Shown here piece by piece: positions 1 through 64,000 of a DNA stretch of 64,000 nucleotides; position 1 is the stretch's first letter, and each line of letters begins with the position of its first letter. The notes below the pieces were generated by a model that had not been told where the DNA came from, searched no databases, and saw only the letters and a program-made list of their open reading frames with translations. A program made the translations under genes and the position numbers. Source of the DNA: an uncultured Spirochaetota bacterium (GTDB lineage Bacteria; Spirochaetota; Spirochaetia; SZUA-6; Fen-1364); NCBI GenBank assembly GCA_963820525.1, contig CAWGAA010000001.1, positions 896,001-960,000 on the forward strand, written 5' to 3'.

Positions 1-293
1 ATAGCGCCAATGGTCGATGCAGATAAAGCAAATGTTAAATAATTGAAAAAGCGATTAATGATGGAATTATCATGACTTGGAAATAATGGTACTCGAAGCA
101 CCTTAACACCATCAAGTATTTCCCGTTGTCTCCATCGAAGTTTATATCCAGGGAATATTCTGCCACTGGGATAATTAGGAAAACCTGTTATCGCGACAAC
201 ATGATGCCCCTTACTTACAAGCGATTTTGCGAGCAAATGTATTCGAGTTTCATTTTCTGGAGGATACCATTGAGATAAAATGATTATTTTCAT
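1..293 (-). CDS. wbuB: GT4 glycosyltransferase, WbuB-like (putative L-FucNAc transferase); 5' part only, runs off the window edge
   Basis: Manual translation from ATG at 293 gives MKIIILSQWYPPENETRIHLLAKSLVSKGHHVVAITGFPNYPSGRIFPGY..., with the WbuB-type 'YPPE' and 'TGFPNYP.G' motifs. fnlABC lie in the same operon. Confidence 0.8.
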   Translation of the reverse strand, partial: MKIIILSQWYPPENETRIHLLAKSLVSKGHHVVAITGFPNYPSGRIFPGYKLRWRQREILDGVKVLRVPLFPSHDNSIINRFFNYLTFALSASTIGA

Positions 294-540
294 AGCCTAG
301 GTGATGAACCTTTATATATTCCTACCAGAACAATCATCAGGAAAGGCTAGAGTTATATAGATTGCTTTCATAATGAACCATCTCCTTCTCTATTATCTCT
401 GTTAAGCGTTCACCGCGAGCGGTAAGATAATTGAAAGTTTAGGTGAAATGGCAAGGGGAAGTTCTTGTGCATAAAGGGGCCCAAGTCACGGAAATTAACC
501 CGGATTTCTCATACTTCTACTATTAAAAAGCCTTTCGCCC

Positions 541-549
541 TGGTATAAT
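541..549 (+). promoter_or_regulatory. Extended -10 promoter (TGgTATAAT), probably the original IS1380 transposase promoter
   Basis: TGnTATAAT inside the IS1380 left end; 44 nt from the transposase ATG once the IS1634 is excised in silico. Confidence 0.55.
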
Positions 550-965
550 TGCTTTGCTACAAACAATATACGCCAGACCCATCTTCGACACTTTGAAAAA
601 TGAAATGTTTACCCTATAAGGAATTAGAAGACACGGAAATTCTGTTGGCACTACAGATCAACTTCCTCCGTGGTAGCTCTTATTCGCGAACCGTCTGCGG
701 CACTGCGACACCCGCGGCCTGCAATACTGTGTGGCACACCCCCCGCAGGTCGGTGCGCAGATACAGCTTTTTGCCATGCATTTCTACTTCCACTTCCTGA
801 AGTGCTCGAAGGTCCCTATTGATATCCGCCCACTCCAGCTTGTCCCCTTGCTTCTCAAGTCTGGTTTCCAGCTCTTTTCGAAGAACCAAGGCGAGGAAAC
901 TACAGAACACGTGCCCCCGGATGGTGTCGTCAACTTTGTGATAGATACAGCTTGTCGGGTAATTG

Positions 966-1352
966 TTAGCTCTCCGGAGCCCGCTTACCGTGGATACGCG
1001 GGGTTGGCGTCTTTCTCGCGGGGGACGGTAGCTTTTTAAGAAGGCGATCGGTGACGCGCAACGACATCCTCTCCATTTGAGCGATGATTCTGTCCAGTTC
1101 GCGGCCGGTGGCAACCCAGACGGCGAGAAGGTCGGCCTGTTCGCGCGTCAGGCGGACTGTGACGGTTTTTCCATCCACCTTGCGGGTCCACTGGTAGTAG
1201 GGACCGTGAAGGCGGGGCGGAGAAGCTTGGCAGGCGCAGCCGGGCTTGCCGCAGGCCATGAAGCGTTTCAGCAAGGTGCCACGGCGGAAATAGCCGACTC
1301 GGCTGAGGGCGCGCTGGAGCTGCTGGTAGTTTTGCGGAAGATCGGTTTTCAT
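966..1352 (-). CDS. DUF6788-like small basic protein (128 aa), IS passenger gene
   Basis: MKTDLPQNYQQLQRALSRVGYFRRGTLLKRFMACGKPGCACQASPPRLHGPYYQWTRKVDGKTVTVRL... shows the RG..CGKPGC.C...HGPYY pattern. The stop codon is 1 bp from the left IR. Confidence 0.75.
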   Translation of the reverse strand: MKTDLPQNYQQLQRALSRVGYFRRGTLLKRFMACGKPGCACQASPPRLHGPYYQWTRKVDGKTVTVRLTREQADLLAVWVATGRELDRIIAQMERMSLRVTDRLLKKLPSPARKTPTPRIHGKRAPES

Positions 1353-1363
1353 AGAAATATATC

Positions 1364-1391
1364 TTGACAGAAAACTGTCTACAGTTATAAT
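1364..1391 (+). promoter_or_regulatory. Consensus sigma70 promoter with overlapping dyads
   Basis: TTGACA (1364-1369), 16-bp spacer, TATAAT (1386-1391); dyads gacag-aaaa-ctgtc and acagt-TATAAT-actgt. Confidence 0.75.
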
Positions 1392-1559
1392 ACTGTTAGA
1401 TATGTTGCCCGTCAAGCTTCCCCGGCGTTGGTTTTTCTCCCGGATCCTCGCTTCGATGTGCGTGTGCGTCTTTCTCGGCCTGGGCATCTTGATCTTCTCC
1501 AGCGCCCCCTCCATGGCAGCCGCCGATAGAGCAATCGTTCCCCAGGAGGTCACTCGTCC

Positions 1560-2951
1560 ATGCAAACCACTTCTGCCAGTGCCAAGCGCCAACCCGCTCT
1601 GATTCCCAGGTCTATGCGCCCGACCATCTCCATCGCGGAGGACCACAGGCTGGTCCAAATGACCGACACCCTGGACTGGACAGAAATGGAGGAGCAAGCC
1701 CAGCAGATACGATCCGCCAAGCTCAAGAACGCCGCTGGGCGGCCGCCGCACCTGCGCGCCTTGCTGGGAGCTATGCTGCTGATGGCCACCCGAAAGCTGA
1801 CATACCGGGAGGCCGAGGACTTGATCTGCTACTACGCCCCAGCGCGCTACTTGTGCGGGCTGACCGAAACGGAGTGGACCCCGGACTTCACCACCATCCA
1901 GGACTTCACCGAACTGATGGGCGAGCAGGGGATCAAGCTCATCAATCAATGCGTGGTGCAAATGGCGGTGAAACAAAAGTTGGCAGATCCCAAGACACTG
2001 GTGGCCGACACCACAGCGCAGGAAGCGGCGATCCCCTATCCCAACGAGATGGGGCTCATGGCCGGCTTTCTGACCTCGGTGGCTGCCGCAACCCGAAAAG
2101 TTGGCCGGGCGCTGAAGGGATTCGTGCAGGAGACGGTGAGTCAATTCGAGGCGGCCAAGAAGAAGGGGCGAGAGTACCGCCTGTTCGCCAAGACCAAGGA
2201 GAGCAAGGATCGGGTGATGGGGCAGATGATCGCCATCGTCAAGAAGCTCAACGAGCATCTGAGCAAGGCGCTGGGCGCCCCTGCCGCACAGTGGGAAAAG
2301 CTACGCAAGCATGCAATTGTGGCCAAAAGCAAGCTGGTTCAGTTGCAGGAAACGATGAGCAAACTGATCCCGCAGATCCGCTACTGGATTCGCACGGGCT
2401 GCGTGGCCAGCGGCAAGATCATCAGCCTGCATATCCCGCAGCTCTACAGCATCGTACGCGGCAAAGTGGGCAAATCGGTGGAGTTTGGGCTGAGCTGGGG
2501 CATCAGGCGACTGGCGGGGGGGTACCTGCTGGCCACGCTGGCCCCGAATCGCCGCGAGTTACAGGACACGAAGTTCGCGGTGCGAGCGGTCAAAGACCAC
2601 ATCGCGCTCTTTGGCAAGGCGCCGCTGGCTTATGCCTACGACCGTGGTGGATACAGCGCGGAGAATGTCTCCACCTTGAAGAAGTTGGGGGTCAAGGATG
2701 TGGGACTGGCCCCCCGTGGACGTACGCAGTGGTCGGTAAGCGGGCCGGTGCGCGACCGGCTGGTCAGAGAGAGGGCAATGGTGGAGGCGGGAATCGGCAC
2801 CATCAAGAGCCCGAGATACGGGTTCAATCGTCCAGCTGCTCGTTCGGAGGCCATGATGGGAGCGTGTGGGCAGCGCGCTGTGTTGGGATTCAACACCAAC
2901 AAGCTGATCCGCGAACTTGCCGGGCGAAAGGGGATGACGCTGAACGGCTAA
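1560..2951 (+). CDS. IS5-like DDE transposase (463 aa), apparently intact
   Basis: AGGAGG upstream of ATG 1560; N-terminal GRP..LRALLG region, then ADTT, SIVRGK.GK.VEFG, YDRGGYS and RAMVEAGIG.IK motifs (D-D-E). Confidence 0.85.
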   Translation: MQTTSASAKRQPALIPRSMRPTISIAEDHRLVQMTDTLDWTEMEEQAQQIRSAKLKNAAGRPPHLRALLGAMLLMATRKLTYREAEDLICYYAPARYLCGLTETEWTPDFTTIQDFTELMGEQGIKLINQCVVQMAVKQKLADPKTLVADTTAQEAAIPYPNEMGLMAGFLTSVAAATRKVGRALKGFVQETVSQFEAAKKKGREYRLFAKTKESKDRVMGQMIAIVKKLNEHLSKALGAPAAQWEKLRKHAIVAKSKLVQLQETMSKLIPQIRYWIRTGCVASGKIISLHIPQLYSIVRGKVGKSVEFGLSWGIRRLAGGYLLATLAPNRRELQDTKFAVRAVKDHIALFGKAPLAYAYDRGGYSAENVSTLKKLGVKDVGLAPRGRTQWSVSGPVRDRLVRERAMVEAGIGTIKSPRYGFNRPAARSEAMMGACGQRAVLGFNTNKLIRELAGRKGMTLNG

Positions 2952-4675
2952 CGGAATACGGGACGCCTGGTCACGAGACTGACAGTGCACCAGCGGGGTA
3001 CGCACACAAGACACACAGCGCACCGGAAGGCGCGACATAGGTCCGCGGCCCGTCGAACACCGAGCCAACGGGCGCCTGAATTACCCGACAAACTGTAGAT
3101 AGGGCGGGTCTCCAGAAGACTCTTGGCCGAACGGAATATCGATTCCACCATCCACAGCTGCTTGTACTTCAGTGCCACATCCGCGGCGGAAAATGCGGTG
3201 TTGGTGCGAAGCACCCACATGCCGTCGAAGAGTGCCTCCTCGGAGAGCTTGGCCTCGTCGACGGTGAAGTGCTCCTTTCCAGCGGACTTCAGGTATCGCC
3301 TGTAGCCCTTGTTGCCCACGAGACTCTTGTCCCCGCTTTTGAGCTTCTCTTTCAAAGACTCCACGATGGCCTTTCTGTCCGCGGCATCCTTTCGGGCCTG
3401 ATCCTCGTTGTAACACACGATGTAACGCCTATCCCCCACCCACTGCTCCCGCACCGATAGGGGGGAGGGATCCCCTGCCTTCTTCTTCTCTCCTGTGACT
3501 ACTTGGAACTTCTCAGAGGAAGGAAGCACTTCATCGCGCACCGTCTTGTCCTTGCGCATGCGCGCTCCAAGGATGTAGGACATGCCAAGCTCATCAGTTT
3601 CAAGTTTCTCGATCGTCTCTGCGCTTATCATCCCGCGGTCTGCCACCACGCACACCGAAGCGATTGCGAAGCGGCTCTTCAGTCGCTGGACCACAGGGAT
3701 GAGAGAACTGACATCGGTAAGATTGCCCGGCCACAGCTCGCAGCAAATCGGCCGCCCTGCCCCGTCCAGCACCGCGCCGACCACCATCTGTTTCAGGTCG
3801 GGTCTGTGGTCCTTGCTGTGCCCGTACTGTCCCAGGCTTTCTCCCCCTTGCCCCTCGAAGTACAGGCTCGTGGTGTCGAAGAACACCAGCTCCAACTCGC
3901 TGAACAGATCGCGGTTACGGCGAAAAAGCTCCTCTTCGATGAGGTCACTTTCGGCATCGCAGGCTTCGCGCATCATGGCCGAGCTGGATGCTCTGTTCTC
4001 CCAGCCAGCCCATGGCGCGGTAGAGGTGATGAAGCTCGATTCCCTCTGTCCCGCTGATCTGGAAATCCTCTTTCCAGCGCTCTGCCGCGCGGTCGCTTCC
4101 CGGATCGAAGAGGCGGTGCAGCACGGTGAGGAAGATCGCCCGTTCCAAGGAGAAGCGCCATGGGCGAGCGGCCACTTGGCCCTTTATCGCCTCTTTGATC
4201 CCCAACTGCTGCCACAATCGGTCGAAGAGAAGGGCGGGACCGATGGACAGTGTGCGGTGCGCTTGGATGGTGCCCTCGCGGTGAGCATCGATGATCGTTC
4301 GAATCGAGGAGAACTTCGCCAGCGATCGGGTGAGGGCATCGATCTTGCCTGATGCGGCGAGTGCATCCAGTTGGCCGAGGGTGGTGAGGACACGTTGTTT
4401 GACCTTTTTGCCCTCACGCTTGCTTTCAACGATCTGAAGGTACTTGTATCCGTGCGAGTTCTTGATGCGGACGAACATTGCCTGCCCCCCTCTACGGATA
4501 CTACCATGAAGAGGCCATCTATGCAAGCATTTTCTTCATAAACTGCCAATTCGGTGGCACTACATAAAGCGGTCCGGTTGTAAAAAAACCTTCAAATTCC
4601 CTGCAAATTCGAGGGGTACGGCTTCCTGGAGACGCTCAAAGTGTCGAAGATGGGCCAGAGCAGAAAGGCATCACG

Positions 4676-6091
4676 ATGCAAACAGACTGTAGCTCGAATC
4701 TCCTCGGCTTTCAAGACCTGGGGCAGAAAAAAGTCATCGCTGATTTTAACGGTGGAACGATCAGCTCCGATGCGGGAGGATTGCTCCTTCGTGAAGTTGC
4801 CGTTGCATCCGACTACCTTCGCTACTTCGCTGCCTGCTTCCACGATTATCGTAATCAACGGTTTGTTGAGCACAGCGTGCAGGAATTAATCAGCCAGAAA
4901 GTCATGGGGCTATGCCTCGGCTATGAAGACGTCAATGATCATGATTTCTTACGCCACGATCCCCTATTCGCCACCCTGTGTGGAAAGCTGGATCCCAGCG
5001 GGCAGGATAGAGTACATCAGCGTGACAAGGGCAAGGCATGCGCGGGCAAAAGTACTCTCAATCGCCTGGAGACCTGCGAAGGGCTTTTCCATATAACAGC
5101 CACGAAGAAAATAGAGGCTTTGCCGGAGAAGATCGAGAAGTTCTTCGTGAAATCATTTCTTAATAGCTACCCAGGACGGCCGAAGGAAATCGTGTTGGAT
5201 CTGGATGTGACGGATAACGAGCTTCACGGAAAGCAGGAGGGGCGATTCTTCCATGGGTATTACGACTGCTACTGCTACCTGCCTTTGTATATCTATTGCG
5301 GTGACTACCTTCTGTGCGCGAAGCTTCGAAAGGCGGACGTCGATCCCGCAAAGGGAGTGACAACGGAACTGAAGCGCATCGTGGGCATGATTCGCGCTCG
5401 CTGGAAACATACTCGCATCATCGTGCGCGCCGACAGTGGTTTCTGCCGGGAAGAGCTCCTCGCGTGGTGCGAGGCCAACGGGGTCTTTTATGTCATTGGC
5501 CTGAAAAGAAATACAAGACTGATCGCTCGGATCAGGAAACAACTTCGCCAGGCGTGTGCAGAGCATGTACACACGGGGAAGCCGGCCCGACGGTTCAGCA
5601 GCTTCTGGTATCGAACTAAAAAAAGCTGGAGCAGGAGACGGCGGATCATCGCCAAGGCGGAGTACACCGAGGGTAAGGAGAATCCGAGATTTGTGGTGAG
5701 CGATCTCCCCTCTGAGATGTACGATCCCCGGGCGCTGTACGAGGATCTGTACTGTGCCCGTGGGGAGATGGAGAACCGCATCAAGGAGCAACAGTTGTAC
5801 CTGTTCGCGGATCGGAGTTCCTGTTCGTTGATGAAGGCGAATCAGCTTCGGTTGTGGCTTTCTGCTGTAGCCCAGCTTTTGATGAGCGAGCTTCGCCGTC
5901 GTGCGCTGCGGGGGACCGAGCTTGCGAATGCGACTTTCCAGACTATACGGTTGACTCTTTTCAAAGTGGGAGCTCAGGTACGGATCAGTGTCCGCCGTGT
6001 CGTAGTCAACATCTCAACGGGTTATCCGCATCGCGAGCTATTCATTGCAGCGTACCGTGCTCTTCATTCCTCGAATCCGTTGCTCTGTTGA
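4676..6091 (+). CDS. IS1380-family transposase (471 aa), open frame
   Basis: FNGGTISSDAGGLLL, GYEDVNDHD.LR.DP, LDLDVTD..LHG.QEG, RADSGF and YCARGEMENRIKEQQ motifs. Confidence 0.93.
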   Translation: MQTDCSSNLLGFQDLGQKKVIADFNGGTISSDAGGLLLREVAVASDYLRYFAACFHDYRNQRFVEHSVQELISQKVMGLCLGYEDVNDHDFLRHDPLFATLCGKLDPSGQDRVHQRDKGKACAGKSTLNRLETCEGLFHITATKKIEALPEKIEKFFVKSFLNSYPGRPKEIVLDLDVTDNELHGKQEGRFFHGYYDCYCYLPLYIYCGDYLLCAKLRKADVDPAKGVTTELKRIVGMIRARWKHTRIIVRADSGFCREELLAWCEANGVFYVIGLKRNTRLIARIRKQLRQACAEHVHTGKPARRFSSFWYRTKKSWSRRRRIIAKAEYTEGKENPRFVVSDLPSEMYDPRALYEDLYCARGEMENRIKEQQLYLFADRSSCSLMKANQLRLWLSAVAQLLMSELRRRALRGTELANATFQTIRLTLFKVGAQVRISVRRVVVNISTGYPHRELFIAAYRALHSSNPLLC

Positions 6092-6379
6092 ACGGTCCAC
6101 TCGATGACCAAGATAAAGCCGACTTGTTTTAGGATAGGTCTGTCCCAAATTGTCGAAAAAAATCAATCAACGTGCAATAAACGCAGATTTTCACATCGAA
6201 AAAGCTTCAATCGACGTGTAATGCGAATTCTGATCTCGATTTCTTATCAAAAGTTTATTGGGATTCATTTTCGCTCGATTTTTATCAAAACAGCAGATGG
6301 GGTATGAGAAATCCGGGTTAATGTATCAAATTAAAGTGATAAAGCCAGGACCGTGACGGAGGCCCCCTGTGGTTCCTTT

Positions 6380-7546
6380 CTATTCCTTATTTCTTCTAAT
6401 CATTTCATAAAACATATCTCTTGTCTTTTCCGCAGGCTTTTGTTTTTGAATAAACTCATTAGCTAGACTCATAGCTTCTTTTCTTAGCTCGATAACATCT
6501 TCTTCACTGAATAATACGAATCTTTCTATGTATTTTACGAAAAGTTCTTCATTATTTAGGGACACTGCCATACAAGAACCTTTAGCGCTTTGCTGCCATG
6601 GCGTTTTATCACTTATAAGAACGGGAGTACCCGCGTTTAAGGATTCATAAATCACGTGGCCGAAATTCTCGCTTCTTGTTGGTAAGAACATAAAATCATA
6701 TTCGGCAAGCACATCTGCAGCTTTTTCATGAAGAATTCTACCACAGTATTTAGCATTAATGTTCTTCGGTAGATTTTTCATTATCTTATCACACTCACCC
6801 CAATATTTCTTATCGCTTATTGGTCCATAAATATCAAATATGACTTTAGTTTTCACTCTAGCAATAATGTTCAATGCATAATCCAAATTTTTCTTTGGTG
6901 AGATCCTGGAAAAGAATATTATTTTTATAGCCGAAACGGACGATTTTCTCCGTAATTGCAATTTATCAGTCCCTGCAGAAGGAATATTAGGTGCGACTCT
7001 GACATCATTCGCAATGCCTTTCATCACTTTTCTTATTTCCACAGCCTCATAATCGCTGGAAGCTTGCCAAATTAAATTGTCATATATACCCAATATTTTC
7101 ATTATACTAATGAATATAGTTTTCTTTGCTTTCTTTATTGAAATTGCACCATCTGAAAGCTCTCCGCGTGGTGCAATTATAATCGGCTTTCTCACCTTCT
7201 TTAAACACCAAAGCGTGATTAGCGGTCCCAACGTAAATGATGTGTCGAAAAAGCTATTTAAATAGACTATATCATGCTCTATTTCTTTTAAAAGTAAGAA
7301 GAAACTTAGTATTTTCCATCTTTTATGAGACATATATAATACTGATGCGCCATTCGTCTCGTTCCATTCATCTATTTCTATCCCTTTGTATGGACTAAAA
7401 TCCAATGCATCGCGATCAGATGTAATAATCTTAAAATCGAAATCTGATTTCAATGCATCAACAATGTTGGCGATCGTTCTCACGGGCCCGCCAGATTTAT
7501 CGCCCGGAAGATAATGATGTATAAATACAAGAATGATCGGTTTCAT
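6380..7546 (-). CDS. GT4 family glycosyltransferase
   Basis: YLPG.KSGGPVRTI N-terminus; SRISPKKNL and PTRSENFGHVIYESL (EX7E) motifs. Confidence 0.88.
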   Translation of the reverse strand: MKPIILVFIHHYLPGDKSGGPVRTIANIVDALKSDFDFKIITSDRDALDFSPYKGIEIDEWNETNGASVLYMSHKRWKILSFFLLLKEIEHDIVYLNSFFDTSFTLGPLITLWCLKKVRKPIIIAPRGELSDGAISIKKAKKTIFISIMKILGIYDNLIWQASSDYEAVEIRKVMKGIANDVRVAPNIPSAGTDKLQLRRKSSVSAIKIIFFSRISPKKNLDYALNIIARVKTKVIFDIYGPISDKKYWGECDKIMKNLPKNINAKYCGRILHEKAADVLAEYDFMFLPTRSENFGHVIYESLNAGTPVLISDKTPWQQSAKGSCMAVSLNNEELFVKYIERFVLFSEEDVIELRKEAMSLANEFIQKQKPAEKTRDMFYEMIRRNKE

Positions 7547-7945
7547 ATTACACCCCATATTATATTGCCGCAGTTCAAGTACCCATCTCTATTAAAGGTC
7601 TGCTGAGAAAGTCTCTGCCAATACTTTTTGACTATTTAGAATATTAGAGAATAAGGCTTTTAGCACTTTAGCCTTTATTCCTTGCAGCCCTCCCGCAACA
7701 TGTACTTTACATCATCTTTTGACAACAATTTATGACTTTTCTGTAGACCCTATTTGGCCACAATTGCGTTATTATTTCAGGTTTATAAAGTATATATTCT
7801 TTCTTTTAGATTACTATCAACCACCCAGAAGCAACCTGCCGGTATAGAAAAGAGCGGCTTAAAAATAATACTAATTGCTTGTCTTCCTGTTTCTTCTTGT
7901 AATTATATGATTCTTGATTGTTCCTTTTGCACATTTCCTCTGTTC

Positions 7946-9187
7946 TTAGCGGTGCCCTTTGCATATTATTTCCAAAAACTCTGCAATTCGTTTAGCTTGT
8001 GAATTCCATGTTTTTTTTCCGAGTATGAATTCTCGAGCCAAAGATCCCTTTGAGATTAATTCTTTCCTTGGCATTTCATCAATTTTTTTCAGCATTTCTG
8101 CAAGCCCGTCAGGCGTTTCGTCTTCTAAAAGATATACGTATGGTCCATATTCTTCTACAATATTCGCTGCATTCGTTGAAATAACAGCGGTTCCAGATGC
8201 CAAATACTCCATAAGCTTTGATGGAAAGAAATATTTTGTATTTATTCTTCTTGTAAGCCTCATATTTATTAAAACATTTGCAGTTGTATAAAATTCTAGC
8301 ACGCTTTTATGATCGAGATATCCAAGATATCTTATTCGCTTATCCCGTAAAGCTGCAAGGCGAACCTCATTTTCAAGTACTCCACGGCCTGCTATGTATA
8401 AGCGGTACCTTTCCCCTTCCAATAAAGCAAATGCGGAAAGTATCTCACGTATTCCATTAGCTTCTTTGAGGCTTCCTGCTACAGCGATTTTCAGACCTTC
8501 TTCTTCTCGCTTTTCAGTTCTTCTCATTTTCAGGTATCCAGATTGATCATCTTCATTTACTCCCCCTTCTATCTGTACATAAGGAATCCTTGGAGCAAAA
8601 TCCTCAATAATTTTACTATTTATTACAACAAGTCCATCATATTTCTTTAAGATAATCTTGTGCTGCCAAAAATCCATCTTCCAATAAAGAGTCCGAGGAA
8701 CGGTTTGTCCAGGTACATTTATATCATAGATCATTCCGACTGCTTTTGCTCTTATGATCCGTTTTATTAATAGGATGAATATCCCCGGTGGAACTGTAAT
8801 ATTGAATGTATATATGATCTTCCAATCGCCATTCTTGATTGATAGAGCCCATTTTAATATAGCAATAGCTGCTACTACTCCAAGTGTGAGTTGTTTCAAT
8901 GGGGTGATATTAAGGAAGGGCATAATTTCTAATACAATACAATTGTTCATTAACATAGTTTTTCTCAAAAAGAATAATCTCCGTGTTGATGGATATGATG
9001 GAACAGGACGGACGCTAATTATTTTATCTATATGTATAGTTTCTTTATTAAGTGCACTTATCAGGCTGGATTGACAGAGATTGCCAGCTCTACTAAACGA
9101 TGAGTTTACATATTTTCTATTGTCAGGAACAACACTCCCGACAAACAGCATGTGTATAGTGTCTGATTGACTGTGAGTTCCCTTCAT
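7946..9187 (-). CDS. GT4-like glycosyltransferase
   Basis: AGSLKEANGI and FPSKLMEYLASGTAVIST C-terminal motifs; start codon uncertain (9187 chosen). Confidence 0.82.
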   Translation of the reverse strand: MKGTHSQSDTIHMLFVGSVVPDNRKYVNSSFSRAGNLCQSSLISALNKETIHIDKIISVRPVPSYPSTRRLFFLRKTMLMNNCIVLEIMPFLNITPLKQLTLGVVAAIAILKWALSIKNGDWKIIYTFNITVPPGIFILLIKRIIRAKAVGMIYDINVPGQTVPRTLYWKMDFWQHKIILKKYDGLVVINSKIIEDFAPRIPYVQIEGGVNEDDQSGYLKMRRTEKREEEGLKIAVAGSLKEANGIREILSAFALLEGERYRLYIAGRGVLENEVRLAALRDKRIRYLGYLDHKSVLEFYTTANVLINMRLTRRINTKYFFPSKLMEYLASGTAVISTNAANIVEEYGPYVYLLEDETPDGLAEMLKKIDEMPRKELISKGSLAREFILGKKTWNSQAKRIAEFLEIICKGHR

Positions 9188-9189
9188 GA

Positions 9190-10386
9190 TTATGAAGCTA
9201 TCATCTTTGTATTCATGTAACCACCAACTTCTCTTTTTAAAAGTATCAAGCCAGCCATGCAATATGTGACAAAAATCCTATAGTTGCCTTCCAAAATTAC
9301 ATCTTGAAACATTAAAGCTAAGGCTGCCAAAGATATTAGCATAGCGAATCTACCGGTGGAGTCTTGTTTTCCGATTCTTCTAAGCGGAGCTAGTAATCTT
9401 ATGTTTAAAAAAACAAGAAGTGACAATAGAAGCCATCCTCCCAATCTTGATGTATCTATCCAAATATTATGAAACCACTGTGAAGGTATAGTAGCATCTA
9501 TAGAGAAACCTCCGAGTGGATATGTCAGCATTTTGGCAAATCCATCTCGATAAAGAGATGATCGGCCAGTTTCTTGCCACTTTATTATCCGTGCTATGAG
9601 AAAGCCAATATGTGAAGACATCCTGTTTCCAAGAATGACAAATAGCACAACGATTAGGATCAGTAATATTAGGAATATAATAATATTCTCTTTCTTAGGC
9701 TTGGCGAAAAGAGTAAAAAGAAGGCATCCTATTGCTATTATGAAAAATGCTCGGCCGCCCATGAAGACCGCACACAACAATGCTACTGCAGAGAGAATAC
9801 CCAGCATTAGCTTTATAAGGGCGTTCCTATTTTGGAAAGTATAGAACAAAAAAAAGCAAAAAGGTAAAGATAAACTGTTGCTGAAAGCGGGTGAATTGAC
9901 AATCGATCCGGTCCATGGATTGTATAGATTCCCATACCCATAGGAGGTCGATGTATTTAGAAAGCTATAGCCAACTACAATAAATACATTTACAAAAGAA
10001 CCAATTAAAAATGCTATGAGAAGTTTTCGGCCATTTTCCCTAGTTTGAATGGAGAGCGTATATAGTATCAAGGACAAGAGCGATACATTAACAATCAGTG
10101 CTCTGATCGGATACGGTGTTGCACGGCTATTGTCTTGAATGCTGAGTATCGAAAATCCAATAAATATATATAGAATTGAGAGACACATAAGCATCCAAAC
10201 GCTGCGAGAAACTTTTCTTCCTATCGTCCAAGGAATAGATACAACAATATATATGAGCAAAATAAAGGGTGCATAAAGTATAATATTCAGACCGATTACA
10301 AAGAATATAACAAGAAGAATATATATTTCGCCGCGCGATGAACTTTGAGGACGCAACTCTGTATTGATTTTTGCATATCTATCCAT
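9190..10386 (-). CDS. wzy: Putative O-antigen/polysaccharide polymerase (Wzy-like)
   Basis: About ten hydrophobic segments, GGRA and HNIWID motifs, low GC, located in a wzx/wzz locus. Confidence 0.7.
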   Translation of the reverse strand: MDRYAKINTELRPQSSSRGEIYILLVIFFVIGLNIILYAPFILLIYIVVSIPWTIGRKVSRSVWMLMCLSILYIFIGFSILSIQDNSRATPYPIRALIVNVSLLSLILYTLSIQTRENGRKLLIAFLIGSFVNVFIVVGYSFLNTSTSYGYGNLYNPWTGSIVNSPAFSNSLSLPFCFFLFYTFQNRNALIKLMLGILSAVALLCAVFMGGRAFFIIAIGCLLFTLFAKPKKENIIIFLILLILIVVLFVILGNRMSSHIGFLIARIIKWQETGRSSLYRDGFAKMLTYPLGGFSIDATIPSQWFHNIWIDTSRLGGWLLLSLLVFLNIRLLAPLRRIGKQDSTGRFAMLISLAALALMFQDVILEGNYRIFVTYCMAGLILLKREVGGYMNTKMIAS

Positions 10387-10469
10387 ATTTAGTTTTCGCG
10401 ATTACTCTTCTCTTGTTGCATCAAGCAAACAAAATGAATCAATTGCATGATCAGCAATGACGGCACAAT

Positions 10470-13178
10470 CTATTGCATTGATTCTTTCGGCCATAGTTCA
10501 GCAGTCCGCATGAGTATCTCAAAAATCGCTTCTTCGCCCTCAAGAGGTTCAATTGATACTGTAACTGGTTCATTGTTTATTTCAGGAATTTCATATTCTT
10601 TTATAAGAATTTTCTGAGATTTGCCATATGGGGCATACCACCACACTTTCCCGTTCATAGCGGATATCTCTACTCCAGGGAAAATTTCTTCGCGTATATA
10701 GAGAGTCTCGCTCCCTATATTAATACGCAACCCTTGCATAACAGTCTTCTCACTGATGGCTCTTATTCCTTCGAGCGATATGGAGCATTTTACATCGGGA
10801 GGCATTTCACCCAACGAAATCTCTAGGCCGACTATATGAGCCAAATCTACTTTGGGGCCAGTACTCATAATCTCCTGGTATTTCCATCCTTTGTAGTCGA
10901 TTTTAGATGAAAAAATCTTAGCACCTTTTTCATCTGACAAGCGCAGGCTGAACCACTCTCCATTTCCATCTCCGAAAACCCAAAGCCCTAATCCAATTGC
11001 TCCACTCAAATCTAGTCTTTCATCAAATAATGTGGAAAACGTTCCCCAAGCAACTCCATTGCCCGTTTTTACGGAAGGTTTAAAAACCACTCGATTTGAG
11101 GGAGATATCGACATGTCAATATCAGGTTTCTCGCCGTGCGTGTTTCTATCCAGTGCCGTAATTGTCAGATCGTCAAAACTTAATATCGGTTTCCCGTCTA
11201 TTGTATACGATCTTCCCGGAGTAACAATTGATGTCGCGAGAATCTGCAGTTCCAGTTGAGCCCCTGTGCTCTTTTCATTTTTAACGACTATCGATTCCTT
11301 ATATGTTCCTCTCGCGGCTGTTGTCCAGTCACTATAGCGAACTGGAATGAAAGAGCTCTTCCCTTCATTAACGACCATCCTATACTCAGTGCCGGGCTTT
11401 CGTAATTCTTCTTTCACCGGAACCGAAATTTTATCGGCGAGCTTCACGTCCTCATACTTTCGGATAATATCCAGGATCTCAGTCCCGTGCGGGTGAGCAC
11501 TTATTTGTGAGATGCCCGTTTCAATAGAAATTGAAGCATCAAATCCGATCGCTTTGCCGCATACATATTCAATATCATCGGGCTGAGTATAGTTATTTAT
11601 GGCATACCATCCTATATCAAGGGGCATGAAGTTCGTTTCAAACCAGCTATGGAAAGTACCGATACGTTCATCGAGATTTTTCTTGATATTCCTGAATCCG
11701 TCCGCAGAAGCTCTCCTCAGGTTCATATGCCAGGAATACTGTGTTACGCTTGAGGATTGAATTAGGACATTCTTTTTACCCAATTTATCTGTGTACGCGA
11801 GCGTTATTTTGGGATTGTAATACCAGAAATCACCTTGGAGGGCTTCCGCGCCATCGAAATAAATTCCGTCACAGCCGCATTCATTCCATATACGAGCCGC
11901 ATTTGAAGAAACTTGTTCAAGGAGGCTTCTATCAGCATCGATGAGGAAAAGGCCGTACGATTGGTATAGATGCTTTATAGTTGATCCGCGAGGATGCGAT
12001 GCTGCTCTTGAACCGAATGCACCTCGCGTACAGCCGATAAAGCCATAGGGTGGATTCAGTTTCAGCCCTGTGTATGCAACAATCTCATCTTCGATTCTAA
12101 TTGTTAGGCCATGCCCACGATAACCCTCCTCCCTTGAAGGAAATTTATCCGGGGGGTTCGCTGTCGCGATGAAATTGTTCCTTTCGTCTATATCATCCAA
12201 CATATCTATCGAGACATCCGAATAGAGACCATTAGAGGGAACGGGCGTCACAAGCGGGTCATTTTTGCCTATTCCGGCGCAGAGGAGATGGAGACCTACT
12301 TGGAATCCTGCATCATGCAGCTTTTCGATTACTTTCTTGAGTCCAACGATTCCATCAGGGAAATTACGAGTATTGACCGCAAAGGTTCCATTGGACGCTG
12401 ACCAAACATTCTGGTGAATAAGGATGTAGTTGAATCGTGCCCTCCTCGCATACTCAATGAGCTTTTCAACATTGTTCTGTGCCAAATCAGTGATAAAAAT
12501 GTATGACCGATGAACGTCGGGAGATTCTTTCGCCCAAATGCCCGATAACGTGATATGGGGTAATCCCCCGGCGACCTCGACCTTCTCAAAGGCTGACGGC
12601 AAATCTGAGCGCCGGACCACCATGAGAGCGTATGCAGCGTCATTAATGCCATAACGATCGACAAACGTACAGGTCAAATGAACTGTACTATCAGTTGCTG
12701 TTAGCTTTGTATTCCCACGATAACTTAAAGCCTGCAAGAAAACACCAATGATTTCGTTATATATCCCAGCAACAACAGGAGCTAAAACTACTTCACGTTT
12801 GAGTATAAGCTGACAAATATTCAATTCTGTTATATTCGCCAAGTCGCCACTTTTCAGCCGCATGATTATGAAATCCGCATAATAACTAATATCGAATGAA
12901 AACGGCCTTTCTTCTTTCCCAAACCAAACATCAAGCTGCCGATCTTTCAGGCTCATTCTTACGCATGGTAGCAGATCATTATTTCTTCTAATCGTCATCA
13001 TTGGAGACGCCTGTGCAAGCATTTCCATGTTCGTAGCCTTGTCCAGAAAGGATTTCCACACGCCGTTTGAGCCACACACTGCACGTGCAACGGGAAAATT
13101 CAAAACGATGTCCTGCTGTGCGTATCCCGATTGGCAAAGCAAAAACATAGCGGCTAATGAAATGAATAGTTTTTGCAT
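10470..13178 (-). CDS. Large secreted glycoside-hydrolase-like protein (GH27/31/36-like barrel plus carbohydrate-binding-like C-terminal domain), ~902 aa
   Basis: GGAG RBS and signal peptide MQKLFISLAAMFLLCQSGYA; NFPDGIVGLKKVIEKLHDAGFQVGLH and GCDGIYFDG motifs; LDLSG..GLGLWV.GDGNG...IDYKGWKY module. Confidence 0.55.
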   Translation of the reverse strand: MQKLFISLAAMFLLCQSGYAQQDIVLNFPVARAVCGSNGVWKSFLDKATNMEMLAQASPMMTIRRNNDLLPCVRMSLKDRQLDVWFGKEERPFSFDISYYADFIIMRLKSGDLANITELNICQLILKREVVLAPVVAGIYNEIIGVFLQALSYRGNTKLTATDSTVHLTCTFVDRYGINDAAYALMVVRRSDLPSAFEKVEVAGGLPHITLSGIWAKESPDVHRSYIFITDLAQNNVEKLIEYARRARFNYILIHQNVWSASNGTFAVNTRNFPDGIVGLKKVIEKLHDAGFQVGLHLLCAGIGKNDPLVTPVPSNGLYSDVSIDMLDDIDERNNFIATANPPDKFPSREEGYRGHGLTIRIEDEIVAYTGLKLNPPYGFIGCTRGAFGSRAASHPRGSTIKHLYQSYGLFLIDADRSLLEQVSSNAARIWNECGCDGIYFDGAEALQGDFWYYNPKITLAYTDKLGKKNVLIQSSSVTQYSWHMNLRRASADGFRNIKKNLDERIGTFHSWFETNFMPLDIGWYAINNYTQPDDIEYVCGKAIGFDASISIETGISQISAHPHGTEILDIIRKYEDVKLADKISVPVKEELRKPGTEYRMVVNEGKSSFIPVRYSDWTTAARGTYKESIVVKNEKSTGAQLELQILATSIVTPGRSYTIDGKPILSFDDLTITALDRNTHGEKPDIDMSISPSNRVVFKPSVKTGNGVAWGTFSTLFDERLDLSGAIGLGLWVFGDGNGEWFSLRLSDEKGAKIFSSKIDYKGWKYQEIMSTGPKVDLAHIVGLEISLGEMPPDVKCSISLEGIRAISEKTVMQGLRINIGSETLYIREEIFPGVEISAMNGKVWWYAPYGKSQKILIKEYEIPEINNEPVTVSIEPLEGEEAIFEILMRTAELWPKESMQ

Positions 13179-13218
13179 CTCTAAATACTCCAAGACGCGC
13201 AGTACCCGATGTGCAGCG

Positions 13219-14121
13219 TTAACCAGAAAAAATGCATCGAAAGAATACACGAACGCGGCTGCGTATTTTCCGATGATACTTCTTACGAAAATCACGTTCT
13301 ATTCTCTTGTCATATTTCACGTTTTCGAACTTACAGGGGCTGCCATTCACATTTAATCCAGTCTCGAAAGACTCCGCCGCGCTTGTGGTGCTATGAGTTC
13401 CGCTTCCATCCATTCCAATGTTCCTCACTTTTGACTGAACGGGATAAACAGTGTATTTCCCTTTTTTTGATTGAGCATAGACCCATCGTATTGCCCAGGA
13501 ATCGATGTTTCCTGCCATTTGATCGTCCAGCATTGTCGAGAGATCATTCCCCCCTCTGTTGAATTTCCTTCTCCTTGCCAGATTGAATCTGAATACCCGA
13601 TAATCCTTTACTTGCCAATCCACAGTCTCCCATCTGTTTTTCCATGTTCCTATTCCCCAGCTGCAGCCTCTTGCTGAGAGAAAAACGTCCTTGCCATAGT
13701 CGTGCAAAAATGGAAATGAGTATCCACTTATTGACCATATGCGTTCGTCATTTTCATAATAATCGAGAGCACTGTTCATATAGTTCAAAAAATCAACTGA
13801 TGTTAAGATGTCGTCTTCTATCGTAATGACTCTTCCGAAATCACCGATTATCTTCGTGATTCCAGAAATCACCGATTCTGCCAAACCTTTATTCCGGTTT
13901 TCTTTGAATACGTGGAAGCCTTTAAAAATTGAAAGCTTTTTTGCGCTTTCCAGGTAATTTCTGACTTTCTCAACTTTCAGCGCGTCATCTTTATTCTTCG
14001 GTCCATCACTAAAAATGAATATAGAGCTTTCTGTAACTCCATTATTATTCATAAGACTGCTAAGAGTCTTATGAACGTGCTCTTCTCTATTATAAACGAA
14101 CATTACTATCGGCGAACTCAT
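13219..14121 (-). CDS. GT-A fold (GT2-like) glycosyltransferase
   Basis: PIVMFVYNR, IFSDGPK, NKGLAESVISG, ITIEDD and CSWGIGTW motifs. Confidence 0.88.
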   Translation of the reverse strand: MSSPIVMFVYNREEHVHKTLSSLMNNNGVTESSIFIFSDGPKNKDDALKVEKVRNYLESAKKLSIFKGFHVFKENRNKGLAESVISGITKIIGDFGRVITIEDDILTSVDFLNYMNSALDYYENDERIWSISGYSFPFLHDYGKDVFLSARGCSWGIGTWKNRWETVDWQVKDYRVFRFNLARRRKFNRGGNDLSTMLDDQMAGNIDSWAIRWVYAQSKKGKYTVYPVQSKVRNIGMDGSGTHSTTSAAESFETGLNVNGSPCKFENVKYDKRIERDFRKKYHRKIRSRVRVFFRCIFSG

Positions 14122-14172
14122 ATCATTAATATTCCATTCTCCAGATAGAATATGAGAATATTCAACACTCTA

Positions 14173-15465
14173 CTATCGAAGTAAAACAAGTGCCTTGAGC
14201 TGAGCAATGAACATCCTTCTGCTAACAAAAATAGTTGATATAAACGTGCTAGACATTTGAGCGATTACTACCGCGAGCGCCGCTCCAATCGCTCCTATCT
14301 TCCTTACGGTAAACATGCATACGAGTATATTTATTACAGCACCGATCGCGGTTGCGGCAAAATTGAATCTTGTATGATTTTCCACTATCAGCCATTGAGA
14401 CCTGGACAACCCTAGGCAAACGAAGACCCCTGCCCAGATATGGAGAGAAAGAATAAATGCTGCCGAGGCATACTCTGCGCCGTACAGTATCTTTATTATG
14501 TATGGAGATAAAATCGAGACTGGAATCGCCACCATATAGGCGATCATTACCAGGCCCCTTGATAATTGCTGCAGGCGTCTATAATACTCGTCTTCGTTTG
14601 CTGTTCTGAGTTTTACAATATTGGGAAAAATGGATGTTACGATTGCCGTTGGAATAAAATACCAAAGCTCAGATATCCTGACAGCAGCAGCATATATCCC
14701 CAGTTCTTTCTTTCCCAATAAATCTCCAACTATGACTTGTCCCATTTTCATATATAGCAAAATTGAAAGAGATGAGAAAATAAGAGGCCAGCTATCTTTA
14801 AGAAAGTTGATTGCAGTGCTCTTATCCCATCTCCATTCTCGTATCAAATTCCCATCCATCGAATACGGAATAATAAGACTTGCGCATCCTATTACAATTT
14901 CAATGACGCCCGCAAGCGCGAAATAGACGAGAGATGCTTGAAGTAGGATAAGTATCAGCTTAAAAACGGAAACAAGAATATAGGATACGATTTTTGTAAG
15001 AACCACATGTTGTGATGATATTTTGGATTGAAACCAAAGAGCTATTGCATTGAAGGATTGAAATATATATCCAAACGCAATAATGAGTACAAGAATCTGC
15101 GTCAAAGGCTCATCGGCGCGTATTAGCCTTATTGCCACACAGCTCACGATAAAAACAAGAGACCCGCCAACAATTTTAATAATAAATGCAGTGCCCAGAA
15201 GCTTGTTCTTGTCCTGTGGACGTCTGGCCAGTTCGCGTATAACAATAGTATCTATTCCAAAACTTGAGAAAAATCCCAAAATCGCAGTAATATTCAATGC
15301 GTAATTTAGGATGCCAAATTTCTCTGGACCGAGATATCGGGCAATCCATGCACCAACGAATACTCCGACAATCAATCGAAATACTGTATCAGAAGAAAGC
15401 CAGAGTGCATTTTTTAACACTCTCTGAATGCCTTCTGGATATTTTATTAAAGTCTTCAGTTGCAT
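14173..15465 (-). CDS. wzx: Polysaccharide flippase (Wzx)
   Basis: NALWL...ARYLGPEKFG.LNY, multiple TM segments, GIYAAAVRISELWYFIP. Confidence 0.9.
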   Translation of the reverse strand: MQLKTLIKYPEGIQRVLKNALWLSSDTVFRLIVGVFVGAWIARYLGPEKFGILNYALNITAILGFFSSFGIDTIVIRELARRPQDKNKLLGTAFIIKIVGGSLVFIVSCVAIRLIRADEPLTQILVLIIAFGYIFQSFNAIALWFQSKISSQHVVLTKIVSYILVSVFKLILILLQASLVYFALAGVIEIVIGCASLIIPYSMDGNLIREWRWDKSTAINFLKDSWPLIFSSLSILLYMKMGQVIVGDLLGKKELGIYAAAVRISELWYFIPTAIVTSIFPNIVKLRTANEDEYYRRLQQLSRGLVMIAYMVAIPVSILSPYIIKILYGAEYASAAFILSLHIWAGVFVCLGLSRSQWLIVENHTRFNFAATAIGAVINILVCMFTVRKIGAIGAALAVVIAQMSSTFISTIFVSRRMFIAQLKALVLLR

Positions 15466-15507
15466 ATTTTCATTTAATTGAGAATATATTTCACGATATT
15501 TGGTATT

Positions 15508-16800
15508 CTATCCATTCTCAATGGTTCTTTGTCCGACATTCAATACCTGATTATAAATATCAACAAGTGTTGATAGATTAGCGCTTCTCTTGTGAGTTTC
15601 TCTCCCCCGTATCCTGCTTTCATGCGAAATGCTTTCAGCCAATCGATCATCATTCCAAATTGAAGCTATATAGTAAGCCATGATAGCCGGTTCGTCGAAT
15701 TGATAGAGGAATCCCTCTTTTCCATGTGTTAGCAGATCCGGTACTCCCCCAACATATGCGGCTACAATCGGCGTTCCAACAACCATTGCTTCCCCGAGGG
15801 AATTTGGACTATTCTCAATTGATGAAGGTAGCACAAATGTATGTGCTCGAGATAACCTCTCCGCAATTTCCTCGGCCTTCAATATCCCTGTAAACACGAC
15901 GGATCCATTCAAATGATATCTTTTTATCAGCGAACATAGAATTTTTCCATATCCAGGTCTCCGTATATTCTTTTCGGCAATATTCGGCCCTGCCACATAT
16001 ATCTTGATATCCTCATACGATTTCGCAAGCAAATATGCGGCTTCCAAAAGAAAATGAAGTCCTTTTATCGGATAGACCGCTTGACTTGCAAAAATGGAAT
16101 GCCTTTCAACGTGTTCAATATCCCACGTCGATTCATAAAATTCTTCCCTCAAACTTTCATTGCAATGAAAATACTTCGCTTTCAAGTTCATCGCTCTTAC
16201 GTGCGCATAATCCCATCGTGTCCTTCCAATTATATAATCGACGTTTCTCAACAAATGAAGTTCGCCGTTTGAACGCATTCTAAATCTCGCGCGTTGCATG
16301 AGAATATTGTCGAATTTCAGCATATCGCGAATAGTCATATTCTTTATGATATCCAATATTCCGATTCCCCCGAGGTAGTGTTTACTATAAGGATTAATAA
16401 GTCCCTGAATAGAAAGGATTGTCGGGATCTTTTCCTTTGAAACGAACAAAGGTAAGCTATGCGAATATTCAGTGCCATGTATATGAATGATATCCGGAGA
16501 GAAGCCATATATTATCGACTTCCAAATCTTCTCAAGTCCTTTCCAATAGTGAAACTGTGCGTGTCTTCCACCGGGAAGAAGGTAGTATTCAATTGAGCCG
16601 TCTGAGAAATGTTTTACTTCTTTTCCGCTATAGACTGTCGCAATGGCGAGCTTGATCCAGTCGAGATTCCGTATCCCCTCAGCGAATGCAAGCAACCATC
16701 CGCCGCTATATTGAGGAGCGATAGCGATCTTCTCTGCCGGGTAAGGGAAAATAATATTGACAACCCACAGTATTCTCATTGCATCCATCTCAAATGACAT
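15508..16800 (-). CDS. GT4 family glycosyltransferase
   Basis: MRILWVVN, GGWL, HIHGTE and PSSIENSPNSLGEAM motifs. Confidence 0.9.
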   Translation of the reverse strand: MSFEMDAMRILWVVNIIFPYPAEKIAIAPQYSGGWLLAFAEGIRNLDWIKLAIATVYSGKEVKHFSDGSIEYYLLPGGRHAQFHYWKGLEKIWKSIIYGFSPDIIHIHGTEYSHSLPLFVSKEKIPTILSIQGLINPYSKHYLGGIGILDIIKNMTIRDMLKFDNILMQRARFRMRSNGELHLLRNVDYIIGRTRWDYAHVRAMNLKAKYFHCNESLREEFYESTWDIEHVERHSIFASQAVYPIKGLHFLLEAAYLLAKSYEDIKIYVAGPNIAEKNIRRPGYGKILCSLIKRYHLNGSVVFTGILKAEEIAERLSRAHTFVLPSSIENSPNSLGEAMVVGTPIVAAYVGGVPDLLTHGKEGFLYQFDEPAIMAYYIASIWNDDRLAESISHESRIRGRETHKRSANLSTLVDIYNQVLNVGQRTIENG

Positions 16801-16866
16801 GCCACGCCTTTTTCAGACGTGTGATAATCAAGATTTCTTGTATCGGAAAGATTTCCTGTGAGAATT

Positions 16867-18039
16867 TCAGCTCAGTCTTGTTTTTATTTCAGTACCGATG
16901 TCTCGTAATGAATCGAAAAGGAAAGCGACTAATGCAGCCAGTAAAAAGCCAGAGATGGTTCCGAGCATCGTTATCATCGTTCGTCTTGGCTTCGCTTTCA
17001 GTTCTGGAAAAATCGCCGGGTCGATTACTTCAACAAAGATCTGATCCTGCGCCTCTTGAAGCTTCTGATTCTCATAAGAGGCGAGCAGCCCAGAGTATAT
17101 TTTCGTTGCAATCTCAAGGTCACGGTAGATATTTTGATATTCGACGATCTGTTCGGGAGCGCTATCCATCGAGAATGTACCAATTCCAGTTCCGCTTTCT
17201 ATTTTCGTTATTTGTCGATCAATTGCACCAAGTTGGGTCCGAGCTTCCGTAAGTTGAGGATTTTCTTGCGAAAAAGCACTTTCAAGCTTTGCTATCTCCA
17301 CTTCAACGGCCAGTTTCTGCGTTAAGAGTGTTGAGTATAGTGCCATTGCACTTGTCACTTGCCCCTCAGGTAAGATGATCTTTGTATTCTTCTGAAAGCT
17401 GGCCATTTTGGCCTGTAAGTCTTTGACTTTGGCCTCCTGTTCGCTTATTTGGTCTTCAAGTACCTTGATGGATTTTTTGCTCACGGTGAGGTTTTTCGCA
17501 TTCAGTATGTCTTCCAGCACCTCCACCGAATGGTTTGCGATATCCATGGCGAGTTTCTGGTCCTTGAACTCCGCCTTAACGACGATAATCCCAGTTTGCT
17601 GATTCTCGTCAACGGACAGAATACTCCCCATCATTTTCTCAACGGCGACATTGAATGGATCTCGTTTCTTAATGGATCCAGAGGTGTTTAGTATAACCGG
17701 AACGAGATCCAAGTCCTTCACTACCCTTTCACAAAGAGATCTACTTTTCAGAATGGCGACAATTTTCTGAGAAGGAGTCGAAGTCATCCCGGCTGGCAGG
17801 CTCATCCCTGCGAGCGCCGCGAGGCCCGCATATTGCGATAACGCGGATCCCTGATTGGACGTGATGGGAATTATCGAAGTTTTCGCGTCATATTCCGGTT
17901 GTAGAAGAAGGGAAATGGAGATCGATCCAATCATAAAAGCGAAAGTGATCCCAGCAATCAGCCATTTGCGCTTCCAGAATGTTAGAAAGACATCTATCAG
18001 GTTGAGATCATTCTTTTCATCAGATCGGTGTCCGCTCAT
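16867..18039 (-). CDS. wzz: Wzz/GNVR-type polysaccharide co-polymerase (chain-length regulator)
   Basis: N-terminal TM after FWKRKWLI, coiled-coil middle, VIDPAIFPE..KPRR followed by a C-terminal TM. Confidence 0.88.
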   Translation of the reverse strand: MSGHRSDEKNDLNLIDVFLTFWKRKWLIAGITFAFMIGSISISLLLQPEYDAKTSIIPITSNQGSALSQYAGLAALAGMSLPAGMTSTPSQKIVAILKSRSLCERVVKDLDLVPVILNTSGSIKKRDPFNVAVEKMMGSILSVDENQQTGIIVVKAEFKDQKLAMDIANHSVEVLEDILNAKNLTVSKKSIKVLEDQISEQEAKVKDLQAKMASFQKNTKIILPEGQVTSAMALYSTLLTQKLAVEVEIAKLESAFSQENPQLTEARTQLGAIDRQITKIESGTGIGTFSMDSAPEQIVEYQNIYRDLEIATKIYSGLLASYENQKLQEAQDQIFVEVIDPAIFPELKAKPRRTMITMLGTISGFLLAALVAFLFDSLRDIGTEIKTRLS

Positions 18040-18093
18040 ATTGGCTTCCTTAGTTGTTCTATTCCTTCTGCGCTATCTCTTTATACTATGTGT

Positions 18094-19230
18094 TTAAAAC
18101 TGGATTTGCTTCCCCCACACGAATCTATCAATGATCTTTGTATAGCTCTGTATCAACCGAACCACCTTTTCCGAAACATTTTCATCGTCGTAGTCCTTAG
18201 GAATGTGCCTCACTTTATAATCCGTCCATAGGGAGCGACATAGTTCCACTGCCTGAATTATGTCCTTTTCACTAATGCCTCCTACTACAAGCGTGCCTTT
18301 ATCTATCACTTCCGGCCTTTCTGTCGAGGTCCGTATTAGGACCGCGGGAAATCCCATAATGGCCGACTCTTCAGAGAGCGTCCCACTGTCGGAGAGCACG
18401 CAAAAAGATTCTACTTGCAGCTTATTGTATTCGAAAAACCCGAAGGGATTCATCTGTTTAACGAGTGGATGAAAGCGAAATCCTCTGTTTTCAATTTGAT
18501 TCCAGGATCTTGGATGCGTCGAATAGATCACCGGCATCCTATACATTGTGGCAATACTATTAATGCCATTCATGAGACTCATGAAACTACTCTCATGGTC
18601 GATATTCTCTTCTCGGTGGGCCGATACGAGGAAGTAGTTCCCTCTTTCGAGCCCGAGTTCTTCAAGAATCTTGCAGTTGTTTATCCCTTCCATATTCTTT
18701 TGTATCACTTCCCTCATTGGCGACCCAGTCACGAATATATGCTCCTTCCGTATACCCTCGGAAAGGAGGTAGCGGCGAGAGTGCTCGGTATAGGGGAGGT
18801 TGATATCGCTAATATGGTCGACGATTTTACGGTTGATCTCCTCCGGGACGTTCTGGTCGAAGCAGCGGTTCCCCGCTTCCATATGGAAGATGGGAACCTT
18901 GAGCCGTTTGGCTGAAATTGCACAGAGGGCACTGTTGGTGTCCCCGAGGATGAGCAATGCATCAGGCTTTTCCGCCTTGAGCACTTCGTAGGACTTGGCT
19001 ATTATATTTCCCATGGTCTCGCCAAGGTGGGCGCCGGCCGCATTGAGATAATGATCAGGAGCCCTGAGTCCGAGCTCCTCGAAAAAGACTTGATTGAGCG
19101 TATAATCGTAATTCTGCCCCGTGTGCACGAGGATGTGATCGAAATAGCGATCGCAGGCCTTTATGCATTCGGAGAGCCTGATGATCTCGGGTCTCGTGCC
19201 GATGATGGTCATTACCTTGAGCTTGGCCAA
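18094..19230 (-). CDS. fnlC: UDP-2-acetamido-2,6-dideoxy-L-talose 2-epimerase (FnlC/WbjD/Cap5G type)
   Basis: GTRPEIIRLS, HTGQNYD, HMEAGNRCFD..VPEE.NR and SDSGTLSEE motifs; follows fnlB; TTG start at 19230. Confidence 0.9.
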   Translation of the reverse strand: MAKLKVMTIIGTRPEIIRLSECIKACDRYFDHILVHTGQNYDYTLNQVFFEELGLRAPDHYLNAAGAHLGETMGNIIAKSYEVLKAEKPDALLILGDTNSALCAISAKRLKVPIFHMEAGNRCFDQNVPEEINRKIVDHISDINLPYTEHSRRYLLSEGIRKEHIFVTGSPMREVIQKNMEGINNCKILEELGLERGNYFLVSAHREENIDHESSFMSLMNGINSIATMYRMPVIYSTHPRSWNQIENRGFRFHPLVKQMNPFGFFEYNKLQVESFCVLSDSGTLSEESAIMGFPAVLIRTSTERPEVIDKGTLVVGGISEKDIIQAVELCRSLWTDYKVRHIPKDYDDENVSEKVVRLIQSYTKIIDRFVWGKQIQF

Positions 19231-19231
19231 T

Positions 19232-20347
19232 CTACACCTCGAGGGAATAGGTATCCGCATCTGCGGGGTCGAACACCTCATCCGCCCAGAAGAGCGTGAT
19301 GAGCTCAGTTTCGCCTATGTTTGTTATTGAATGGGCATATCCGACGGGGATATCGACAACGCGAAGCTCGTCACCCGACACAGGATACTGCAGCGTTTTC
19401 CCGTCATTGATATGGCGGAATTTGATGAGTGCGCGTCCTTGGATGACGAGGAACTTCTCCGCTTTGGTATGATGCCAATGGTTTCCGCGCGTGATGCCTG
19501 GTTTCGTCTTGGAGATGAAAATCTGACCGAATGAGGCGCACTTCATGAATTCGGCCAGCCAGCCGCGATCGTCCCTCTTTATTTCGAGCGCATAGCTGAA
19601 TTCCTCTTCGGGCAGGAAGGATAACCATGTTGCGTAGAGCCTTCGCGCGAAACCGCTCTCCATGGACGGCATGACGAGGCTCTTCCGGCTGGAGACGAAT
19701 GTTGCAAGAAGATCGGAGATCTCTCCGAGGGTCATTGTATAGGTCTGGCCGACCCGGCAGAAACCGTCAGGATCCGGGCTCATCTCGCCGTCGAGCGCCG
19801 CGATAAACGATTCGGCAACATCGTCGATGTAGACAAGGTTGAGTTCAGTCGAGGGGTCATTGATCTCGATGGGCAGGCTGCGTGTCGTATTATAGCACCA
19901 CGTGGCGATTACTGAATTATAATTCGGTCGACACCATTTCCCGAACACGTTCGGAAGGCGAAACACGAATACCGGCGCGCCGGTCTTTGCGCCGTATTCT
20001 CGTACGGCTTCCTCCGCGGCCAGCTTGCTCCTGCCGTACGGATTATCCAGCGCTGCCTGTGAAGAAGAGGAGATGAGCAGCGGTATTCCATCATTTCTCG
20101 TGGCGAGGAGGCCGGCAAGTTCCTCCGTCAACAGTGTATTGCCCGTTTCGAATTCGGAAATATCTTTGGGGCGGTTGATGCCTGCCAGATGCATGACGAA
20201 ATCCGCAGCTCGGACCCCTTCCAAAAGATCGGCGCGCGCATTTGCCTGGTCGAAGCAGATCAGCCGGATATCCTCCCGGCGCTCGAGTCGGGAACGAATA
20301 TTCCGCCCAATGAAGCCCTCGGCCCCGGTGAGAAGCACGGTTTTCAT
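19232..20347 (-). CDS. fnlB: UDP-sugar 4-reductase with C-terminal cupin (FnlB/WbjC/Cap5F type)
   Basis: TGAEGFIGRN, HLAGINRP, YGRSK, LPNVFGKWCRPNYNS and RGNHWHHTK.EKF motifs. Confidence 0.92.
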   Translation of the reverse strand: MKTVLLTGAEGFIGRNIRSRLERREDIRLICFDQANARADLLEGVRAADFVMHLAGINRPKDISEFETGNTLLTEELAGLLATRNDGIPLLISSSSQAALDNPYGRSKLAAEEAVREYGAKTGAPVFVFRLPNVFGKWCRPNYNSVIATWCYNTTRSLPIEINDPSTELNLVYIDDVAESFIAALDGEMSPDPDGFCRVGQTYTMTLGEISDLLATFVSSRKSLVMPSMESGFARRLYATWLSFLPEEEFSYALEIKRDDRGWLAEFMKCASFGQIFISKTKPGITRGNHWHHTKAEKFLVIQGRALIKFRHINDGKTLQYPVSGDELRVVDIPVGYAHSITNIGETELITLFWADEVFDPADADTYSLEV

Positions 20348-21369
20348 CGGGTAGCCGTCCGCTCCGCGAGCTCCTCGCGCATGAAATCCAGCTTGAGAAG
20401 AAGCTCCTTTATCTCTTCGACGTCCAACCTACGGGTATTCTCCGATGTATATTCCCAACCCCTGGAAATCTGCTCCTCGCCTTGAACGAAAAACTTATCG
20501 TAATTCAGGTCCCGTGTATCGGCGGGGATGCGATAATAGTCGCCCAGATCTTCGGCCTTGGCCATCTCCTCACGGGTGAGGAGGGTCTCATGAAGCTTCT
20601 CGCCATGGCGCGTCCCTATTATTCTGACCTCGCAGTCTGCGCCCATGAGCTCCATGACCGCCTTCGCGAGATCCGCGATGGTCGACGCAGGCGCTTTCTG
20701 GACGAATATATCCCCCGGCACCGCGTGCTTGAACGCGAAGATCACCAACTCCACCGCGTCTTCGAGGGACATCAGGTAGCGGGTCATGTTCGGATCCGTG
20801 ATGGAAATCGGCGAACCGCTCTTGATCTGTTGAACGAAAAGGGGGATTACGGACCCGCGCGATGCCATGACGTTTCCATAGCGCGTGCCGCAGATGATAG
20901 TCTTTTCCGCGGTAACGGTCCTCGATTTCGCCACCATCACTTTTTCCATCATGGCTTTTGAGATACCCATGGCGTTGATCGGATAGACGGCCTTATCCGT
21001 CGAAAGGCAGATGACCTTTTTCACGTTGTGCTGCACCGCCGCCGTGAGCACGTTATCCGTTCCGATGACATTTGTTTGGACGGCCTCCATTGGAAAGAAT
21101 TCGCACGAGGGAACTTGTTTCAACGCCGCCGCCTGGAAAACGTAATCCACTCCGTGTATCGCGCTTGCGATGCTGTTGAAGTTTCGAACGTCGCCGATGT
21201 AGAACTTTATTTTATCGCTATTATATTGTCTTCGCATGTCGTCTTGTTTTTTTTCATCGCGGGAGAATATTCGTATTTCTTTTATATCCGTACTCAAGAA
21301 TCGCTTGAGCACTGCATTACCGAACGAGCCCGTTCCGCCGGTAATTAGCAGAGTCTTGTCTTTAAACAT
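20344..21369 (-). CDS. fnlA: UDP-GlcNAc 4,6-dehydratase/5-epimerase (FnlA/WbjB/Cap5E type)
   Basis: TGGTGSFGNAV, FSRDEKKQDDMR, AALKQVPSCEFFP and RYGNVMASRGSVIP motifs. Confidence 0.95.
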   Translation of the reverse strand: MFKDKTLLITGGTGSFGNAVLKRFLSTDIKEIRIFSRDEKKQDDMRRQYNSDKIKFYIGDVRNFNSIASAIHGVDYVFQAAALKQVPSCEFFPMEAVQTNVIGTDNVLTAAVQHNVKKVICLSTDKAVYPINAMGISKAMMEKVMVAKSRTVTAEKTIICGTRYGNVMASRGSVIPLFVQQIKSGSPISITDPNMTRYLMSLEDAVELVIFAFKHAVPGDIFVQKAPASTIADLAKAVMELMGADCEVRIIGTRHGEKLHETLLTREEMAKAEDLGDYYRIPADTRDLNYDKFFVQGEEQISRGWEYTSENTRRLDVEEIKELLLKLDFMREELAERTATR

Positions 21370-21399
21370 CCATTACTCCTATGGTCCTGCTTATTTTTC

Positions 21400-21990
21400 C
21401 GAGTGACCTTTTTTTCTTGGGCCGCTATCTGCTTTTCAAGCTCCTGAGTTGTTTTCCGGCTGATCGTGAATGATTTGCTGTTAAGAATTATTTCTAGAAT
21501 ACTCATCGCGCTTATTGCGATTCTGAGCGTACTGAGGATCGCCAAACTCGACTTCTAGTCTGATTATCCCCGATTTATCATCACATGCGACGGAAAGGAT
21601 CTTTTTTGCATTATTTCGGTTGCTACGTTGAAGGGGTCTTCTTTCAGGGTTTTTCAAGATTCGTTGAACCAAATCTAATTCCCGGATTACTTGTTCACAG
21701 AGCGTGCGGCTTTTCAGGATTGCGATTATTTTTTGGCTTGGCGTCGACGTCCCGCCGATGGCGGGGAGATTGATTCCTACCATCGACGCGAGCGATGCAT
21801 ATTGTGACATCATCGAATTCTGATCCGCTGTTATCGGCATGAGAGTCGTTGTGGATGTATTCGTGGGAGGTATAAGAAAGCCCAAGACAAGCGATCCGGC
21901 GGCAAATACGGCGGCGATTGCCGCTATCATCCATTTCCGCTTCCAAACAACAACGAATAGGTTTACGAAGTTTATACCTTCAACATGCAT
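21400..21990 (-). pseudogene. Truncated, multiply frameshifted second wzz copy
   Basis: Fragments WKRKWMIA, SQYASLA, TSTPSQKIIAILKSRTLCEQV, DPFNVATE and ILNSKSFTISRK..QEKKV align across several frames to the N-terminal half of the wzz at 16867-18039. It ends just before the fnlA RBS. Confidence 0.8.
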
Positions 21991-22139
21991 TTGTAAGGAC
22001 GAATTCGGGTAGACCAATCGTTTCTTTGAGCCTTCGCGTATTCCCGCCATTTCAAACTCCCATTTGTACAAGACCCATGCGCATAACGCGCCGGTTCCTA
22101 TGTTTTCCTGTTGACTCTAGTTATGCCCACCATCAACCC

Positions 22140-25100
22140 CTACTTCACGATCGCGTAGACGCTGAGCGCGGTGCTCGCGAGGTTGGCGAGGATCTGTGCA
22201 ATGTCGCGGGTTACCGGCAGGATGTAGTTCGGCGTGACCTCTTTCTTGCCCACGACGATCGTGTCGCCCGCATAGACGGGATCCTGGTCAATTGTGGGAG
22301 GTATCCAGAGAAACCCCATTTTCTGCTTTGGGCTGATGACGCTCCCATCCGCGCGTATCATGTAGGTTTTGCTCGAATCCCCATTTTCCGTAACGCCGCC
22401 GACGGAAGAAAGATAATCCTTGACTCTGAGGCCTTCACGGTAGGCCACGGTTATCGGATTGAAGACCTCCCCGATGATCTGGACGAATGAGGGCGTCTTC
22501 GGGATGAAGATGCTGTCACCATCATCGAGCGGGAGATCGTCGGGCGTGCCGACGAGCGCCTCGATTGTTTTCGGCATGTGAACGGATATCCGCCCGAGCA
22601 CTCCGGAGATCTGGGTTCGCAGCGCATCGATCTCGGCCTTCTGGGCCTCCATTTGCAGCCGCGCGATTGCAGCGGCATCAGAGCCCGAGACGTTTGAAAA
22701 AGCCTGCGCCGTTGCCTCGCTGATATTTTGTGAAAGCGTCAGGCTCAGGATATTGGCCGCCCGGTCAAGCTGTTCCCTCTGCAGATCCGCGGCGCTCTTT
22801 TTGAGCAGGACGATCCCTTGCGGAAACGCATCCTGAGCAAAGCCTCCTGCCCCCCGAAGCGCTTCCGAAAGGCGCATTCCCTGGTGGAAGAGCTGCGCGC
22901 CCGGATTGTTCACCTGCCCGCGAACGATTATCTGAGCATTCTTCTCGTTCTCTGACGTGGGTGAGAATACGATCCGGTCTCCAGGAAGAAGGACAATATC
23001 GGAGGAAATCCGCTGCCCGAGGAAATCCCTGAGATAGATGACGACGCGGTCTCTCGACAGTGACTCGTCGCCCAAAGCCGGCGCGGAAGGAGCCATTGGC
23101 GGCTGCGACTGCGTATTGGGCTGACTCTGATTGTTCGGTTGGGACGGCATCTGATTTGGATTCGATTGCACGGTCGCCTGGACTGCCTGGCTGGCAATCG
23201 CTTGCGCCGTCGGCTGGACCTGAGAGCTATTCGCGGCAGCTTGCGCAGCCTGTTGCGTGGGATAGAGCGAGCCCTGACCTGGGAAAGCCTGGCTTTGAGG
23301 CTGGCTGGGAAGGATGGGCTGTGGCTGCGTAGGCTGTACTGTTTGGGATGTATTCGCCAACGGCGGTTGCTGCGGCGCATTCGCCTGTGCGACGGGAGAG
23401 AGGATGGGAGCAGGCTGGAGGGGGTTCTCGCGGTAGATGTATGCTTTCATTTCCTTGGCATCCCCATTAAGGCTTACCATCCTGAGGATATCCACCAGAT
23501 TGATCCCGTCGTAGTAGAGGACAACCTTGGATTCCTTAACCGAACCGGATACTTCAATGGGCGAGTCGATCGTCTTTGGGAAAAAGCGGATGCGGTCCAG
23601 AGGCTTCAATTCGACATCCGCCTTTCCGTCGGCTACATCCTCGGGACAAAACGTGAGCATGGTTTCGCTGCCCGACCCCATTTCGTGGCGTCGTATTTCG
23701 GCGTATTGGAGGTTTGTGTCGATGAGGAACTCTTGGCTGCTCAAGATTTCCTTCAACCTCATCCCCTGGCTCCAGGCGTACATGCCGGGATAGCGGATGG
23801 TGCCTTCCATTGTCATCGTTTCGGGGTAGCTATCCAGATCAACATCCGCCGAATCGTCGCCAAAACGGAAGAAGCTCACGCGGTCGAGGGCCTGGAGGGG
23901 CGCGTCCCACAAGCCGTCGAGGACCTTCCGAGGCTGGAAGACGGAGTTTCGGGTATAGCCGCCCTTCTCGGTACGGCAGATCCGCGCGTAGAAAAGGTTG
24001 GTATCCGGCATGAGTTTGACGCGGTCCAGGAGAGCGCGCAGCGTGGGCATTGAATCCAGGGAATAGGAACCGGGGAACTTGACCTCGCCGTCCACGTCGA
24101 TCCTGTTGACCAGAAGATCCCGAACGGGATCCACCCGCACGAGGTCTCCATTCATGAGGGGAGTGGCGGCGATATCCGAGCCCTTGGATCCGTCGCTGAT
24201 GATGCGCCGGTGTTCAGAATCGAAGCGAACGACGCTCGTGCCCGGCGGGTACGCCGAAGGGAGCATCCCGCCGGCCAGGCCAAGGAGGTCGGAAACTGTC
24301 TTCTCACCCTTGAGTTCGTAGATGCTTGGGCGTTTCACCGCTCCCGTAACGCCCACGACGGTTCCTATCTCGCGCACGAGGATTGAATCGTTCTCGCGCA
24401 CCTGGACGTCCGTTGACTTTCCCGAAATGAGCACATCGTAGAGATCGAATACCATCCCCTTCTCCTGGCCTTTATGGGTCAGGACGATGTTCCTGAGGCT
24501 CCCCGTCTTCATGATGCCGCCGGCCTGGGAGATGACGTCGAAGAGGGAGTTTACGGCGCTGGCCATCACAACGCCGGGCGAGTTCACGAACCCCGCAACG
24601 TATACGGGAAACTGGCGTATCTGGGAAAGGGTGATGCTGAGATCGAACTTCTTGTATTTTTTCGACATGGCGGATTTCAGGTAGGCCTTTACCGATTGCA
24701 GGTCCAGCCCCCAGGCCGTGAAGTGACCCGACGGGGGGGAAGAAACACAGCCCGTTTCTGTCCACCGGAAGCTCGTACCGGGAATCCATGTTAGCGATGT
24801 CCATTGCGTCTCCCCAGATGTAGACGACGAGAACGTCTCCCGGCCCGACTACGTAATCATCCCCAACAGCGGAGAAGGAAGAGAAAGAGCTCTGCGAGAA
24901 GAAATCATAGCCGAATTGCTGGAGGGGGGAGAATCCTGCGGAACGGCGGGCGCGAACATGGCTTCGATTGAAGACGGCCCAGCGGGGACCAGGACAATCT
25001 TGCCGAGAACGGGATTTTGCAGGTTTGCTGCGTTTTCCGAAGTTCCAGCCTGCTCGGTTGACCGTTGGCTCTTGGTCGATGGGAGGGACAATGTCCCTCC

Positions 25101-25280
25101 GATTCCAGCGCCCTGCAGTGCTTTGAGGATATCCGCCGCTTGTGAAGAGGAGATGCCCCCCTGGCCGGAGCCCCCGCTTGAGCCTCCGCCGATTCCGGTA
25201 TTCTGCGCGCCGAGAGACCAGCAGGCAAACGAAAAAACTATGAGCAGAGCGACCCTCTTACAGTTGCCGTAAGCGATCAT
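22140..25280 (-). CDS. SLBB-repeat polysaccharide export protein (Wza/KpsD-like), with two compensating frameshifts near 24925 and 24730
   Basis: Signal peptide from 25280; QFGYDFF..DYVVGPGD.L.VYIWG in the shifted frame; repeated V.G.V..PG.Y..L..AGG SLBB motifs; C-terminal RDIAQILANLA helix. Confidence 0.85.
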
Positions 25281-25649
25281 TGATTATTACCTTCCTTGTA
25301 GCTGCCGGCACATGGATTCCAAGCAGCGAGGAGTGTGAAGCTTCGGGTCAAATAACATAACCGATTTTATAACAAGGAAATAAGTTAGTACACGGGACAG
25401 AGAGCAGCGCAAACGCAACTATACTCAGGATATGAAACGGCTCAAAACGCATATCCAGCCAGAGATGGTATGAAGTCCGCGAAAACAACGAAGGCGGCCG
25501 GAACTCGCTCTTCTTTTTCCGGGACGAGTTTTAACAGAGGTTAATGATTATTCTACATGGACAGACTACGAGACGCATTACCCCGATACTGGTAGCTCCC
25601 AATTCCTCCATAACCTCGAATTTATAATACTATAGCCCTTGCCAAAAAG

Positions 25650-25678
25650 AGTATAGCCCCCGAATTCCCCCCTGTCAA
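25650..25678 (-). promoter_or_regulatory. sigma70 promoter of the polysaccharide operon
   Basis: Minus strand TTGACA (25678-25673), 17-bp spacer, TATACT (25655-25650). Confidence 0.7.
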
Positions 25679-25698
25679 TCCGGCGGGCATCAGGGCCC

Positions 25699-25763
25699 TT
25701 GACGACCCAGGAATTTTTGTATAGCCTCACTTAAATTTCGTATCCGAACTATTCGTAATCGAG
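25699..25763 (+). promoter_or_regulatory. marR operon promoter and tandem operator-like dyads
   Basis: TTGACG (25699-25704), 17-bp spacer, TAGCCT (25722-25727); then TTCG-tatc-CGAA (25737-25748) and TTCG-taat-CGAG (25752-25763). Confidence 0.55.
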
Positions 25764-25789
25764 ATTTTCTCAAGGCGGAATACAAGCGT

Positions 25790-26218
25790 ATGGAAGACGA
25801 GATCCAACTGGTAGAGCTTCTTCACCAGATCAACAGGAACATCTGGAAGCTTCTCTCCGACATATTCAGAAAAGAGCGGCTTTCCACAACCGAGATCATC
25901 GTGCTCGTGACCATGAGCAAGAAGAAAACCAGCCGCGTAACGGACCTTGCCGCGATGATAGGAATCCCTTGCAGCACCCTCACCGGCATCCTGGACAGGC
26001 TCGTGCTGCAGGGCTTTCTCGAGCGCAGCCAGGATCCCGATGACAGAAGGAGCGTCCTCATGAGCGCGACACCGAAGCTCGGCACCTTCATAGCCGACCG
26101 CATCTCCCCCATGAAGGACACGCTGCGCATGGCCTTCAAATCCATGCCGAAGCCCCGCATCAAGCGGCTCATGCAAGATCTCCATTTCGTCGTCGAGAGC
26201 CTGGAACGGAAGGACTAG
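25790..26218 (+). CDS. MarR family transcriptional regulator
   Basis: DLAAMIGIPCSTLTGILDRLV..GFLERSQDPDDRRSV wHTH motif. Confidence 0.92.
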   Translation: MEDEIQLVELLHQINRNIWKLLSDIFRKERLSTTEIIVLVTMSKKKTSRVTDLAAMIGIPCSTLTGILDRLVLQGFLERSQDPDDRRSVLMSATPKLGTFIADRISPMKDTLRMAFKSMPKPRIKRLMQDLHFVVESLERKD

Positions 26219-26246
26219 CGCGGCCTCCAGGAAAGGGAACAGATAC

Positions 26247-27653
26247 ATGCAGTCACGGATGATCGCGATGGCCCTCCTTCTGCTCGTTTCGGTCCATGCT
26301 CCGGGGATCTGGGCCCAGGCGACTCCGCTATCCATCGAGGATGCGGTTGCCATGGCGCTGGAGAAGGACCCGAGCGTAAAGAGCTCGAGCTGGGACTGGC
26401 TTTCGGCATCAGCCAAGGCGGAGGCGGCCGGCTGGCGGATGCTGCCCTCCCTGTCGTTTGCCGCCGGTTACCAGAAGTTGAGCGATTTGCCGCCGGCATC
26501 GCTAGAAATAGCCAACCCCTTCGCTCCCGCCGGCCCGCCCCTCGATTTCAGCTTCCCCCCTTCCCTCACCAACTTGTATTCCTTCTCCCTGAATATGCAG
26601 TACCCGGTTTTCGCCGGCTTCCGCATCCGGGAAGCGGCCGCGCTGGCGCAGCTTCAGGCCCAGGGCAAGCGGATGGCGCTGGAGATGGTGAAGAAGTCTC
26701 TCGTGTTTGAGGTGCGGCGCGCGTACTGGGAAGCGGTTCGTGCCACAAACAACGTCCAGACCCTCCAGAAGAACCTCGAGCTCATGAAAGTGAACCGCGA
26801 GCTCGCCGCCCGGCAGGTTTCCCAGGGAATCGCGACCCGGGCGGACCAGCTTGCCGCGGACACGCGTTATATCCAGGCCGATCTGGATCTTGGAGACGCG
26901 GTTTCCCTCCAGAAACGCTCCTATCTGGTTATTGCGTCCTTGATCGGCGCCGCCGCGGACACCCTCACGCTGTCGGCCGATCCGATGGATGGGGAGCCGC
27001 CCTTCACCCTCGCCACTCATCCCGAGGACCGGGTGCCTCCCATTATGAGCGAAACCCTGGATGAAAATGCCCTGATATCGGCCGCAATGGAGAGGCGCCC
27101 CGAAACCCGATCTTCCGCGATCTCGCTCCTGCTCGCCCGGCATAATGTCGGCCTCGCGCAGGCGGGCCTGTACCCCACTTTGACCCTCACGGGCAATTAC
27201 ACCCTTGCCGATCCGAATTCGCGCGTGCCGTTCCAGAGCGATCCCACGGCATTCACGGGCACGTGGTCTCTGGGGATCCAGCTCAGCTACGATATCAGCG
27301 GAATACCGGCCGGCCTTGCGGAGAGCGACGCGCAAAGCCTTGCGGTCAGGAAAGCGGAGAGCGACGCGCAGAAGCAGGCCAACACCGTCGTCCTCGACGT
27401 CAAAACGTGCATCCTCAACCTCCAGAGGGCGAGGCGCGACCTCGCTTTGATCCGGGGAATGATAGAGCAGTCCAGGGAAAACGTCAGGGTAACCCAGCAG
27501 AGGCTCGAAGCTGGAACGGCGAACACCCTGGATGTGCTCACCGCGCAATTCAACCTCCTCAGGGCCGGTTTTTCAGTCACGAATAAGGAGATCGACGCCC
27601 AGATTGCGTCAGCCGATCTGGCGCGCGCGATCTCCCTCGATGAGATCGAATAG
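26247..27653 (+). CDS. TolC family outer-membrane efflux protein
   Basis: Signal peptide, LSIEDAVAMALE, duplicated OEP repeats (LPSLS / YPTLT), G.ANTLDVL.AQ. Confidence 0.88.
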   Translation: MQSRMIAMALLLLVSVHAPGIWAQATPLSIEDAVAMALEKDPSVKSSSWDWLSASAKAEAAGWRMLPSLSFAAGYQKLSDLPPASLEIANPFAPAGPPLDFSFPPSLTNLYSFSLNMQYPVFAGFRIREAAALAQLQAQGKRMALEMVKKSLVFEVRRAYWEAVRATNNVQTLQKNLELMKVNRELAARQVSQGIATRADQLAADTRYIQADLDLGDAVSLQKRSYLVIASLIGAAADTLTLSADPMDGEPPFTLATHPEDRVPPIMSETLDENALISAAMERRPETRSSAISLLLARHNVGLAQAGLYPTLTLTGNYTLADPNSRVPFQSDPTAFTGTWSLGIQLSYDISGIPAGLAESDAQSLAVRKAESDAQKQANTVVLDVKTCILNLQRARRDLALIRGMIEQSRENVRVTQQRLEAGTANTLDVLTAQFNLLRAGFSVTNKEIDAQIASADLARAISLDEIE

Positions 27654-27667
27654 ATAGGCCGGGATCC

Positions 27668-29398
27668 ATGATCAAGCTCTTCAGATACCTGAAACCCTAC
27701 ACGATACCGGTGGCAGCCGTCGTCGTTGTGGTCTTCTTCCAGTGCATGGCGGATCTGTACCTGCCAACCCTGATGTCCGACATCGTCAACAAGGGCATCA
27801 CCAACGGCGACATCGGCTACATCATGCAGACCGGCGGGCTCATGCTCCTGGTGGCATTGGGCGGCTCCGCCTGCGCGATCGTGGCCAGCTACCTGTCGTC
27901 CCACGCTTCGATGGGCTTCGGGGAGATCCTGCGCAGCAGGGTCTTCACACACGTTGCGAGCTTCTCGCTCCACGAGTTCGACAAATTGGGCACCCCATCG
28001 CTCGTGACGAGGAACACCAATGACGTGACCCAGATCCAGATGGTGACGCTTTTCATGATGAGGATGATGATCAGCGCCCCGATCATGGCGGTGGGCGGCA
28101 TCATCATGGCCGTCTCCAAGGATCCGGGGCTGTCATGGGTCATCGTCGTGGTCATCCCAATCCTGGCGGCCACCATCATTTCGCTGGCCGTGAAGGGCTT
28201 CCCCCTGTTCCGGGCCATCCAGAAGAAGATCGATCAGATAAACCTCGTGCTTCGCGAGGGGCTTACCGGCATCAGGGTGATCCGCGCCTTCAACAGGATC
28301 GACGACGAGAAGAGGCGCTTCCACGCTGCGAATTTCGATCTCATGCAGATCTCCGTCCAGGTCAACAGGATGTTCGCCATCATGATGCCCGTCATGATGC
28401 TGGTGATGAACTTCACCACCATCGCAATCATCTGGTTCGGCAGCATCCGCGTGGATCGGGGGGTCTCCAACATCGGAAACATGATGGCTTTCCTTCAGTA
28501 TGCCATGCAGATCCTGTTTTCCCTTCTCATGGCCTCCCTGATGTTCATCATGCTGCCCCGCGCCCAGGCGTCCGCGGACAGGATCAACGAGGTTTTGGCC
28601 ACCATCCCCGAGATCAAGGAGCCGAAACGGGCGCGAACGGCGGACAGCGCCACGAAAGGATACGTGGAGTTTCGAAACGTCACCTTCCGGTACCACGGCG
28701 CCGAGGAGCCGGCCATCAGCGGCATTTCCTTCTCGGCACGCCCGGGAGAGGTGACGGCAATCATCGGAAGCACCGGCTCGGGAAAGTCAACGCTCATCAA
28801 TCTCATCCCCCGTTTCTATGACGTCGACAGCGGGAGCATCCTGATAGACGGGGTGGATACGCGCGAGTATTTGCTGAAATCCTTGAGGGCCAAAATCGGC
28901 CTGGTTCCCCAGAAGGCGATCCTGTTCTCCGGTACCATTGCCGACAACATCCGCTACGGAAAGACGGACGCCACGGACGATGAGGTGAGGCGGGCCGCCG
29001 AAACGGCGCAGGCCACCGAGTTCATCAGTGCGATGAAGGACGAATTCGATTCGATCATAGCCCAGGGCGGCACCAACGTCTCCGGCGGGCAGAAGCAGCG
29101 GCTCTCCATTGCGCGGGCCCTGGTGAAAAAGCCGGAGATATTTCTCTTCGACGACAGCTTCTCCGCGCTCGATTTCAAGACCGACGCGCGGCTTCGCTCT
29201 GCGCTGAAAAAAGAGACCTCCGATGCGACCGTGCTGATCGTGGGACAGCGGGTGGCTACGATCATGGACGCCGACAGGATCATCGTCCTGGACGAGGGGC
29301 GGATCGCAGGGATGGGCAGGCACCGGGACCTGTACACGTCGTGCGAGGTCTATCGGGAAATCGTCGCTTCCCAGCTCTCCGAAGAGGAGATAGCATGA
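27668..29398 (+). CDS. ABC exporter, fused TMD-NBD, degenerate-site subunit of a heterodimer
   Basis: GSTGSGKST, VSGGQKQR and non-canonical Walker B FDDSFSALD. Confidence 0.93.
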   Translation: MIKLFRYLKPYTIPVAAVVVVVFFQCMADLYLPTLMSDIVNKGITNGDIGYIMQTGGLMLLVALGGSACAIVASYLSSHASMGFGEILRSRVFTHVASFSLHEFDKLGTPSLVTRNTNDVTQIQMVTLFMMRMMISAPIMAVGGIIMAVSKDPGLSWVIVVVIPILAATIISLAVKGFPLFRAIQKKIDQINLVLREGLTGIRVIRAFNRIDDEKRRFHAANFDLMQISVQVNRMFAIMMPVMMLVMNFTTIAIIWFGSIRVDRGVSNIGNMMAFLQYAMQILFSLLMASLMFIMLPRAQASADRINEVLATIPEIKEPKRARTADSATKGYVEFRNVTFRYHGAEEPAISGISFSARPGEVTAIIGSTGSGKSTLINLIPRFYDVDSGSILIDGVDTREYLLKSLRAKIGLVPQKAILFSGTIADNIRYGKTDATDDEVRRAAETAQATEFISAMKDEFDSIIAQGGTNVSGGQKQRLSIARALVKKPEIFLFDDSFSALDFKTDARLRSALKKETSDATVLIVGQRVATIMDADRIIVLDEGRIAGMGRHRDLYTSCEVYREIVASQLSEEEIA

Positions 29399-31320
29399 GC
29401 GACGCGAGCAGAGAGCGCAGGCCGGGAGGAGCCCCGGGGATCTTCGGCGGCGGCAGGGGACCGCGGCCCGGCGGCGGTTTCATCGGGGGGATGGGAAGAG
29501 GCCCCGCAGAAAAGCCAAAGGACTTCGCGGGCACCTTCAGGAGGCTGGCCCTCTGCTTCCTGCCCCAACGGGTCAAGCTCTCCATCGTCGTCATGTTCGC
29601 AGTCTTGAGCACCGTCTTCACGATTGTCGGCCCCAAGCTCATGGGCCGCGTGACGACGCGGCTGTTCGATGGGCTCATAGCCAAGTACATGGCCGCCTTC
29701 CTCCACAAGCCCATGCCTTCCATTGACTTTCCCTTTATTGGACAGACCATCCTGCTCCTGATCGGGCTGTATCTGGCAAGCGCCCTGTTCAGCTACATCC
29801 AGCAGTATCAGATGGCGGGCATCTCGCAGAAAATCGTCTTCGACATGAGACGCGACGTCAATGACAAGCTCGCGCGCCTGCCCTTGAAGTTTTTCGATTC
29901 GCGGACTCATGGTGAGATCATGAGCCGCGTCACCAACGACATCGACAACATCAGCTCCACCCTCCAGCAGAGCCTCACCCAGCTCATCACCTCCGTCTGC
30001 ACCATCGTGGGGGTTCTGGTCATGATGCTGACCATCAGCCCCTGGCTTACCCTCATCACGATCGTCACTCTTCCCGTCTCGATTCTCGCCACCGCCAACA
30101 TCACCAAGTTTTCCCAGAAGAGCTTCGCCGCCCAGCAGAAGGAGCTCGGGACGCTCAACGGCCACGTGGAGGAGATGTTCACCGGCCTGAAGATCGTGAA
30201 GGCTTTCGGGCAGGAAGAGGAGTCGATCCGGGAGTTCGAGAGGATCAACTCAAGGCTCTACCAGGCAGGGTGGAAGGCGCAGTTTGTTTCCGGGATCATC
30301 ATGCCCATCATGTTTTTCATAAACAACATCGGCTACGTGCTGATCTGCGTGGTGGGCGGCATCATGGCGGCCAAGAAGGCTCTCAAGCTCGGCGACATCC
30401 AGGCTTTCATCCAGTACTCGCGGCAGTTCACGCAGCCCATCGCGCAGACCGCCAACATCGCCAACGTCCTGCAGTCCACCCTCGCCTCCGCCGAGCGCGT
30501 TTTCGAGATCCTGGACGAGCCGGAGGAGGCTCCGGACAGGGAGGACTGTGCCCTCATCGAGGCTCCGAAGGGAGAGGTCAGGTTCCAGAACGTCAGGTTC
30601 GGCTACAAGGAAGGCGTCACCCTGATGGAAGACATGAACATCGACGTCAGGGAGGGCCAGACCGTCGCCATCGTGGGGCCCACGGGCGCCGGAAAGACGA
30701 CCCTGGTGAACCTGCTGATGCGATTCTACGAGATCAGCGGCGGGAGCATCCTGGTGGACGGGGTGGATATCAGGGATTTGAAGAGAGGGGACCTGCGCAC
30801 CATGTTCGGCATGGTGCTCCAGGATACCTGGCTCTTCAACGGCACGATACGGGAGAATATCGCCTATGGCCGCGAGGGAGCCACGGAGGATGAAATCATC
30901 AGGGCCGCCAAGGCGGCGCACACGGACCATTTCATCAGGGCCCTGCCGGACGGATACGACACGGTCCTGAACGAGGAAGCCTCCAATATCTCCCAGGGCG
31001 AAAAGCAGCTTTTGACGATCGCCCGCGCCATCCTCTCCGACCCGGCCATCCTGATTCTGGACGAGGCGACAAGCTCCGTTGATACCAGGACCGAAGTCTC
31101 TATCCAGAAAGCCATGAAGGAGCTCATGAAGGGGCGGACCAGTTTCGTCATCGCGCATAGGCTTTCCACCATACGCGACGCGGAGTCGATCCTGGTCATG
31201 AACAACGGAACAATTATCGAAATGGGCAATCACAAAGAGCTGCTTGCCAGGGGGGGCTTCTATGCCGACCTCTACAACAGCCAATTCACCGGCGCATACG
31301 TGGATGAACAAGGGGTTTAG
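29395..31320 (+). CDS. ABC exporter, fused TMD-NBD, partner subunit
   Basis: GPTGAGKTT, ISQGEKQL, LDEATSSVD and IAHRLST; start overlaps the upstream stop. Confidence 0.93.
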   Translation: MSDASRERRPGGAPGIFGGGRGPRPGGGFIGGMGRGPAEKPKDFAGTFRRLALCFLPQRVKLSIVVMFAVLSTVFTIVGPKLMGRVTTRLFDGLIAKYMAAFLHKPMPSIDFPFIGQTILLLIGLYLASALFSYIQQYQMAGISQKIVFDMRRDVNDKLARLPLKFFDSRTHGEIMSRVTNDIDNISSTLQQSLTQLITSVCTIVGVLVMMLTISPWLTLITIVTLPVSILATANITKFSQKSFAAQQKELGTLNGHVEEMFTGLKIVKAFGQEEESIREFERINSRLYQAGWKAQFVSGIIMPIMFFINNIGYVLICVVGGIMAAKKALKLGDIQAFIQYSRQFTQPIAQTANIANVLQSTLASAERVFEILDEPEEAPDREDCALIEAPKGEVRFQNVRFGYKEGVTLMEDMNIDVREGQTVAIVGPTGAGKTTLVNLLMRFYEISGGSILVDGVDIRDLKRGDLRTMFGMVLQDTWLFNGTIRENIAYGREGATEDEIIRAAKAAHTDHFIRALPDGYDTVLNEEASNISQGEKQLLTIARAILSDPAILILDEATSSVDTRTEVSIQKAMKELMKGRTSFVIAHRLSTIRDAESILVMNNGTIIEMGNHKELLARGGFYADLYNSQFTGAYVDEQGV

Positions 31321-31322
31321 CA

Positions 31323-32324
31323 ATGAGTCAACCTGCTATGGAAGAAAAAAACCGGGACGCGGCCCCCGGATCTCGGGGCGGCGGCGCGAAAGACGACAAT
31401 CATGGGGCGGCCGCAAAAGAAGCGACCTCCACGAAGAAAAAGGCCCGAAAAGGCCCCGCTCTGATCGGCGCGATCATCCTCATCGTGCTTATCGCCGCGG
31501 GGTTGGTTGTCGGGACGCTGTGGCTGATCGACACCGTCACCTTTGTAAGCACCGACGACGCATCGATCGACGGAAACCATGTCAATGTCAGCGCCAAGAT
31601 GCTGGGCCGGATCCACGGCATTACGGCGGTCGAGGGAGCCAAGGTCCAGGCAGGACAGGTCCTGGTCACGCTGGAGGACGGCGATCTGCGCGCCCAGGAA
31701 ACTCAGGCCTCCGCGGCGCTGAACTACGCGAAGCAGAACGCGGTGCTGGCCAAGATCAACCTGGACAAGACGCAGGACGACTACCAGCGCGTTCATTACC
31801 TGTTCAATACAGGCTCCACCACCAAGGAACAGTACGACCACGCGGGCAAGGCCCTGGAATCTGCAAATGCGCAATACACCATTGCCCAGGCCCAGGTGGA
31901 AACCGCGAACGCCCAGCTCGGCGTCATCGAAACCCAGCTCCTGAACACCAGGATTTCCGCCCCGATTTCCGGTGTGGTCGCCAAGAAGTTCTTCATGCAG
32001 GGCGACGTGGTTCAGCCCGGGCAGACCATCGTCTCGGTGAGCGATCTGGACAACGTCTGGGTTACGGCCAATTTCGAGGAAACCAAGATCGGGAGGATCC
32101 GCGTCGATGCGCCGGTTGAAATAGCCGTTGACGCCTTCAGGGACCGCCAATTCAGAGGCCGGGTGGCAATGATCGGCGCGGCCATTGTGGCTCCCCCGTT
32201 CTCGATAGGAGAGTTCACCAAGACGACTCAACGCGTCCCGGTCAAGATCGTCTTCGACGCTATCCCCGGCTCCGTGACCCTCCTTCCCGGCATGTCAGTC
32301 GAGGTAAAGGTAAGGACCCAATAG
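31323..32324 (+). CDS. HlyD/EmrA-type membrane fusion protein
   Basis: N-terminal TM, STDDA, lipoyl half-motifs, WVTANFEET and FTKTTQRVPVKI..PGMSV. Confidence 0.9.
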   Translation: MSQPAMEEKNRDAAPGSRGGGAKDDNHGAAAKEATSTKKKARKGPALIGAIILIVLIAAGLVVGTLWLIDTVTFVSTDDASIDGNHVNVSAKMLGRIHGITAVEGAKVQAGQVLVTLEDGDLRAQETQASAALNYAKQNAVLAKINLDKTQDDYQRVHYLFNTGSTTKEQYDHAGKALESANAQYTIAQAQVETANAQLGVIETQLLNTRISAPISGVVAKKFFMQGDVVQPGQTIVSVSDLDNVWVTANFEETKIGRIRVDAPVEIAVDAFRDRQFRGRVAMIGAAIVAPPFSIGEFTKTTQRVPVKIVFDAIPGSVTLLPGMSVEVKVRTQ

Positions 32325-32478
32325 TTGACGAGCGCGATTGCGCCAATCCTACGTCCGTCACTACGACAAGCGAGGCGCCCTGATCGGTCTTTGATGTAGT
32401 ACTGCTTTCTGGAAGTCTGGCGCGGAGCGCTTCACCCCCGCCCTTTATTCCGCGTTCCGCTCATGCTACGATACGGCC

Positions 32479-33408
32479 GTGCCCGTCGGGTATCTCATCT
32501 TCCACGCTGTTTGCGTCTCTTCCGCCCTGGGCGTGCTGATCGCGCTTGGGGCCATGTATCGGATATCCGGGACAAAGGGGCTGCCTTCTCTCACCCTGGC
32601 GTTCCTCTCGCAGCTCATGAGCTATACCCTGGGTATCGCGCTGGTCTGGGGCGGCACGCGCATCCCCCTGATCCAGGGCGGCCTGCAGGAGAAGATCCTC
32701 CTCACGATCAAGTTCGTTCTTCAAAGCTCGGTAACGCTTCTCTTCCCCATTGCCGCGCGCGGGCTTCTGACTCTTGCGCCGACGCGCGGAGCGCGGACCG
32801 TTCTCTGGTCTTTCATCTCCACGTGCGCTCTCGCGCTGGCGATTTTCTGGGTCCTGCCCGCCAGGCTCGAACCGATTGTCCTGACGGCGCTGGGAATCTT
32901 TTCCCTGGTCACGTACGCCCTTTCGATGGCCTACAGCATTTCGCTCCCGCTCTGCCGCTCAGAGCTGATCGCGGCGAGGTACAGGCGGCCGGTGCGCGTT
33001 TTGGCGATCGTCTTCCTTGTCCTTGTCGAATCGATGATGGTACAGGATGCGGCCATCATAGTGGGGGCCCCGCTTCCCCCCGGGCTGCTCGACGGAGCCT
33101 GTTTCCTCGCCTTGTCCATCACGATCCTCGTTTTCTGCCTGGATATTCTGCTCTCCAGGGCGAAGATCTCGGGTCCTTTGCCAGGCTGGCGCGAGTTCGG
33201 GCTTTCCCATGGCCTGACGGACCGGGAGCTGGATATCCTCGCGGGGCTTCTCAGAGGTTCACGCTACAAGGAGATCGCGCAGCGGCTGTCCATCTCTCTG
33301 GACACCGTGAAAACCCACGCGGGCCGCGTGTACAGGAAATCCGGGGTCGCCTCCCGGACCCAGCTTCGCTACCTCTGCCGCCTCGACGACGCCCAGGACA
33401 ACCGCTAG
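32479..33408 (+). CDS. Multi-TM membrane protein with C-terminal LuxR-type HTH
   Basis: About seven hydrophobic segments followed by LTDRELDIL..LLRG.RYKEIAQRLSISLDTVKTH...VYRKSGV. Confidence 0.85.
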   Translation: MPVGYLIFHAVCVSSALGVLIALGAMYRISGTKGLPSLTLAFLSQLMSYTLGIALVWGGTRIPLIQGGLQEKILLTIKFVLQSSVTLLFPIAARGLLTLAPTRGARTVLWSFISTCALALAIFWVLPARLEPIVLTALGIFSLVTYALSMAYSISLPLCRSELIAARYRRPVRVLAIVFLVLVESMMVQDAAIIVGAPLPPGLLDGACFLALSITILVFCLDILLSRAKISGPLPGWREFGLSHGLTDRELDILAGLLRGSRYKEIAQRLSISLDTVKTHAGRVYRKSGVASRTQLRYLCRLDDAQDNR

Positions 33409-33425
33409 GGCAGGCTGCCCCGCCG

Positions 33426-33473
33426 TCACCCGAAAATCACCCGCAAAATGCACAAAAGTCACCCATCGGGTGA
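33426..33473. promoter_or_regulatory. TCACCC repeats and palindrome, candidate LuxR-family operator
   Basis: TCACCC at 33426, 33437 and 33459; the third forms the palindrome TCACCC-atc-GGGTGA. Confidence 0.55.
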
Positions 33474-33536
33474 TACTCACGTGAAAGCTTCCCAAGCGAT
33501 AATAGATCAACGTTTGACTATACAAAGGAGTCTTTC

Positions 33537-34319
33537 ATGAACAGTGACCGATTCGTCTGGGAAAAAACGAAGCAGCTTTCAATTGGAGGGATGCTTCTAG
33601 CCACCTTCATCCCGAGCGCCGTTGCCTTTGCAGGCTTCCATGGAGTCGCCCCGCGCCTTGTTGGGGCGGGCATGCCGTCCCTGTACGCCTGGTACGCGGT
33701 GGCAATAGCTGCGCTCGCGGGTTTCGTCGTCGTGGCGCTTGTCTTTCTTTCGCGCGAGGCGCGCAGTCTCGGCATTCCCTTGCTTGAGAGGCTCTGCTTC
33801 AAGGGCATATCGGGAAAAATGTGGCTGGCGGCAATCTCGGTCATGATCGCATCCATAGCCGTGAGCTTCGCCGTCAAGCCCCTTGTGCAGCCCTTCATGG
33901 GCCTTTTTGGTCTTCGCGTCCCCGGATACACCCCATTCTTCCTCAATCCGTCTATGGCGGTCTCTCCTTCGACGGCGAGCTCTCTCGCGCCCGGCGTTCA
34001 GCTCAAGGGCAATTTCGGGCTCCTCGGCCTTCAAGCCATTGTCCTCATCCTCATCATTTCAGCAGAAGAGTCCTACTTCCGCGCCTGGATGCTGCCCAAG
34101 CTCTCGCGATTCGGCAAAGCCTCCTGGATCGTGAACGGCGTCCTCTTCGCCTGCTATCACTCATTCCAGATCTGGCTTCTGCCCCAGATCCTGATCGCGA
34201 GCCTCGGGATGGCGCTGGTGGTGCGCATGACCCGCAGCATCTGGCCCGCCGTCGCCGGCCACCTGATAGGAGATTTCCTCCTGGGGATGCTCAGCGCCAC
34301 GATTCTCGTGCTCGCCTAA
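33537..34319 (+). CDS. CPBP (CAAX/Abi) family intramembrane glutamic endopeptidase
   Basis: AEESYFRAW (EExxxR), FACYH and AGHLIGD motifs; multi-TM. Confidence 0.85.
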   Translation: MNSDRFVWEKTKQLSIGGMLLATFIPSAVAFAGFHGVAPRLVGAGMPSLYAWYAVAIAALAGFVVVALVFLSREARSLGIPLLERLCFKGISGKMWLAAISVMIASIAVSFAVKPLVQPFMGLFGLRVPGYTPFFLNPSMAVSPSTASSLAPGVQLKGNFGLLGLQAIVLILIISAEESYFRAWMLPKLSRFGKASWIVNGVLFACYHSFQIWLLPQILIASLGMALVVRMTRSIWPAVAGHLIGDFLLGMLSATILVLA

Positions 34320-35329
34320 GGCGCCATGTAGCGGCGGAACCTCTGCGTCCAGCTGAGCGCGAAAGCCCGATTGAAACCGGGGATACGCTCAAGCAGGAAG
34401 AGCAGCCGGTCAAAGGCGGTGAACTGCGCGATGGTGCCAACCGCCGCGAAACCCGATGCAAGGGCAACGGCGAGCGGGACGGCGAGAACAGATCCATGGG
34501 TCAGGGCCGTGCCCAAGGCTGCACCGCCTGCAATCGCGGCGATCAGGACCGCGACGTTGAGCGAGAGGTGGATGACCGCCTTCACCGCGGAGACTTGGAT
34601 GGCTGTCCGCCTGCACGAGTTGATGCACCGCCCGCAGCCAATGCAGTCAAAACCCCAGCGAGGCCGCCGGAGCCTACCGCCGGACATTCGGATGACGCCG
34701 CCGGGACACTCCCGGGCGCAGAGGCCGCACCCATCGCAGCCCAGGTCCGCGACGTTGAGCTTCGCGAGCCCTCGCCTGCCGATGAGAAGATAGATGGGTG
34801 AAACGACGGCCGTGACTACAGCCATGCCGGGAGAGCTTCGATAGAAGGAGCGTTCCCCCCGGGCCAGCGTGTCTGCGAGCGCGTCGATCCTGGGCGCTGC
34901 CAGATCTATAATGAGCTTCGCGTCCTCAGCGGATGGGGGGTTGGCAACCTGCGTCCAGTTGACAGGATAAACGGCACCGCCTGTGGCAACGACATCGTAG
35001 CCTCGCCGGCGAAGAATTGCCGCAAACCGGTCCATGCAGCTGCCCGGGCCCCCGCCCCAGGTCGCCATGACGGCCGCCTTGGCCTCCTTCACCCTCGGCA
35101 GACGCTTCGCGAAGGCGCGTACCACCGACGGCGCAGCCCAACCCAGCACTGGGAACGAGAACACCGTCATGTCAGGCACGCCCTTCGCGGCATCAGCCCC
35201 CACTGCACTTCCGCCGATAATCGGCTTTTCGTCCACAGACCAACCCGCGGCCCGTAATCTCGCCGCGAGCCGCCGGACCGCTATCCTCGTGTTTCCCGTG
35301 CCGGAGAACCAGTAGACGATGGCGTTCAT
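34316..35329 (-). CDS. EFR1-type flavodoxin-fold / 2x[4Fe-4S] ferredoxin protein with C-terminal TM hairpin
   Basis: YWFSGTGNT, CDGCGLCARECP and CIGCGRCINSC motifs. Confidence 0.85.
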   Translation of the reverse strand: MNAIVYWFSGTGNTRIAVRRLAARLRAAGWSVDEKPIIGGSAVGADAAKGVPDMTVFSFPVLGWAAPSVVRAFAKRLPRVKEAKAAVMATWGGGPGSCMDRFAAILRRRGYDVVATGGAVYPVNWTQVANPPSAEDAKLIIDLAAPRIDALADTLARGERSFYRSSPGMAVVTAVVSPIYLLIGRRGLAKLNVADLGCDGCGLCARECPGGVIRMSGGRLRRPRWGFDCIGCGRCINSCRRTAIQVSAVKAVIHLSLNVAVLIAAIAGGAALGTALTHGSVLAVPLAVALASGFAAVGTIAQFTAFDRLLFLLERIPGFNRAFALSWTQRFRRYMAP

Positions 35330-35330
35330 G

Positions 35331-36476
35331 TCAGGTATGCGCCGCGGGAACGATGTACTTCTCGATGAGCGGGAAGATCTCGCCATGCCCATGGTCCGGG
35401 GTCCGTGCCGTTGTCACAATGACCATCTGCCGATCCGGGATAACGAATATGGTCTGCCCATCCAACCCAAGAGCGCTATAGGCGTTGAGCGACGGATAGG
35501 TCCACCAGAGGTAGCCATAGTCGATGGGAGCGGGGCCGCCCACCTTGATATGAGTCCGGGTCGCGGTTTTCACCCAGCCCTTTGATACGATCTGCCGCCC
35601 CTCCCACACGCCGTCATGCAGGAAGAGGTAGCCCAGCTTGGCCATGTCTTGCGGAGTCATCTGGAGTCCCCAGCCGCCATTGGGAATTCCCTTGGAGTCA
35701 ACCTCCCATTGGTAACGGGAAATCCCGAGGGGTTTGAAAAGCGTATCCTGAGCGAACGCCCGGGTGTTCCTGCCCGTCTTGAGCTGGACGATTGCCGAGA
35801 GCAGATGCGCGCACCCCGAATTGTAATTGAACCGCGTCCCCGGCTTGTCCAGCATAGGTTTGTCCATAACGAAGTCGACCCAATCCGGGCTTCGAGACAG
35901 GCCGGCATAGGTCTGGTTGTTTTCGATCCAGGCCAACCCCGAGGTCATCGTAAGCAGATTCTCCAGGGTCATTTCACTCTTCTGAGCATCCTGGTTCTGG
36001 AACGCTCGATTGGCGAACACATCCTCGACGGGGACATCGACCCCCGAGATGTATCCCCTATCGATTGCGATGCCCACCAACGTGGAGACGAAGCTCTTCG
36101 TGCACGAATAGAGCACGTGCGTCAGCTCGGGACGAAAGGATTCGAAGTAGTTTTCGCTGACGATGTAGCCGTTTCGGATGACCAGGAGGCTATGGAGGCC
36201 GGTGTTGCGCCCTTTGATGTGCTCCAGCATCTGGGCAAGCTTTTGCGAATCCATGTTCTGCGCTTCGGGCGAGGATGTTCGCCAGCCGGCCGTAGGCCAA
36301 TATTCTGGAGTGCCCGTCTGTGACGCCGCCCCGGTCTGTGCATCGGAGGGGGCCGCGGCTACTATTGATGCACCTTTGTCGGACGTCCTGGCCGCGCAGC
36401 TCAAGAGAAGAATAAGAAGAATCAATGAGAGAACAGATCCAAAGACTTCCCGAAACGCGCGCCGAGCATGCTTCAT
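35331..36476 (-). CDS. Beta-lactamase-fold serine hydrolase, predicted lipoprotein
   Basis: LLLSC lipobox; YSCTKS (SxxK), LLTMTSGL, FNYNS and YGYLWW motifs. Confidence 0.88.
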   Translation of the reverse strand: MKHARRAFREVFGSVLSLILLILLLSCAARTSDKGASIVAAAPSDAQTGAASQTGTPEYWPTAGWRTSSPEAQNMDSQKLAQMLEHIKGRNTGLHSLLVIRNGYIVSENYFESFRPELTHVLYSCTKSFVSTLVGIAIDRGYISGVDVPVEDVFANRAFQNQDAQKSEMTLENLLTMTSGLAWIENNQTYAGLSRSPDWVDFVMDKPMLDKPGTRFNYNSGCAHLLSAIVQLKTGRNTRAFAQDTLFKPLGISRYQWEVDSKGIPNGGWGLQMTPQDMAKLGYLFLHDGVWEGRQIVSKGWVKTATRTHIKVGGPAPIDYGYLWWTYPSLNAYSALGLDGQTIFVIPDRQMVIVTTARTPDHGHGEIFPLIEKYIVPAAHT

Positions 36477-36759
36477 GACTTGCTCCTCGAGGCTTATTGG
36501 GCACCACCGTATCCGATTCAACCAGAGGTGAGCAAGAGTGGACCTCGACGTCCCCGTTCGACGGCCGCCTGAATGGCATCGCACCTGCTATCACTGATGC
36601 AACGCGCGCGGGAATCTGGTATCATGATGGTCTCCTCGACGCTCCTGAAGCGGTTCGACTGCGATTGAATCTTTGCGTCGTCGAGATCGGTTTGCATCTT
36701 CTTGACGAACGCCATAAGCGAAGGTGGCTCTTTGGCAATCGGCAAAACGTTCGAGGGAT

Positions 36760-37881
36760 TCAGCCGGCTGTAACTGAAAATGCCAATTCTTCACGCTCCC
36801 ACAAATCCCTTGCGAATTGAGGGGAAGGAAGGCCAAGCTCCGAAAGAGAGATTTCCGCCCGCGTCGCGGTTTCTCCAGTGTTGAAGCATGCCACGAATCT
36901 CTCTCCGGCAGCCGTCCCGGAGGTCCAGACAATGACGGGCCCTTCCCTGCGCACGGGCCGGGCGTCGAGACCCTGCCGATGCATTTCAAGCACTTCGGCA
37001 TTGGTCAGAAGCCCCGTGGTCCATGGGTCATTGTCAGCCAGCTCGCCACCGAACATCAACGGAGACCTGAAGATGGTCCAGAGGGTCATCATGGCGAGCT
37101 GCTCGTCTTTCGTGAACCTGGTCCACCTGTCGCCATCCACGGAACGGATGCCGATGTGCCCGAGGGGAAGGATGTCGCAGTCCGGCCAATGCCCCGGGCC
37201 GGCATATCGATGCCACATCCCGCAGCGGAAAAACATGTCGAGGAGCAATTCCCACCGATCCCAGAAGTCGTCGGTGATGCGCCACATGTTCGCCAGGATA
37301 GCGAAATCTCCCGCATGCTCCAGGGGGGCAGGCCCCGGCGAAAGGCTCAAGACGATATCGCGTCCGCACCAATCCACGGCATCGCGGATCAGCCTTATCT
37401 CTTCCAGGTGCGCGCCGTAGAGCCGCGACGCGGCTATGTCGTCTGCTTTGACAAAATCCACTCCCCACGAAGCGTAGAGGTCGAAGAGGGACCGATAATA
37501 TGCGCGGGCTCCTGGGAACTCCGGATTCACCCCGTACATGTCGGTGTTCCACGGACAGATGGAGTTGGGATGCGCGATCTGCCGGGCCGTGTCCGAAGAG
37601 CCGAGGATCGGGCTGTTCTGATGAACGGCCTGCCGCGGGATTCCTCTCATGATGTGGATGCCGAATTTCAGTCCGAGCCCGTGGACAAAGTCCGCAAGCG
37701 GTCCGAATCCCTTTCCGTCCGCCGCGGGCTCGTACCACTGAATGTCCACGACAATGTATTGCCACCCGTACACCTTCAGGTTCCGCGCCATCCACTCGGC
37801 GTTCCTCCTCACATCTTCCTCGGTGACGCTTGGCCCATAGCAATCCCAGCTGTTCCAGCCCATGGGAGGGGTCGCTGCCAA
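36760..37881 (-). pseudogene. GH27 glycoside hydrolase, apparently internally deleted and C-terminally shortened
   Basis: TPPMGWNSWD, IVVDIQW, GLKFGIHIMRG, WGVDFVKADD, MWRITDDFWD and WPDCD motifs; the usual 'D..GR..P...RFPS' segment is missing at ~37725; no clear ATG. Confidence 0.65.
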
Positions 37882-37932
37882 GAGGGATGATGCGCGCCCG
37901 CACGCCTTTCCTGCCCTCGATTTGAGTATATT

Positions 37933-38919
37933 ATGAAAATGAAAACATATCGCATTGCGCACACACCGTATGAAGTTACCCGAATCGCCTATGGTTGCAT
38001 GGGAACAGGCGGCGGGTGGGGACCGGGGCCCCTGTCGAATCAGACGCGCAAGGAAGCGCTCGTGTCTGTCCGCGCGGCGTTGGACGAGGGGATCACCTTC
38101 TACGACCACGCCGACATCTACGGCCGCGGCAGGTGCGAAGAAGCCTTCTCGGGGATCTGGATGGAACGGCCCGGGCTTCGATCGAGGATAATCCTGCAGA
38201 CCAAGTGCGGAATACGGTTCAAGAACGATCCCGTAGAGGGAGCGCCCCTGCGCTACGACTTCTCCCGTGAGCACATCCTGGCATCCGTCGAGGGAAGCCT
38301 CAAACGCTTGAAGACGGACTATGTCGATATCCTGCTCCTCCACCGTCCCGACGCGCTGGTGGAGCCGGAAGAGGTGGCGGAAGCCTTCGACCTGCTCTCC
38401 ACCTCCGGCAAGGTGCGCCACTTCGGCGTGAGCAATCATTCGGCCCGGCAGATAGAGCTCCTGAAGCGATGGGTGGCCCAACCGCTCGTCGTGAACCAGC
38501 TCGAATTGAACGTGGTGCACAGCCAGCTGATCGATGCGGGTGTAATCGTCAACCAGGACGAGCAGTCCCGTTCCCCGCACGGCGCGGGCACCCTGGAATA
38601 TTGCCGTCTGAACGACATCATGATCCAGGCATGGAGCCCCGTTGCTCACGGCAGAATTGCAAAAGCGGCCTCAGGACAGGGCGACCCGAGGTTGAATGCC
38701 GCGGCGGCATCGGCAAAGATATTGGCAGTGAAAAAGGGCGTCTCCATGGATGCCATCCTGGTTGCCTGGCTGCTGCGTCATCCCGCGGGCATCCAACCCA
38801 TCATCGGAACGACGAATACCGACCGCATCAAGGAAGCCTGCGCGGCGGACAATGTCGAGCTGACTCGGGAGGAATGGTACGAGCTGTTCACCGCCGGCCG
38901 CGGGGCTTCGGTGGCCTGA
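37933..38919 (+). CDS. Aldo/keto reductase
   Basis: YDHADIYG, LQTKCG, SLKRLKTDYVDILLLHRPD, GVSNH and QAWSP motifs. Confidence 0.93.
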   Translation: MKMKTYRIAHTPYEVTRIAYGCMGTGGGWGPGPLSNQTRKEALVSVRAALDEGITFYDHADIYGRGRCEEAFSGIWMERPGLRSRIILQTKCGIRFKNDPVEGAPLRYDFSREHILASVEGSLKRLKTDYVDILLLHRPDALVEPEEVAEAFDLLSTSGKVRHFGVSNHSARQIELLKRWVAQPLVVNQLELNVVHSQLIDAGVIVNQDEQSRSPHGAGTLEYCRLNDIMIQAWSPVAHGRIAKAASGQGDPRLNAAAASAKILAVKKGVSMDAILVAWLLRHPAGIQPIIGTTNTDRIKEACAADNVELTREEWYELFTAGRGASVA

Positions 38920-38961
38920 GCCAGATTCCCACAAGGCCCACATCGTCAGTATCTTTTTTTC

Positions 38962-39672
38962 ATGAATCTACGAATTGGAACCAGCGGTTACAGCTATAAG
39001 GAATGGAAGGGGAACTTCTATCCGGAAAGCCTCAAAGCCGCAGATATGCTTTCTTTCTACGGCCAACGGCTGGGTACAGTGGAGATCAACAACACCTTCT
39101 ACCGCATGCCCACGCTGAAGCTTCTGGATGGATGGGCTTCGCAGGTGCCGGACACGTTCCGCTTTGTCCTGAAGGTCTCGCAGAAGATCACCCACTTCAA
39201 GCGCCTCAAGGGAGTCGAAGAGGAGGCGAGCTACCTCATGGAGACCGTGCGCACGTTGGGACCCAAGCTCGGAGCGCTTCTTGTCCAGCTTCCACCCAAC
39301 TTCGCGCGGGATGACGGACGCCTCTCCGCTTTCCTGGATCTCATATCCGGGGTGCGGGCAGCCCTCGAGGTTCGCCATCCCTCGTGGTTGGAGCCCGAGG
39401 TTTTTGCCCTCCTCGAACGGCATGGCGTCGCGCTGGTAGCGAGCCAGACCGATGAAGAGCCGGAGCCGCGGCTTGTCCATACCGCCCCGTGGGGTTATCT
39501 GCGACTTCGAAAGACGTCCTACCAGCCGAGCGAGCTTGAGGAATGGTCCAAGCGGATTGGCGCTCAGGGGTGGGACGAAGCCTTCGTGTTCTTCAAGCAT
39601 GAGCAGATCGCACCGGATCTTGCACAGAAGCTGTCGGCGGCGGCCGTGAGCGCCCCGAAGGCCTCCGGATAG
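38962..39672 (+). CDS. DUF72 domain protein
   Basis: IGTSGYSY..W.G.FYP, VEINNTFY.MP, ITH.KRL, LVQLPP and YLRLR motifs. Confidence 0.92.
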   Translation: MNLRIGTSGYSYKEWKGNFYPESLKAADMLSFYGQRLGTVEINNTFYRMPTLKLLDGWASQVPDTFRFVLKVSQKITHFKRLKGVEEEASYLMETVRTLGPKLGALLVQLPPNFARDDGRLSAFLDLISGVRAALEVRHPSWLEPEVFALLERHGVALVASQTDEEPEPRLVHTAPWGYLRLRKTSYQPSELEEWSKRIGAQGWDEAFVFFKHEQIAPDLAQKLSAAAVSAPKASG

Positions 39673-39769
39673 CAGCTTCGGATTCGTCGAATGGCACATT
39701 CCCGCATCTCGGGGTTGTTGACATCGGCTGCATCTCCAGAGCAATGTCCTTCCCGGAGGATCAGCGAAT

Positions 39770-41326
39770 TTGATGCCCTTCAAGCTTACGCGCGGAACTT
39801 TCGTGAGCGCCACGGCGATACTTATTTACATCTCAGTTGTCGAGCTCCTGGCTCATCTGCTGACCGCGAACAACTACGGGTACTTCATCGATGAGCTGTA
39901 CACGATCGCCTGCGGAAAACACCTCGCATTCGGCTACGTCGACATTCCGCCGCTCGTCCCCGCCCTCTCCCGACTGAGCGGCCTTCTGCTGGGCTACTCG
40001 CTGTTCGCCGTGCATGTCCTGCCGGCTCTCGCAGGAGGCCTCACCGTCTTCATGGCGGGTCTGGTGGCGCGCAGGCTCGGCGGGGGGAGGTTTGCCCAGG
40101 CCCTGACGGGCATCCTCGTGGCCCTCGGGCCGATGTGGCTCATCTTCAATTCCTGGATCGCGTATGACGGCATCGATCAGCTGGTAATGGTGACGTTTTT
40201 CACCGTCGTGCTGGGCCTGCTGAGGCAGGACAAGCCGATGCTCAGGGAATGGATCCTCTTCGGAGTGGTTGCGGGAATCGGCCTCATGACCAAGGGCTCC
40301 ATGCTGTTCTACGGCTTCGCCTTTCTGCTGGGCATGCTCCTGACCGACAGGCGCAGGAATTTCACGCAGGGGGGGCTGTGGATAGGAGGCGCGATTGCCC
40401 TTGCGATCTTCACGCCGTATATCGTCTGGCAATATCTTCACGGCTGGCCGGTGATCGAGTACTGGGGAATGTACGGGAGATTCAGGACGTACCACGCAAG
40501 CCCGCTGGAGTTCCTGATCATGCAGATCATCACCGTGAACCCCCTCACCCTGCCCCTGTGGGCGGCGGGGCTGTTTTTCTTTTTCTCGAAGTCCGGCAGG
40601 CAGTACCGGACCATCGGCTGGATGTTCCCCATCCTCTTCGTCATCTTCGCGGCAGTCAATGCCAAGTTCTACATGCTGACCGCCGCTTTCATTCCGCTGT
40701 TAGCCGCAGGGGCGGTGCAGCTTGAGAGATTCACAAGCTCTCTCCCCCGCAGGTGGCTCCGGCCGGCATACACGGCAACCGTCGCCCTCCTTGCCATCAT
40801 CTTCCTGCCCATCGCGCTCCCGATCCTTCCCGTGCGGTCCCTTGTCGCTTACATCAAGGGAGCATCCTTCATCATGGGCGCGGTCAAGACTGACAACGCG
40901 CAGACCATTGAATTGCCGCAATTCATCGCCGACCGCTTCGGGTGGGATACCATGGTGAAGGCGGTGGCCGAGGTCTACAACGGCCTGACACCGGCGGAAC
41001 AAGAGGAATGCGTCATCGTCGCGGGAAGCTACGGGCCGGCTGGGGCGATAGATCTCCTGGGTCCGGCATACGGCCTTCCCAATGCATCGAGCGGTCATCT
41101 CAGCTACTTCTTCTGGGGACCGGGGAAAAAGAGCGGCAGGGTCGCCATCGGCGTGCAGATGTCCCGGAGCGATTTGCTTCGCTACTTCACGGAGGTAGAG
41201 CAGAAGGCGATCGTACGCAGCGACTATGCGATGCCCTACAACACCAACATGCCGGTCTGGGTCTGCCGAGGCGCGCGTTTCGAATCGATCGCGGATGTCT
41301 GGCCGCAGGCAAAGCACTTCGATTAG
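39770..41326 (+). CDS. GT-C fold (GT39/ArnT-like) membrane glycosyltransferase
   Basis: YGYFIDELY..CGKHLAFGYVDIPPL, multi-TM, DRFGW and YG.AGAID motifs. Confidence 0.85.
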   Translation: MMPFKLTRGTFVSATAILIYISVVELLAHLLTANNYGYFIDELYTIACGKHLAFGYVDIPPLVPALSRLSGLLLGYSLFAVHVLPALAGGLTVFMAGLVARRLGGGRFAQALTGILVALGPMWLIFNSWIAYDGIDQLVMVTFFTVVLGLLRQDKPMLREWILFGVVAGIGLMTKGSMLFYGFAFLLGMLLTDRRRNFTQGGLWIGGAIALAIFTPYIVWQYLHGWPVIEYWGMYGRFRTYHASPLEFLIMQIITVNPLTLPLWAAGLFFFFSKSGRQYRTIGWMFPILFVIFAAVNAKFYMLTAAFIPLLAAGAVQLERFTSSLPRRWLRPAYTATVALLAIIFLPIALPILPVRSLVAYIKGASFIMGAVKTDNAQTIELPQFIADRFGWDTMVKAVAEVYNGLTPAEQEECVIVAGSYGPAGAIDLLGPAYGLPNASSGHLSYFFWGPGKKSGRVAIGVQMSRSDLLRYFTEVEQKAIVRSDYAMPYNTNMPVWVCRGARFESIADVWPQAKHFD

Positions 41327-41487
41327 GCCAGGCCCGGAGCGCTCACCCGGCGCCGGATTTGCCGGCCAGGTTCGTTTAGTACACAAAAAAGCCTTTCCGT
41401 CTAAAGACTGCAGGCTGCTTCGCGGATAGGATCAGACGGATTCGATTGTACACGGCGCGGAATACAACTTAGGCAGAGAGGTTCATC

Positions 41488-42968
41488 ATGCAGAATCTCG
41501 AGCAAAAAGGAAACCCATTATCCGTCGTATCGCCCTTCGCTTTGCTTGTTATCATCTCGGCTGCTGTCAAGCTCATCATTCACATTCTTACCGCTTCGAA
41601 TTACGGCTATTTCTGCGACGAGCTCTACGCCATCGCAATGAGCAAGCACCTGGCTTTCGGCTATGTCGACCTGCCGCCGCTTGCGCCCGCCCTGATCGCA
41701 TTAAGCCGCCTGCTATTCGGGGAGTCGCTCTTTGCAATCCATATCTTTCCGGCGTTGGCCGGGTCCGCAACCCTTGTCTTTGTCTGCCTTATCACACGGG
41801 AGCTCGGCGGCAAGCTGTTCGCAACCGGCCTGAGCGCGCTTGCATTCATCATAACCCCCTTCTGGCTCATCATGAATTCCTTTTTCGGCTACGACAGCAT
41901 CGACCAGCTCGTTCTGGCGATATTCCTCTTTGCGCTGGTACGGCTTATTCGGACCGAAAACAGGAAGCTCTGGATAGCCTTGGGCCTGATCGGGGGCATC
42001 GCATGCCTGACGAAAACGACAATTCTGTTTCTCGGGCCAGGTTTTATAATCGCATTGCTTTTTTCGAAGCTCCGAAAACATCTGCTCTCGCCCTGGCCCT
42101 GGCTGGCTTTGGGAACATTCCTGGTCGTCTCTATCGCGCATCAGTCCCGCAATATTTGCTCAACATCTTCATGACAATGAACCCGATTCTCTTTCCCCTG
42201 CTTCTCATTGGACTGTACCGAATCTTCAGACCCATTGGCGACAGGAATTACGGCTTCTTTGGCATCATGTTCCTGACAACGCTGGTTTTCCTGTTCTCCT
42301 TGAAGGCCAAATGCTTCATGCTCATGGAGCTTTTTATGCCCATTATCGCCGTGGGGTCGGTGTTTGTCGAAGACAAGCTTTCCGGATCGGGCTGGAAGAA
42401 AACGATGAGAATCGCCGCTCTTTCATGCCTCCTGGCCGCAGGCGTCATAGTCGCGCCTTCAGCCTTGCCTATGCTGCCGCCGAACCTTTTGACATCGTAT
42501 GCCAATGTATTCGGGTTCCTCTACAAGTCCGTCAAGAACGACAGCCATCCCAAGACCGACTTTCCCCAGGAGTTCGCGAACAGGTTCGGCTGGGATAATC
42601 TGGTCAGGACCGTTGCCGGGGTATATGACGGACTCCCCCAGGGAGAAAAAGAAAAATGCGGGATTTGGGCGGATTGGTTCGGCCCTGCGGGAGCCATTGA
42701 CTTGTTCGGCCCTCGCTACGGGCTTCCCCATGCGGTGAGCGGGAACTTGACCTATTATCTGTGGGGGCCGGGAAAATCATGGGATGTGATGATATTCGTC
42801 ACCAGCGCCCCTACCGTATTCATACCTTACTTTCAAGACGTACAATACGCAACGACCGTGGTGAGCGAATATACGATGCCCTATAATACGAACCTTCCGG
42901 TCTATGTGATGCGGAAACCAAGAATGTCTGCGGACAAAATATGGCCGAGATTGAAATATTATAATTGA
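41488..42968 (+). pseudogene. Second GT-C paralogue with a ~25-codon deletion and frameshift at ~42130
   Basis: Both halves align with 39770-41326; the segment PYIVWQ...RFRT of copy 1 is absent at the frame junction. Confidence 0.75.
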
Positions 42969-43375
42969 AGGAGGCGCTCACTTTGTCTGTTCGTTGGGCG
43001 GCCCCGATAGCAGGTCAGATTGCGAAGTTCATCCTGGTGGGGGTGGCGAACACGCTCCTCACCCTCGGGACGATCTTTCTCCTGTCCGGCGTGGCCCACG
43101 CCGACTACCGGCTCGCCAACGGTGTCGGCTACATCATTGGGCTCATGAACTCGTTCCTTCTCAACCGGTGGTGGACTTTCAAGAGCCGCGGCGCCGTGCC
43201 CCTCCAGATGGCGAAGTTCTTTTTGGTGTTCGGCTTCTGCTACGCCGTTCAATTCGGTATGCTCGTGCTGATGGTCGATCGGCTTGCCGTAAGCTCCGCA
43301 CTTTCGCAGGTCGCGGCGATGGCGGTGTACACCTCCATCAGTTATCTGCTCAACAAGCATATCGTATACAGGTGA
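42965..43375 (+). CDS. GtrA family protein (small Und-P-sugar flippase)
   Basis: KFILVGVANT and NSFLLNRWWTF motifs; four TM segments. Confidence 0.88.
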   Translation: MKEALTLSVRWAAPIAGQIAKFILVGVANTLLTLGTIFLLSGVAHADYRLANGVGYIIGLMNSFLLNRWWTFKSRGAVPLQMAKFFLVFGFCYAVQFGMLVLMVDRLAVSSALSQVAAMAVYTSISYLLNKHIVYR

Positions 43376-43381
43376 TCGGAC

Positions 43382-44368
43382 ATGAGAAAACTGAGCGTCA
43401 TTATTCCGTGCTACGATGAAGAGTCGGTGATCTCAGAGACATACAAAAGGCTGTCCACGGTTTTCCAAGAAAGACCCTACCCCGTGGAGCTGATCTTTAT
43501 CGATGATGGAAGCAGAGACCGGACACCGAGCATTCTCAAAGAGATAGCGGGAAAAGACCCGACGGTCCGCATCGTCTGCTTTTCCAGGAATTTCGGACAC
43601 CAGGCTGCCGTCGCGGCGGGACTTCGTTACTGCGCCGGAACGGAAGCCGCAGTTATCGACGCCGATCTGCAGGATCCTCCGGAAGCAATCCCCAAGATGC
43701 TGGAGCTCATGGACAGGGAATGCTGCAATGTCGTCTATGGGCAGAGAATCCAGCGAAAGGGCGAGGGATTACTGAAAAGGCTGACGGCGCGCGCGTACTA
43801 CAAGACTTTGAACTTTTTCTCCGATGTCAAGTTTCCCCTGGACACGGGAGACTTTCGCATCATGGACCGGAAAGTGATCGACGTGCTCAACGGCATGCCG
43901 GAGAGGAACAAGTACATACGTGGCCTGATCGGATGGATCGGCTTCAAGCAGGCCCCGTACAAGTATGTCAGAGACCCCAGATTTGCGGGTGCAACAAAGT
44001 ATTCTGTGGCCAAGATGATCAAGCTTGCAAAGGACGGGCTGTTCTCGTTTTCGCGCAAGCCGCTTCGGCTTGCGGTGCGGCTGGGACTGCTCAGCGTGCT
44101 GGTCGCGCTGTCCCTCGCGGTCTGGGCAATCGTCAGAAGGCTGCTTTCCGTTGAAGAAACAATTCCGGGGTGGGCTTCCACGGTAGCGATCGTCGTATTC
44201 CTGGGCGGCGTGCAACTGCTGTCCATTGGCGTTCTGGGCGAATATATCGGAAGCATATTCGACGAGAGCAAGCGCCGCCCCGACTATGTCGTTTCAGAAC
44301 TGGTGAACATGGACCGGGAGGAATGTCGATCCCCGTCAAAGGACGTCAAGAGCCGACGCGCCCATTGA
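43382..44368 (+). CDS. GT2 polyprenol-phosphate glycosyltransferase (GtrB/YkcC-like)
   Basis: IDDGSRD, FSRNFGHQAA, IDADLQDPP and DTGDFR motifs; two C-terminal TMs. Confidence 0.92.
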   Translation: MRKLSVIIPCYDEESVISETYKRLSTVFQERPYPVELIFIDDGSRDRTPSILKEIAGKDPTVRIVCFSRNFGHQAAVAAGLRYCAGTEAAVIDADLQDPPEAIPKMLELMDRECCNVVYGQRIQRKGEGLLKRLTARAYYKTLNFFSDVKFPLDTGDFRIMDRKVIDVLNGMPERNKYIRGLIGWIGFKQAPYKYVRDPRFAGATKYSVAKMIKLAKDGLFSFSRKPLRLAVRLGLLSVLVALSLAVWAIVRRLLSVEETIPGWASTVAIVVFLGGVQLLSIGVLGEYIGSIFDESKRRPDYVVSELVNMDREECRSPSKDVKSRRAH

Positions 44369-47300
44369 GCGCAAAGCGCAGGTACGGCACGACCGCGTCG
44401 TTTCTGTACTGGCCGGTTCCGTCATAGGTGATGCTCACCACGGGCACGCCCGTCAATCTTTCGATGTCGGATGCCATTGCCTCCGTGACCAGGGACGGGC
44501 AGCAGAACGCGGGGCTTGCCTGCACGAAAAGGGCCAGATCCGGGTGCGAAGCGGCGAGATACAAGACCTTCAATAAATTATCCAGCGATTCCCCCGCGTG
44601 CTCGTCGCGAACGCCGAACTTCCTCAGCATCCGCTCTTCTCCGCGAGGACCCACGGCGTGTTCTTCACCCAACAAACCCCGAAAGCGCGCCCGATAGCCG
44701 CGGCTCAAGGCTGTGGCTGCCACCCAGAGCGCCCTGTACTTGACCAGGTCCACGAACTTGCGCTCCTTGCGCCACCTGCGCAAGTAGGACCCCAGGACAA
44801 TAGCTATATATTCCGTGTACGGAGTCGTGAGCGCCTCTCCGCCCGCCTCTTCGATGGCGCGAATGAGGTCCTGATTCATCACGTCGTTATCCCGCACGTA
44901 CAAGTCGCCGAAGATGGCCGCCTTTGGCCGGGGCTTCGCATCCAGCGGGATATCCGCGAACAAAGCGACAACGGCATCGAGCGCATCACGGCGGGACGCG
45001 GCGCCCTCGAACGCGGGCACGAGGATCTCCAAGGCCCGGCGGGCCGCGCGATCGGCAGCCCCGCGCTCCCGCTCATAGGGGCGGATCCGGCAGCAGACCC
45101 GGCGCAGCAATCCGCCCACGAGGTAAGCGCGGTAGGCGTTCAGCGTGGCGCGGGCCGAGATTTCGATGTGGGATATATCCCCGGTGTAGACCTCGGCCTT
45201 CTCCATGCCCCCTCCGTGTGCCTCGAGGAGGCTCTTGATGAAGAACGGAAACATCCCCAGGTTGCAGGAGATGCCGGATCGGATCATCCAAAGCGCGGTC
45301 CTGGACGGGTCCAGAGCGTGCGTCTCGATATAATCCATGAACTCCTGCGCGATGATGTTCAAGGGAAGGCACTGACCGGTATTGTGGCGCATGGCTTTGC
45401 GGATGACCACGGGGTCCTCGCTCAAGGCGTGCGCGTCGATACCCTCGCGTCTCAGGTTCGCGGCGAGCAGCGGGGCAACCATGGGGTCCCACGTGGGCAG
45501 GAGAAGTGTCTTGCCCGTAAGCGCCGTGCCGACGCGCGGTACGATGGGAAGGGCCCTTGGCTGCTCTTTACCCGGCCCGCCCGCGCGGGGCTGCATGGAG
45601 CCGTGGAGATGGCTGCGGAACGAGGCGACTCCGGCCTCGATCCTGGTCCGGTAGCCCACCGTGGAATCGTGGTCGTCGAGCTGGAGCACCAGGTAGGGCT
45701 TGCCGCAGGAATCAAGGATACGCTTGAAGTACTCCAAGGCGAAGCTGTCGGGCGAGCACTTGAACGACGTGACGTACACCGGATAGAGGCCGGGTGTCTT
45801 TGCGGCAACCGCGGCCGCCTCGAGAGCCCGCGCAGCGTAATACCATTGAAAGGCACCCAACAGGGGCGCGATGTCGGCCACGTCAGCCCATGTGTAGGTA
45901 AGCATGTCCTGGGAGAACGCCTTTATCCCCAGAGAGCCGAAGATCTCCGCGATGCCCTTGCCCGCTTCCGGAGAGAGGATCGTGTATGGCCGTCCGATTA
46001 AAAGCGCGCGGGGCTCGCCGTCCGGCTTCATCTCCTCAAAGAACCGCTGCCGCAAATGCCGGATGCTTCTATGATGGTATTCGAGGGCATCCTCGAAAGC
46101 GCGCGATACATCCCCATAGGTCAGGCGGGAGGGATGGATTGCGGAAAGCGCCTGGAAGAGCTCCCGCTTCGTGCGGCCTTTCCCTTTCGTGAAGCTCACC
46201 AGCGGAGAGATGCACCGCTCTCGCACATCTCCGTCTTCGATGCCTGAAGCCAGCGCCGCCGAGAACTGGGTGTAGTAGCAATAGGAGCGCAGCGCCTTGG
46301 ATCCGCGGTCTTTTTCTTCAATGGCCACTGGCAGGAAGACGAAGTCCGCCTTGGTCATGAGATGTCTCACGTGCCCGTGCAGGGCGGCGAGCGGCGCGCA
46401 GAACTCCGCGCCCTGCACTTCCCGCCCGCGCTCGATGCCTTGGGAGAACCCCTCGGAGGTGATGAAGGGAATTGAAAGAGAAGAGAAAAAGCGCTTCCAC
46501 AACGCAAGATGCTCGTACAGGCTGAGTGCCGCGGGAATGCCGATGACGGGGCCGCTGAATGCGCGGCCATTTGGTGCGGGGCCGTCGGGAGCGCGGGCTT
46601 TTGCGGGGCCGCTCGGTCCGCGGCCACGTTCTGCGCCGCTGCTGTCCGTGCGGCCTCCGCGAATATGGCCGCGTGCGGCCTGACCGGGTGCGGCAGCCGC
46701 CGCGGTAAATGCTCTTTTCCTCTCCTTTTGAAGATCGAAGCCGCTTACGTTGCCGTCCACGTAGCGTTCTGAGTCGTAATCCCGGCCGCAGAGAAATCCA
46801 TATGCCACGGTCTGTCCATCCACCGTCGCGATGCTCAGGCGGCAATGATTGGCGCACAAGCTGCAGGTCTCCGCGCGCAGCGGAATGTCGTCCCGAAGGG
46901 CTTTCAAGCCGCGGAACCTGGAAGACACAAGGCCTTGCTCGCGGAGGAGCAGAGCGGCGCCGATGGCGCCGGTCAGGTGGCAGTAGCGGGAAACCGACAC
47001 CGGCTTGCCCAGTCCCTGGCGGAACGCCGCGACGAGCGCCCTGTTGCGCGCCGTGGCTCCCTGGAAGCAGATCCGCCGCCCGATCGTGGCTCCCCGTGCC
47101 ACTTTCTGCATATAGTTTTCGCGAACGCTGAAAAGGGCCGCGGCCAGGATCTCTTCGGCAGAGAATCCCTGCCCGAGAAAGTTGTTGATGTCCCTCTCCA
47201 TGAAGACGGCACACCTGTCGCTGGCCAGGGGCGCTCTTACCCCCCTGACCCTCTCGGCATACGCGTCCAGATCGCATTCCAGCCGCGCAGCCTGCTCCTC

Positions 47301-48761
47301 CAGGAAGCTGCCGGTGCCGGCGGCGCAGACCGTGTTCATGTGGGAGAAGGTCACCATGCCGTCCTTCATGGTCGTGAACTTCGCGTCCTGCCCCCCGATC
47401 TCAATGATCGTGTCCACCAGCGGATCCAGCGCGTACGCCGCCTTGGCGTGCGCGGTGATCTCGTTCACGATGAGGTCGGCCCCGACAATCGAGCCGATGA
47501 ACGATCTGCCGGCTCCCGTGGCAGCCACGCCGAGAAAGCTCAAAGGTTGCCCCTCATGCGTTTCGAAGTCTGCAATCGCCTCCGAGATGGCCTGGACCGC
47601 GCTCAGAGGCGAGCCAAGCGTTCGGGTGTAGAACCCGGCCAGAGGCTCTTCAGCCCGGTCCATGAGCACGGCCTTCGTGCTTGTGGAGCCGATGTCGATT
47701 CCCAAGAAGACGCCTGAGTCCCCTGGGGCCATGACGCGATACACGTCCACTTCTATGGGATGAATGCGGGAAAACCTCCCGGACTGGAAAACAAAGCGCC
47801 GTTCGCCGTCGGAGCCCTGCATGTCCGCATTGTCCAGATCCAGCGGGGCGAAGAAGTACTGCTTTCCGCCCTCCTGAGGCAGCAGCAGCTCCTTCGGGGA
47901 TACGGCTCCAAGCTCGATCGGCTCGGCACAACCATCTTCCAGCAGATTGAGGCAGGCGCCGATGGCGCCGAACACGGGCGCAAGCTCGTGGGTGACAACG
48001 CGTACGCCGAGGATCTCTTCCAGGTGCGCGAGCACGGCGCCGTTGCGCGAAACCCCTCCGGCGAACACGACGGGCTCCCGCGGAGCCTCTCCGCCGAGGA
48101 GGGTATCAGCGATGTTCTGTGCAAGTCCCCTGCACAATCCCGCGCAGATCTCTTCTATAGAATAGCCGGACTGCTGGGCATGAACGAGATCGGTGCGGGC
48201 AAAGACCGCGCATCGGGTCGATATCTTGGGTGGAGTGCCGGAGCAGCCGAGCGCCGCTTTGCACAGCTCCGCCGTCCCCGGGAATCCGAGACGACGCGCC
48301 TGCTGGTCAAGGAAACTGCCCGTCCCCGCCGCGCAGGACGTGTTGGATCTGGTTCCGCGATACCTTCCCTGCCCGTCGAACCTTATGAGCCCGAACTTCT
48401 CTCCGCCCACGAAAAGTATCGATCCCGGCTGCCCCAGGAGCTTCCGAACGGACGAGATGAGACAGATCTGCGGATCGAAAGACCGGACCAAAGGGATCAG
48501 CCGGGGACCCGATGAGGTGCACGCGACTGCAGAGCGGATAGGGCCGAGCTCTGAAATGACGGATGCCAGTGTCTCGGCCACCCGCCCCCGGTGCGGTAGG
48601 TGCGCGGTGCGCAGAACCTCTTTCTCGCTGTTCATGAGCGCGCATGAGATGGAGACCGAACCGATGTCTAGCCCAAGCGCGAGGAGGCTCGTCAAGCCGG
48701 CGGATTTCAGCTCCGGCTGATCGACCCGCACTGCCTTAGGGTCTGAGGTGGCATAGCTCAC
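44346..48761 (-). CDS. Acyl-CoA dehydratase activase fusion (two ASKHA ATPase domains plus DUF2229-type C-terminal region), 1471 aa
   Basis: GLDIGSVS and GIDIGSTSTK, two CAAGTGSFL, RCAVF and IEIGGQDAK motifs; EFCAP, TSFKCSPD and GQCLP downstream. Confidence 0.88.
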   Translation of the reverse strand: MSYATSDPKAVRVDQPELKSAGLTSLLALGLDIGSVSISCALMNSEKEVLRTAHLPHRGRVAETLASVISELGPIRSAVACTSSGPRLIPLVRSFDPQICLISSVRKLLGQPGSILFVGGEKFGLIRFDGQGRYRGTRSNTSCAAGTGSFLDQQARRLGFPGTAELCKAALGCSGTPPKISTRCAVFARTDLVHAQQSGYSIEEICAGLCRGLAQNIADTLLGGEAPREPVVFAGGVSRNGAVLAHLEEILGVRVVTHELAPVFGAIGACLNLLEDGCAEPIELGAVSPKELLLPQEGGKQYFFAPLDLDNADMQGSDGERRFVFQSGRFSRIHPIEVDVYRVMAPGDSGVFLGIDIGSTSTKAVLMDRAEEPLAGFYTRTLGSPLSAVQAISEAIADFETHEGQPLSFLGVAATGAGRSFIGSIVGADLIVNEITAHAKAAYALDPLVDTIIEIGGQDAKFTTMKDGMVTFSHMNTVCAAGTGSFLEEQAARLECDLDAYAERVRGVRAPLASDRCAVFMERDINNFLGQGFSAEEILAAALFSVRENYMQKVARGATIGRRICFQGATARNRALVAAFRQGLGKPVSVSRYCHLTGAIGAALLLREQGLVSSRFRGLKALRDDIPLRAETCSLCANHCRLSIATVDGQTVAYGFLCGRDYDSERYVDGNVSGFDLQKERKRAFTAAAAAPGQAARGHIRGGRTDSSGAERGRGPSGPAKARAPDGPAPNGRAFSGPVIGIPAALSLYEHLALWKRFFSSLSIPFITSEGFSQGIERGREVQGAEFCAPLAALHGHVRHLMTKADFVFLPVAIEEKDRGSKALRSYCYYTQFSAALASGIEDGDVRERCISPLVSFTKGKGRTKRELFQALSAIHPSRLTYGDVSRAFEDALEYHHRSIRHLRQRFFEEMKPDGEPRALLIGRPYTILSPEAGKGIAEIFGSLGIKAFSQDMLTYTWADVADIAPLLGAFQWYYAARALEAAAVAAKTPGLYPVYVTSFKCSPDSFALEYFKRILDSCGKPYLVLQLDDHDSTVGYRTRIEAGVASFRSHLHGSMQPRAGGPGKEQPRALPIVPRVGTALTGKTLLLPTWDPMVAPLLAANLRREGIDAHALSEDPVVIRKAMRHNTGQCLPLNIIAQEFMDYIETHALDPSRTALWMIRSGISCNLGMFPFFIKSLLEAHGGGMEKAEVYTGDISHIEISARATLNAYRAYLVGGLLRRVCCRIRPYERERGAADRAARRALEILVPAFEGAASRRDALDAVVALFADIPLDAKPRPKAAIFGDLYVRDNDVMNQDLIRAIEEAGGEALTTPYTEYIAIVLGSYLRRWRKERKFVDLVKYRALWVAATALSRGYRARFRGLLGEEHAVGPRGEERMLRKFGVRDEHAGESLDNLLKVLYLAASHPDLALFVQASPAFCCPSLVTEAMASDIERLTGVPVVSITYDGTGQYRNDAVVPYLRFALNGRVGS

Positions 48762-48821
48762 GTCTGTCGACCGCCTTCAGATAAGTGTAGCGAGATCCGT
48801 CGGCCCCGGCTACCATTCGTC

Positions 48822-49030
48822 TCAGCGTATGATGCGTATGCGGTATCCCACGCCGGGCTCGGTCATGAGGATTTCCGGCCGGGAGGGGTCGCATTCGATC
48901 TTCTTGCGCAGGCTGCCGACATAGACCCGCAGGTAGTGGCTTTCTTCCTCCATGTTGGGCCCCCCACACTTCCCGCAGAATCTGGCGGTGAGTGACGATC
49001 TTGCCGGCGTGCTGGACAAGCAGCCCAAGG
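48822..49030 (-). pseudogene. C-terminal remnant of a KdpE/OmpR-type response regulator
   Basis: LLVQHAGKIVTHRQILREVWG / PNMEEESHYLRVYVGSLRKKIECDPSRP.I.TEPGVGYR with a frameshift in the run at 48960-48965; receiver domain absent. Confidence 0.8.
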
Positions 49031-49064
49031 GAGTCATGGGGCCACGCCGAATCCCCGACAGATA

Positions 49065-50141
49065 TCAATTCCCGCTGACTTTCAGACCTGGGCCCGGCCA
49101 GACCAGTTGAATCCCCCGGAGTACGGTGTTCAGGAACTCGACACGGCCCCGCGCTTTTCCCGCTCCTGTCACGAGCAGGGACAGGAAGTTATCGAAGATG
49201 AAGCTGTCCTCGACGCGAATATCGATGTCAGGTGAGCTCTGGTCCAGCGAATGCAGATTGACCAGGACACCGGCCCCGGCATTGGCACGAATGATGCAGT
49301 TTTTCAGCGTGCACCGAAGGATTCTCTCGTCGGCGTAGTTCGGCTCGAAATCGATCCCGGCGCTCGGCAGCGTGCCTTCCGTGAATGACATTTCCACGTT
49401 CTCGATGCGCAGGTCCTGCGCGGAGATAACGCTGATCCCCTGCCGGTGATGATTCTTCAGGAGAAGATCTTTCAGGATGACATCACTGTTGTAGGATTGA
49501 AGGCTCCCGCGCCCGAGATACACTCCGTCGCCCCCGGAGGCATCGACACTGAGCCCGAGCACGGAGACGCGCGCGCACCCGTAGAGCTCAATCGCGTGTC
49601 TCCACTCCGATTTTTCGTACGGCGCTTTGCGGTAGTCGTCCTTGCGCATCGCAAGCCGCGCGCCATAGCCGTAGAGAGCGACATCCTCAGCGTCTTTCAG
49701 GCCAAGCAGGGAATCATCCCCGCGCCGAAACGCGCCGCTTTTTGCAAGTATTTCAGCTCCCTCCTGCAGGATGATCGTGGTGTGACTGCGAAGCGACAAC
49801 GGCTGCGTGATCCATGGCTTACCCATATCGGGGATGAGGATGACCCTCGCGCCGGAATCGAGGCAGGCCTGGAGGCTCGATGTCGAATCATCCTCCTTGA
49901 AGCTCCACCAGGCCGCGCTCACGCTGTCCCTCAGGCCTGCACGGAAATCCGCGGCAGCTTGAGCGTCGCTTCTGACATCGGTTCCCGTAAAATTGTCCTG
50001 GACAAGCTGACGCTGCAGTTGGAGGCCCGGGGGGTCCGGCCTCTCCACTTTCGGGGCAACCGAGCCGCAGCTTGAAAAAAGAAGCGAACACACAATCGAG
50101 ATGAGAAAAAAAATCGTTGCTTTGGGTGGCGCTGCCGGCAT
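49065..50141 (-). CDS. Right-handed beta-helix (pectin-lyase-like) protein, predicted lipoprotein
   Basis: LFSSC lipobox; DDSTSSLQACLD, SGGDGVYLG, RQGISVIS and AGIDFEPN motifs; start uncertain. Confidence 0.78.
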   Translation of the reverse strand: MPAAPPKATIFFLISIVCSLLFSSCGSVAPKVERPDPPGLQLQRQLVQDNFTGTDVRSDAQAAADFRAGLRDSVSAAWWSFKEDDSTSSLQACLDSGARVILIPDMGKPWITQPLSLRSHTTIILQEGAEILAKSGAFRRGDDSLLGLKDAEDVALYGYGARLAMRKDDYRKAPYEKSEWRHAIELYGCARVSVLGLSVDASGGDGVYLGRGSLQSYNSDVILKDLLLKNHHRQGISVISAQDLRIENVEMSFTEGTLPSAGIDFEPNYADERILRCTLKNCIIRANAGAGVLVNLHSLDQSSPDIDIRVEDSFIFDNFLSLLVTGAGKARGRVEFLNTVLRGIQLVWPGPGLKVSGN

Positions 50142-50386
50142 CTTCCTGATCCACGGCTGGATTTCGTGCTCGCTGTACGGCAGCGATTTCATGCACGATT
50201 CGTTTAGCCAGGGGGACATTCCTCCATATTGGAATGCGAGTCAAGAGCACAATGCCGCTGTCGTCCTTTCCCGGTGCATGGCCTCCCTCGGGCGGGTTCC
50301 GGATCTTGGCCCCTCTTTTTTACGGCGCCCTCCTGTACATGCAGCTGCTTTTTTATATCAGGCTGCCGCGTCAACGGTGTGAAGTC

Positions 50387-50689
50387 TCACCCCTCCATGA
50401 GCCTCTGGAGGAGCCTCTTCGCCTCGTCCAGACCCCTCATGAACCTGGCCCGCTCATCTTCCCGAAGCGGTGCTTCCTTGGGCAGGCCGCTCCTTTTCGA
50501 GAAGTCGAAAAACCCGATCCTTTGGAACCTGCCGAATTGTTCGGAGCTTCGGCCGAAGAGCTCCTCGAGCTTCTTCTCTGTCTTCTTCTTCCATTCCATG
50601 AACTTCGATTCTTCGGGGTTGCGGGACCGAAGTTTCTCCAGCTCGCTCACAAGATCACTCAGTTTGGATCGTTCCTCCACCTTCAGCAT
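50387..50689 (-). CDS. Small charged helical hypothetical protein (100 aa)
   Basis: GGGAGG RBS before ATG 50689; MLKVEERSKLSDLVSELEKLRSRNPEESKFMEWKKKTEKKLEELFG... Confidence 0.7.
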   Translation of the reverse strand: MLKVEERSKLSDLVSELEKLRSRNPEESKFMEWKKKTEKKLEELFGRSSEQFGRFQRIGFFDFSKRSGLPKEAPLREDERARFMRGLDEAKRLLQRLMEG

Positions 50690-50942
50690 GGCGCCCTCCC
50701 TCTTGATTATACATACGGGAAGGACTGGAGGTGAAGAGATCTGCGCCGGATGGCATGGTCGCAACAATCGCCCGTAGATCGAAAACAGCCGGCTAACAAC
50801 AGGAGCATGGCAAAAGGCGGGGCGCCAGCGGTGCACGCAGCCCGCGAGGTTTCCCGCATGGGGAGATTTGGGTCCCGGGGCTGGGGATAAACGGGCGCCG
50901 GGCCCCCCACCCCGGCCTTTTTCAATCTTTGAGCTTTTGGTG

Positions 50943-50989
50943 TTGCTTTATGAAACAAAAAGAACTATAGTGTTCAAGGATTGAACACT
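50943..50989 (+). promoter_or_regulatory. sigma70 promoter with a palindromic operator over the start codon
   Basis: TTGCTT (50943-50948), 17-bp spacer, TATAGT (50966-50971); perfect dyad AGTGTTCAA-gga-TTGAACACT (50969-50989). Confidence 0.7.
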
Positions 50990-51529
50990 TTGGACCCGTC
51001 AGACCACGAGTACACGCTTCTCGAAAGCATCTATCGCAGCGCTGATGTTGAGCCGGTCCGACAGAGGGCGCTCGCGAAGAGGGCCGGCATATCTCTGGGC
51101 ATGACCAACGTGATCATCAGAAAGCTGGCTCAGAAAGGCTGGGTAATTGCCAGAAGGATCAACAGCAGGAACATCCAGTATGCCGTCACCCCCGCGGGCA
51201 TAGAGGAAATCAGCAGGCGCAGCTTCACGTTTATCAAGAGGACCGTGCAGAACGTTGCCCATTACAAGGATGTCCTGGAGCGGTTCATCGTGGACGTTGA
51301 AGCCAAGAACTTTAATTCCCTGATTCTGGTGGGAAAAAGCGACTTCGACTTCATTCTCTCGTATCTTTGCGAGAAGCATAACTTGGAGTTTACCCAATCT
51401 GAAGCGGCTCCTTGCGACGCACGGGCCGTGCGTGTGTTTGCCGAGGATTATCCGCATTCTTCGCTCAACGGCAATGGAGCGGCAGGATCAGACGGGGTGT
51501 ATCTCCACGACATACTGATCGATCTCTGA
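50981..51529 (+). CDS. Winged-helix (EPS-associated MarR-like) transcriptional regulator
   Basis: QRALAKRAGISLGMTNVIIRKLAQKGWV and YAVTPAG motifs; heads a glycan locus. Confidence 0.85.
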   Translation: MNTLDPSDHEYTLLESIYRSADVEPVRQRALAKRAGISLGMTNVIIRKLAQKGWVIARRINSRNIQYAVTPAGIEEISRRSFTFIKRTVQNVAHYKDVLERFIVDVEAKNFNSLILVGKSDFDFILSYLCEKHNLEFTQSEAAPCDARAVRVFAEDYPHSSLNGNGAAGSDGVYLHDILIDL

Positions 51530-51551
51530 GCAGCCTGTTTCGGCGGCTGCT
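51529..51551 (+). terminator. Possible hairpin/terminator
   Basis: agcagcc...ggctgct 7-bp stem right after the stop; weak U-tract. Confidence 0.3.
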
Positions 51552-51795
51552 TGGAGTCTTTTCAGGTCATACCGCATGATCGCTCCGACGGCTCGTCGTG
51601 CGGTAGAGATTTCTTTTGGCGGCGGGCCGGCAACAAGCCGTGTCCGCGGCCGTCTACTATCTCGCTGCTGGATGAAAGAGGGTACATTATCATGACGATG
51701 ACGAACGACATGAAAGCCGGGTTATTCCGGGGCAAATCGGTGGGGCGGTGGAACACACGTGACCCTGTGATGCCGAGGGACATCCGGGGAGCGCT

Positions 51796-53118
51796 ATGAG
51801 CACAATTGCAGTCATTGGCACCGGTTACGTCGGGCTGGTGAGCGGAGCCTGCCTGGCGGATTTCGGCAATCATGTCGTCTGCGTGGACATTGACCAGAAG
51901 AAGATCGAGCGCCTCAAGGCGGGAGAAATTCCCATCTTCGAGCCGGGGCTCGATGTCGTGGTTGCCAGAAACGCAAGCGCGGGACGTTTGAGCTTCACCA
52001 CGGATCTCGCTTCCGCGGTCACGACCAGCCAAGTGGTCTTCATTGCGGTGGGGACGCCGCCGGCGGATGACGGCAGCGCGGATCTCAAGCACGTGGAAGA
52101 AGCGGCGCGCGCCGTCGGACGGATCATGGACGGCTACCGGGTCATCGTGGACAAGAGCACGGTGCCCGTCGGCACGGGCCGCAGGGTTTCCGCCTGGGTC
52201 TCCCAGGAGCTTGAAAGACGGGGGGCTTCCCACGAGTTCGACGTAGTTTCGAACCCCGAGTTCCTCCGCGAAGGCTCCGCCGTACAGGACTTCACCCACC
52301 CTGACCGCGTCATCATCGGGTCCGATCAGCCAAGGGCCCGAGCGATCATGAAAGAGGTCTATCGCTCCCTCTTCCTGAACGAGACGCCGTACATAGAGAC
52401 GGGGCTCGAGACGGCGGAGATGATAAAGTACGCGTCCAACGCGTTCCTGAGCGTCAAGATCTCCTTCATCAACGAGGTGGCGAACCTCTGCGAGCGCGTG
52501 GGCGCGAACGTGCAGGATGTCGCGCGCGCGTTGGGTAAAGACGGGCGCATCGGTCCCAAGTACCTGCACTCGGGGCCCGGCTTCGGCGGTTCCTGCTTTC
52601 CCAAGGATACGCGGGCCATTGCGCGCACGGGACGCGATCACGGCGAGCCCTTGAGCATAATCGAGGCAACCATCCAGGCCAACGAGCGGCAGAAGGCGCG
52701 CATGGTGGCAAAGATCACGGACGGCATGGGAGGAGTGGCCGGAAAGACGCTGGCCGTGCTCGGCCTTTCATTCAAGCCGAACACGGACGACATGCGGGAA
52801 GCGCCTTCCATCACGATTTGCAAGGGACTGGCTGCCGGTGGAGCGCGCCTGCGGGTGTGGGACCCCGCGGGGATGAAGGAGGCGGTCTGGCGCCTTGAAT
52901 CCATCAAGAACAGGCTCACGTTCGCCTCCGACGAGTATGACGCGATCGCGGGGGCTGACGCCCTGGTGATCGTGACGGAGTGGAACCAGTTTCGAAACCT
53001 CGACCTGGACAGGGTGAAGTCCCTCCTGAAGTCTCCCGTCCTGTTCGACCTGCGCAACATCTACAGGCGGCATGAAGTGGAAGAAAAGGGATTCCGCTAT
53101 TTCGGGGTGGGGCAATAG
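51796..53118 (+). CDS. ugd: UDP-glucose/GDP-mannose dehydrogenase family (likely UDP-glucose 6-dehydrogenase)
   Basis: GTGYVGLV, AVGTP, KSTVPVGT, SNPEFLREG, GFGGSCFPKD and FKPNTDDMRE motifs. Confidence 0.93.
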   Translation: MSTIAVIGTGYVGLVSGACLADFGNHVVCVDIDQKKIERLKAGEIPIFEPGLDVVVARNASAGRLSFTTDLASAVTTSQVVFIAVGTPPADDGSADLKHVEEAARAVGRIMDGYRVIVDKSTVPVGTGRRVSAWVSQELERRGASHEFDVVSNPEFLREGSAVQDFTHPDRVIIGSDQPRARAIMKEVYRSLFLNETPYIETGLETAEMIKYASNAFLSVKISFINEVANLCERVGANVQDVARALGKDGRIGPKYLHSGPGFGGSCFPKDTRAIARTGRDHGEPLSIIEATIQANERQKARMVAKITDGMGGVAGKTLAVLGLSFKPNTDDMREAPSITICKGLAAGGARLRVWDPAGMKEAVWRLESIKNRLTFASDEYDAIAGADALVIVTEWNQFRNLDLDRVKSLLKSPVLFDLRNIYRRHEVEEKGFRYFGVGQ

Positions 53119-53127
53119 GGGCGACCT

Positions 53128-53994
53128 ATGGGAAACATGATGGCGCAGCCGGGCGATGGGGAGTGGACGACAATCATCAGGCCCAAGTCGGGGCTGCTGG
53201 ATTTCAATCTCAAGGAATTGCTCCATTTCAAGTTCTTGATGTTTCTTTTTGTGCGACGCGATTTCGTATCGCAATACAAACAAACCCTTCTCGGACCGCT
53301 TTGGCTTGTGCTTCAACCCATTTTTACAACCGGAGTCTACAGCATCGTCTTTGGAGGTCTGGCCAAGATCCCGACCGACGGTGTGCCCCAACCGGTGTTC
53401 TACATGGCGGGGACAACTCTCTGGAACTACTTCTCAAGCTGTCTCCTGGGCACCTCGACGATCTTCACCTCGAATTCGGGTCTCTTTAGCAAGGTCTATT
53501 TCCCCCGCCTGGCAGTCCCCATTACCACCGTCGTAACCAAGCTCTACACCTTCGTCATCCAGCTCGCCCTTTTCCTCGTTATCTACGCGGTCTACGCCAT
53601 TCAGGGCGCTGTCATGCGGCCGAACCTGTACCTGCTCCTCCTGCCGGTCTTGGTCGTGCAAACTGCTCTCCTGGGCCTAGCAGTGGGCCTGTGGTCGAAC
53701 GCCCTCACGGTGAAGTACCGGGACCTCTCGCAGCTCATCGGTTTCGGCGTATCCCTGTGGATGTGGGCTACGCCAATCGTCTATCCCCTGTCCCTCGTAC
53801 CGGACAAATATCGCCCGCTGGTCTATTTCAACCCGATTGCACCGCTGGTAGAGCTGTTTCGATACTCTTTCACCGGGGCGGGGACTTTCGAGCCGCTGTC
53901 ATACCTGATGAGCATAGCGGTTACTGTGGTAGTGCTCTTCATAGGACTCGTGCTCTTCCATCGCGCCGAGCAGACCTTTGTCGACGTCGTCTGA
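53128..53994 (+). CDS. wzm: ABC-2 polysaccharide transporter permease (Wzm)
   Basis: RDFVSQYKQTLLGPLWLVLQP, SKVYFPRL, YRDL and TPIVYP motifs. Confidence 0.92.
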   Translation: MGNMMAQPGDGEWTTIIRPKSGLLDFNLKELLHFKFLMFLFVRRDFVSQYKQTLLGPLWLVLQPIFTTGVYSIVFGGLAKIPTDGVPQPVFYMAGTTLWNYFSSCLLGTSTIFTSNSGLFSKVYFPRLAVPITTVVTKLYTFVIQLALFLVIYAVYAIQGAVMRPNLYLLLLPVLVVQTALLGLAVGLWSNALTVKYRDLSQLIGFGVSLWMWATPIVYPLSLVPDKYRPLVYFNPIAPLVELFRYSFTGAGTFEPLSYLMSIAVTVVVLFIGLVLFHRAEQTFVDVV

Positions 53995-55265
53995 TGAGTG
54001 AAACTGTAATCAAGGTCGAAAGCCTCGCCAAGAAATATCAGCTCGGCACCATCGGGTATGGCTCCCTTCGTCATGATATTCAGGCGTGGTTTGCCAGAAT
54101 CAGGAGAAAAGAGGATCCAAACACGAGGATCGGAGAGACAAGCCGTCTGGACCTCCATGGCGACTTCTGGGCTCTTCGTGATGTGAGCTTTTCCCTGGAG
54201 CGAGGAGACCGGCTCGGCATCATCGGCCGCAATGGCGCGGGGAAGTCGACGCTTTTGCGAATCCTTTCCCACATCACCAAACCGACGGCGGGTGCTGTGA
54301 AACTGAAGGGCCGCGTTGCCAGTCTCCTGGAAGTCGGGACGGGGTTCCATCCCGAGCTTACCGGGCGCGAGAACGTATTTCTGAACGGCGCCATCATGGG
54401 GATGAAACGCAGGGAGATCCAGCAAAAGTTCGATGAGATCGTGAACTTCTCGGGCGTGGAACAATTCATCGACACGCCGGTCAAACGCTACTCGAGCGGC
54501 ATGTATGTTAGGCTGGCCTTCGCCGTGGCGGCGCATCTGGAGCCGGACATTCTTATCGTAGATGAGGTACTTGCAGTGGGGGATTCCGAGTTCCAGAAAA
54601 AGTGCCTGGGAAAAATGGAAGACATCTCCACAAGCCAGGGAAGGACCGTTCTCTACGTGAGCCATAACATGAGCTCAATTCGTCAGCTCTGCCAGAAAGG
54701 CATGCTTCTCAGCAATGGAAATGCCGTCCTTTTCGACAAGGTTGAGCGCGTTGTGAGCAAATACCTGGAATCCCTCTTTGAAAAGCAAGAGCCCGTAGCT
54801 GAGAGGAAACGACCTTCCTGGCTGAGCCGAAAAGCCAGAATCGTGGGATTGGAGATTCGCGCGGGGGCCGTGCTGAATCCTGTCGACATAGACCCTGAGT
54901 CCCGGCTGGATATCGAGCTTCAGATCCGCACTTTCGAAAGGGTAGAGACGGGCGCTTGGGTGATCGTTCAAAACGAAAACAGCCAGGCGGTTTTGTTCTT
55001 TGACTCGGGCAGTCTCCAGAATACGATGTTCCGCCTCGAAGAGGGGACGGCGAAAATCAGGCTGACCGTCAACCGGACAAACCTGGTAAACGGCAACTAC
55101 AGCCTCAGTGTCGGCTTGGTGATTCCGAACCGGGAATGGATAGATCAGGTTTGGGAAGCGTACAGATTTTCCGTCACGCGATGCGATCCTTTTGGCTCCG
55201 GATTCAACCTCTCTCAAGCGTTCGCCGCCGTTCACACGGATCACTCGTGGGAGAAAGTTTTGTAA
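53994..55265 (+). CDS. wzt: Polysaccharide ABC transporter ATPase (Wzt) with C-terminal carbohydrate-binding domain
   Basis: GRNGAGKST, YSSGMYVRLAF and DEVLAVGD motifs; beta-rich C-terminal extension (L.NG.YSLSVG). Confidence 0.92.
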   Translation: MSETVIKVESLAKKYQLGTIGYGSLRHDIQAWFARIRRKEDPNTRIGETSRLDLHGDFWALRDVSFSLERGDRLGIIGRNGAGKSTLLRILSHITKPTAGAVKLKGRVASLLEVGTGFHPELTGRENVFLNGAIMGMKRREIQQKFDEIVNFSGVEQFIDTPVKRYSSGMYVRLAFAVAAHLEPDILIVDEVLAVGDSEFQKKCLGKMEDISTSQGRTVLYVSHNMSSIRQLCQKGMLLSNGNAVLFDKVERVVSKYLESLFEKQEPVAERKRPSWLSRKARIVGLEIRAGAVLNPVDIDPESRLDIELQIRTFERVETGAWVIVQNENSQAVLFFDSGSLQNTMFRLEEGTAKIRLTVNRTNLVNGNYSLSVGLVIPNREWIDQVWEAYRFSVTRCDPFGSGFNLSQAFAAVHTDHSWEKVL

Positions 55266-55378
55266 TCGCCTTCAATCAAAACGCGCATCCGGTCAGGAGC
55301 CCGTGTGAAAATCGGTGAATTGCAGAGGCAGCGGTACTTGAGAGCCGGGCCAAAATAGTCGGCAAGGAAGGTGAGTCT

Positions 55379-57430
55379 GTGGGCAAGCGAATATGCATCG
55401 CGTTTGTAAAGTACGTCGGTCTTGCAGCGGGAGGGACGGAACGCTGGCTTCAAATGATCGCTGCCAATTTGCCACGAGACGAATTTGAACTTGATTATTA
55501 TTACTGCGATGCCGCCGCGCCCTTCACGAATAGTCCAAGTCACGCAAATAGTCCAGAAAGAAAAACGTTTTTAGAATCACACAATGTATCTCTGGTTAAG
55601 TTTGAAGTCCAATCCATTGACACTAGCAAGCCGACAAGGGACTGGCAGAACACAAATTTCTGGGACGCTTTTGACCCGAAGGCCTATGATATCATTCAGA
55701 CTGCAAAAGCAGGGCCGGCAGAATACCCGTACTATTTGATTGACAAACCCGTATGCGAATGCGTCACATTGTTGGCAGGCGTGGATCGAAGCCCAAATAT
55801 CGCTTGGTCCATGCATCTGTCGGAATGGCAAAGATCCCGCTGGGTTCGGGACGGCGGATGTCTGAAAAGAAGTAGCATAATCCCAATCCCTGCAGAACTT
55901 CCATGCGCCAAAGAAAACCTTAGGAAAAAATTTGGGATTTCAGAGGACGCGGTTGTCGCAGGGTTTCATCAACGTAATGACGACTTTATTTTCAGCCCTA
56001 TTCCGCTTGCCGCGTTTTCAGAGGTCGCTTCCGCAGAGCGGCACTTCATGATAATGGGAGGGAGCTCACTGTACAGGCTCCAAGCCCAAGAGCTTGGCCT
56101 GAGAAACGTTCATTTTCTGGAGCATAATGCAGATCAAGCGCAATTGTCCATTTTTTTGAATAGCCTCGACATCTTTGCACATGGTAGAGCAGACGGAGAG
56201 ACCTTTGGCACGGTATTTGCCGAGGCAATGATGCATTCCGTCCCCTGCCTTTCGCATGAATCCCCAGTGGCAAATGCTCAGTACGAAACAATGGGGCCTG
56301 GCGGGTTGTTTGCGCACGACGCGAAAGAATATGCGTCAATGCTCGGCCGACTCTTTGAAAGCAAAGCGATGAGAACGGATCTGGGGGGACGGGGGCGGGA
56401 GCACGCGCTGAAGTATTACACCCTCGAAAAAATCATCCCCGACATATGTGATACCTACAAGACTGTGTTGGGCAGTGGAGTCTTGCGCAGCGCCCAAGTC
56501 ACCTATGGATATTCCGAAATGGGGTTCCTGCACGCGGGAAAGGCGGCTGAGTATCCCTACGACCATGTGATTTTGGGAGGCGTACCCGAGTCGTTCGACG
56601 TGCAGATCGTGAAGAGATGCCTGGGAGGGATCAGGACATTTTGGGACATCGGGGCGAACACCGGCATCTACTGCTTTGTCGCGGCCACGGAGACCGATTC
56701 GGACGCTCGGATTGTCGCCTTTGAGCCGCAGCCGGAATGCTGTGCTCAGCTTCGCGAGACGATTCGACTGAACAGATGGGAAAAAAAGGTGGAGGTGTGC
56801 GCAATCGGGCTGGGCGAACACCCGGCCACGATGGATCTCTATCTGAGCGGCACAGGGAGCACGCTGCGCAACGAGTTCAACGACAATCACGAGTCTCCCC
56901 GAATACCGGTGCGCGTTGATACGGTTGATCAATGCAGGCAGAAGCTGGGAGTCGAGAAAATCGATTTCATGAAAATAGATGTGGAAGGATTCGAGCTGGA
57001 CGTGCTGAAGGGCGGCGAGAAAAGCATTGAAAGCGATAAACCCATCCTTTTCATAGAAATCGCGGATATGATCAAGGGTCGGTCTTTCCGGAACATTCTC
57101 TACCCGCAGACCCTTCATTGGCTCTGGAAGAGGGGATACGTGCTCTTTCGCAGCGACGGAAGAGCGAGGATTTCGCGGGTAAGGAAGGCGACCGGCCAAA
57201 CGGATCCGTCCATGTACCTCTGCCTGCACCCGGACCGTCATCTGGGTCTCATCCGCGCATTCTCACGGCTTGTCGTGGTCTCGCATGCACGGCACGTGGC
57301 TGCAAGAACAGGGGCTCTGCTCCGGATTGATTATCTCATCGGAGGCTTCAAGGGCGCTCTTGGCGGCGCCATACCGTTTTCCAGAACCTTGAGAAGAATA
57401 GCAAAGAGAATTGCCCGTGCAAAAGGCTGA
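55379..57430 (+). CDS. Fusion of GT4-like glycosyltransferase and FkbM-family methyltransferase
   Basis: GGTERW and GETFGTVFAEAM in the N-half; WDIGANTGIY, AFEPQP and KIDVEGFE in the C-half. Confidence 0.85.
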   Translation: MGKRICIAFVKYVGLAAGGTERWLQMIAANLPRDEFELDYYYCDAAAPFTNSPSHANSPERKTFLESHNVSLVKFEVQSIDTSKPTRDWQNTNFWDAFDPKAYDIIQTAKAGPAEYPYYLIDKPVCECVTLLAGVDRSPNIAWSMHLSEWQRSRWVRDGGCLKRSSIIPIPAELPCAKENLRKKFGISEDAVVAGFHQRNDDFIFSPIPLAAFSEVASAERHFMIMGGSSLYRLQAQELGLRNVHFLEHNADQAQLSIFLNSLDIFAHGRADGETFGTVFAEAMMHSVPCLSHESPVANAQYETMGPGGLFAHDAKEYASMLGRLFESKAMRTDLGGRGREHALKYYTLEKIIPDICDTYKTVLGSGVLRSAQVTYGYSEMGFLHAGKAAEYPYDHVILGGVPESFDVQIVKRCLGGIRTFWDIGANTGIYCFVAATETDSDARIVAFEPQPECCAQLRETIRLNRWEKKVEVCAIGLGEHPATMDLYLSGTGSTLRNEFNDNHESPRIPVRVDTVDQCRQKLGVEKIDFMKIDVEGFELDVLKGGEKSIESDKPILFIEIADMIKGRSFRNILYPQTLHWLWKRGYVLFRSDGRARISRVRKATGQTDPSMYLCLHPDRHLGLIRAFSRLVVVSHARHVAARTGALLRIDYLIGGFKGALGGAIPFSRTLRRIAKRIARAKG

Positions 57431-58502
57431 AACAAGGACATCGCACGTGGAACCTCTAGCGGCGCTGCAGCGGAATAGTCCGGTCGTTCCAATCGTGACA
57501 TCCATCGACCACGACTTTGTGCCCATTTTCAGCGTCCTTCTGGCATCCTTGATCGACAGCTCGCGCTCCGGATACTTCTACGACATCGTCATCCTGACCG
57601 AAAGAGTGAGCAAGGGAGAAATCAGGATTCTTTCGGAGCAGCTGCGAAATGCGCGGAACTTCGCGCTTCGCGCTGTTGAAATGGATAGTTTCGAAGTACC
57701 AAACCTGGACAAGACCGCTTTCAAAAGGCCCGCCTTCTTTCGGTTGGTCCTGCCTGAATTGCTGATCAACTATCCGAAAGTGCTGTATCTGGACGCGGAC
57801 ATGGTCGTCGTGGACGACCTTGCCGGCCTTTTTCAGACCGACGTAGAGAATGTCTACGCCGCGGTAGTTCGCGATGAAGTCCAGCGCGCCTACGCTGAGA
57901 ATGGCGTCGAGGAAGACTATCTCTATGGACATCGCACCATCCGCGCCTATTGGACTCGGCATCTGGGGTTGAACGAAAAGTCCCAAGACACATATTTCAA
58001 TTCAGGGCTGATGATTCTGAACCTGGAAAAAATCAGAAAGGATGGGATACCAAGCGCGATTCCAGGCATTCTGCGCGCGAGGCCTTACGTTTTTGCTGAC
58101 CAGGATATCCTCAACCTGGCGTTTGCCGGTAATGTGGCGCTTCTCGACCAGAGATGGAACCTCTTCCACGTGCTCAACCCAAAGCTCACCTATAGAAAAG
58201 AAATGCTCGAAGCACGCGATAGGGCCCTGATGTGCCCCGGGATCATCCACTATGCATGGAAAAAACCCTGGAACGAACCGCTGCAGCCAATGACCGAGTA
58301 CTTTTGGCTCTATGCCCGAAAGTCGGCGTATTACGAGCAGTTGATCGCCCGCTCCGGGCTGTTCAATCCGAGTCAGCCCCAGGCAAGAAACCGTTCTCTC
58401 GGAAGGCTCGCGCGAAAGATGCTTGCACACATAGGCCGCAGATTTTTCCCCGGGCTTATGGAGAAGCTGAAAGCCGCTTTGCGATCGCGAACGGCGGAAT
58501 GA
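57411..58502 (+). CDS. GT8 family glycosyltransferase
   Basis: KVLYLDADMVV, YFNSGLMILNL, DQDILN and IIHYA.KKPW motifs. Confidence 0.9.
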   Translation: MPVQKAETRTSHVEPLAALQRNSPVVPIVTSIDHDFVPIFSVLLASLIDSSRSGYFYDIVILTERVSKGEIRILSEQLRNARNFALRAVEMDSFEVPNLDKTAFKRPAFFRLVLPELLINYPKVLYLDADMVVVDDLAGLFQTDVENVYAAVVRDEVQRAYAENGVEEDYLYGHRTIRAYWTRHLGLNEKSQDTYFNSGLMILNLEKIRKDGIPSAIPGILRARPYVFADQDILNLAFAGNVALLDQRWNLFHVLNPKLTYRKEMLEARDRALMCPGIIHYAWKKPWNEPLQPMTEYFWLYARKSAYYEQLIARSGLFNPSQPQARNRSLGRLARKMLAHIGRRFFPGLMEKLKAALRSRTAE

Positions 58503-58514
58503 ACCAGGGAACGT

Positions 58515-59678
58515 GTGAGCATGTCAAGCATCATCGCCGTTGAATGCTCGGTTTTCAGCTATCCTCATGGAGGGCTCGCTTCATTCTACCGCCCCCTGCT
58601 TCAGGAATTGTTCGAAAGGCTCCGCGAGCACCAATTCATCCTGGTGGCAACCCAAGATTCGGATCTGGGCTTTTCCAATGGCCTCCCAAACGTAAGAAAG
58701 ATCGACCTTCCTCCCCTCAAGGCTCTGTTCATGAGTCGCGGAAGTCGACTTCGCCGCATGGCGATCGACCTGCCGTCGATCCTGCTTCGGCAGAAAGCGG
58801 ATGTCCTCATAAGTCCCTACTATCTATTCATGATCCCCCCATGGATGCGCGGAAGAGCCTGCATCGGCATACACGACACGTGCTTCTGGGATGTGCCTGA
58901 TTTCTACTCGCATGAGGAGAGGCATCTGCATGACCGCGTATTGCGGTGGAATTTGACCTGGAAGCCGAAGGTGATCACGGTTTCCCAGACAAGCCGGCAG
59001 AGAATCCTGAAACACTTTCCACATCTCGATGGCGGTGACATCGAGATCGTGCACAATTCCTGGAGCCGACCCATCGCGAAGGCGCCGGCGCCGAACGCCG
59101 GCTCAAGACTGGAGAGGCTGCTTCGAAACGCCCCCGACAAGCTTCTTTTGCACAGCAGCGGGTGGGGGCCCGTGAAAAACAACCAACGTTTGCTTGAGGC
59201 ATTCGCCTTGGCTTTCGGGGGGAGGGATGACGTCGGGCTCCTGATGACGGGAAATGCCCGCTACGTTGATGCCGCATGGAAGCTGATGGATTGCCTTGAC
59301 ATTTCGGACAAGGTGATCCTGACGGGGGTCATCTCCGACCAAGAGATGGACTGGCTCTTGCGGGAGCGTTGCTGCGGCGCCGTGTCCGTGTCGCAATACG
59401 AAGGGTTCGGCCGATCGTGCGTGGAAGCGCGCCGCGCCGGCCTTCCGCTTGTCTGTTCGGACATTCCGACCAACCATGAAGTCGTGGGCGACTACCCTTT
59501 CTACTGCAATGCGGCCGATGTCAAGGAGATCGCGGAGGCGATGGTGAAGCTGACGAACGCGCAGCGCCTGGAACCCGTCATGGATGAACGCTTCGCCTTC
59601 GAGGCCAACTATGCCAGGTACGAATCGATTGTACGCGGTCTCATTACCGGCCGGGAAGGCAACAAAGGAAACGCCTGA
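58515..59678 (+). CDS. GT4 family glycosyltransferase
   Basis: IHD, ITVSQTSR, KNNQRLLEAF and SQYEGFGRSCVEA...SDIP motifs. Confidence 0.88.
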   Translation: MSMSSIIAVECSVFSYPHGGLASFYRPLLQELFERLREHQFILVATQDSDLGFSNGLPNVRKIDLPPLKALFMSRGSRLRRMAIDLPSILLRQKADVLISPYYLFMIPPWMRGRACIGIHDTCFWDVPDFYSHEERHLHDRVLRWNLTWKPKVITVSQTSRQRILKHFPHLDGGDIEIVHNSWSRPIAKAPAPNAGSRLERLLRNAPDKLLLHSSGWGPVKNNQRLLEAFALAFGGRDDVGLLMTGNARYVDAAWKLMDCLDISDKVILTGVISDQEMDWLLRERCCGAVSVSQYEGFGRSCVEARRAGLPLVCSDIPTNHEVVGDYPFYCNAADVKEIAEAMVKLTNAQRLEPVMDERFAFEANYARYESIVRGLITGREGNKGNA

Positions 59679-59679
59679 G

Positions 59680-60603
59680 ATGCGCCGCATCGCCCTCATC
59701 AATGGATTTCACAACGAATACACCACGGCAGGCTACTTCCGGGATGCAATAGAGAAAAGCGGGATGCAATGCTCAGTATTCAAGCCGGAAAATCAAAAAG
59801 CCATAGGCAGGGACGCGGGAGCGAGGCTTTTCATCGATGATGGAACGCACTACGTGATACGCCCTGATTCCCGCTGCCTGAAAATCCTGTACATCATCGA
59901 CACCCACATGGATTTCGAGCTTGACACGTTCCTCATCCGGTTCGCAGACCATGTTTTCTGCGCGCAGCGTAACGCGGTGGAGAAGATCGCCCCATATTGT
60001 CCGAATGTGACGTGGCTTCCTCTTGCGTGCGACCCGGCCTATCATTATTGCAGCAGGCCGTCCAACGCAGTTGATCTCAGCTTTATCGGCGGCATCAACG
60101 ATGGAAAGCGGGAGAAATACCTCGGAATTCTCAAGGAACGATACGGTCCCCGCACCTTTGTGGGACTAGCGCCCAAGTCCGAAATTGGAAAAATATATTC
60201 CGGTTCGAAAATAGTCTTTAACGTATCCATCAACAATGATATAAACATGCGGTTCTTCGAGGCTCTCTGCAGCGGCGCCTTGTTGGTGACGGAAAGAATC
60301 TCGGCCAATGGGATGGAGCAGCTGTTGGGGGGGCACAAGGAGCCGGTGTGCGTCTTCTACGAAAGCATCGAGGAGGCAATCGTGCTCATCGATTACTATT
60401 TGAATCACGAGCAGGAGCGCGCGGCGATCGCAGAAAGAGGAAGACGATTCTCACTCGATCATACCTACTCCCATAGATTGAGAAAAATCCTTGAAACGGC
60501 CGAAAACTCGGAGATTCGGCGGCATCCGCCCCTTGCATATTCGCGGGCTCAAAGACAATTGGCGCTCGCGCAGCAGCGGAAGAATGAATCCGGAGGGCGC
60601 TGA
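59680..60603 (+). CDS. CgeB-like (Glyco_trans_1_2) glycosyltransferase
   Basis: WLPLACDP, SKIVFNVSINNDINMRFFEAL.SG and HTYSHR motifs. Confidence 0.82.
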   Translation: MRRIALINGFHNEYTTAGYFRDAIEKSGMQCSVFKPENQKAIGRDAGARLFIDDGTHYVIRPDSRCLKILYIIDTHMDFELDTFLIRFADHVFCAQRNAVEKIAPYCPNVTWLPLACDPAYHYCSRPSNAVDLSFIGGINDGKREKYLGILKERYGPRTFVGLAPKSEIGKIYSGSKIVFNVSINNDINMRFFEALCSGALLVTERISANGMEQLLGGHKEPVCVFYESIEEAIVLIDYYLNHEQERAAIAERGRRFSLDHTYSHRLRKILETAENSEIRRHPPLAYSRAQRQLALAQQRKNESGGR

Positions 60604-61521
60604 TTGAGCGGAAGGGTTCGACAACTGGTTTTTCAGGCCCGCAGCGTGTTCAGGGCCGACAATATCAGATCGTTTTTCACCATGAAACGGCTGCCGCCGG
60701 CACGACCTGCACCCACGCAGAGCTTCCCCGGAATGGGGGATATGATCCCAGGACTGGTCAGCATCATCATACCCACAATGAAGAGATCGAAGTTCGAAAG
60801 CTTCGACAGAATGAGCACCCCTCTGCGCACGCTCCGCGACCTTCTGGGGGACATACACTCAAACGTCACGATGCCGTTTGAAGTCATCGTCGTGTGCAAT
60901 GAGACATCCAGTCGTGCGTTCCGCAGATTCATCATGACGAGCAAGCACATACACCGGCACTGCATGAACAGCGAAAATGTCGGCGTTCCCCGCTCATGGA
61001 ATATCGGAGCCCAATTGTCAAAGGGCGAATTGCTGCTGTTTGTGAACGACGATGTCGAGATAGGCGCGGACGCCGTAGAGGCTCTTGCCAGGGAAATCGC
61101 GCGCGATCCCGGGGTTGGCATGGTTGGGCCTGCCGGAACGAAATGGGATGCCAGCGGGCCGGGCGATTATGTCGGAATCACCGCGAGCGAGGAAGCGGAT
61201 GCGATCTCGGGCTGGTGCTTCATGACAACCCGTCACGCGTTCCTTTCTGTCGGCGGATTCGATGTTTCGTACACTCCCGCGCTCATGGAAGAAATCGACT
61301 ACAGCTTCGCGGTACGTGAAAAGGGGTTTGTCTGCCGCGTGCTACCCGGGCTCAATCTCACGCATCACCATGTGTCGGGGGCAAGTAGCACAAACCTTCC
61401 CATCGCCGCCATGGGTATCTCGCTTCTGCGCGAGGATCTTACATCGCGCAATAGAAAGTATTTCAAGAAGAAGTGGAGGAATCTCCGGCCGGATGTCAAA
61501 CCTCCGCATCCTGCAGAATGA
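60604..61521 (+). CDS. GT2 family glycosyltransferase
   Basis: VSIIIPT, NVGVPRSWNIG, LLFVNDD and GGFD..Y...EEIDYS motifs. Confidence 0.85.
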   Translation: MSGRVRQLVFQARSVFRADNIRSFFTMKRLPPARPAPTQSFPGMGDMIPGLVSIIIPTMKRSKFESFDRMSTPLRTLRDLLGDIHSNVTMPFEVIVVCNETSSRAFRRFIMTSKHIHRHCMNSENVGVPRSWNIGAQLSKGELLLFVNDDVEIGADAVEALAREIARDPGVGMVGPAGTKWDASGPGDYVGITASEEADAISGWCFMTTRHAFLSVGGFDVSYTPALMEEIDYSFAVREKGFVCRVLPGLNLTHHHVSGASSTNLPIAAMGISLLREDLTSRNRKYFKKKWRNLRPDVKPPHPAE

Positions 61522-61528
61522 GGCAAGC

Positions 61529-62188
61529 ATGCTCAATCCTTTGCGAAGGTTGATGTCCCTGACGAGATCCGCGGCTCCGCGGTACGGCGCGAGCTTCTTC
61601 AGAGAGGATTGGTTTCGGAATTGGGAGGAATTGAAACATGTGCTGTCGTCATTGCTCCTGGCACGATCCGACTGGCGTCGAATTTTGGATTTTGGCTGCG
61701 GACCGGGCGTCATGATCGACTTCATGAACGATCGAGAAGTCGATTATTGGGGGTACGACCCTTCTGCCGAGGCTCGGGAGTTGTACATGACGCGATACGG
61801 ACGCTACCCTGACAAATATCTGACCGTTCTGCCCGAGAGGCCCTTTGATGTTCTGGTGTCTTTTGACGTTTTCGAGCACATGACTGACGGTCAAATAGCC
61901 GAGATGCTTCGCCGCACGGCTCATATTCCTTTTTTCTTCGTCAACATCAGTCGTGCAGAGGGGATCCCGGGCCACATCAATCTTAAAAGCGACAGCGCAT
62001 GGTGCAAGTTATTCGCCGCTCACGGCCGCGTCTATGACGGGGTTTCGACAACGCAAATGCGGGAGAAATATCGAAGCATTCGTCCCCTGACCCCGGATGA
62101 ATGGAACCGGAACATGTTTGTATTTCATGGCATTGAAGAGAGTTCCCCGCGAGAGAAGCCGCACCGGGATTTCAAAAGGCGTTTTTAA
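61529..62188 (+). CDS. Class I SAM-dependent methyltransferase
   Basis: ILDFGCGPG, GYDPS and SFDVFEH motifs. Confidence 0.85.
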   Translation: MLNPLRRLMSLTRSAAPRYGASFFREDWFRNWEELKHVLSSLLLARSDWRRILDFGCGPGVMIDFMNDREVDYWGYDPSAEARELYMTRYGRYPDKYLTVLPERPFDVLVSFDVFEHMTDGQIAEMLRRTAHIPFFFVNISRAEGIPGHINLKSDSAWCKLFAAHGRVYDGVSTTQMREKYRSIRPLTPDEWNRNMFVFHGIEESSPREKPHRDFKRRF

Positions 62189-62201
62189 CGAAAGGCCTCC
62201 A

Positions 62202-62995
62202 ATGTTTCAGCGGTCACCCGAGAGTTTTCATCTGCAACCGGCCGTCCTTGAAAGAATTTATCCGATCCGGTATCGCCGATTGCCCGGATAACGGATCTCA
62301 TTCCTGAAGGCGCCACCGTTCTCGACATCGGCGCCGGGAACGGCATCCTTGCGCACGGTCTCGCTTTTCGAGGGAGAAAGGCGGTGATTGACGGCGTGGA
62401 GCCGGTCTCCGCCGCCGCCGCCTTGGCAGCGCCGCATTACCGACGGATATACCAGCTAACGATGGAGGAAGCCTTTCCTCACATCGAGCTCGGCGTCTAT
62501 GACGTGGTGGTAATGGCGGATGTGCTCGAGCACATGCCGGATCCCCTGTCAGGTTTGACCCGAGTTGCCAAGGGCATGCGGCAGAACGCGCGTCTGATTG
62601 CCAGCATGCCGAATATCGCATTCGGGGCGATTGCCCTTGAGCTTCTGCGCGGACGTTTTGAATACCGAGACCTTGGTCTCATGGATCGGACTCACGTGAG
62701 GTTTTTCACCCGCGATGGAGTTCTTCAACTCTTTTCGGAGGCCGGCATGCACGTGCAGCTGCTCTGCCACCTTGTTCGCGCGCTTCCCTCAATGGAGATT
62801 CCGGTCCGTCCGGGCCCCCTCTCATGGCTTTTGCTTCCATGGCTCAGCGCGCGCCTGGATTCATCAACCTATCAGCATATCGTCGTGGCGGGCAAGGAGC
62901 CGTCGTCAATGGAAACCCGTGTATACAGGGACGGAAGTCGAACCAAGCGGCTCCGTCAAACCTTGGCCGTCTATTTCCCCTTCCTGCGGCTGTAG
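62202..62995 (+). CDS. Class I SAM-dependent methyltransferase, frameshifted near 62250
   Basis: VLDIGAGNG, ADVLEHMPDP, SMPN and GLMDRTHVRFFT motifs; the ATG at 62202 joins this frame only if one A is added at 'gaaag'. Confidence 0.8.
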
Positions 62996-63031
62996 GGCTG
63001 CGAATGGCGCCACGATGAAAAGGACAAAGGA

Positions 63032-63928
63032 GTGATCCGCACGAAAGGAATCATTCTCGCAGGAGGGTCGGGCACCCGACTCTATCCCGCAACACGAGTT
63101 GTCTGCAAGCAACTGCTCCCCGTGTACGACAAGCCGATGGTCCACTACCCGCTCTCGACCCTCATGCTTGCCGGCGTCCGCGAGATTCTCATCATCTCTA
63201 CGCCCGCGGATCTGCCGCGGTTCCAAGATCTTTTCGGCACGGGCGAGCAGCTCGGGCTTACGTTCTCCTACGCGGTCCAGGAGAGCCCGAGAGGCCTTGC
63301 GGACGCCTTCCGGGTGGGAGCGCGGTTCATCGGCTCCGACAGAGTCTGCCTCGTGCTCGGCGACAATATCTTCTTTGGGCACGGGCTTCCGGAAATGCTT
63401 CGCGATGCCGCCGGGCAGGCGGAGGGGGCAACGGTGTTCGGATATTTCGTGAACGATCCGCAGCGCTACGGGGTCGTGGAGTTCGATCCGTCGTTCAACG
63501 TGCTTTCGATAGAAGAGAAGCCGGCAAAACCCAAATCGAGCTATGCCGTGGTCGGGCTCTACTTCTACGACAACGAAGTGGTTCGCATTGCGCGCGACCT
63601 GAAACCCTCCGCCCGGGGCGAGCTTGAGATCACCGACGTGAATAGGCAGTACCTGGAAATGGGGAAGCTTCGCTGCAAGCTCATGGGGCGCGGGTTTGCG
63701 TGGCTCGATACGGGTACCCATGCTTCTCTTGTCGACGCGACGCTTTTCATCAAGACGATTGAGGATAGGCAGGGACTCAAGGTATCGTGCATCGAGGAAA
63801 TCGCCTACCAGATGGGCTACATCGACGCCGCGCAGCTGCGCAGGCTTGCCGAACCGCTGCGAAGCTCCGGCTACGGGGAGTATCTCCTTCGGATCCTCGA
63901 ACAGACTCCCACGAACTCCGGGGGATGA
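63032..63928 (+). CDS. rfbA: Glucose-1-phosphate thymidylyltransferase
   Basis: [43 protein letters not shown] and AWLDTGT motifs. Confidence 0.96.
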
Positions 63929-63932
63929 CCGC

Positions 63933-64000
63933 GTGCCATTCGTCTTCACGCCTGCCGGCCTGCCCGGCATCGTTATCGTTCAGCCCCAGGCATTCCTCGA
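63933..64000 (+). CDS. rfbC: Probable dTDP-4-dehydrorhamnose 3,5-epimerase, 5' end only
   Basis: GTG start giving MPFVFTPAGLPGIVIVQPQAFL directly after rfbA. Confidence 0.6.
   Translation, partial: MPFVFTPAGLPGIVIVQPQAFL

Follow-up and report, generated by a model that had tools for sequence, protein, structure and literature searches.

An active two-gene insertion sequence with a divergent DUF6788 gene and its candidate palindromic operator

Introduction

Insertion sequences are usually seen as single-gene elements, on the activity of which weak promoters, frameshifting or host factors impose a limit. The locus described here lies in a 64,000-nucleotide stretch of DNA from an uncultured Spirochaetota bacterium (the window; all positions refer to it), and it raises a question: between its inverted repeats, the element carries not only a transposase gene but also, in divergent orientation, a gene for a small protein. 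What does this second protein do? A preliminary description had taken the element to be IS5-like, assigned the protein to DUF6788, regarded its gene as an integral part of a two-component insertion sequence, and offered two roles for it, repression of the transposase or selection of the target.

Results

Anatomy and copies of the element

The insertion sequence occupies positions 948–3095 (2148 bp); its inverted repeats are 17 bp long, and a 6-bp target duplication flanks it. A repeat search showed that the terminal repeats (948–964 versus 3079–3095) are complementary at 16 of 17 positions. Its boundaries are as follows.

942–947, no strand: left target-site duplication TAGATA; the hexamer recurs at 3096–3101
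948–964, plus strand: left terminal inverted repeat CAGCTTGTCGGGTAATT (repeat search; kept at both ends of 9 related elements)
3079–3095, minus strand: right terminal inverted repeat, reverse complement CAGTTTGTCGGGTAATT (repeat search)
3096–3101, no strand: right target-site duplication TAGATA, which pairs with 942–947

The whole 2.15-kb unit is present in five copies in the 5.05-Mb genome, with approximately 100% identity; four are intact and one is interrupted by another insertion. The 6-bp duplications, listed by copy, are TAGATA, TAGCTA, TATCTA and TAGCTA. The generic traits of insertion sequences are thus all present, namely terminal repeats, target duplications that differ between copies, a transposase gene and five copies. 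The near identity of the copies, each with a 6-bp duplication of its own, marks the element as real and recently active, and 948–3095 is an active two-gene insertion sequence. The inverted repeats, the divergently encoded basic protein of 128 amino acids with its CGKPGCAC...HGPYY segment, and a stop codon located 1 bp from the left repeat were all confirmed as first described.

The transposase

The larger gene and its ribosome-binding site are located at the following positions.

1560–2951, plus strand: gene for a DDE transposase of 463 amino acids (Pfam DUF772; ISNCY_1 and IS5_1 models; motif alignment)
1544–1549, plus strand: Shine-Dalgarno sequence AGGAGG, 10 nt 5' of the transposase ATG (GGAGGT kept in 10/10 aligned elements)

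In Pfam, the transposase matches only DUF772, in its N-terminal part; DDE_Tnp_1 was not reported. The best-scoring model is NCBIfam NF033593 (transpos_ISNCY_1; 160.9 bits against a curated cut-off of 325), whose alignment spans residues 43–449, while NF033578 (transpos_IS5_1) gives 124.5 bits against a curated cut-off of 275. Residue D150 is invariant in a five-sequence alignment, and the segments AYDRGG and R-x3-VE-x2-IG-x-IK (VEAGIGTIK) align with ADRG and R-x3-E of distant sequences, one sequence being misaligned there. Judged by these profiles and motifs, the transposase reads as a DDE enzyme of the IS5/ISNCY type in the broad sense. The label 'IS5-like' is therefore approximate: the IS5 model does match, but ISNCY scores higher and the protein stays below both cut-offs.

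The element resembles those of the ISNCY (NF033593) and IS5 (NF033578) families in several respects: a DDE transposase with an N-terminal DUF772 and a probable DDE-type motif pattern, which both models align over the full length, and terminal repeats that are short, as is the AT-rich target duplication. It differs from them in that its transposase scores far under both curated thresholds. The nearest annotated plasmid relatives of the transposase share at most 27% identity with it, and a search of 300 further genomes of the phylum did not find it. To our knowledge, a second gene has not been described for the ISNCY and IS5 families. The one annotated ISNCY locus that we examined lacks a DUF6788 gene, and passages of PMC3942029 and PMC2266710 do not mention a second gene of this kind.

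The small gene encodes a DUF6788 protein

The second gene is encoded on the opposite strand.

966–1352, minus strand: DUF6788 gene, 128 amino acids with a Cys34/Cys39/Cys41/His49 knuckle, product proposed to be an operator-binding repressor (ORF, Pfam)

Its stop codon is 966–968, so that only base 965 lies between it and the left repeat, and no Shine-Dalgarno sequence precedes its start. The product is basic (computed pI of 10.9; 26 Lys and Arg versus 9 Asp and Glu). A profile search identified it as a member of Pfam PF20586 (DUF6788), with E = 1.8e-29 and 102.4 bits against a cut-off of 27.2, which bears out the family initially suggested. The match covers profile positions 3–101 of 103 (99 positions), and the protein is thus a full-length member; no other Pfam family matched at E up to 0.1. 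It carries the C-x4-C-x-C...HGPY motif of the family, and in an alignment of 68 DUF6788 sequences G25, C34, C39, C41, G50 and P51 are invariant, while H49, Y52 and T63 reach a conservation of 90% or more. The family is large, with 606 homologues at 90% clustering and 1957 representative clusters at E up to 0.001.

The AlphaFold2 model (pLDDT 93.5) consists of a helix, three strands with the Cys/His knuckle, and then a helix of 38 residues. The high pI, the conserved Cys/His/Gly/Pro columns and the confidently modeled knuckle make the protein look like a nucleic-acid binder. The element has a GC content of 60.5%, and long spurious frames are common in it; one could ask whether the small ORF arose by chance and is no gene. 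We regard this as vanishingly improbable: the Pfam match, the number of homologues and clusters, the invariant Cys columns with their near-invariant His, and the confident fold refute it.

Neither Foldseek nor VIA, applied to the whole model and to its core, found a solved DNA-binding domain that matches the fold. Foldseek returned no PDB entry at E up to 0.001 for the whole model; its top entries were weak matches to double-stranded-RNA-binding domains (E of approximately 0.2, rmsd above 12 Å), and among viral models the best E was 0.02, for an entry without a named function. A wide VIA alignment of the whole model reached a Z of approximately 6, with helical hairpins only. When the core domain (residues 18–84) was folded alone, the best Foldseek E was 0.36 and the best VIA Z was 4.1, for a chemokine-like arrangement of three strands plus a helix. 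None of these structural matches assigns the protein to a family. In a profile search of PDB sequences the best E was 0.15, and an ESM Atlas feature search returned only unnamed clusters, all below 0.9. The protein had no family match in PHROGs and PADLOC, and a full-text literature search found no paper that names DUF6788.

The small gene travels with transposases of several types

The small gene is present in all five genomic copies of the element and, in 40 related genomes, adjoins the transposase gene in 12/12 copies that bear the transposase N-terminus. It is divergent from the transposase gene at all 11 loci in named genomes at which the small protein was matched in full, including one Terriglobales genome. 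Both co-occurrence and orientation thus support the initial view that the gene is integral to the element. Related loci were searched for with a 15-sequence alignment as the query, the 68-sequence alignment being too diverse.

More distant DUF6788 genes, in bacteria and archaea, are located divergently beside transposases of the IS1634, IS4, IS701 and IS5/IS1182 types, and at least five transposase types are partnered by the family. DUF6788 is thus a module common to several IS families and not confined to this element. The notion of a two-component insertion sequence holds insofar as the two genes are constant; it does not amount to a single new IS type, as several families have DUF6788 in common.

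A palindrome lies over both predicted promoters

The two genes are separated by a region in which the following features were recognized, both promoters being predictions by consensus match only.

1353–1559, no strand: divergent control region between both start codons (alignment of 10 distinct related elements)
1364–1391, plus strand: predicted transposase promoter TTGACA-16 nt-TATAAT (12/12 in a consensus scan; TTGACA kept in 10/10 elements)
1387–1415, minus strand: predicted DUF6788 promoter TTGACG-17 nt-TATTAT (10/12 in a consensus scan; CGTCAA kept in 9/10 elements)
1382–1395, no strand: proposed operator, palindrome CAGTTATAATACTG (CAGT-N6-ACTG; exact match, arm covariation, motif enrichment)

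Among the 10 aligned elements, the core of the region (1364–1415) is conserved, while 1416–1543 is variable and missing in one lineage. The -10 boxes of the two predicted promoters overlap, with 1386–1392 in common, and the palindrome at 1382–1395 spans both of them. Its arms run on imperfectly across 1378–1400, and the right arm in the window has one extra base. Among relatives the arms covary, with CTACAGT...ACTGTTAG in some elements and CCCCAGT...ACTGGGG in others, while the adjoining spacer varies freely.

These observations bear on the sign of regulation. DUF6788 could bind the palindrome and yet activate transcription or switch its direction, for instance if the transposase promoter needs it to fire; the evidence for an operator would be identical, as it is silent on the sign, and the AT-rich centre of the site in archaeal partners could be a TATA box. 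In the window, however, the site covers both predicted -10 hexamers, and the predicted transposase promoter already matches the consensus at 12/12 positions and should need no activation. A site over bacterial -10 hexamers is in the position typical of repressors. We thus consider activation quite unlikely, and a repressor is the reading that we carry forward.

Several further observations were made on this region. The AT-rich centre of the palindrome, with its symmetric flanks, might conceivably belong to a two-way promoter and not be a protein site. An additional inverted repeat was found at 1305–1319 and 1497–1511, the second arm of which lies inside the variable, dispensable stretch. A 66-amino-acid frame starting from an ATG at 1402 was rejected as a gene, as relatives do not retain it and the region is deleted in one lineage. 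Contigs 85–99% like both genes were found in four metatranscriptome runs of one study, in which DNA carry-over is possible; such contigs cannot give starts, strand or level and are not taken here as a sign of expression, and no meaning is attached to the low cover over 1356–1507 in some runs.

The palindrome accompanies DUF6788 genes in unrelated elements

We compared the regions upstream of DUF6788 genes with control windows drawn from the same loci. Exact CAGT-N6-ACTG was found in 40 of 61 distinct upstream regions versus 3 of 746 controls, and with at most one mismatch in 45/61 versus 29/746; the 61 regions are not independent, since many come from related elements. The motif lies 13–57 nt before the start of DUF6788 genes whose partners are IS1634-type, IS4, IS701 and IS5/IS1182-type transposases, and motif-bearing genes with such unrelated partners occur in both bacteria and archaea. 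In the 5.05-Mb genome, CAGT-W6-ACTG occurs at seven sites, six of them just upstream of the genome's six DUF6788 genes, while the reversed pattern does not occur at all. The remaining 16/61 upstream regions lack the motif even at one mismatch; motif-less DUF6788 genes have other palindromes at the equivalent position, together with altered residues in the conserved strand pair of the protein.

This co-distribution allows another explanation to be weighed, in which the palindrome serves as the symmetric core of a two-way promoter or is bound by a host factor, and DUF6788 has a role unrelated to it, for instance on RNA or on a host protein, as a passenger of benefit to the element or the host. 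The helix-strand-strand-strand-helix order of the model, the weak similarity to double-stranded-RNA-binding domains (E of approximately 0.2) and the lack of a match to a known DNA-binding fold would fit such a role. The CAGT/ACTG flanks, however, are not standard promoter elements and yet are kept in bacteria and archaea; the motif follows the DUF6788 gene genome-wide (6/7 sites), palindrome and strand residues of the protein change together, and DUF6788 has no match to phage or defence families. Taken together, these points make the passenger explanation rather unlikely.

CAGT-N6-ACTG is absent from the terminal repeats of this element and of two other partner elements, which places the proposed site of the protein at the promoter and not at the ends. 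This is relevant to an alternative in which DUF6788 is a transposition cofactor, involved in assembly on the ends or in the choice of the TA-N2-TA target, and the palindrome reflects promoter architecture only. Indeed, the small gene is inside the element and always retained, the target is near-palindromic (TAGATA, TAGCTA, TATCTA), and the tip of the right repeat starts with CAGT. But the family partners at least five transposase types, the terminal repeats of the two other partner elements examined are unrelated, and within this element's own family the repeats are constant while the palindrome arms change; the conserved DNA motif is found at the promoter and not at the ends. A cofactor is therefore an unlikely explanation. 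The target-selection role first put forward is likewise unsupported, as the ends differ among the partner elements compared and the motif lies outside the inverted repeats. Of the two roles originally offered, the sequence comparisons favour that of a transposase repressor, because a conserved, covarying palindrome lies on both predicted -10 boxes and its motif recurs in front of the DUF6788 genes of unrelated IS families.

Discussion

A model for self-limitation

We propose that the DUF6788 protein is probably a zinc-binding, operator-binding repressor of both genes. One zinc ion would be held by Cys34, Cys39, Cys41 and His49, and two chains may pair through the long C-terminal helix. The resulting dimer would sit on CAGT-N6-ACTG at 1382–1395 and, since the palindrome lies on the overlapping predicted -10 boxes, would shut off its own gene and the transposase gene, combining autoregulation with repression of the transposase. 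Acting in trans, the protein would keep all copies in the cell in check, and control would tighten as copies accumulate; a burst of transposase would be expected only when the element enters a cell devoid of DUF6788 protein. We infer both the sign of regulation and this copy-number logic. If the model is correct, transposons would have in this dedicated, portable unit of repressor and operator a new and widespread route of self-limitation, in view of the occurrence of DUF6788 in at least five transposase families, many phyla and 1957 representative protein clusters, and a large family of unknown function would gain one. The protein might also represent a new DNA-binding fold; with its simple 14-bp site, it could find use as an orthogonal regulatory part.

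More tentatively, DUF6788 and CAGT-N6-ACTG could form a control cassette, complete in itself and exchangeable, that unrelated elements of bacteria and archaea have acquired repeatedly; this is possible, but we would not call it probable. The takers would include IS1634-type, IS4, IS701, IS5/IS1182-type and ISNCY-like elements and possibly also elements with a serine recombinase. DUF6788 would then be a new zinc-stabilised DNA-binding domain of three strands plus a helix. As the half-sites are the same in most cassettes, the protein of one element family could silence other families in the same cell. Were this so, transposon families might regulate one another via a common operator, with a shared pool of repressor coupling the activity of different jumping genes.

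Comparison with known regulators

The arrangement is reminiscent of tnpA-res-tnpR in Tn3 and gamma-delta, in which two divergent genes share one control region where the smaller protein binds and represses both. Here, too, the genes are divergent and one palindromic site lies over both predicted promoters. TnpR of Tn3, however, belongs to the serine recombinases and resolves cointegrates as well, whereas the DUF6788 protein has only 128 amino acids and carries no Resolvase or other recombinase domain, and a single 14-bp site is found in place of the three-part res site.

InsA of IS1, which carries a zinc-finger motif, and OrfA of IS2, IS3 and IS911 are small IS-encoded DNA-binding proteins that lower transposase expression. 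DUF6788 is likewise a small IS-encoded protein, for which the same effect is proposed. The InsA and OrfA proteins come from the N-terminal part of the transposase frame, and it is the terminal repeats that they bind; DUF6788, in contrast, is a separate divergent gene, with a proposed site that is internal and absent from the repeats. hhalign detected no similarity between DUF6788 and the N-terminus of an IS1634-like transposase, and a kinship of the conserved strand pair with the N-terminus of the IS1634-type enzyme was rejected (probability of 0.2%). The proposed operator and the partnership with insertion sequences add to the PF20586 record, which assigns no function to the family.

An insertion sequence with a divergent DUF6788 gene

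The stretch flagged in the preliminary description is the left third of a 2148 bp insertion sequence, which occupies positions 948-3095 of the window and is organized as follows.

Features of the studied element
942-947 and 3096-3101: direct repeat TAGATA, flanking the inverted repeats
Ends of 948-3095: 17-bp terminal inverted repeats, CAGCTTGTCGGGTAATT and CAGTTTGTCGGGTAATT, complementary at 16 of 17 positions
966..1352, minus strand: DUF6788 gene, 128 aa, with CGKPGCAC...HGPYY; stop codon 1 base from the left repeat
1560..2951, plus strand: transposase gene, 463 aa, opposite in direction to the DUF6788 gene

The 5.05-Mb genome holds five copies of the element at approximately 100% identity, four of them intact and one interrupted, and the DUF6788 gene is present in all five. 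The 6-bp duplications vary among copies (TAGATA, TAGCTA, TATCTA, TAGCTA), so that the target looks like TA-N2-TA; together with the near identity of the five copies, these differing duplications indicate that the element is real and was recently mobile. In most respects it is an ordinary active insertion sequence.

In Pfam, the transposase matches only the N-terminal DUF772 domain. Over the whole protein it aligns to the NCBIfam models ISNCY_1 (160.9 bits, cut-off 325) and IS5_1 (124.5 bits, cut-off 275), and since both scores lie under the curated thresholds it is a relative of these families and a member of neither; the earlier label 'IS5-like' is only approximate, ISNCY_1 being the higher-scoring model. 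In a thin alignment with four distant relatives, D150 is invariant and AYDRGG and VE...IK line up with the ADRG and E motifs of the relatives, a sequence pattern that would fit a DDE enzyme. Annotated plasmid relatives share at most 27% identity and are labelled ISNCY or IS5 family.

The DUF6788 gene is an integral part of the element

To assess the linkage of the two genes, 40 related genomes were searched for the transposase, which five of them carry besides the window's own. A DUF6788 match lies immediately upstream of, and on the strand opposite to, each of the 12 matches with a preserved N-terminus, including two decayed copies with stops or frameshifts in both genes; another two matches comprise C-terminal sequence only, one of them at the end of a contig, and are uninformative. 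In a named genome collection, all 11 full matches to the DUF6788 protein (66-84% identity; 10 Spirochaetota genomes and one Terriglobales genome) are accompanied by the same transposase in divergent orientation, at 72-84% identity. No transposase was seen at three partial-match loci (residues 25-128, 44-114 or 48-107), two of which begin at the locus edge. The transposase is absent from 300 other genomes of the phylum, and DUF6788 is missing from one distant locus, a Skermanella plasmid region with an 'ISNCY family transposase'. The proposal that the small gene, divergent from the transposase gene and within the inverted repeats, is integral to the element is therefore borne out by the five genomic copies and the 12 matches.

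DUF6788 occurs with several transposon families

We surveyed another 39 distinct loci, in which DUF6788 is 40-64% identical, and obtained the neighbours listed below; in 26 of these loci a DDE transposase of another type lies divergently upstream of DUF6788.

Neighbours of DUF6788 at 39 loci
Divergent DDE transposase, DUF4277 N-terminal domain (IS1634 type): 15
Divergent DDE transposase, DDE_5 (IS701): 5
Divergent DDE transposase, Nterm_IS4 plus DDE_Tnp_1 (IS4): 3
Divergent DDE transposase, DUF772 plus DDE_Tnp_1 (IS5/IS1182 type): 3
Adjoining ORF without Pfam match: 3
Neighbours other than a transposase: 5
No ORF of 200 aa nearby, or DUF6788 at a contig edge: 5

In the related genomes, the neighbour was of DUF4277 type in six more cases and a codirectional DDE_Tnp_1 gene in one. 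Among the hosts are Acidobacteriota, Chloroflexota, Planctomycetota, Actinomycetota and candidate phyla, as well as Thermoplasmata and Methanosarcinales among the archaea. The family comprises 606 clusters when grouped at 90% identity and, for matches at E up to 0.001, 1957 representatives when grouped at 50%.

A single Vicinamibacterales chromosome (loci L066-L088 and L118) carries more than 20 almost identical copies of an 1840-bp IS5/IS1182-type element that includes DUF6788 and the putative operator CAGTATAACAACTG; some of these copies follow one another head to tail within 2 kb. The sixth, divergent DUF6788 gene of the window's own genome (113 aa; G000:C3:233965-237261, locus L012) has its own CAGTTTATTAACTG site; the gene order there is group II intron reverse transcriptase, DUF6788, IS200-type Y1 transposase and large serine recombinase. 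Possibly, a recombinase-based element carrying the same regulator was split here by an IS200 insertion.

A palindrome follows the DUF6788 protein

The best palindrome upstream of DUF6788 in IS1634-type, IS4, IS701 and IS5-type elements has a CAGT-N6-ACTG core with an AT-rich centre. It occurs exactly in 40 of 61 distinct DUF6788 upstream regions (45 with up to one mismatch) and in 3 of 746 equal-size control windows from the same loci (29 with up to one mismatch); the 61 regions are not independent, because many belong to related elements, and they represent five or more types of transposase from both bacteria and archaea. The exact sites all precede the DUF6788 protein's first profile position by 13-57 nt. 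In the window's genome, CAGT-W6-ACTG is found seven times, six of them upstream of the six DUF6788 genes, while the pattern read backwards has 0 occurrences. About one site is expected by chance, and the seventh (G000:C3:688632-688645, locus L142), which immediately precedes the gene of a MarR/winged-helix-like protein, is about in line with this figure.

DUF6788 genes that lack the motif are preceded at that position by different palindromes, such as ones with TGTA-tat-TACA cores, and their proteins are altered in the otherwise conserved WTRKV-GKT strand pair. Such paired alterations would be expected from a change of DNA specificity. The palindrome follows the DUF6788 protein rather than the transposase, and it is missing from the terminal repeats of the studied element and of two other partner elements examined. 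These observations speak against a less likely rival explanation, in which DUF6788 would be a transposition cofactor.

The control region between the two genes

A consensus scan predicted promoters back to back, whose -10 hexamers overlap almost completely (1386-1392).

Predicted control features
1364-1391: transposase promoter, TTGACA, 16 nt, TATAAT; 12 of 12 consensus positions
1382-1395: palindrome CAGTTATAATACTG, on the overlapping -10 hexamers
1415-1387: DUF6788 promoter, TTGACG, 17 nt, TATTAT; 10 of 12 consensus positions

An alignment of 10 distinct related elements keeps both -35 boxes, the palindrome and an AGGAGG before the transposase ATG; the spacer adjoining the palindrome is variable, and 1416-1543 is dispensable, one lineage having lost it. 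The two arms of the palindrome covary (CTACAGT/ACTGTTAG versus CCCCAGT/ACTGGGG), while the terminal repeats of the same elements are unchanged. Two further rivals, both considered unlikely, are that DUF6788 is an activator, or that its function is unrelated and the palindrome is a promoter or host-factor site.

Within 1402-1602, an ATG (GTG in one relative) is kept right after the predicted transposase transcript start. The frame that it opens is not conserved, and one lineage has lost most of it; this could be a short leader, or nothing.

The DUF6788 protein and its proposed role

The DUF6788 assignment made in the preliminary description is secure: the protein is a full-length member of the Pfam family (E 1.8e-29; 102.4 bits, cut-off 27.2). 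It is strongly basic, with a pI of 10.9 and 26 K+R versus 9 D+E. Among 68 diverse sequences, G25, C34, C39, C41, G50 and P51 are invariant, and conservation is 90% or more at H49, Y52 and T63. The AlphaFold2 model is confident (pLDDT 93.5; the core predicted alone is equally so, at 92) and consists of a helix (5-17), a strand (26-32), a Cys/His knuckle, two strands (49-59 and 62-68) and a long helix (70-107). Searches of solved structures, with the whole model and with the core, gave no convincing match. We infer that C34, C39, C41 and H49 hold a zinc ion and that pairing occurs through the long helix.

On the simplest account, DUF6788 would be a zinc-stabilised, probably dimeric, sequence-specific DNA-binding protein whose target is the CAGT-N6-ACTG palindrome. 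We consider binding to this putative operator quite likely, and favour, with less assurance, a full repressor model. As the palindrome covers both predicted -10 boxes, the bound protein should silence its own gene and that of the transposase. Its action would be in trans, so that every copy would be damped and control would tighten with rising copy number, and an element entering a naive cell would for a time be able to express its transposase.

The known system most similar in arrangement and logic is the Tn3-type tnpA-res-tnpR region, whose small protein is a serine recombinase, which the DUF6788 protein is not. For the proposed function, the nearest counterparts are small repressors encoded by insertion sequences, for instance IS1 InsA; these are part of the transposase frame and bind to the ends of the element. 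DUF6788 with its putative operator is apparently a widespread, unstudied, exchangeable repressor-operator cassette; the family is large and its function directly testable. A full-text literature search returned no paper naming DUF6788, and the parts consulted of two IS-family surveys (PMC3942029, PMC2266710) describe no such gene. Overall, the preliminary observation of a divergent DUF6788-like gene is confirmed, and its interpretation largely supported.

Neighbouring nested elements

The studied element is inserted in the transposase gene of a second insertion sequence of approximately 1.93 kb (window 574-947 and 3096-4654), of DDE_Tnp_1 type and with ends CCCATCTTCGACACTTTGA... A copy of the latter, 96-99% identical and with a 7-bp duplication, lies within the fifth copy of the studied element (G000:C1:2088909-2090836; positions 60-1987 of locus L141), so the two have inserted into each other at different loci. 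The transposase of this second insertion sequence is in two minus-strand frames, 3945..4526 and 3102..3976, which overlap by approximately 30 nt (3945-3976), as the result of a frameshift mutation or of programmed frameshifting; the L141 copy has the same two-ORF layout (201 aa and 380 aa). Next to it comes a third transposase gene (4676-6091; 471 aa, Pfam DDE_Tnp_1_4, E 2e-144), and the first 6 kb of the window form a nested mobile-element cluster adjoining a glycosyltransferase-like gene at 3-293.
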